Shown piece by piece: positions 1 through 31,146 of a stretch of 31,146 nucleotides of DNA. Both the position numbers and the translations under genes were made by a program. Position 1 is the first letter of the stretch; each line of letters begins with the position of its first letter. Below the pieces are notes generated by a model that saw only the letters and a list, made by a program, of their open reading frames with translations, made no database searches and was not told the origin of the DNA. Source of the stretch: an uncultured Planctomycetaceae bacterium (GTDB lineage Bacteria; Planctomycetota; Planctomycetia; Planctomycetales; Planctomycetaceae); the NCBI GenBank assembly GCA_903823635.1, contig CAIJTV010000149.1:1-31146 (forward strand). The letters are read 5' to 3'.

Positions 1-204
1 CGATCGTTCGGTACACGCTGGTCACGCAGGGTGATGCCGGCAGAACTCAAGATGCTGATGCGTCACGCTGATGTTGAGACGACCATGAAGTACTACGTGG
101 ACATCGACTCTGATCATATTTCCGCAGGACTGTGGGCGAGATTCAGCAACGAAAAAACCGTACCTGAAAAAACCGACTCAGGTACGGTTTCAGGTACGGT
201 TTAA
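1..204 (+). CDS. Tyrosine recombinase/integrase, C-terminal fragment (5' part outside window)
   Basis: Frame 1 reads RSFGTRWSRRVMPAELKMLMRHADVETTMKYYVDIDSDHISAGLWARFSNEKTVPEKTDSGTVSGTV*. This matches the integrase box II pattern (R..F...W; L(M)RH....T..YY, with the catalytic His and Tyr). Stop TAA at 202-204. Not in the ORF track. Confidence 0.88.
   Translation, partial: RSFGTRWSRRVMPAELKMLMRHADVETTMKYYVDIDSDHISAGLWARFSNEKTVPEKTDSGTVSGTV
155..202. repeat. TCAGGTACGGTT tandem repeat (178-189, 190-201) plus inverted copy (156-167); candidate integrase arm-type sites and/or terminator for tRNA-Pro
   Basis: Exact 12-mers read directly. On the minus strand, 178-190 pairs with 155-167 and is followed by a T run (+ strand A152-157). 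Confidence 0.75.
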
Positions 205-205
205 G

Positions 206-280
206 TCGGGAATACAGGATTTGAACCTGCGACCTCTTGGCCCCCAGCCAAGCGCGCTAGCCAGGCTGCGCTAATTCCCG
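206..280 (-). tRNA. tRNA-Pro(GGG)
   Basis: Minus strand reads CGGGAATTAGCGCAGCCTGGCTAGCGCGCTTGGCTGGGGGCCAAGAGGTCGCAGGTTCAAATCCTGTATTCCCGA. Acceptor stem CGGGAAT/ATTCCCG, anticodon stem CTTGG/CCAAG with loop CT-GGG-GG, T-loop GTTCAAATC. Full CCA not encoded. Confidence 0.97.
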
Positions 281-290
281 AGTGGTTATG

Positions 291-319
291 ACTCTAACAA
301 GAAAAATCGAGGGTCGCAA
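291..319 (-). promoter_or_regulatory. Putative sigma70 promoter of tRNA-Pro
   Basis: Minus strand TTGCGA (314-319), 17-nt spacer, TAGAGT (291-296), 10 nt upstream of the tRNA 5' end. Confidence 0.5.
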
Positions 320-388
320 TCACCAGTGCGGCGACTGTAAGAGGATCAGACGATTCAATGATGGACAAAACCGGGCCATCAACGCAAA

Positions 389-504
389 GGGGGCGAAACG
401 CTGTCTCCGCACGCACCCGAGTACCGTGACCGCAGGGCTGCTTCCTCTCGGACCTGACCCGGTTAGGCTGGACCCGCCGCGATTGGAGACAGCGTTTCGC
501 CCCC
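389..504 (-). ncRNA. ffs: Signal recognition particle RNA (small bacterial SRP/4.5S RNA)
   Basis: Minus strand contains the conserved domain IV GGTCAGGTCCGAGAGGAAGCAGCC. It is closed by a perfect 20-bp terminal stem (389-408 / 485-504) and followed by TTT. Length 116 nt. Confidence 0.93.
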
Positions 505-533
505 GATTGAAACGGCGGAAAACGCAGGGGCGG

Positions 534-561
534 ATTATTCAATGGATCAGCTCCATTGCAA
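534..561 (-). promoter_or_regulatory. Possible sigma70 promoter of ffs
   Basis: TTGCAA (556-561), 16-nt spacer, AATAAT (534-539), then a GC-rich discriminator-like CCGCCCC. Confidence 0.3.
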
Positions 562-1094
562 GCCCCTCAGCCTTCGATTGCGGATTTCCTCGACAACCTC
601 CGCGGAGCGAAACTTCGCCTGGAGCGACTATTCCTGGAGGCTTCCTGAGTCCAGCGACTTCATCGCTACGGCATTTCCCGCGCTGGCGAACCGCCAAAAG
701 CGAATCTGGCCGCTTAGCCCGCAAAATCATGCCAGCAGCCCTCCTTCACTCCGCCCCGAGCCCTAAAACGGACGATTTTTCGGAAAGAAGGCTTCGCCAA
801 GTCCCTACTTAACCATGACTGAAGTAGAAAAGTCTGAAACGGGCTCCGCGGGACCCAGACTTTCAGAAAATTCTGCCTGAATTACTCAAAGCCAACCTCC
901 GATGATCCTCTGTAAATGAAGTGAAGGCTTGGTTTTGTGATTGATTCAGCGCCCCTAGGGATGCCATGATGCTGCCCATTCCGGCTTTGTGCTGGTTGTC
1001 AGCGGAGTACTCCCCAAGCGTTAATCGTCTTGGCAATAAACAACTTCGCTCCCACGAGCGGAATAGATGTCGTTGAAGTTAAGGGATCAAAGAA

Positions 1095-2645
1095 ATGGCC
1101 TTTAAGAAGCGAAACGTAGATCGCCGCAAGCTCGACGCCCCGATTTTTTCGGGAGCCGCCGAAGTCTGTGAAACGCGTGCTCTGCTGAGTGCTGACGGCG
1201 TTTGCCTGCCAGCTGTGGATGCCGACGCCGTTGTCATTGAAGATATTGAAGCCACTGACTCCGAAGAAGTTGTCGGCGTCGACGCATCCTTAGAAGATGG
1301 CGAGTGCATTCCTGAACTGGCGATCTGCACGATGTTGCCAATGATCGACGGCGAAGTCGTTGAAGATCTGAGTGCCGGTGATGAGAACGACGTTGTCGAC
1401 CCTTCCCTGATGTTCTACAGCTTCATGTCATCTGAAGGTGGCGATCCAGAGGTCGCTGTCTGCGATGGCCTGGTGATCGAAGAAGAGCCGGTATTCAAAG
1501 GCGACAGCGAAGAAGACGGCGTAGTCGATGGTGAAGAGCCTGTCGAAGTGACTTTTGAAGACTTTGATCCATCCTGGGTTATCCGCTCGTTTGGCGCGCC
1601 CAGTGGTGAAGTCGTTGACGATTTAGCCTTCACCTGCGGCGTTGTTGACGACGAAGTGGTCCTGAATGATGTCGTTGAAGAAGTTGTGGTTGATGAAGAG
1701 TTTGTCGATGTGACAACTCTGGAAGACTACGATCCTTCATGGGCGTATCGGTCATTTGTCACTGGCGTGCCGGAAGATGGCACAGAAGTGATTGACGACG
1801 TCGTTGACGGCGAAGAGAAGCCGGAAGTCGTTGAAGAAGAGTATTTCGATATCACAACGATGGAAGACTACGATCCTTCCTGGGCTTATCGTGGCACCGT
1901 AGTTGATGGCGAAAAGGTCGTTGACGAAGAAGAAGTCGTTGCTGAAGACGGGGAAGTCACTGAAGAAGAGATCGTGTACCTTCAGGATGGCTATGTCGAT
2001 GTCGAAGACGGTGGCGAAGTTCCTGTTCGATACTATTTTGGGATGAACTTCCGCGGTAACACTGGCGGTGAGATTCCTGTCGATGTTCTTGCGATGTCCT
2101 CCGGTGCACCTGCAATCGACTCCACTCCATCTGCGATGGGTCCAGTTGCTGTATCAACTCCTGCCGTTGCTCCAGTCGCTAATATTCCGATTGTGGTTAA
2201 TCAGCCATCAGTGATGCCGACGGTTGTGTCCCCAAGTCTGTCAATTCCCGTCAACCAGGGTGGATTCTCTCCACTCTTTGGTAAAGAAGAAGAGCTTCTG
2301 GTAACCACGTTGGCTCCAGTCGTTTCTGAAATCGAACCGCTGGTTTCTGAAGTTGAAGCCACCGTATCATCAGGACTTGGTTCCGAGTTTGGTGATTTGA
2401 TTGGCTCCAGCTCCGACAGCTCTGATGCTCCCGTCGGTGAGTTGACTCCGATCTTCGGAGAAGAACAGGACGTGGAAGAGTCTGAGGAACTACCGGCCAC
2501 TGAAGATGTACCGGTCGAAACAGACGAGCCTGTCAGCTCGGTTGAAGGTCCTCAGCAGCCTGTCATGGTCGCATCACGAGCGACCTACGGTCGGTCGATC
2601 GACGAGTTCATGTCTGAGTTCGCGATGAGCGGCTTTGCTGGCTAA
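1095..2645 (+). CDS. Highly acidic (D/E/V-rich) low-complexity protein with N-terminal LEPR-xLL-like motif and EDYDPSWAYRS-type repeats, 516 aa
   Basis: Long ORF with AAGGGA upstream. EVCETRALLSA resembles the Planctomycete LExRxLLS motif. Three (T/M/L/F)ED(Y/F)DPSW repeats. A terminator follows. Confidence 0.85.
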   Translation: MAFKKRNVDRRKLDAPIFSGAAEVCETRALLSADGVCLPAVDADAVVIEDIEATDSEEVVGVDASLEDGECIPELAICTMLPMIDGEVVEDLSAGDENDVVDPSLMFYSFMSSEGGDPEVAVCDGLVIEEEPVFKGDSEEDGVVDGEEPVEVTFEDFDPSWVIRSFGAPSGEVVDDLAFTCGVVDDEVVLNDVVEEVVVDEEFVDVTTLEDYDPSWAYRSFVTGVPEDGTEVIDDVVDGEEKPEVVEEEYFDITTMEDYDPSWAYRGTVVDGEKVVDEEEVVAEDGEVTEEEIVYLQDGYVDVEDGGEVPVRYYFGMNFRGNTGGEIPVDVLAMSSGAPAIDSTPSAMGPVAVSTPAVAPVANIPIVVNQPSVMPTVVSPSLSIPVNQGGFSPLFGKEEELLVTTLAPVVSEIEPLVSEVEATVSSGLGSEFGDLIGSSSDSSDAPVGELTPIFGEEQDVEESEELPATEDVPVETDEPVSSVEGPQQPVMVASRATYGRSIDEFMSEFAMSGFAG

Positions 2646-2673
2646 TTGCCACAAATATTCGCCTGAACACTAC

Positions 2674-2714
2674 AATCCGGTCATAAGTGATTCATCGCTT
2701 ATGACCGGATTTTT
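2674..2714 (+). terminator. Rho-independent terminator
   Basis: Stem AATCCGGTCATAAG (2674-2687) / CTTATGACCGGATT (2698-2711) running into TTT, 29 nt after the stop codon. Confidence 0.8.
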
Positions 2715-2784
2715 CGCGCGCTGACTACTGGCATTTTGTTTAGTGTTTCTTTGTCTCGGTCTCGATATCAGAGGAATGAACGAC

Positions 2785-2813
2785 TTGACAGAACGGTCGA
2801 ATCGGCGTGTAAT
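2785..2813 (+). promoter_or_regulatory. Putative sigma70 promoter upstream of the KS-like gene
   Basis: TTGACA (2785-2790), 17-nt spacer, TGTAAT (2808-2813). Confidence 0.6.
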
Positions 2814-3089
2814 CAACGTTGAGGAAGAGTGCAGGATGCTGGAGCGGGGAGGCTTTGCGTCCGAAAACACTCTTATGTGAATGGTGTGTGAAATCCTGAA
2901 TTGGCTTTTTGCGGGGGCAAAGCGCCGATAACGGAGGGATAGATCAGACCATTTAACGACAGGATTGCCTGAAATTCGTGGGGAATACAGGGCAGTCTTT
3001 CACCGAAACGGAAGTCTTCGGTGTACCAAGATGGGTCGGGCTTTCTGTGCGATTGAGTCGTGCGGATGGCTTCAGATTGAGGCGTTTCC

Positions 3090-4376
3090 ATGGCTGGGCG
3101 CAATGGGATTCGCGTCGTTGTGACGGGCGTTGGGGTTGTTTCTCCAATCGGTATCGGCAACGATCGCTTCTGGGACAGTTTGGTGAACAACCGGACTGGC
3201 ATAGACTTTCTGCAGTCTATGCCGTCAGACGGCCTGCCTTCTGCTTTTGGTGCCGAAGTCCGTGATTTCAACCCTGTAAACTTTCTTCGCGATAAAAAGT
3301 TCGTGAAGGTGATGTGCCGAGACATCCAGTTGGGCGTGGCTTCGTCCAGTCTTGCTGTTAAAGATGCTCAGGTTGCTTCTGGCTGGATTGATCCGGACCG
3401 CTTTGGCGTCGTCTTTGGCGCTGGTCGTATGACCTGCCATCCATCAGAGCTGGCGGCCGCTGTCGAAGTTTGCCGAACCGAAGGTGGATTTGATCCCGAT
3501 AAATGGGGTCCGGAAGCCCTCGCCAGCATTGCTCCTCTGTGGTTGCTGCGTCAGCTTCCGAACATGCCGGCCAGCCATGTTTCCATCGACCACAATGCAT
3601 GTGGCCCGAATAATACTATTACCTGCCGTGATGCGTCCGCGATTCTGGCTTTGTCCGAAGCTGTTCGAGTCATCGAAGCGGGCAGGGCGGATGCGATGAT
3701 CGTCGGAGCCTGCAGCTCCAATATTCATCCCGTTGATATTGCGAAGTTCCATCGCTTCGAAGGTTTGTCACGACGCAACGACGATCCATCACGCGCGTGT
3801 CGACCGTTCGACTTTGAGCGCGATGGAACAGTCGTCGGTGAAGGCGCTGCGTCCTTCGTTGTTGAAAGCTATGAGCACGCAGTCCGCCGTGGTGCAAATA
3901 TCTACGCCGAAGTTCTGGGCGTTGGCGCTGGGTGTGATGGCAAGGGTCTGGCCAATGAATCAGCCGGACTGGGTCTTGTGCGAGCGATGCAGTCGGCTAT
4001 TGATGGTGCTGGTATTTCGGCATCAGAGCTTGGTCACATCAATGCTCAGGGCAAGAGTACTCAGCCGGACGATATTGTCGAAGCTCGTGCCTATCACCGC
4101 GTGTTTGGTGATCTGGCTTTGAAGATCCCGGTGACCGCTCTAAAAAGCTACGTCGGGCACTTCGATGCGGGTGCTGGCGCTGTCGAATTGGCCGGCACTT
4201 TGCTGTCCCTGAAGAACGGCTACATTCCGGCCACGCTGAATTATGAGATTCCGGATCCACGCTGCCGCCTGAATGTGGCTCGTGGTGAGGCGACTCGACT
4301 TAGCAACCGTACCGCCATCACGGTCAATCGAACCGCGATGGGCCAGAGTGCTGCGGCGGTGCTGCGAGCAATCTGA
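3090..4376 (+). CDS. FabF-like beta-ketoacyl-ACP synthase family protein with degenerate active site, 428 aa
   Basis: N-terminal RVVVTGVGVVSPIG, RPFDFERDGTVVGEGAA and KSYVGH motifs of the thiolase-fold KS family. GAGG RBS at 3079-3082. The catalytic Cys position is Asp and the first His is Gln. Confidence 0.92.
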   Translation: MAGRNGIRVVVTGVGVVSPIGIGNDRFWDSLVNNRTGIDFLQSMPSDGLPSAFGAEVRDFNPVNFLRDKKFVKVMCRDIQLGVASSSLAVKDAQVASGWIDPDRFGVVFGAGRMTCHPSELAAAVEVCRTEGGFDPDKWGPEALASIAPLWLLRQLPNMPASHVSIDHNACGPNNTITCRDASAILALSEAVRVIEAGRADAMIVGACSSNIHPVDIAKFHRFEGLSRRNDDPSRACRPFDFERDGTVVGEGAASFVVESYEHAVRRGANIYAEVLGVGAGCDGKGLANESAGLGLVRAMQSAIDGAGISASELGHINAQGKSTQPDDIVEARAYHRVFGDLALKIPVTALKSYVGHFDAGAGAVELAGTLLSLKNGYIPATLNYEIPDPRCRLNVARGEATRLSNRTAITVNRTAMGQSAAAVLRAI

Positions 4377-4509
4377 TTTTGCTGTCTCTGAACGGCCTTG
4401 AGTGAACCTGGTGTTTTCTTTGCTGGCGCGGATGTTAAGCTGGTAAGCCCGCTTCCCACTAGATCCTGCCCTGATTCACTCCCACCGTTCCAGACAGAAA
4501 GTCTCCGGC

Positions 4510-7500
4510 ATGCTGCGCTGTTTGATTGCGACTGTCTGTGTGCTGATCACTGTGTGGGCGGGCTTTGGTTCTGCACGAGCCGATGAATTAGACCCAGCCG
4601 CCGATGTCGACTATGAGCGAGTCATCAAACCGCTGCTGCTCAACAAATGCGCGGCGTGTCATGGGGCGATTCGACAAAGTTCCGGGCTGCGGCTGGATCA
4701 CGGCTCCTTGATTCGCAAGGGCGGCGAGAGCGGTGCGGCGATTGAACCGGGGCGAAGTGACACCAGTCTGCTGATCCAGAGAGTCTCGGCCACCGACGGC
4801 AGCCAGCGAATGCCACCGGAAGGTCAGGGAGAAAAGCTGACCAACGAGCAGATTGAACTGCTGAAACAGTGGATCGATGCAGGTGCTACTTCTCCGCAGA
4901 ACGAAGAAATCCCGGAAGACCCGGCTCACTATTGGTCGTATCAGAGCCCAATTTCACCCGACATACCAAGCGTAAAAAACGTTGATTGGGTCCGAACTCC
5001 GATCGATGCGTTTATCGCAGCCCAGCATGAGTCTCGAGGACTACAACCATCGCTGGAAGCACCACGCGAGGTGTGGCTTCGCAGGGTCTATCTCGATCTG
5101 ATCGGAATTCCTCCGACGCAAACCGAGCTCCATGCCTTTCTGAGTGACCATTCCGAGAATGCTTATGAAGCTGTCGTCGACAAACTTCTCGCCCGGCCTG
5201 AATACGGCCAGCGCTGGGGACGACACTGGATGGATGTCTGGCGTTACAGCGACTGGTATGGCAGCCGAGGCATCAATGAGATTCGCTACAGTCAGCGTCA
5301 CATCTGGCGGTGGCGGGACTGGACTGTTGAATCACTGAACGAGGACAAGCCTTATGACCGAATGGTCATGGAGATGCTGGCGGGTGATGAACTGGCTCCG
5401 GCCGATCCCAATGTGCTCCGTGCCACGGGCTACCTTGGTCGGAACTGGTACAAGTTTGACCGCAACGTCTGGATGTTTGATACGGTCGAACAAACCAGTC
5501 AGGCGTTCCTTGGCCTGACCATGAAATGTGCTCGCTGCCACGATCATAAATTTGACCCGATCACTCAGGAAGATTACTATCATCTGCGCGCGTTCTTTGA
5601 ACCGCATGATGTCCGCACCGATCCGATCGGCGGCTCCCAGGAGACAGAGAAGGACGCGACTCTGGGCCCGGTACTTCGCGAGGGCGTGGCGCGGGTTTAT
5701 GACAAAGAACTCGAAGCCAAAACGTATGTCTTTGAGCGAGGCGATAACCGCTATCCTGATCAATCAAGGCTGATGTCTCCAGCGGTTCCCAGGGCTCTGG
5801 GTTCGCTCGCGGAAGAAATTCAACCCGTCGCACTTTCGGCCGACGCGTGGCAGCCGCACCTTCGCACGGCGGTGGCTGAGGGTCTTGTGAAGAATGCAGA
5901 ATCGGAGATTACTCTGGCAGCAGAAAAGATTCGCACAACTCAGGCCGAAGCGAACACTGCTCAGCAGGCGCTGGCGGCATTCGAAGCCCGGCTGGCTGAA
6001 CAGAAGTTGTCCGGGGCGTCGGGCGAAGCCATCGCGGACGCCAAACCTGTTCTCAATGATCAGTTCGGTACTCCCACAGAAACGTGGAGGGTTGTTTCAG
6101 GGCAGTGGGACTGGAAAGACGGCCGCCTTATTGAATCATCAGTCGGAAACTTTTCGACAATCGTGGCTGATGTGATTCATCCCAGGAATTTCCAGGCGCG
6201 CGTTCGTTACCGCACAATGCAACCGGGAACAATTCGTTCGGTGGGGTTTAGTTTCGACTATATCGATAACGGAAACTCCCAGGATGTCTATACCGCGACG
6301 GGCGATTCGTCGCAGTCGGTCCAGGCCTTTCATCGCAAAGGCGGTCAGCAGTTTTATCCTGCGGCTGGGATCGTTCGAACAAAGCTGACCGTGGGCGACG
6401 AGACGGTGGTTGAAATCACCGTACGAGAGCAACTGCTTCAGCTCAAACTGAATGGCGAACACAAGCTGGACTACGTGATCCCGGAGGCGCGTCGCCAGGG
6501 TAAGTTTGCTCTGTGGGTTCATAGTGGCTCGGCTGAATTTCTGGAGGTCGACATTCGGGAACTGGTCCCCAGTCTGACCGAACTTCAACTGGCTCAGCAA
6601 ACAGCACTGCACAATGTCAAAGTTGCCGAGCAGCAACTTGTGATCACTGAGAAGCAGAAGCTGTCGCTGATGGCACGGCTGGCGGCTGAGCGAGCCAAGT
6701 ATTCTGACGAGCCCGCAGAAGACGTCCGAGAGAAGAGCCGAGCTGCCAGCCGAGCCGAACGAGAAGTTGCGGCAGCCAAAGTTGCGGCCGAAGTGCTCGC
6801 AGCCGAACATTTGCTGGCCCTGGCGAACGTTTCTTCCAGCCCGGATAAAGCAGTCACAGATCCAAAACCTTCATTGACCGACGCTGAAAAGAAGCTGACA
6901 GAAGCGAAAGCAAAATTGGCGGATGCGATTAGTACGATCGATAAGGCCGATGAGACCTACACAGCGCTGGGGCCCACTTTTCCTTCGACCTCATCCGGCC
7001 GACGCCTTGCTCTCGCACGCTGGATCGTCGGCCCGAAGAATCCACGAGCGTCACGCATTGCCGTGAATCACATCTGGTTGCGACATTTTGGCGAAGCCCT
7101 GGTGCCGTCTGTGGCCAACTTCGGACTCAACGGTCAACGTCCGTCGCATCCTGAACTCCTGGACTGGCTGGCGACAGAATTGGTGCGTCAGGAATGGAGG
7201 ATGAAACCGATTCATCGGATGATTGTGCTGTCTGCAGTCTATCGACAAACATCGGCCACAGGGCCAGAAACGGACGTCCTCGCGAACAACAGTACCGTTG
7301 ATCCAACGAATCGATTTCTGTGGCGAATGAATTCCAGACGCATGGAATCGGAAGTGGTCCGAGATTCGGTATTGGCCGTTTCCGGCAAACTGGATTGCTC
7401 CTCGGGAGGCCCCGAGATTCCAGAGACTGAGTCATTATCCAACTTTCGTCGCAGCCTGTATTTTCGCAGCACTCCGAATGAGAAGGCTGGCTTTCTTGAG

Positions 7501-7908
7501 ACCTTCGATGCGGCGAATCCCAACGAGTGCTATCGTCGTCAGGAAAGCGTGGTCCCGCAACAGGCTCTGGCGCTGATGAACAGCAGTCTGACGCTTGATC
7601 TGGCACGTCAACTGGCTGAGAAATGGAGCACCGCCGCAGGGGAGGACGACAGCCGGGAAGTCCGGACGGCCTTCGTTACGACAGCGTTTGAGAATTTGCT
7701 GACTCGACAACCTACGACGACCGAGCTGGAAAGCTGCCTGATGTTTCTGGATCGAACGATGGCCACGATCGCTGATCCGGATCTCAAAATGTTCCCGGCA
7801 GGCGGGCAGACGTCCAGTCGACCCGCCGCGAAAGACGCGTGGTTGAGAGCCCGCGAGAACCTGGTTCACGTCCTGTTCAGTCACAATGATTTTGTCACGA
7901 TCCGCTGA
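4510..7908 (+). CDS. Planctomycete cytochrome c / DUF1549 / DUF1553 (PSCyt1-PSCyt2-PSD1) protein with inserted ConA-like domain, 1132 aa
   Basis: Signal peptide; CAACH plus RMPP...W(I)DAGA; PIDAFI, YGQRWGRHWMDVWRY, CARCHDHKFDPI; GRRLALARWI, PSHPELLDWLA, VPQQALALMN. Confidence 0.95.
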   Translation: MLRCLIATVCVLITVWAGFGSARADELDPAADVDYERVIKPLLLNKCAACHGAIRQSSGLRLDHGSLIRKGGESGAAIEPGRSDTSLLIQRVSATDGSQRMPPEGQGEKLTNEQIELLKQWIDAGATSPQNEEIPEDPAHYWSYQSPISPDIPSVKNVDWVRTPIDAFIAAQHESRGLQPSLEAPREVWLRRVYLDLIGIPPTQTELHAFLSDHSENAYEAVVDKLLARPEYGQRWGRHWMDVWRYSDWYGSRGINEIRYSQRHIWRWRDWTVESLNEDKPYDRMVMEMLAGDELAPADPNVLRATGYLGRNWYKFDRNVWMFDTVEQTSQAFLGLTMKCARCHDHKFDPITQEDYYHLRAFFEPHDVRTDPIGGSQETEKDATLGPVLREGVARVYDKELEAKTYVFERGDNRYPDQSRLMSPAVPRALGSLAEEIQPVALSADAWQPHLRTAVAEGLVKNAESEITLAAEKIRTTQAEANTAQQALAAFEARLAEQKLSGASGEAIADAKPVLNDQFGTPTETWRVVSGQWDWKDGRLIESSVGNFSTIVADVIHPRNFQARVRYRTMQPGTIRSVGFSFDYIDNGNSQDVYTATGDSSQSVQAFHRKGGQQFYPAAGIVRTKLTVGDETVVEITVREQLLQLKLNGEHKLDYVIPEARRQGKFALWVHSGSAEFLEVDIRELVPSLTELQLAQQTALHNVKVAEQQLVITEKQKLSLMARLAAERAKYSDEPAEDVREKSRAASRAEREVAAAKVAAEVLAAEHLLALANVSSSPDKAVTDPKPSLTDAEKKLTEAKAKLADAISTIDKADETYTALGPTFPSTSSGRRLALARWIVGPKNPRASRIAVNHIWLRHFGEALVPSVANFGLNGQRPSHPELLDWLATELVRQEWRMKPIHRMIVLSAVYRQTSATGPETDVLANNSTVDPTNRFLWRMNSRRMESEVVRDSVLAVSGKLDCSSGGPEIPETESLSNFRRSLYFRSTPNEKAGFLETFDAANPNECYRRQESVVPQQALALMNSSLTLDLARQLAEKWSTAAGEDDSREVRTAFVTTAFENLLTRQPTTTELESCLMFLDRTMATIADPDLKMFPAGGQTSSRPAAKDAWLRARENLVHVLFSHNDFVTIR

Positions 7909-7915
7909 GGCCTCC

Positions 7916-9388
7916 ATGCACTATCAACAACACTCTCGGCGACATTTTCTTTCCGACATGGGCATGGGTTTCACCGGCCTCGCGCTGGGCTCGATGCTGT
8001 CTCGCGACGGCATCTCCCGTGCAGCAGAGTCGGACGATCATCGCAACGCCGCTGCGCAAGCGATCGCAGAGAACGTTCGTGAGCAATTTGCTCCTAAAGC
8101 AAAAAGCGTCATATGGTTCTTTATGCTGGGTGGTACCAGTCATCTCGAGAGCTTTGATCCGAAGCCTGCCATCGACAAGTATTCCGGGCTGACAATTGAT
8201 GAGTCGCCGTTTCGCTCGTCCGTGCTCGACTCACCTTACTATCGCAAGAACGTCAGAGACTTTGCCGGCACACCTCGCGCGCTGATGGCTCAGCTTTATC
8301 CCACGCAGATTGGCTTTCGTCGCCGAGGTCAAAGTGGAATCGAGGTCAGTGACTGGTGGCCTCATGTGGGTGACTGCATTGATGACATCGCGGTTGTTCG
8401 GTCAATGTGGACCACAGACAACGACCATGCGGCTCAACTGCAGTTTCATACAGGGCGACATATCTTCGACGGTTTTCATCCCTCAATTGGATCGTGGGTT
8501 CACTACGGGCTGGGCTCTCTCAACGACAACCTGCCGCAGTTTGTGGTGATGGGAGGCGGTCCCGGTGACTGTTGCGGTGGCGTCGGAGCGCACACTGCCA
8601 GTTATCTGGGCCCGGAACATTCGGGCGTCAATATGGTGCTGGATCCTGCAAACCCGCTGCCATTTGGGACTCCGGGAGCCAGCGTGTCATTGGCTGAGCG
8701 ACGCGATCAACTTGATCTGCTGAATGAACTGAACGGGATTGCCGGTGCACAGTATCCCGATGATCCGGCGATGCGGGCGCGCATTCGCAGCTATGAACTG
8801 GCGTTTCGGATGCAGATGTCGGTGCCCGAGGTTGTTCGGCTCAGCGATGAAACACAACACACGCAGGAACTGTACGGTCTGAATGAACCTTCAACGGAGC
8901 GCGTCGGACGATTCAGTCTTGCGGCGAGGAGACTGGTGGAACGTGGTGTAAGGTTCGTGCAAATTTACGATGACGGCTGGGATGCTCACAGCGAGCTGAT
9001 CAAGAACCATTCGACACGATGTAAAGCTGTCGATAAACCGATCGCTGGCTTGCTGAAGGATCTGAAACAGCGAGGGCTGCTGGAGGAAACTCTGGTTGTC
9101 TGGGCGACCGAGTTTGGACGGACTCCGGGAGCAGAGCGATCCGATGGTCGTGACCACCATCCTTATGGATTCTCAGTGTGGATGGCTGGTGGCGGCTTAA
9201 AGCGTGGTGTCGTGCACGGTGCGACGGATGAGATCGGGTTTCACGCGGTTGAGCATCGCCATTATGTGACCGACATTCACGCGACGTTGCTGCATCAACT
9301 CGGTCTGGACAGTCATCGTCTCGAGTTCCCCGGACAGAAGCGTCTGGAGATTGATTTCGGTACCCCTATTCACGACATCATCGCATGA
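7916..9388 (+). CDS. DUF1501 domain-containing protein (Tat-exported, sulfatase-like fold)
   Basis: Start ATG 7916 after GAGG (7907-7910). Twin-Arg SRRHFL, AKSVIWFFMLGGTSHLESFDPKP, GVRFVQI, WDAH, TEFGRTP, GRDHHP. Canonical partner of DUF1553 proteins. Confidence 0.95.
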   Translation: MHYQQHSRRHFLSDMGMGFTGLALGSMLSRDGISRAAESDDHRNAAAQAIAENVREQFAPKAKSVIWFFMLGGTSHLESFDPKPAIDKYSGLTIDESPFRSSVLDSPYYRKNVRDFAGTPRALMAQLYPTQIGFRRRGQSGIEVSDWWPHVGDCIDDIAVVRSMWTTDNDHAAQLQFHTGRHIFDGFHPSIGSWVHYGLGSLNDNLPQFVVMGGGPGDCCGGVGAHTASYLGPEHSGVNMVLDPANPLPFGTPGASVSLAERRDQLDLLNELNGIAGAQYPDDPAMRARIRSYELAFRMQMSVPEVVRLSDETQHTQELYGLNEPSTERVGRFSLAARRLVERGVRFVQIYDDGWDAHSELIKNHSTRCKAVDKPIAGLLKDLKQRGLLEETLVVWATEFGRTPGAERSDGRDHHPYGFSVWMAGGGLKRGVVHGATDEIGFHAVEHRHYVTDIHATLLHQLGLDSHRLEFPGQKRLEIDFGTPIHDIIA

Positions 9389-9596
9389 CACAAGGGCACG
9401 GCCCTTGACGCGGGTGGCCTGACGGCCCGATACCAAAGGAGCCGCTCACGTCGTTCTCTTTCGGTGTGAGAGATGAGAGTTACTCTACTCTATTTATTAC
9501 GTGCGACAGAGCGCCGAGAAAAGAGGGCGAAGCAATCGCCGTTGCAAACAACAACTCTTGCAGAGCGCTGAATGGTGTTGTCGGGTGGCACAGAAC

Positions 9597-10001
9597 CTAC
9601 AGGCTCGATTCCAGCCACTGCTTCAGACCTTCTTCACCGCCGAAACCTCTCTTCTGAGCGATGATCTGGCCATCTTTGAAGATCATGATTTGCGGAATCC
9701 CATTGCCAGATCCGTAGTGCGTAAACAGCTCGGGGCGTTTATCGATATCGATCTTCAGGAACTTCGCGCGGGCTGAGAATCGAGGCTCAAGGTCGTCAAT
9801 GGCTGCGTCCATTCCGCGACAAGGACCACACCAGTCGGCTCCAAACTTCACAACCACAGGATGACTGTTTTCCAGCACCGCCTGCCGAAACCAGGGATCA
9901 TTGATGGGTTCAGGCTGACGTACGCCACCGCCAGCAAGGACGAACAACACTGCCAAAACGACGCCAACGCCAATAGTGATGTTTCGGTTGAGCGTATCCA
10001 T
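9597..10001 (-). CDS. Thioredoxin family protein with N-terminal hydrophobic anchor/signal, 134 aa
   Basis: VVVKFGADWCGPC active site, cis-Pro motif GIPQI, and hydrophobic segment ITIGVGVVLAVLFVLAGGG. Confidence 0.92.
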   Translation of the reverse strand: MDTLNRNITIGVGVVLAVLFVLAGGGVRQPEPINDPWFRQAVLENSHPVVVKFGADWCGPCRGMDAAIDDLEPRFSARAKFLKIDIDKRPELFTHYGSGNGIPQIMIFKDGQIIAQKRGFGGEEGLKQWLESSL

Positions 10002-10188
10002 GGTGCATGGCCTTCAGCTTCGATGGACTTCAGGGAGAGCGAACTACCAAAAGCCTGGCATATGCTCCAAAGACCGATTGGGATTGAGCCGGGAATCCGC
10101 GGTCCCGTCAGACATGCGACAACGACTGTAATTGATGTAGCGATTAAGCCGGCGAACAGAAACAAACATCTTGCTCGTCCCATGGCCT

Positions 10189-10243
10189 TGAGCCTGAGGC
10201 GCTAGCCGATTCTTCTGTCGATTCGGCTAGCGCCTCAGGCTCA
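10189..10243. repeat. REP-like perfect inverted repeat (21-bp arms, 13-nt loop)
   Basis: TGAGCCTGAGGCGCTAGCCGA (10189-10209) / TCGGCTAGCGCCTCAGGCTCA (10223-10243). Confidence 0.85.
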
Positions 10244-10265
10244 GAGTTCTTGCTTCCGGCTGCCT

Positions 10266-10307
10266 CAAAACCGAAACGGGTGCCGAAGTCTGAGACCTCG
10301 GCACCCG
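10266..10307 (-). terminator. Probable rho-independent terminator of the 10394-11269 gene
   Basis: 10-bp stem CGGGTGCCGA/TCGGCACCCG (10277-10286 / 10298-10307), followed on the minus strand by TTTCGGTTTTG. Confidence 0.6.
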
Positions 10308-10393
10308 CGAGTGGTTTCATGGTCAGGTCACCCGACTGACCATGAAGGACATTATCGATTGGCGATTCTGTTGTTGTCGCCTTGATCGCGGCC

Positions 10394-11269
10394 TTAGTTG
10401 TCGTAGTCAACCACGATCATGCCATTCTTTGATTTGATGTCGACTTCATACGTTCCAAAATCCATCGTCACTCGTGTATGGCAAGGTGAGATGTGGATGC
10501 ATCGAGGAGGGCATGGAGGCACACAAACCTGAACGAAGACTATTCTTTCCACGACGTCATGTTCACACATTCTGGGGTCTCGAACGGCAACGACGACTGG
10601 CACAGCGTTCGGAGCAATGTTGCACTCATCTTCTACTCGGACGCACGTTGCCAAAGGTACCTGGCAGTCAACGATCTCTCCAATCTGATGAGGAAACGCG
10701 GGAGCTGTCTGATAGCCGGGAGCTACTGGGTAGCCAGGATTCACCGGATACGACTGAACTGGTGGCAGTTCCTGAACAGGTGGCAAAGGCTGAACTGTAT
10801 CCTGTGATGGAAAGTAGATGGGTTGGCCATAAGCCGGATTCTGATTCGAGCTTACTCGAAAGCTGATATGAGCACCGGAGCGGCTGGAGTAGTGACTGCG
10901 ACCTGATCGGCCGTAACTTTCGTCTCTCAGGTTCACTCGATTCTGATCAACGTCACCGTGTCCATGGCGACCATAACTTCCCTGGTTCTGTGAGTAACCC
11001 AGATAATTCATGTCGCGGTCAGCCACGTGTATATTGCGTTTGTAGACGTCTCGTCCAGTCATTTCATGGCCACGATATCCGGAACCATGCATGTCATGTC
11101 CATCATGATCATGGTGCCCAACTGGCTGAATCGCTGGTGGAGCGTTGCGATGATGCGAGTTTCCGTTCAGGGCATTTAAGAAATCGACCAGGTCATTTGC
11201 TCTGGTCGTTGAGTTTGTTAACAACAGCAGGCCCATTAATCCCAGGCCGCGAATTACGGATGTCTTCAT
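10394..11269 (-). CDS. Secreted Planctomycete hypothetical protein with His/Gly-rich and Pro-rich linker and a Cys-rich C-terminal domain, 291 aa
   Basis: Signal peptide MKTSVIRGLGLMGLLLLTNSTTRA; AAGGA RBS; C-terminal ...VEDECNIAPNAVPVVVAVRDP...CVPPC...YEVDIKSKNGMIVVDYDN. Confidence 0.85.
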   Translation of the reverse strand: MKTSVIRGLGLMGLLLLTNSTTRANDLVDFLNALNGNSHHRNAPPAIQPVGHHDHDGHDMHGSGYRGHEMTGRDVYKRNIHVADRDMNYLGYSQNQGSYGRHGHGDVDQNRVNLRDESYGRSGRSHYSSRSGAHISFRVSSNQNPAYGQPIYFPSQDTVQPLPPVQELPPVQSYPVNPGYPVAPGYQTAPAFPHQIGEIVDCQVPLATCVRVEDECNIAPNAVPVVVAVRDPRMCEHDVVERIVFVQVCVPPCPPRCIHISPCHTRVTMDFGTYEVDIKSKNGMIVVDYDN

Positions 11270-11499
11270 TGCAGTGTCCTTCCGTCTTGAGCAGGGGTGA
11301 CTTGGATGTTGGCATCAGTTCATTGATGCCGTTCTTCTGATAATTCATTTCCCGTGCCAATCTCCGGTTCGACGGATTCCGAACGAAAACAGGCGTGTTT
11401 TACGACTTTGCCTCAAGCTGACTGATCGCTCGCTGTCATCACTTGTGCTCAGAACATGTCAGAATGATGACACTCCTTTGGCCGAATGTTGGCTCGACC

Positions 11500-11563
11500 G
11501 TTTACCGCCCAGCCGGAGGCGCCCGCCAACTCAAAAGCCGGCGCCTCCGGCTGGGCGGTAAAC
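11500..11563. repeat. REP-like perfect inverted repeat (24-bp arms, 16-nt loop)
   Basis: GTTTACCGCCCAGCCGGAGGCGCC (11500-11523) / GGCGCCTCCGGCTGGGCGGTAAAC (11540-11563). A near-identical arm recurs at 24534-24555. Confidence 0.88.
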
Positions 11564-11732
11564 AGAAGTGCGCAGGATGCGACTCAATTCATAAACCGCG
11601 ACCGTCTCGGGCTCAATGTGTCAGCCTGTTCGTGATCCGGAAACGCGGCGTCTCACTGCGTTGCTTTCCCGAGCCGGGTTCTGCAAGATTCCTCCCTCCA
11701 CTTTTCTGCCGAACTGCTTTGAGACACTGACC

Positions 11733-14561
11733 ATGATGTCCCGCCATCTTTCTGTCCAATTTGCTCTGTGTTCTGTAATAGCATCTTTGTCCACGCTGAG
11801 TCAGGCTGCAGACCAACACGTCATCGTCCCGGGCTACGAACGCTTTCGAGCAGAGAAGCTGACAAGCGTTGAAGCAGGATCACTCCTGATCTCGGAGCTG
11901 AACTGTCAGTCATGCCATGGAAAACTTCTTGATCGACCCGTGCCACCTCGACTAGCGCCCATCCTGACACAGGTTGGCGAACGGTCCAGTGCGGAGTATC
12001 TGAAACGGTTCCTGGCAGATCCTCAGGCGGAGAAGCCTGGTTCTGCGATGCCACGTCTCACACATTTGAAGACGGATCCAGCGACCGTTGATGCGCTCAC
12101 GGCGTTCCTGACTCAGGGTTCGGCATGGCGAGCCACTGCGGTTGGCGTCGATGCTGTCCGCCGAGGTGAAGAGCTGTTTCACAAAGTGGGTTGTGCAGCA
12201 TGTCATTCAGATCGTCGAGACAACGCTGTTATCGACCAGATTCGCCGGGGGATCTCAGCCGGGCAGGCCACTGAAGAGGACGAAGAAGACACTGAGGATA
12301 AGCCGGTGACAAAGTGGACTCGTCCCGCTTTCGCGATGCCTTTAGGAAAGCTGGAACAGAAATACAGCCTCTCCAGTCTGATCAACTTTCTGAGAGATCC
12401 CCATGCCGTTCGTCCATCGGGTCGAATGCCAGCATTGAATCTGACTCCGGAAGAAGCTCGCGACATCGCTAGCTATCTGCTGAAGGACGTCGACGTCGAA
12501 CCGAATATCAACTTCGAGTACTTTGAAGGTGACTGGCAGAAGGTTCCGGATTTCACGCAACTGAAAGCTGTCTCATCGGGCAAGACCACTGACTTTTCCG
12601 TGGGAGTCTCGCCGAAGGACGAACTGTTTGCTTTGCGATTCAGCGGCTTTGTGCACCTGCCCAAAGACGGACGTTATCGCTTTCATCTGAGTTCTGATGA
12701 CGGTGCTCGATTGCTGATCAATGGAGAAGTCATTGTTGATAACGATGGAATCCACCCCGGCGGATTTCGCGACGGGGAGGCCGAATACAAGGCGGGTGCG
12801 TATGAACTCGTCGTGGAGTATTTCGAGTACCACGGGCAGGAAGAACTGGCCGTCGAAATTGAAGGCCCGGAGTTGCCTCGCCAGCCTCTTGCAGGACTGG
12901 TCACTCTGACAAAGGATCTTCGCGCCGCAGAAACCACAGCCGTGCCAGCGGCTTCTCCGGAGCTGGTTGAGAAAGGTCTACAGGCGTTTCAGTCTCTGGG
13001 TTGTGCGGCCTGCCATCAGCATGGCGATGGAGATAAGAAGCTGGCCTGGACCGGGAAAGCTCCGGTGTTCACAGCGATGAAAACATCCGGAGGCTGTCTC
13101 GCGGAAAAGCCCGCAGACAACATTCCGGCGTTTGCTCTGACGGAACAGCAGAGAACCGATATCACAGCCGCACTGGAGGCCGCTCGTCAATCACCAGACG
13201 CTGGCAAATCACCAAACGATCCTTCTCTGGCCGCTAAAGCCATTCATGACACGTTGCTGACACTGAATTGCTATGCCTGCCACACCCGAGGTTCGCTGGG
13301 AGGTGTTTCTGAGCCGATGAATCACCTGTTCGTGGGAAGCATTCCCGAGATGGGCGACGAAGGGCGAATTCCCCCATCCCTGGACGGCGCGGGTGATAAG
13401 TTGAATGAGAACTGGCTGAAAACGATTCTGAACGAAGGAGCCAAGGACCGACCTTACATGGCGACTCGTATGCCAAAATTCGGGTCCAGCCAAACCGGAT
13501 CGCTGGTCACCCTGTTTGCCTCCACAGATGCACTCGGCGAAGACAAGCCGGTCACTTTTCCAGAACCCGAACATCGTATCAAAGCCGATGCCCGTCTGAT
13601 GATTGGTGATCAGGCGCTGTCCTGCATCAAGTGCCATACGTTCGACAAGTATGCCGCGACTGGAATTCAGTCACTGGATATGACAACGATGACTCGCCGC
13701 CTGCGTCGGGAGTGGTTTCATCGGTATCTGCTGGATCCACAGAAGTATCGCAGCGGAACTCGCATGCCGGCTGCCTGGCCGAAGGGACGCTCGGTCGTAC
13801 CGCATATTCTGAATGGTGATTCGGATGTGCAGATTGAAGCCATCTGGGCCTATCTGCTGGATGGCAAGAACGCCAAGGTGCCCAGCGGATTGCAGCGGGA
13901 GGCGATCGAACTCATGCCTGGCGATCGTCCGATCATCTATCGCAACTTTCTGGAAGGCCTGTCTCCTCGAGGCATCGCGGTGGGGTTCGCTGCGAAGGCT
14001 CATTTTGCCTGGGACGCGGAACACATGACGCCACGATTGATCTGGCATGGCGCCTTTATTGACGCCTCAAAGCACTGGGTCGATCGTGGTCCCGGCAATC
14101 AGGTTCCGCTGGGAGATCATGTGATGACGCTACCCGCCGGGCCGCCTCTGGCTTCGCTGGAATCGCTGGATGGTGCCTGGCCCGATGGAAATCCGCGAGA
14201 AAACGGCTTCGCTTTCAAGGGCTACTCTTTGGACAAAGCGGGCGTTCCGACGTTCAAGTATCGCTGGAACGAAACAAACGTGACAGACACTATCCTGCCA
14301 TTCGAAACCAGTCCGGACAACGGGCTGCAAAGAACCATCACTGTCGCGCCTGCCGGCAAGCTGGAGAATGCGTGGCTGCGAATTGCCAGCGGACAAACCG
14401 CTGAGGAGAGCGATGGCGCCGTCATTGTCGATGGCGTTCGCTTTCAGATTGAGGGCAAAGAGCCGATCGTGCGGACGATCAATAATCGCCGGGAGCTGTT
14501 AATCCCGATGACGGTCAACGCTGGAGAAACAGCGACGGTCCGGATCATCATGACCTGGTAA
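11733..14561 (+). CDS. Multiheme c-type cytochrome with PA14 domain (five CxxCH motifs)
   Basis: Probable start ATG 11733 with signal peptide. CQSCH, CAACH, CAACH, CYACH and CIKCH, with distal MP motifs (AMPRL, RMPAL, RMPKF, RMPAAW). PA14 signature [13 protein letters not shown]...SDDG..L.ING...VDNDG.H. Confidence 0.93.
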
Positions 14562-14628
14562 CTCTCTTGCTCTGGTATTTCAGTTTCCTACAAGTCTCGC
14601 CATCGCCCACCGCGTTCAGGTTATCACC

Positions 14629-16101
14629 ATGAAACATATCCTCTTCTCCTGCCTTGCTGCTGTCTTTCTGCAGGCCATTGTTGTTGCTCAGACAACTGTC
14701 CCGACCGAGGACGACTATTACCCACTCGCCCGCTTCACGATTCCAAAAGGGATCGTGTTGGAAGCCGGTGCGATTGAACCTCTTCCCGACGGGACGCTGG
14801 CTGTTTCAACTCGCCGCGGTGACATCTATCGCGTCACGAATCCTTTGGACGAAGATCCGACCAAAGCCACCTACGAATTGTTTGCTCAGGGCCTTCATGA
14901 AGTGCTGGGGCTGACGTTCAAAGACGGCTGGCTCTACGCCACTCAGCGTGGAGAAGTGACTCGGCTGCGTGATACGGATGATGATGGTCTGGCTGATGAA
15001 ATCGAAACCTTCAGCGACAACTGGGGCATCAACGGTGACTATCACGAGTATGCCTTTGGTTCACCGTTCGACAAGGACGGGAACATGTGGGTCGTGCTGT
15101 GTCTGACGGGTTCGTTTGGCAGCGACTGCCCATGGCGAGGCTGGGCGGTCCGGATCGATCCGAACGGAAAAATGATTCCGACGTGCAGCGGAATTCGCTC
15201 GCCCGGTGGCATCGCCTTTAACGCCGAAGGCGACGTCTTCTACACAGACAATCAGGGCCCGTGGAATGGCACAAGTAGCCTGAAATGGCTGCGTCCCGGT
15301 TCGTTTCAGGGACATCCCGGAGGCAATCGCTGGTTCTCAAAGACCGAAGGCGGGGCGAAGTCGGCTCCGAAGGAACCCGAAAGCGGCAGCCGTATCGTCG
15401 TGGAAGCGGACAAGATTCCGGAGTATGAGCCACCCGTCATCCTGTTCCCCTATCAGAAGATGGGCCAAAGCGCGAGTGGGATTGCATGTGATGTGAGCGG
15501 TGGAACGTTCGGCCCGTTTAAGAATCAGATGTTCGTGGGCGACGTGACACATAGCACCGTGATGCGATGCTTCATCGAGAAAGTCGATGGGCACTATCAG
15601 GGGGCTTGCTTCCCGTTTCGCGAAGGCATCGGCTCAGGCACACTGGCTCTGCGAATGATGGACGATGGTTCGATGTTCGTCGGCGGCACAAATCGTGGCT
15701 GGGGCTCCCGCGGCACAAAACCATTCTCGCTCGAACGCCTGCGTTGGACCGGAAAGGTGCCGTTTGAGATTCACGAGATGCGTGCGAAGCCGGACGGTTT
15801 CGAGCTGACGTTCACAGAACCTGTTGATCCCGAGATTGCTCGCAAGCCGGACACATGGAAGCTGCAAACCTACTGCTACATCTTTCAGTCGTCATACGGC
15901 AGTCCGGAGGTCGATCACACAACGCCGACCGTCAAGGAAGTCGCTGTCGCTGAGGACGGGTTGTCGGTTCGGCTGAAGGTCGACGGCCTGCAGCGCGGTC
16001 ATGTGCATGAACTTCATGCGGACGCACTGAAGTCAAAAGCCGGAATGCCTCTGCTGCATTCTTCCGCGTATTACACGCTGCACTACATCCCAAAGGAATA
16101 G
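14629..16101 (+). CDS. Secreted beta-propeller protein of the glucose/sorbosone dehydrogenase-like group typically paired with PVC cytochromes, 490 aa
   Basis: Signal peptide; [35 protein letters not shown] motifs. Lies 67 nt downstream of the cytochrome gene. Confidence 0.82.
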
Positions 16102-16103
16102 GG

Positions 16104-16502
16104 CTACGCTGCATCTCGCATGATGTCTTCAACCACTTGACGGCGTTTGGACCGGCGGCGGAGTTTATGCATCCAGCGATCTTCGCCATCGTCTGTTTCT
16201 TTGAGAAACGATCCGGCCAGCAGGCGATAGAAGAAGAGCAGTGTGAATGCTCCGAAGACAGCAGCGAAGAAGCCCTTCACACTGATCGGATCCACCGTGG
16301 CGTCGCGCCAGAAGAACAGCACGGTTCCGCATCCGATCACGCTGCCCCCGATGCCGGTCAGCATGGTCGCCACTGCACCACCGGGATCGCGGCCTGGCAT
16401 CACAGCCTTGGCTGCGAGGCCGGTCAGGGTGCCGAAACCAACCCAGCGCAGAAGCTCATTGACGCTGGTGCGTAAGACTTCGACGAATTCAGCTTCTGTC
16501 AT
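16104..16502 (-). CDS. GlsB/YeaQ/YmgE (transglycosylase-associated) family membrane protein
   Basis: Probable start ATG 16502. WVGFGTLTGLAAKAVMPGRDPGG...GIGGSVIG pattern with three hydrophobic segments. Confidence 0.85.
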   Translation of the reverse strand: MTEAEFVEVLRTSVNELLRWVGFGTLTGLAAKAVMPGRDPGGAVATMLTGIGGSVIGCGTVLFFWRDATVDPISVKGFFAAVFGAFTLLFFYRLLAGSFLKETDDGEDRWMHKLRRRSKRRQVVEDIMRDAA

Positions 16503-16666
16503 GATTTGGGACTCCTGCTTTCTCCTGTCTTCTCTTTTCGGCATACTTGTCCGATTCCACGCAGTCCGAAAACTCTTCTTCCAGGACTGTCCGTTGAATC
16601 GGAGAACTTTCGGCAATTGTTGCCGGTCACCGTGGACCTGAAATGCTCTTTTCCTGCGGGATACCG

Positions 16667-17203
16667 ATGAAATTGCCGCCTGACGTTATTCGCTATCTGC
16701 TGATCGGGCAGGTGGTCATCCCGATCTTCATTAACGCCGCCATCACGTTTGGCATCGGCTGGATCACTTTTCGCCAGCAGGCGACCGTCACTGTCTGGGT
16801 TCTCGATAAGGGAGCGGTCACCGATTTTCTGGGCGCTTGTTATTTGCTCCCGGCGATAACGTGTCTGATTGCAACGCCGATCGTGCGAGGTCAGGTGGCT
16901 CGGGGTGAAGCTGCTTCACTCACCGTTGACATGACCGGAACGTGGGTTCGGTTCTTCCGAGGCGGTCTGATCTGGCGGGCGACAAAGTTTGGTCTGACCG
17001 GCCTGATAAGTTTGATCGGCCCCGTGATGGCCACCTGGAGTTTGTTTGGTTCCGACACGATCGCTACATTCTGGTTCCTGCTGGCCAAAGTCGCCTTCGC
17101 CACACTGCTGGGATGTGTTGTTACCCCGCTGATAGCGATCGTTGCTATGACAGATGCACCCAAATCTCACGATCCAGAAGCTGATTCATGTTCAGAGATC
17201 TGA
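16667..17203 (+). CDS. Hypothetical membrane protein (about 4 TM)
   Basis: Four hydrophobic segments. Start at 16667 or 16643. Confidence 0.75.
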   Translation: MKLPPDVIRYLLIGQVVIPIFINAAITFGIGWITFRQQATVTVWVLDKGAVTDFLGACYLLPAITCLIATPIVRGQVARGEAASLTVDMTGTWVRFFRGGLIWRATKFGLTGLISLIGPVMATWSLFGSDTIATFWFLLAKVAFATLLGCVVTPLIAIVAMTDAPKSHDPEADSCSEI

Positions 17204-17409
17204 TTCCCTTTCTGGTACAAGGATTGTTTCTGCTGGGATTCCTGGCTCAGCTCTGGTTTGGCATAGCGATCCTGGGGAGGCCGGGAAATCACGAGGTTGT
17301 TTACCGCGAGAAATCCCCTGTCAAGTTCTGGCTGATTATCCTGGCAGAGCTGGCCGTCGGGATGGTGATTGGCTTGTATCAGTACGATGCGACCATGATC
17401 ATGGGTTAG
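17188..17409 (+). CDS. Small hypothetical membrane protein (2 TM), 73 aa
   Basis: Two hydrophobic helices. It overlaps the upstream stop by 16 nt, consistent with translational coupling. Confidence 0.5.
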   Translation: MFRDLIPFLVQGLFLLGFLAQLWFGIAILGRPGNHEVVYREKSPVKFWLIILAELAVGMVIGLYQYDATMIMG

Positions 17410-17514
17410 ACGTCACCACTTTTGGACTCGCTCCGAGGTCTCTTTTCTGTTCAGGATACTCTGGACCTTGGATGTTTGACCCATTCCCCGACTTCCGATG
17501 AAGGACACGCTGCA

Positions 17515-18957
17515 ATGAGAGTTCCTGTGTTTCAGACATTGTGTCTGATGGTGATACTGACGATCCTGTCCGGCTCTTATCCCACCGCGGTTGCTCAGTC
17601 CGAGTTGCCTCCCAGCCTGTACATCGAAGCGTATCCGGATCGGACAAGCGTCGCGGCCAAAGAAGACTTGGCCTGTCACACGTCCACCACTGCGGCCGAG
17701 TACAGCCTGGAGATTGCTCGCATCGGTGCCAAACGCGAGGTCGTGTTTCAGAAGTCCGGCATCCCAGGTGGCGGAGCTCATCCAATTCCCGAACATGCCA
17801 GCGCCAATGGGTGTGGCTGGCCGATTAGCTTTTCGATGCCGGTTCCTTCCGAGTGGAAGTCCGGATACTACACCGCCACATTTAAAGTCACCGATGGAGG
17901 CGGCAAGTTTGTCGCTCGTAACCGCCGGACAGCCGAGACGGAATCATGGTTTGTTGTTCGTCCTTCGAGCTTCGACAAGAACGTAAAGATCCTGCTTCAG
18001 CTCGCCACGAACACCTACAACGCTTACAACAACTGGGGCGGCAGCAGCTTGTACGCTTACCATGGTCGAGCCAATCTGCAGGGGCATCGAGTGTCCTTTC
18101 AGCGACCTCAAAGCAGTTTGTTTCCCAACTGGGAACAACCATTTGTCGCCTGGGCAGAATCAAACGGCTTCGTGATCGACTATTGCTCGAATCTCGATCT
18201 GGAGCAGCGGCCGGAACTACTCGAACACTATTCTCTGGTTCTAAGCGTTGGCCATGACGAATACTGGTCTGCCGGGATGCGTGATCGCCTGGAAGCATGG
18301 ATCGCGAAGGGCGGGAACGTGGCCTTTTTCAGCGGGAACACCTGCTGCTGGCAGGTTCGTCCCGAAGAGAACGGACAGGCTCTGACCTGTTACAAACAGA
18401 CGTTTAATCTCGACCCGGTGTTCAAGACTGACGACCATAGTTTGCTGACGACGACATGGAGCCACCATCTGGTGAAGCGGCCGGAAAATCTCCTGACGGG
18501 TGTCGGTTTCCTGTACGGCGGATATCACAAAAGCCACGGCCAGTTCATGGACGGCAGCGGAGCGTTTACGGTTCATCGCCCCGATCACTGGATGTTTGCC
18601 GATACAAATCTGAAGCCCGGCGACAGCTTCGGTGGCCAGCATACGATCGTTGGTTACGAATGTGACGGTTGTGAGCTGCAATGGAAGGACGGCGTTCCCT
18701 CCCCGACTCATCGCGACGGGACTCCCGAGTCCTTTGAAGTGCTCGCGACGTGTCAGGCTCAATGGGCTCCGGACGACTGCGAGTGGTATGACCAGTGGGA
18801 ACAGGGTCGAGTCGGCGCGGCGTGCCTGGGTATTCGCACCGACGGCGGCACCGTCTTCACCTGTGGTTCCACCGACTGGGCTCACGGCCTGCGCGGCGGT
18901 GACGCGGTGGTCGAACAGATCACTCGCAACATCCTGAAGAAGTTGTCGGCACCCTGA
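17515..18957 (+). CDS. N,N-dimethylformamidase beta-subunit family protein, with signal peptide
   Basis: Start ATG 17515 after GAAGGA. WKSGYY, ATNTYNAYNNWGGSSLY, VGHDEYWS, GGNVAFFSGNTCCWQVR, VGYECDG and GTVFTCGSTDW motifs. Confidence 0.88.
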   Translation: MRVPVFQTLCLMVILTILSGSYPTAVAQSELPPSLYIEAYPDRTSVAAKEDLACHTSTTAAEYSLEIARIGAKREVVFQKSGIPGGGAHPIPEHASANGCGWPISFSMPVPSEWKSGYYTATFKVTDGGGKFVARNRRTAETESWFVVRPSSFDKNVKILLQLATNTYNAYNNWGGSSLYAYHGRANLQGHRVSFQRPQSSLFPNWEQPFVAWAESNGFVIDYCSNLDLEQRPELLEHYSLVLSVGHDEYWSAGMRDRLEAWIAKGGNVAFFSGNTCCWQVRPEENGQALTCYKQTFNLDPVFKTDDHSLLTTTWSHHLVKRPENLLTGVGFLYGGYHKSHGQFMDGSGAFTVHRPDHWMFADTNLKPGDSFGGQHTIVGYECDGCELQWKDGVPSPTHRDGTPESFEVLATCQAQWAPDDCEWYDQWEQGRVGAACLGIRTDGGTVFTCGSTDWAHGLRGGDAVVEQITRNILKKLSAP

Positions 18958-19055
18958 AACCGTCTGTAAAGGGTGTTGTTCCCGTACGATGGGCATTCCT
19001 GCCCGTCGAATTGTTCTCGGCCACGAATGCCGAACGTACGACATTTCTACGTCCG

Positions 19056-20372
19056 CTACTCCGGCGGGATCGGGCTACCGTGAGGATCGATTACCGGGGC
19101 CGAGGTTTCCTGTTGCAGACGGTCTCGCAATTCGCGGCCAGTGAAATGTTCCAATTGTTCAGCCTGACCGTGAATTCGATCGACCGCCACGCCACCTTCA
19201 GAAACCAGATACTGTTCCCACAGCCGATGAGAACGAACCAATTCTGCTCCAAGACGGCGACCGGAATCCGTAAGCTGATAGCCGTTCGCTGTGGCGATGA
19301 CGTGGCCTTTTCGTGCATGCTGCTTCATCAGCAGAGAACTCATTAAGCCGCCGGAGAGCAGGGCGGCTCGTAGTTGGTCGATCGACGCCACAACGCCCGA
19401 TTTTCTTTCGTCCATCCGGTACAGCAGAGCAATCAGGTCCTCGGAAAGAATTCTGCGAGACAGCCGCTGGCGACGCAGGATCCTGATCAATACTCCATGC
19501 TGTGGTGCTAACAACGAAACCAGAAAAAAGATTATCCCGGCACACAGAGCCATCATCCCGGATGTGCTGGTACTGCGATAACCAAACCAGTTCGGCACGA
19601 CCAATGCTGATACGTGCCCCAAAGTCGCTGACACGGCTGCGATCAGCGCGCTGACGATGATCATCGATCGCAATCGTTCCGTCAGTAAGAACGCGGTCGC
19701 GGGCGGGACGACAAACATGGCGACGACCAGAATATTTCCGACAGACTCAAAACTGGCGACTGCCGTCACGGCCACAATGATCATCAGGAGATAATGCATG
19801 AGTCTGGCACTGATGCCACAAGTGGTGGCCAGAGCCGGGTCAAACGCGCTGAGTTTCAGCTCTTTGAAGAAAAGTACCACCACGACCAGATTGATGACCG
19901 TCACGGCAGCCAGCACCAACACGACTCGGGGAATTTCTGTTCCGGCTACATCCACCATGTCGAAGGTGGTCGTCTCCAGTGATCCGTAAAGCACGCAACC
20001 GGGATCCAAGTCCACGTGATCGGCGGCCTGAACAATCATCACCAGTCCCAGGGCGAAGAGCGTAGTAAACACGACGCCCATCGAAGCGCCTTCGTCGACT
20101 TCTCCGAAGTTGCGAATCCATTCGGTGAAGACGGCCGTCAACAAGCCGACCACCACCGCCCCGAGAAACATCGGAAGACTCGAACGGCTGCCAGTAATCA
20201 AAAAAGCGACCGCCAGACCGGGGAGAATCGCGTGGCTGATTGCATCGCCCAGCAGACTCATGCGGCGGAGCAGCAGAAAATTTCCTGGCAGCGATGCTGC
20301 AACGGCGCAGAGGATTCCAGCCAGCACGATCCAGCCATCATAGTCCCATGACCAATTGCTGAGCGCGCTCAT
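19056..20372 (-). CDS. troD: Mn/Zn/Fe ABC transporter permease (TroD-like) fused to a C-terminal DtxR/MntR-like domain, 438 aa
   Basis: LRRMSLLGDAISHAILPG, LKLSAFDPALA and ESVGNILVVAMFVVPPATA permease motifs. Tail SEDL...LTDSG...RSHRLWEQYL...AEQLEH. Confidence 0.92.
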   Translation of the reverse strand: MSALSNWSWDYDGWIVLAGILCAVAASLPGNFLLLRRMSLLGDAISHAILPGLAVAFLITGSRSSLPMFLGAVVVGLLTAVFTEWIRNFGEVDEGASMGVVFTTLFALGLVMIVQAADHVDLDPGCVLYGSLETTTFDMVDVAGTEIPRVVLVLAAVTVINLVVVVLFFKELKLSAFDPALATTCGISARLMHYLLMIIVAVTAVASFESVGNILVVAMFVVPPATAFLLTERLRSMIIVSALIAAVSATLGHVSALVVPNWFGYRSTSTSGMMALCAGIIFFLVSLLAPQHGVLIRILRRQRLSRRILSEDLIALLYRMDERKSGVVASIDQLRAALLSGGLMSSLLMKQHARKGHVIATANGYQLTDSGRRLGAELVRSHRLWEQYLVSEGGVAVDRIHGQAEQLEHFTGRELRDRLQQETSAPVIDPHGSPIPPE

Positions 20373-21775
20373 GAGACGTGCTCCGTGGCATCAACCGGAT
20401 GCGGGCTGGGAGCAATCCCCTGGACTCGGCGTTTCTGAAGCAACAATTCTTCCAGTTGAGCGATCAATTCGGGTTCGAGAACGTGCTCGATCGCATCCGC
20501 ACTTTGGTCGACTCGTCCTGGAGCAACATCCGCATGAGTGATCAGATACAGCTCCCAAAGGCGATGCTCATGAACCAGTCGGGATGCTTCAACCAACCCC
20601 GAACTGGTCAGACACAGTTTTTGATCACTGTTGCGAAAGACGAGCCCCTGTCGGCGACATCGTTCGATCTCTTTCAGAAGTCTGTGCGACGACCAGCTTC
20701 GCAGAGTCTGCAGTTCGGAAAAGGGGATTCCAGCTTTGGGGCCGCGCGATTCCTGCAGCTCAAACATCCCGCGAAGCAGATGCTGGTGATCAACGCTGCG
20801 ATTCAGATCACGCCGGCGAAGAGCTCTCACAACCACACCACGTTCCGTCCCAAACATCATGCTGATAAAAAACAGCGAGCTACAGACCAAAACAATCATG
20901 GCGCCGGCGGGAAGGTTGCGAAACAACGCACTCATCGCGGCCCCAAGAAAACCGCCTGCTCCGCCGATCGCTGCTGATATCAATATCATCTGCTTCAGAT
21001 TCTGCGTCCAGAAACGAGAGGCCGCGGCCGGGATGACGAGCAGAGCGATCATCAGCACCAAACCAACAGCCTGCAGTCCGATGATAGTGACGATCACGAC
21101 CAGACCCATGAGCACAAGATCCAGAAGCAGGACCGGGTAACCTCGCGATTTCGCGAAACCCTCATCGAAACAGAGTAATGTCAGTTCCTTAAACAGCACG
21201 CCCATGATGAGCAGCGTCAAAACGCCGGAGCAACCGATCAGAAGCCGGTCGGATTCAATCATCGACGCTGGCTTACCATAAATGAACGACTCCAGCCCGG
21301 CCGAATGTCCGACGGACTGTTGAGCGATCGACAGGATCGCGATCCCGGCGCCGAAAAAGACGCTCAGCACAATTCCCAGAGCGGCATCTTCCTTGAGTCG
21401 GGTCAGGTTGCGAACGTAGAGAATCGCTATGACTCCGGCGATACCACTCAAAGCCGCACCTGTGAGAAGAACCGGCAGTGACTTTTCTGCCAATCCCAGA
21501 CTGGGAGCAATCAGAAACGCCAGGCCAACCCCGGGCAATGTCGCATGGCTCAGAGCATCACCCATGAGTGCTCGGCGGCGGAGCAGGGTGAAGCTGCCAA
21601 CCATGCCGGCGGCCAGCCCCAGCAGCATTGTCCCAAGCATAACGACGCGTGTGTTGTAGTCCTGAAGTAACAACACACGTTGCCACTCCGGCCACGTAGG
21701 CCAGCGAATTGAACGATCCGTCAAAGATGATGCTGCGAATGCGAGAAAGCTATGGAGAGCACAGAGAGTTCTCAC
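20369..21775 (-). CDS. troC: Mn/Zn/Fe ABC transporter permease (TroC-like) fused to a C-terminal DtxR/MntR-like domain, 468 aa
   Basis: LRRRALMGDALSHATLPG, LESFIYG, FKELTLLCFD and AVGLVLMIALLVIPAAAS. Tail LTSSG...HEHRLWELYL...ADAIEH. 4-bp overlaps with both neighbours. Confidence 0.92.
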   Translation of the reverse strand: MRTLCALHSFLAFAASSLTDRSIRWPTWPEWQRVLLLQDYNTRVVMLGTMLLGLAAGMVGSFTLLRRRALMGDALSHATLPGVGLAFLIAPSLGLAEKSLPVLLTGAALSGIAGVIAILYVRNLTRLKEDAALGIVLSVFFGAGIAILSIAQQSVGHSAGLESFIYGKPASMIESDRLLIGCSGVLTLLIMGVLFKELTLLCFDEGFAKSRGYPVLLLDLVLMGLVVIVTIIGLQAVGLVLMIALLVIPAAASRFWTQNLKQMILISAAIGGAGGFLGAAMSALFRNLPAGAMIVLVCSSLFFISMMFGTERGVVVRALRRRDLNRSVDHQHLLRGMFELQESRGPKAGIPFSELQTLRSWSSHRLLKEIERCRRQGLVFRNSDQKLCLTSSGLVEASRLVHEHRLWELYLITHADVAPGRVDQSADAIEHVLEPELIAQLEELLLQKRRVQGIAPSPHPVDATEHVS

Positions 21776-22566
21776 AGCGTCCGCTCCCGACGTCGCATCG
21801 CTTCGGTGGCCTCGTCCAGCAGTGTCAGTCGGCCGCCGTAGGTCTTTTCGAGATTATCTCGAGTGAAAACGGTATCGGTCGGACCACTTGCAACGACTCG
21901 CATGTTCAACAACACGACCGAATCGAAGTATTCCGGGACCGTATGCAGATCATGATGAATCACAATCGCGGTTTTGCCGGCCTGCTTCATCTCCCGCAGA
22001 ATCTGCACGATGGCTTTTTCCGTCGCAGCGTCGACTGCCGCAAATGGTTCGTCCATCAGATACAGGTCCGCATCCTGCACGAGCGCGCGAGCGAGGAATG
22101 TGCGTTGCTGCTGGCCTCCGGATAACTGACTGATTTGTCGATTCGCAAATTCGCCGATTCCGACTCGCTCAAGAGCCTGTTGAGCGGCTTCTCGATGTTT
22201 GCGGCGAACCGGCATGCACCAGCCGATTTTCCCGTAAAGCCCCATCGTCACAACATCCAGCACGCTGACTGGAAAATCCCAGTCCACGCTTTCGCGCTGG
22301 GGAACGTAGCCGACGCGGTGACGACTGCGTTTGTAAGACTGGCCAAAGATCTCGATTCGCCCCGAGGCCCGCGGGACGAGATCCATGATGGCCTTCAGAA
22401 ATGTGCTTTTGCCGGCTCCGTTGGGGCCGATCACGCCGACCAATTGCCCGGGAGAGACATCCAGACCCACGTCCCAGATCACCGGCTTGCGGTACCACGC
22501 GACTGTGAGATCTTTCACAGAAAGTGGCAACGAGTTATTGGGTGGCTGGGTGATCGATCCGCTCAT
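21772..22566 (-). CDS. troB: Metal ABC transporter ATP-binding protein (TroB/MntB-like), 264 aa
   Basis: Walker A GPNGAGKST, signature LSGGQQQR, Walker B YLMDEP, H-loop. Confidence 0.96.
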   Translation of the reverse strand: MSGSITQPPNNSLPLSVKDLTVAWYRKPVIWDVGLDVSPGQLVGVIGPNGAGKSTFLKAIMDLVPRASGRIEIFGQSYKRSRHRVGYVPQRESVDWDFPVSVLDVVTMGLYGKIGWCMPVRRKHREAAQQALERVGIGEFANRQISQLSGGQQQRTFLARALVQDADLYLMDEPFAAVDAATEKAIVQILREMKQAGKTAIVIHHDLHTVPEYFDSVVLLNMRVVASGPTDTVFTRDNLEKTYGGRLTLLDEATEAMRRRERTL

Positions 22567-23579
22567 GGTTGTTCCTTTGGCAACGTCAGCTTGCCGGAAA
22601 GGCCGCGTTCCGGGGCGGTTCCGCCGAGAGCTCTGGCGACCATCGTAATATTGTGGTCGAGCATCCCGAGGTAAGTGCCCTCATAGGTGCCGGCAGCTCC
22701 CATCGCATCAGAGAACAGCTCCCCGCCAATCTTGACGTCGTGTCCGCGAGACTTCGCGCCGTCGATCAGGGCCAGAATGTTCTTTTGAGGCACGCTGCTT
22801 TCCACAAAGACAGCCGGAACCTTTCGCTCAACCAGCAGATCAACCAGCTCATTGATCCGCTGCAACCCGGCTTCGGATTCTGTCGACAGCCCCTGAACGC
22901 CAAGTACTTCCAGATTGTAAGCACGGCCAAAGTAGTTGAACGCATCGTGCGACGTCACGAGCACTCGACTTGATTCTGGAATTGAACCGATCGCGGACAG
23001 TCCATACTCATGCAGGGCCTGCAGAGTTTTTCGATATTCAACAGCGCGAGATTGGAACTCCGTCGCATGGTCGGGCAGCGACTTGCTGAGTCCTTCGGTG
23101 ATCACATCAAGACAATTGGCCCACGCGGCCACATCCATCCAGACATGCGGATCAGGGTGATCGCCGGCGCCGTCGGGCTTCAGGAGAAGATCCTGAGGCA
23201 AATCTCGGGTCATCGCGAAAACCGGCTTTTTCTGCGCGATGCGATTGAAGGTGTCTTCAAGTCGACCTTCCAGCATCAGGCCATTGGTGAAGACCAGATC
23301 GGCGGTCATGATCTGCTGCACGTCATCTCGAGTGGCTTTGTAGAGGTGTGGATCAACCCCCGGACCCATGAGCTGAGTCAGCTCGATCCGTTCGCCACCA
23401 ATCTCTCGAACGACGTCAGCCACCATGCCGACGGTGGCCACAACTTTCAGTCGACCGCCGTTGCTCGACGTACTGTTTTCGCTCGTAGCTGTTGAAGGAT
23501 CGCCGTTCTGGCAACCAGTGAAAAGCACCAGCAAAGTCAGCAAAAACCGGTGCAAAAATGACGAGTTTCGGTTCGCCAT
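22563..23579 (-). CDS. troA: Metal ABC transporter substrate-binding lipoprotein (TroA/MntA-like)
   Basis: Probable start MANRNSS (23579; alternative 23621). Lipobox LFTG-C. Metal-ligand motifs GVDPHLY, DPHVW, TSHDAF, ELFSDAMG. Confidence 0.94.
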   Translation of the reverse strand: MANRNSSFLHRFLLTLLVLFTGCQNGDPSTATSENSTSSNGGRLKVVATVGMVADVVREIGGERIELTQLMGPGVDPHLYKATRDDVQQIMTADLVFTNGLMLEGRLEDTFNRIAQKKPVFAMTRDLPQDLLLKPDGAGDHPDPHVWMDVAAWANCLDVITEGLSKSLPDHATEFQSRAVEYRKTLQALHEYGLSAIGSIPESSRVLVTSHDAFNYFGRAYNLEVLGVQGLSTESEAGLQRINELVDLLVERKVPAVFVESSVPQKNILALIDGAKSRGHDVKIGGELFSDAMGAAGTYEGTYLGMLDHNITMVARALGGTAPERGLSGKLTLPKEQP

Positions 23580-23653
23580 GCGACACGCTACTGCGTCAGC
23601 ACTGAGCAGCCACTTCTGCATAACTCCAGCTTCCTTTTTTCTTCGCAACCGGA

Positions 23654-23710
23654 TGTAGCATAGGCTACAAATCGTTCAGGTCAGTCTATCTGCCGGTCTG
23701 TCTGCGTCAA
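23654..23710 (-). promoter_or_regulatory. Putative tro operon promoter with downstream palindromic operator candidate
   Basis: Minus strand TTGACG (23705-23710), 16-nt spacer, TAGACT (23683-23688). Palindrome TGTAGC-N4-GCTACA at 23654-23669. Confidence 0.45.
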
Positions 23711-23930
23711 GACGCGATATTCGGAGCCCTGATAATCTCACCAAAAGGAAGGGGATCTGTGCGATGTGTGCGGGGATGACGTGTGGTGGCGGAGCAGTGA
23801 TTATCGATGTGATGACCCATACATCAAAGCTGTCTGAACAACTCTGCTGTCGTCCTTCATCAACTAACGTCGGTCACCAACTTAGCGACAGGATGAAGTC
23901 AGGAACGCCTTGTCGTCCAAGGATTTCTGC

Positions 23931-23960
23931 TTGACGCAATCGACTTAACTCATCTATAAC
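23931..23960 (+). promoter_or_regulatory. Putative sigma70 promoter of the histone H1-like gene
   Basis: TTGACG (23931-23936), 18-nt spacer, TATAAC (23955-23960). Confidence 0.6.
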
Positions 23961-24095
23961 CCCGGAGGGTTGTCACAGGTGGGTCTTTTTTGGCCCCACC
24001 GCAACCTAAGAGTACTCGCGGTTGTTCGTGCCTGACACCGGCGGACATCCTGCAAATTTCATCGGTGTCAAAGAATCCTCACGGAGGAAATGGTA

Positions 24096-24290
24096 ATGGC
24101 CGCAAAGAGCACCGCAGCAAAGACAACTGCAGCAAAGTCCACAAAGGCAAAGACAGCCGCTGCAAAGCCAGCTGCACCAAAGTCAACAAAGGCAAAGACT
24201 GGTGCCGCCAAGTCAACCAAGGCTAAGACCGGCGCTGCTAAGCCTGCAAAGGCTCCAGTTGCTAAGAAGCCAGCTGCTAAGGGAAAGTAG
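24096..24290 (+). CDS. Histone H1-like / Lys-Ala-rich basic DNA-binding protein, 64 aa
   Basis: GGAGGA (24083-24088) lies 7 nt before ATG 24096. 18 Lys, 23 Ala, no acidic or aromatic residues. KSTKAKT(A/G)AA occurs three times. Own promoter and terminator. Confidence 0.88.
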   Translation: MAAKSTAAKTTAAKSTKAKTAAAKPAAPKSTKAKTGAAKSTKAKTGAAKPAKAPVAKKPAAKGK

Positions 24291-24321
24291 TCTGACTGGT
24301 ACTTTCCAGCACAGAAACACG

Positions 24322-24366
24322 AAACGGCTGAGTCGCCTCCGGGCAGCTCAGCCGTTTTTTTGTTTT
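24322..24366 (+). terminator. Rho-independent terminator
   Basis: AAACGGCTGAG (24322-24332) / CTCAGCCGTTT (24347-24357), then TTTTGTTTT. Confidence 0.88.
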
Positions 24367-24533
24367 CCGCCTGGCCGTCGCCGTTTGAAGTTGCGCATTT
24401 GCGACTATCCCAACCCGATACGTCAGTGAGGGATAGCGATTTCGCGTTCGCGACAGTTCTTCCCCAAAATCCCTCGCTTACGCCTCGGGTTATGATGAAG
24501 TCCTGTTTTTTGCATGATTTGATCCGTTCGTGT

Positions 24534-24555
24534 CGCCTCCGGCTCGGCGGTAAAC
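24534..24555. repeat. Solo half-copy of the 11500-11563 REP-like element
   Basis: CGCCTCCGGCTCGGCGGTAAAC matches 11542-11563 at 21 of 22 positions. Confidence 0.75.
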
Positions 24556-24573
24556 GAAGAGCGGAACCAAGGC

Positions 24574-25848
24574 TTAATGATGCACCCCATCCACATCTTT
24601 CATCCAGCCGTCTTCGCCTACCGGGAAATCAAACGGTTCTCCATCAAAGCTGAGATGACTGCTGGCCCGGACCTGATCGAAGTAAGCTTCAGACACTCGG
24701 ACTTTGGTCAGATGCAATGTGTCTGAGATCTGGACAACTCGAGCGTTCTCCGGTTCGACCATCCCGATGGTCTGAAGAGCCGTCTCGACCGCTAATGCAT
24801 CGTTGGGCAGTGTCACCGGAATCATTGCCGCTTCCGGATGATTGCCGGTGATGCAATTGATTCGAGTAATCTCCTGATCGATCTGATCCACACAGCGCTG
24901 CGTCGTAAATTCGGCCATGCCGATTCCGGTTGCATTGCCGTAGGTTTCTTTCGTCAGCGATCGCACCATGATCCGTCGACATCGAGCAAGGTCCTTATCG
25001 GTCGCGGCGTGATCAATGAACTTCCGTCCAACGGTGTTCGCATCCATTCCGACGCCGCTGATGTTCTTGCCCATGCGATCCACGATCAGCAAATCGACGT
25101 CAGCAAACGGCAGTCGGGGCAGCCATTGATTAGCCAGCTTCAGCAATTCGGGTTCTCGTGTTCCGAATTCTTCGGGACGAACGGCTTCCAGCAGAGCGGT
25201 TTCGTCTTCGGCATTTTCGAGAATCGCCATCCCGCCGCAGACCCGACAAACATCCAGCACTCGTTCGGCGACTGAGGCGATGATTTCCGGGAAGCTGATC
25301 GTCAAAATACCCTTATGGTAAATTTTCGCCCCTTCGTGTTTGCCGAGGCCGATCAGCATCATTTTGTGCAGCCCGGATTCGACCGGACCGACGAATTTTG
25401 TGTGCGGTTTCACTCGCCCGACAACGAACACATGATCGGCTTCGGAGGCAAATCGATCAAAATGCACCGGCATGCCGTTGGAAGTCTGAGCGACGATGCG
25501 GGTTTCCATCGTGGCACGAATCGGCACTTTGACGAATTCTTCGGTAACGCCCAGACTGGCCAGCATTTTTAGCTGGCCTTCCGCTGTTCCTCCACCATGG
25601 CTGCCCATCGCGGGGACGAGAAACGGTGCTGCCCCGATCGATGTGAAATAGGCCGCGATTTCCCGCAGAATCAGAGCAATATTGGTGATGCCGCGACTAC
25701 CAGCCGGAATCGCTACGCTCTGCCCGGGTCGAATCTTTTCCGTCAGGCGAAGGGATTCCATCTGAGCACGGATTTCGCCGGGGATATCAGCGACGCGAGG
25801 GGTCTCAAATCGCTGGATGATGTTGCACATTCTGGGGAAGCGGGCCAC
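24574..25848 (-). CDS. Lactate racemase (LarA) N-terminal domain-containing protein / DUF2088-like, 424 aa
   Basis: GTG start after TAAGGA. VAIPAGSRGI, PAMGSHGGGTAEGQ, RVKPHT and DLLIVDRMGKNISGVGMD motifs. Confidence 0.85.
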   Translation of the reverse strand: MARFPRMCNIIQRFETPRVADIPGEIRAQMESLRLTEKIRPGQSVAIPAGSRGITNIALILREIAAYFTSIGAAPFLVPAMGSHGGGTAEGQLKMLASLGVTEEFVKVPIRATMETRIVAQTSNGMPVHFDRFASEADHVFVVGRVKPHTKFVGPVESGLHKMMLIGLGKHEGAKIYHKGILTISFPEIIASVAERVLDVCRVCGGMAILENAEDETALLEAVRPEEFGTREPELLKLANQWLPRLPFADVDLLIVDRMGKNISGVGMDANTVGRKFIDHAATDKDLARCRRIMVRSLTKETYGNATGIGMAEFTTQRCVDQIDQEITRINCITGNHPEAAMIPVTLPNDALAVETALQTIGMVEPENARVVQISDTLHLTKVRVSEAYFDQVRASSHLSFDGEPFDFPVGEDGWMKDVDGVHH

Positions 25849-25857
25849 GGTTATTCC

Positions 25858-26232
25858 TTATTTCAGTCGGATGGGAAGTTGATCAATCCTGGCAGCAAGG
25901 ATGAAGTCATTCAATGACAACCCCTGAATTGCGTGAGTCCAGATTTCGATCGTGAGATTTCGATAGCCGACCAAATGCAGATCGGGATGGTGCGCCTCGG
26001 CCTCGGCAACAGCGGCGACACTTTGAAAGAACTCGAGCCCGGCGACGAAATTCTTGACCGTCCAGCTCTTCTTGATTCGATCCGGACCAGAAAGCAGTTC
26101 CCATCCTGATAGTTCTTTGAGTTGCACTTCTGCTTCCTTCGGCGTCATTCGCGGCACGCCGCCCTCGCAAGGCACGCAGCGTGTCGTACACAAGGTCGCG
26201 GCTGTGAGGGGCTGTGATTCCGGTTCGGTCAT
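25858..26232 (-). CDS. phhB: Pterin-4-alpha-carbinolamine dehydratase, 124 aa
   Basis: CVPCEGG N-terminus, AEAEAHHPDL, IWTHAIQGLSLNDFILAARID. Confidence 0.95.
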   Translation of the reverse strand: MTEPESQPLTAATLCTTRCVPCEGGVPRMTPKEAEVQLKELSGWELLSGPDRIKKSWTVKNFVAGLEFFQSVAAVAEAEAHHPDLHLVGYRNLTIEIWTHAIQGLSLNDFILAARIDQLPIRLK

Positions 26233-28385
26233 TTGTTCGGTCTCGGTTGGTGCTTTAAGTGTTCGGTGAGGAATTGATAAGCTCGCTCTCGCGACACTCT
26301 GGGGAATGAGTGGCCCGCATCAACTCCGACTGACTGCAAGTGCGATTCGCTATTGTACAGCTTGTACACCGATTCGGCCTGTTGCTGCACGTGGCGAATA
26401 CCGGACGCTGAAAAATCATCATCCTTTTCCGCGTAGCAGGCCATGAACGGCCGTGGGGCGAGAGCCGCAATCAGCTCATGAAAGTCAACCGGCATTTTTC
26501 GAATGTCATTTTCAAATGACGTCGCGATCAATGGCATGTAGCGAGGACCTGTCCAACTGGGAAGATCGTCCTCCGAGAGACTCGTGAATCCGCAGCTGGA
26601 CACGATCGCCTGAATTCTGGGCTCAAACACCGCTGTGAAAATGGCATTATGACCGCCCAAAGAATGACCGATGCTGCCGATTCGGGCGGGATCCACTTCC
26701 GGCATCGTTTCCAGCAGATCGATGGCTCGAGAATTGTCCCAGATCGCCTTCATCGTTCCGCTTTGGTACTGGTCAGCGTCGAAATCGTGAGTGTATTCGC
26801 CAAATGAAGGGTAGTCGGGAGCGATCGTCACGAATCCGGCTTCGGCCAATTCGAGCGCATATTTCATGTCCGGGTCGCCCTGAAGACCGGCTGGCTCATC
26901 CTTTCCGGCCGAGGTCGTTTGTTGCAGACACAACACTCCTGGATACGGAACTGTTGTCTTCGCGGGACTCTGATCGCTGTTCTGTTTTCTTTCGGAGGTT
27001 TCTGAAAGCGGAATGAACACATACGCCGGCACGCGACTCTCCGCATCCGACTGATACGTTAGCTTTCGCCTCAGCAATGGGCGACTCACCTCTGGAGGAT
27101 TGAGTATGACCTCTTCAGAGATCATCGGATTCAGCGGAACTCGTTTCATAGGCGAGAGATACTTTCCGGTGATCCGCTCCAGATGTCTACGTATGTGATC
27201 CCGGCGATGCTCCCAGTCAGAAATCTGTTTAACTTCAGCCCGCTGACCTGCTGAATCAATTCGGTATGTCAGATCCTGGTGATCCGGGTAGTCCGGAAGA
27301 GATGTCTCTGCTTCAAACCGGCCGACCGGGAAACCGTGACTGTAATCAATCATGAATGCTCCCGAAGACGTTCGATAGCGAATCACGTCTTTGTGATCGA
27401 AGTCGGTTTGTTCCTGACTTCGAAGGGGAAGTGACACATCGCGGAGTGTCGACTGATCGCTCACAACACCGGCTTGTTCCAGAACTATTCGCGTTCGGTC
27501 GCCCAATGAATGTCCTGTTGAAGTGTAGGTCTTGCCATCGATACGCGTCTTATCAACGAAGATGGGCTTTACCTTAAGGCCGCCCGCCTGCATCAAAGCC
27601 ACCATTTCCTGGGCGTCCGAAAACGGACATGTCTTATCATCAACGCCGTGGATGACGACGATTTGTGACTCGGTGTCCAGCCGTTTCATTTCACGGAGAT
27701 GATCCGGATTCCCGACGAATCGCAACTCCTGTGCGTCGAGCGAAAGGAAAAACGGGTTTGTGCTGTCCTGACTCCAGCGAGCATTCAGATCGCTCCCGCC
27801 CGGCAGATTGAAGGCGATGTCATCGGATAGCTTTTTCATGCCGCACATGTCAATCACACTGGCGAAGGTTCGCGGTGCGAGTTTGTTGGCCATGAGCGTC
27901 ACATTGCCGCCGCCAGATCCTCCCGTGGAATAGATGCGGCGATCGTTGTAGTGGATGTTCTGCTCATGCAAACTGCTTCGGACAAACCAGAGTGCACGCA
28001 AAACATCAAGTCCCTGCAGGTATCCGAAGTCATAGGGCTCGGGCCCCTGAATCGAATCCACTTGTCCGCTCTGCAAGTAGTTGACGCAGATCGCGATCAC
28101 ATTCAGCTTTCGAGCCAGTACCACAGGAGACGCGGTGCCGACACAATCTGTTCCTCCCCAGTTGTGCAGCGTCAGCATCAGTCCGGTCTCTGGCCGTACA
28201 CTTTCCTTCGTACCATCCGGGAAATGTATCAGGATGCGGATTTTTCGCGGGCCCGGCCGGAGTGACCATTCCTGAGCCGGTAGTTCGACTGCTCCATCTT
28301 TGTCTGGCAATGCCGGCCATTCGTCGGCCTTTGCTGGTGAAATGAGCAAGGTGGACAGAAGTCCCATGAACAATAATTTTCGCAT
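26229..28385 (-). CDS. Secreted tandem alpha/beta-hydrolase: DUF2920-like N-terminal domain plus acetyl-xylan-esterase/dienelactone-hydrolase-like C-terminal domain
   Basis: Probable start MRKLLF (28385; the ORF track GTG at 28418 is possible) with signal peptide ...SPAKA. Domain 1: YDFGYLQGLD..RAL, YSTGGSGGG, LAPRTFASVID. Domain 2: PGVLCL, IGSIGHSLGG, DFHELIAALAPRP, GHSF. Confidence 0.85.
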   Translation of the reverse strand: MRKLLFMGLLSTLLISPAKADEWPALPDKDGAVELPAQEWSLRPGPRKIRILIHFPDGTKESVRPETGLMLTLHNWGGTDCVGTASPVVLARKLNVIAICVNYLQSGQVDSIQGPEPYDFGYLQGLDVLRALWFVRSSLHEQNIHYNDRRIYSTGGSGGGNVTLMANKLAPRTFASVIDMCGMKKLSDDIAFNLPGGSDLNARWSQDSTNPFFLSLDAQELRFVGNPDHLREMKRLDTESQIVVIHGVDDKTCPFSDAQEMVALMQAGGLKVKPIFVDKTRIDGKTYTSTGHSLGDRTRIVLEQAGVVSDQSTLRDVSLPLRSQEQTDFDHKDVIRYRTSSGAFMIDYSHGFPVGRFEAETSLPDYPDHQDLTYRIDSAGQRAEVKQISDWEHRRDHIRRHLERITGKYLSPMKRVPLNPMISEEVILNPPEVSRPLLRRKLTYQSDAESRVPAYVFIPLSETSERKQNSDQSPAKTTVPYPGVLCLQQTTSAGKDEPAGLQGDPDMKYALELAEAGFVTIAPDYPSFGEYTHDFDADQYQSGTMKAIWDNSRAIDLLETMPEVDPARIGSIGHSLGGHNAIFTAVFEPRIQAIVSSCGFTSLSEDDLPSWTGPRYMPLIATSFENDIRKMPVDFHELIAALAPRPFMACYAEKDDDFSASGIRHVQQQAESVYKLYNSESHLQSVGVDAGHSFPRVSRERAYQFLTEHLKHQPRPNK

Positions 28386-28608
28386 CCGCCCCGTTATCCT
28401 TTCTGAGAGTTGAGCCACTCCTGTCGCTTATCAGAAATCGTATGTTTCAGATGGGTCTTCGTCCTTCGATACAGGACACTGTTCTGACAACTTTCTCTCC
28501 GGCATTGCGATTGCTGAGGCTGACTCCGGTTCGGCTGCGTATCACACGTTTGGTCGCTATGATCGCCGAACTTGTTGCCCGGTTTTTTGTTTCTTTGGGA
28601 GCCTTCCT

Positions 28609-29706
28609 GTGCTGTCTACTCGGTTTTTTCTCCCGTCTGTGTTTCTGGTTCTCCTCGCTGGCTGCGGAGAAAAGCCTGCTCAGAAGCCTGCACTTCCTCC
28701 GATCAGTGAATCCGAAACGTCTGCGATCAAAGCCCTCAGCGATGCGAAAGCTGTGGTAAAGACGGATGATTCCGGAGCGGCTGTCGATGTGAGCCTTGCG
28801 AAGCTTGAAGTCACGTCCGACATCATCGGTCTGCTGGCCAAGTTGCCTTCGTTGCGAACATTGAATCTTTCTGAGTCTGCCCTCAGCGATGAGACTCTCA
28901 CGGCGCTGGAGAAAGCCGTTCCGAAACTGGCTAGTCTGGATGTACGTGGTTGCGAATTGTCCGATAAATCGGCCGAGTTGCTCGCCCATTTCACCGGCCT
29001 TCGTGCTCTTCGATTCTCCGGAAAGAGCGGCAAAACGACGATCAGTGACGACGGTCTGAAACTTCTGGCTGCCTGCAAGTCGTTGAAGGTTCTGGCGCTG
29101 GACGACCTCTGGATAGGCACTCCCGGCCTCGAAGCTCTTTCCGGACTTTCTGAGCTGGAAGAACTTTACCTTGCCGGCACCGTCGTTGATGACGACTCTT
29201 GCAAGTTGATCGCAAAGTACCCCAGGATTCGAAAACTGCGTCTGGCTCGTACTCAGGTCAGTGACGCCGGTTTGGAAGCGTTGTCTGGCTGCAAAACACT
29301 GGAAGAAATCGATCTGAGCGAAGACTCGCTGATCTCTGATGAGGGGATGGCTCACCTCGCCAAACTGACTAATCTTAAGAAGCTCAATCTTTGGCGAGTT
29401 CAGATTACGGATGCCGGAGCGATTCTGCTGGCTCCTCTGACCAAACTGCTGTGGCTCAATTTGGACAACAGCAAACTGGCGGATGGTGGCCTGGTGTTGC
29501 TGAAGGACATGAAGTCGCTGACATTCCTTCACATAGGCTCAACTCAAGTCACGGAAGCCGGTGCAGCGTCTCTCTTTCACCTGAAGACATTGAAGGATCT
29601 CAAGGTCACTCGTACCGCTTTGGGTGCCAGCGATTCTGCTGTTGCAGAGCTCAAAAAAAACCTGCCTGACACTGTTATTCAAACTGAATATGTTGAGGCT
29701 GAATAA
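28609..29706 (+). CDS. Leucine-rich repeat lipoprotein, 365 aa
   Basis: GTG start, lipobox LLAG-C, and about ten ~24-25-aa repeats of the LxxLxLxxxx(V/I)xDxGxxxL type. Confidence 0.92.
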   Translation: MLSTRFFLPSVFLVLLAGCGEKPAQKPALPPISESETSAIKALSDAKAVVKTDDSGAAVDVSLAKLEVTSDIIGLLAKLPSLRTLNLSESALSDETLTALEKAVPKLASLDVRGCELSDKSAELLAHFTGLRALRFSGKSGKTTISDDGLKLLAACKSLKVLALDDLWIGTPGLEALSGLSELEELYLAGTVVDDDSCKLIAKYPRIRKLRLARTQVSDAGLEALSGCKTLEEIDLSEDSLISDEGMAHLAKLTNLKKLNLWRVQITDAGAILLAPLTKLLWLNLDNSKLADGGLVLLKDMKSLTFLHIGSTQVTEAGAASLFHLKTLKDLKVTRTALGASDSAVAELKKNLPDTVIQTEYVEAE

Positions 29707-30080
29707 TTCGTTTGTGCATATCGAGTCAGTTAAACTGATTCTGGTGTTCTCTGACTCATCTTCTACCTTGATAACGACCCCGACGCCAATTGTTGATAAC
29801 TTGTTGATAACTCTGTGGTGAACCCGGAGGTTACTTGTTTGTTCTGCATATGACTTTGAGAAGCTCGCTTCACAGGTTGTTGATCCTTCTGCTCTTTCCC
29901 CACCGACTTGAAAGAGCTTTTCCACGGATTTCCTTACGGTTACTCACTTTCGTCTGAATCTGTAAAGTGTTTATCAGAAGAAGGTTATGACCTGGGAAAT
30001 GGTAGTTATCAACATTTGTTTGCCGTTCTATTACTGATACTTCTATCTTTTAAATCCTTTTCCAAACACAAACGCAAAGC
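29707..30080. other. Candidate chromosomal replication origin (oriC)
   Basis: Non-coding and AT-rich (18/60 GC at 30001-30060). DnaA-box-like TTATCAACA at 29791-29799(-), 29802-29810(-) and 30006-30014(+); TTCACCACA 29814-29822(-); TTTTCCACG 29918-29926; TTTTCCAAA 30058-30066. Trio-like TTCTATTACTGATACTTCTAT at 30026-30046 after GCCG. Confidence 0.68.
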
Positions 30081-30083
30081 CAC

Positions 30084-30117
30084 AAAAAATCCCGGTTGAT
30101 GTGACTCAACCGGGATT
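30084..30117 (-). terminator. Rho-independent terminator of the Gfo/Idh/MocA gene
   Basis: 12-bp stem AATCCCGGTTGA (30088-30099) / TCAACCGGGATT (30106-30117), with an A run at 30084-30089 (U tract on the minus strand). Confidence 0.88.
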
Positions 30118-30150
30118 CCTTTGGTTCAAGCGATCTTCGCTTAGAACAGA

Positions 30151-30909
30151 TCAGACCACTTCCCAACCTGCTCGATATTCCTTTGTGATCAGCTTGGCAG
30201 CTTCAGGAACATTCTTTGCCACAAGGTTCTCAGCGTCCCACTCAATCGCCTTGCCGGTGCGATAGGCCACGTTGCCCAGCAACACTGTTTCGGTTAAAGC
30301 ACCGGAGTAATCAAAGTTGCAGGTGGTCGGGGAACCGTCCTTGCAGGCTTTGATCCACTCAGCGTGATGTCCGATCGAATTTGGGATCGTCTGAGCTGGT
30401 GGCTTGAAGTCGGCAAACTTGTCAGCCGGGAACAAGCGATAGCGACTGTAGTCGGAGAACAGCGAACCGTTCGAACCGACAAACATGACGCCGTTTGCCG
30501 GAACGGGCTGACCGGCAACCTTCTTCGGAATCAGATCGCCGTCGTACCAGGTCAGCTTGAGAGCTGGCATCGATCCACGGGCCGGGAAGTCGTACTTCAC
30601 GATCAGCCCGAGCGGACAGGTTTCCGGGTGAACTTTTGGGCCTTCCGCTTCGCAACGGACAGGATGTTTGAGATCAAGAGCCCAGAACGGCAGGTCCATG
30701 TAATGGCAGGCCATGTCGCCGAGCGTGCCCTGACCGAAATCCCACCAGCGTCGCCAGTTGGCTGGATGGTACTGACCATCAGCGTACGGACGCTCAGGAG
30801 CAGGACCAAGCCACAGATCCCAGTTCAGGCTGGCAGGTACCGGATCGGCCTTCGCAGGACGTTCGCCGCCGCCCCAGCCCTTCCCAACCCAAACATGAAC
30901 TTCCGTTAC
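30151..30909 (-). CDS. Gfo/Idh/MocA family oxidoreductase, C-terminal part only (5'-truncated)
   Basis: The frame extends upstream of the track ATG: VTEVHVWVGKGWGGGERP...LNWDLWLGPAPERPY...HPANWRRWWDFGQGTLGDMACHYMD. The N-terminal Rossmann domain is absent. In-frame stop at 30916-30918. Confidence 0.9.
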   Translation of the reverse strand, partial: VTEVHVWVGKGWGGGERPAKADPVPASLNWDLWLGPAPERPYADGQYHPANWRRWWDFGQGTLGDMACHYMDLPFWALDLKHPVRCEAEGPKVHPETCPLGLIVKYDFPARGSMPALKLTWYDGDLIPKKVAGQPVPANGVMFVGSNGSLFSDYSRYRLFPADKFADFKPPAQTIPNSIGHHAEWIKACKDGSPTTCNFDYSGALTETVLLGNVAYRTGKAIEWDAENLVAKNVPEAAKLITKEYRAGWEVV

Positions 30910-31146
30910 AACGTCCTAATCCCCCTCAAAAACCCACCCTAAAAAATCAAGCTATAAAACCCACAAATAACAACCAATCCCCTAAAAAGCCTCCTAGGGG
31001 TGGCGGCGGCAATAATAACGGTGGTGGCGGCAATAACAATCCTCCTCCACCCTCACCGTGGTTAGACCCCGAAAACGAACCTCAACCCGACCAATCAGCC
31101 AGTTTTGTCGAATATCTCCGTTGGATGCGTGCTGCCGACTATCCAC
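30906..31146 (+). CDS. cmr6: Fragment resembling the N-terminus of cyanobacterial-type type III-B CRISPR RAMP protein Cmr6 (no start codon, runs off the window)
   Basis: Open frame LQRPNPPQKPTLKNQAIKPTNNNQSPKKPPRGGGGNNNGGGGNNNPPPPSPWLDPENEPQPDQSASFVEYLRWMRAADYP. The SPWL...ASFVEYLRWMR motif is recognised from memory as cyanobacterial Cmr6. A/T-ending codons differ from the host genes. Confidence 0.65.

Follow-up and report, generated by a model that had tools for sequence, protein, structure and literature searches.

The commonest arrangement of a bacterial chromosomal origin of replication (oriC) is one in which the origin lies adjacent to dnaA, dnaN or gidA. In Bacillus subtilis, the incC part of oriC features the basal unwinding system (BUS), which is composed of DnaA-box#6/#7, a GC cluster, the DnaA-trios and an AT-rich 27-mer (PMC6669920, PMC8287927, PMC10721633). 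The rule used to search for BUS modules specifies a DnaA box, a spacer of at most 16 bp (13 bp being the commonest length) and at least three NAN motifs, with a spacer mode of 10–13 bp and a trio consensus of 3'-GAT-5' (PMC8287927). The modules are tabulated in the form 3'-AATAGGTGT...GAT-5', which is the same orientation as at the candidate origin described here, and the co-oriented box pair (#6/#7 in B. subtilis) is predicted in 57% of origins and is not obligatory (PMC8287927). For the Planctomycetes, the DoriC/Ori-Finder oriC calls are located at 5.45 Mb in Rhodopirellula baltica, 1.28 Mb in Pirellula staleyi and 1.40 Mb in Planctomyces brasiliensis (PMC8287927 supplement), and the present locus resembles these computational calls in that several map well away from the start (position 1) of their records. 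In P. brasiliensis, the box TTATCACCA also has an A at position 6 (PMC8287927 supplement). Three of the four BUS modules among these calls have boxes with two mismatches and are given with no conservation evidence, whereas the candidate origin exhibits an invariant box and phase-conserved trios across 24 genomes; neither its genus nor its box is covered there. No experimentally characterised replication origin of a planctomycete was found in the literature searched.

The DNA analysed here (the window, 31,146 nucleotides) is the whole of contig C149 from a metagenome-assembled genome of an uncultured Planctomycetaceae bacterium (assembly G000: 1437 contigs, 6.58 Mb, 54% GC, approximately 90% complete). 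The nearest DnaA genes belong to an uncultured freshwater genus of this family. A preliminary description of the window placed a candidate oriC at 29707–30080. The sequence features presented below point with good confidence to the full gap, 29707–30150, as a BUS-type chromosomal oriC that is unlinked from dnaA. The chromosomal-origin reading put forward in that description is supported by the uniqueness of the box cluster, the conserved BUS geometry, the lack of a rival cluster at dnaA or dnaN, and the skew of a closed relative. As such, the candidate would be an ordinary BUS-type oriC with no new mechanism.

Organization of the intergenic region

The gap between the two convergent genes is 444 bp in length with a GC content of 42%, compared to 54% for the genome, in agreement with the AT-rich gap of about 440 bp in the preliminary description. 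Both of the flanking genes named there, an LRR lipoprotein and an oxidoreductase, were matched by Pfam. The features of the region, in order, are as follows:

28609–29706, plus strand: LRR lipoprotein gene of the left flank (Pfam LRR_4/6/8); outside the origin, a syntenic marker
29791–29812, minus strand: two tandem copies of AGTTATCAACA repeating every 11 bp, the distal pair of DnaA boxes, oriented away from the unwinding module; exact matches
29878–29886, minus strand: weak middle DnaA box GGATCAACA whose position is conserved; 13 of 24 genomes carry a site of at most two mismatches at −128 (±3)
30004–30014, plus strand: proximal DnaA box of the high-affinity type, AGTTATCAACA, pointing at the trios; GTTATCAACA also conserved in the closed sister-genus genome
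30015–30027, plus strand: 13-nt spacer, G/C-rich in its 3' half, which includes GCCG at 30022–30025
30028–30045, plus strand: putative DnaA-trio array CTA TTA CTG ATA CTT CTA (other strand 3'-GAT AAT GAC TAT GAA GAT-5')
30046–30068, no strand assigned: AT-rich tract TCTTTTAAATCCTTTTCCAAAC, the presumed DNA unwinding element, with the lowest mean GC of the aligned loci
30084–30117, minus strand: A-run and 12-bp hairpin (T-run on the minus strand), predicted by terminator scan as the intrinsic terminator of the oxidoreductase gene; right edge of the origin
30151–30911, minus strand: 3' part of a GFO/IDH/MocA-type oxidoreductase gene of the right flank (Pfam GFO_IDH_MocA_C2, E=8.5e-23); outside the origin

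The LRR lipoprotein features a lipobox (LLAGC) in its N-terminal region and its gene stops at 29706. The box locus adjoins this gene in every member of the genus examined and in the sister genus. The oxidoreductase gene converges on the gap with its stop at 30151 and continues on contig C888. The last approximately 235 bp of the window (30911–31146) do not continue this gene, and the alignments of relatives all end near 30913. The first approximately 76 bases of C888 (1–79) are identical to 30835–30910 of the window and are followed by the open N-terminal (Rossmann) part of the oxidoreductase gene. It is probable that C149 ends in a mis-join or follows an alternative assembly path there, and that its true neighbour is C888.

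The hairpin proper occupies 30088–30117 and is preceded by the A-run. Relatives carry a hairpin of another sequence at the same place, also with an A-run before it, and the hairpin is therefore taken to terminate transcription of the convergent oxidoreductase gene. Scans of the gap with Rfam and for tRNAs gave nothing above threshold, and no conserved ORF was identified in the gap after the two stop codons. A canonical parS, sought as a marker of origin proximity, was not found, and the 31-kb window contains no replication, origin-linked or mobile-element genes. Further upstream on the minus strand (19056–23675), the window encodes a ZnuA/ABC-3 metal-uptake operon in which both permeases feature a C-terminal Fe_dep_repr_C domain (the metal-binding domain of iron-dependent repressors), an unusual fusion.

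DnaA boxes

The variant box TTATCAACA differs from the canonical TTATCCACA by one mismatch, an A in place of C at box position 6. It occurs exactly at 29791–29799 and 29802–29810 on the minus strand and at 30006–30014 on the plus strand, the three positions previously given for it. The number of copies expected in the window from dinucleotide shuffles is 0.1, compared to the three observed within 224 bp, and the Poisson chance of three copies within 224 bp anywhere in the genome is approximately 7e-5. The assembly contains 56 copies of TTATCAACA, and at least three exact copies are found together at the candidate origin only. The 11-mer AGTTATCAACA is rarer, with four copies in the 6.58-Mb assembly, three of which are at the candidate origin. 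Stretches of 400 bp with at least three boxes of at most one mismatch from TTATCCACA number two, this gap and one on contig C307 that contains three one-mismatch boxes in sequence of 51–60% GC. Uniqueness of the box cluster refers here to an assembly of 1437 contigs that is approximately 90% complete.

An inverted pair of AGTTATCAACA spaced 200–214 bp apart occurs at most once per genome and is present in 17 of 46 genomes (45 relatives and G000). A single locus, as expected for a chromosomal oriC, is found in G000, in the closed genome G103 described below and in this inverted-pair search of the genus. An exact tandem TGTTGATARNNTGTTGATAA was also tried as a tracer of the locus and rejected as too strict, being found in only 5 of 301 genomes; all five belong to this genus (G000 and four of the 11 sampled). 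No clusters of TTATCAACA were found in four near-complete genomes from other families of the Planctomycetia, and these genomes are therefore unusable as tests. The closed contig of one genome from another Planctomycetia family (G037:C1) carries 21 copies of TTATCAACA, which lie predominantly on the minus strand up to approximately 2.2 Mb and predominantly on the plus strand from there on, a pattern that looks like a replication-oriented oligomer bias.

Three further near-boxes had been listed at 29814, 29918 and 30058. Each is a site two mismatches from TTATCCACA. Of 23 relatives, only 1, 5 and 7, respectively, retain them, and conservation does not extend beyond close relatives, so they are probably not functional. 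The weak middle site at 29878–29886 was absent from that list; a TCAACA core is found at the −128 position in 16 of 24 genomes (positions are numbered from the proximal box). No second co-oriented box is recognisable in the 13-nt spacer.

The predicted unwinding module

The preliminary description had recognised a run of trios following the box at 30006. The stretch was correctly chosen, but the register given, TTC-TAT-TAC from 30026, is shifted by two bases. In the correct register, from 30028, a middle T on the box strand corresponds to a middle A on the other strand. Read in this way, the window contains six consecutive trios with a central A on the strand predicted to be bound, compared to a BUS minimum of three. 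Four of the six fit the stricter form 3'-[G/A]A[T/A]-5', and trios 3 and 4 deviate in most genomes. The trios are directly followed by AT-rich TCTTTTAAATCC... sequence. Judged by sequence only, the locus features a box of at most two mismatches oriented towards the trios, a spacer within the 0–16 bp range and an AT-rich element beyond, as in members of the BUS class; the co-oriented box pair next to the trios is not present.

The module is similar to the B. subtilis BUS in the presence of a box, a short spacer with a G/C-rich end, at least three middle-A trios on the bound strand and an AT tract, and its 13-nt spacer is the modal value of the BUS survey (PMC8287927). The distal boxes are also in the opposite orientation, here approximately 200 bp upstream; the B. 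subtilis distal box works at 132–462 bp and in either orientation. It differs from B. subtilis in having a single consensus box beside the trios rather than a co-oriented pair, a box of TTATCAACA rather than TTATCCACA, a location that is not between dnaA and dnaN, and no second box cluster (incA/B). The R1-DUE region of E. coli provides another likeness, as it reads 5'-TTATCCACA-13 nt-CTA ATA with the same orientation and distance (E. coli sequence verified, 4802 genomes). The E. coli oriC is also not adjacent to dnaA, though the distance of the candidate from dnaA is much larger. Unlike the E. coli oriC, the candidate has no GATC-rich 13-mers, no recognisable IHF or Fis sites and far fewer boxes.

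By analogy with B. subtilis and E. coli, DnaA domain IV would bind the invariant box AGTTATCAACA at 30004–30014. ATP-DnaA would then oligomerise from the box, over the 13-nt spacer, onto the strand 3'-GAT AAT GAC TAT GAA GAT-5' (30028–30045), and the adjoining AT-rich tract (approximately 30046–30068) would be opened for helicase loading. The tandem pair (29791–29812, 204/215 bp upstream) and the weak −128 box probably supply further DnaA, which may be delivered through a loop or a longer oligomer, in the manner of the distal incC boxes in B. subtilis. For this locus, binding by DnaA, unwinding and the contribution of the distal boxes are predictions drawn from these better-studied origins.

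Conservation within the genus

With the box as an anchor, the homologous gap was retrieved from 23 congeneric genomes; these genomes share ancestry and the counts given are not independent. The sequence GTTATCAACA is invariant in all 23. The spacer is 13 nt in 21 of the genomes and 14 nt in the other two, and its mean pairwise identity is 0.38 compared to 0.36 for the 28 nt before the box, both of which are approximately random. The composition of the spacer is uneven, with 66% GC in the last five nt and 31% in the first five. A middle T is found at trios 1 to 6 in 23, 23, 17, 17, 21 and 21 of the 23 genomes, respectively, and at position 7 in only five; trio 2 is NTA in all 23. Comparison of the conserved CTT CTA pair suggests that clades appear to differ by one whole triplet. 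The AT-richest 20-nt window in the 24 aligned loci, with a mean GC of 19%, is located at +43 from the start of the box, right after the trios.

The positions of the distal boxes are also conserved. A box of at most two mismatches is found at −215 in 18 of 24 genomes and at −204 in 19 of 24, where the chance per site is approximately 0.009, and some clades contain an extra box at −66. The approximately 190 bp from the distal pair to the proximal box are 0.53–0.62 identical to the window in most relatives, compared to 0.55 ± 0.02 for shuffled sequence. The DNA between the boxes is at shuffled-level identity, and therefore it is the positions of the boxes that are kept and not the sequence. In the comparison with related genomes that had been suggested for this locus, box, spacer length and trio phase are kept in 23 genomes while the surrounding DNA is not.

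Several relatives show local variants of the distal region. In locus L006 (G019:C376), and in this relative only, approximately nine tandem CACCTTCTT units are found between the LRR stop codon and the distal pair, and the −215/−204 box positions are unchanged by this array. In locus L116 (G315:C251, approximately 2130–2190), five head-to-tail GTTATCAACA-like units of 10–11 bp replace the usual inverted pair. Genomes G015, G004, G008 and G021 are also without the standard distal pair. These departures may be rearranged origins or gaps of assembly.

The DnaA recognition helix

The DnaA of the genus was aligned with domain IV of E. coli DnaA (PDB 1J1V) and with B. subtilis DnaA (8BTG). By E. coli positions, it features the substitutions P423R, T435S, L438V and H439A, and R399, D433 and H434 are kept. 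The residues of DnaA that contact bases are 399, 423, 432–435 and 438–439 (PMC5043019). Among 74 related Planctomycetaceae DnaA loci in which this stretch is readable, 73 carry the motif AYREIG..FGGRDHSTVVAAE, down to approximately 52% identity. These changes of the recognition helix, at base-contacting positions, fit a shifted box preference and do not prove it; an altered recognition helix would account for the A instead of C at box position 6. An invariant box in combination with family-wide changes of the recognition helix agrees with the lineage-preferred box that had been suggested from the window.

Distance from dnaA and replication skew

Within G000, dnaA is on contig C855 and dnaN is on contig C1186, and neither is on C149. 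No boxes were found in the 390 bp upstream of dnaA in this assembly. The flanks of dnaA in 23 relatives, scanned over as much as 10 kb to either side, contain no cluster of TTATCAACA or TTATCCACA-like boxes, and box clusters are likewise absent from loci of approximately 3 kb around dnaN (about 1.5 kb on each side) in five relatives. Neither dnaA nor dnaN was found on the locus-bearing contigs of the genus, which extend up to 84 kb. The candidate origin does not exhibit the dnaA-linked arrangement, in which oriC lies beside dnaA, dnaN or gidA. The preliminary description had called it unlinked from dnaA, which is borne out by the separate contigs in G000 and by a separation of 2.44 Mb in G103; it had also named a better cluster next to dnaA as grounds for rejecting the candidate, and there is none within 10 kb in the 23 relatives.

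The skew of the genome itself is unusable because the assembly is split into 1437 contigs, of which the window is one in its entirety. A search of the family for the module pattern (box, 13 nt, NTNNTA) gave matches in seven of ten genomes of another genus, one of which, G103, is closed in one contig (8,920,478 bp). In named records, the closest matches to its DnaA come from Fuerstiella MAGs. This sister genus is probably Fuerstiella, and G103 may be the type strain of that genus. The syntenic locus of G103 is at 6,481,037–6,481,274 and has the same order of LRR gene, boxes and oxidoreductase gene. Its boxes are located at −228 (+), −215 (−) and 0 (+), the distal pair being head-to-head, and its module is composed of a 13-nt spacer, CTC TTA TTA CTA CTA CTT and an AT tract. 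G103 contains 14 copies of GTTATCAACA, and the syntenic locus is their sole cluster. A group of three one-mismatch boxes at 6.549 Mb was dismissed, as it has 60% GC and overlaps long ORFs. The dnaA gene of G103 is at 52–1500, which is 2.44 Mb from the locus.

Keto skew, (G+T-A-C)/N, was computed for G103 in forty samples of 20 kb taken at even spacing, and the locus was used as the origin. The right replichore is positive in 18 of 21 samples (mean +0.016) and the left replichore is negative in 15 of 19 (mean −0.016), a polarity with a Mann-Whitney p of 1.3e-5. A scan of possible origin positions gave a peak plateau at 6.10–6.45 Mb. Denser samples are negative in 15 of 19 cases between 5.80 and 6.50 Mb and positive in 18 of 18 between 6.50 and 7.36 Mb. 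The minimum of the cumulative skew over a continuous 200 kb is at 6,497,6xx, 16 kb from the locus and not on it, and this offset coincides with a stretch of mostly minus-strand long ORFs that includes three beside the locus. The skew inflection, which was expected to fall at the candidate, is thus found at the homologous locus of G103 to within approximately 16 kb (GC/keto). Replication skew in this family is weak, at about ±0.016, and the weakness of GC skew may explain the difficulty of locating planctomycete origins with it. In G103, the AT skew splits the replichores more clearly than the GC skew and is roughly positive at 2.0–6.1 Mb and negative elsewhere.

Contigs of related genomes in the genus provide a local view. 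All seven of these contigs show a positive step in GC skew at the locus, at the 81st to the 99.7th percentile of background. On these contigs of 37–84 kb the GC-skew signal fades beyond approximately 10 kb, where it is too noisy, and one contig (G012) has a local skew minimum 10–20 kb from the locus.

Alternative explanations

Some properties of the locus argue against oriC. The convergence of the flanking genes is unusual for an origin, there is one consensus box beside the trios, trios 3 and 4 are deviant, and the skew minimum in G103 is 16 kb off. The main alternative, which is considered unlikely, is that the gap is a non-origin DnaA-binding locus, such as a datA-like titration site, a DARS-like reactivation site or a site of the B. 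subtilis DBC type, and that oriC is located elsewhere with boxes that were not recognised. Clusters of high-affinity boxes outside of the origin are well established in E. coli and B. subtilis, and like E. coli datA/DARS and the B. subtilis DnaA-box clusters, the locus consists of few strong boxes in an intergenic gap away from dnaA. With only about four boxes, a head-to-head distal pair in the sister genus, the 16-kb offset of the skew minimum and a position between convergent genes, it could be read in this manner. However, titration and reactivation sites need no module of box, 13 nt, trios and AT tract, and this module is the best conserved part of the locus with its phase kept in 23 genomes. 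The datA, DARS and B. subtilis clusters are without the box-spacer-trio-AT module and off the skew inflection. The candidate departs from a box cluster of that type in having an unwinding module and in its place near the skew inflection, and it was judged on these two properties alone. No other cluster of the variant box is found in the assembly or in the closed G103, none is found near dnaA or dnaN, and in G103 the genome-wide skew polarity switches at the locus and not elsewhere.

The remaining two readings fit even less well than a non-origin DnaA site. It is very unlikely that the TGTTGATAA-like sites are operators of another protein, such as a regulator of a small unannotated transcript within the gap or a nucleoid or partition protein, with the likeness to DnaA boxes and trios being coincidental. 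The box does depart from the canonical DnaA box at position 6, its binding by DnaA is predicted, and 30004–30118 is conserved at the DNA level among close relatives. Nevertheless, the site is at most one mismatch from TTATCCACA, the gap provides no conserved ORF, Rfam match or canonical parS, and its hairpin is assigned as a terminator. The DnaA BUS model specifically predicts the fixed 13-nt spacer, the triplet periodicity and the AT tract (PMC8287927), and this reading would leave unexplained why the locus coincides with the skew switch in G103. It is extremely improbable that the gap is the origin of a plasmid or phage replicon, integrated or once mobile, that uses the host DnaA, as no mobile-element or replication genes are found in the 31-kb window and the locus is syntenic and single-copy across the genus and in the sister genus, where in G103 it lies at the skew switch of the chromosome.

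Significance for the Planctomycetaceae

With the gap taken as a BUS-type oriC, a broader proposal can be made for the family, which is held tentatively. It is possible that DnaA and its origin form a re-tuned pair throughout the Planctomycetaceae, in which DnaA with R423/S435/V438/A439 prefers TTATCAACA, oriC has moved a quarter of the chromosome from dnaA, and a rigid, sequence-free linker of 215 bp joins the distal pair to a single-box module. The proposed link between the four substitutions of the DnaA recognition helix and the C-to-A change at box position 6 is testable.

Planctomycetes exhibit unusual cell division and have few genetic tools. The locus provides a compact and sharply bounded candidate of approximately 300 bp, and a cultured relative with a closed genome exists. 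Origin finders anchored on dnaA and TTATCCACA would search the wrong place in this family. If the broader proposal is true, the family would present a natural case in which DnaA specificity and oriC co-evolved, and the minimal origin, at approximately 300 bp, would be a possible first replicating vector backbone for planctomycetes.
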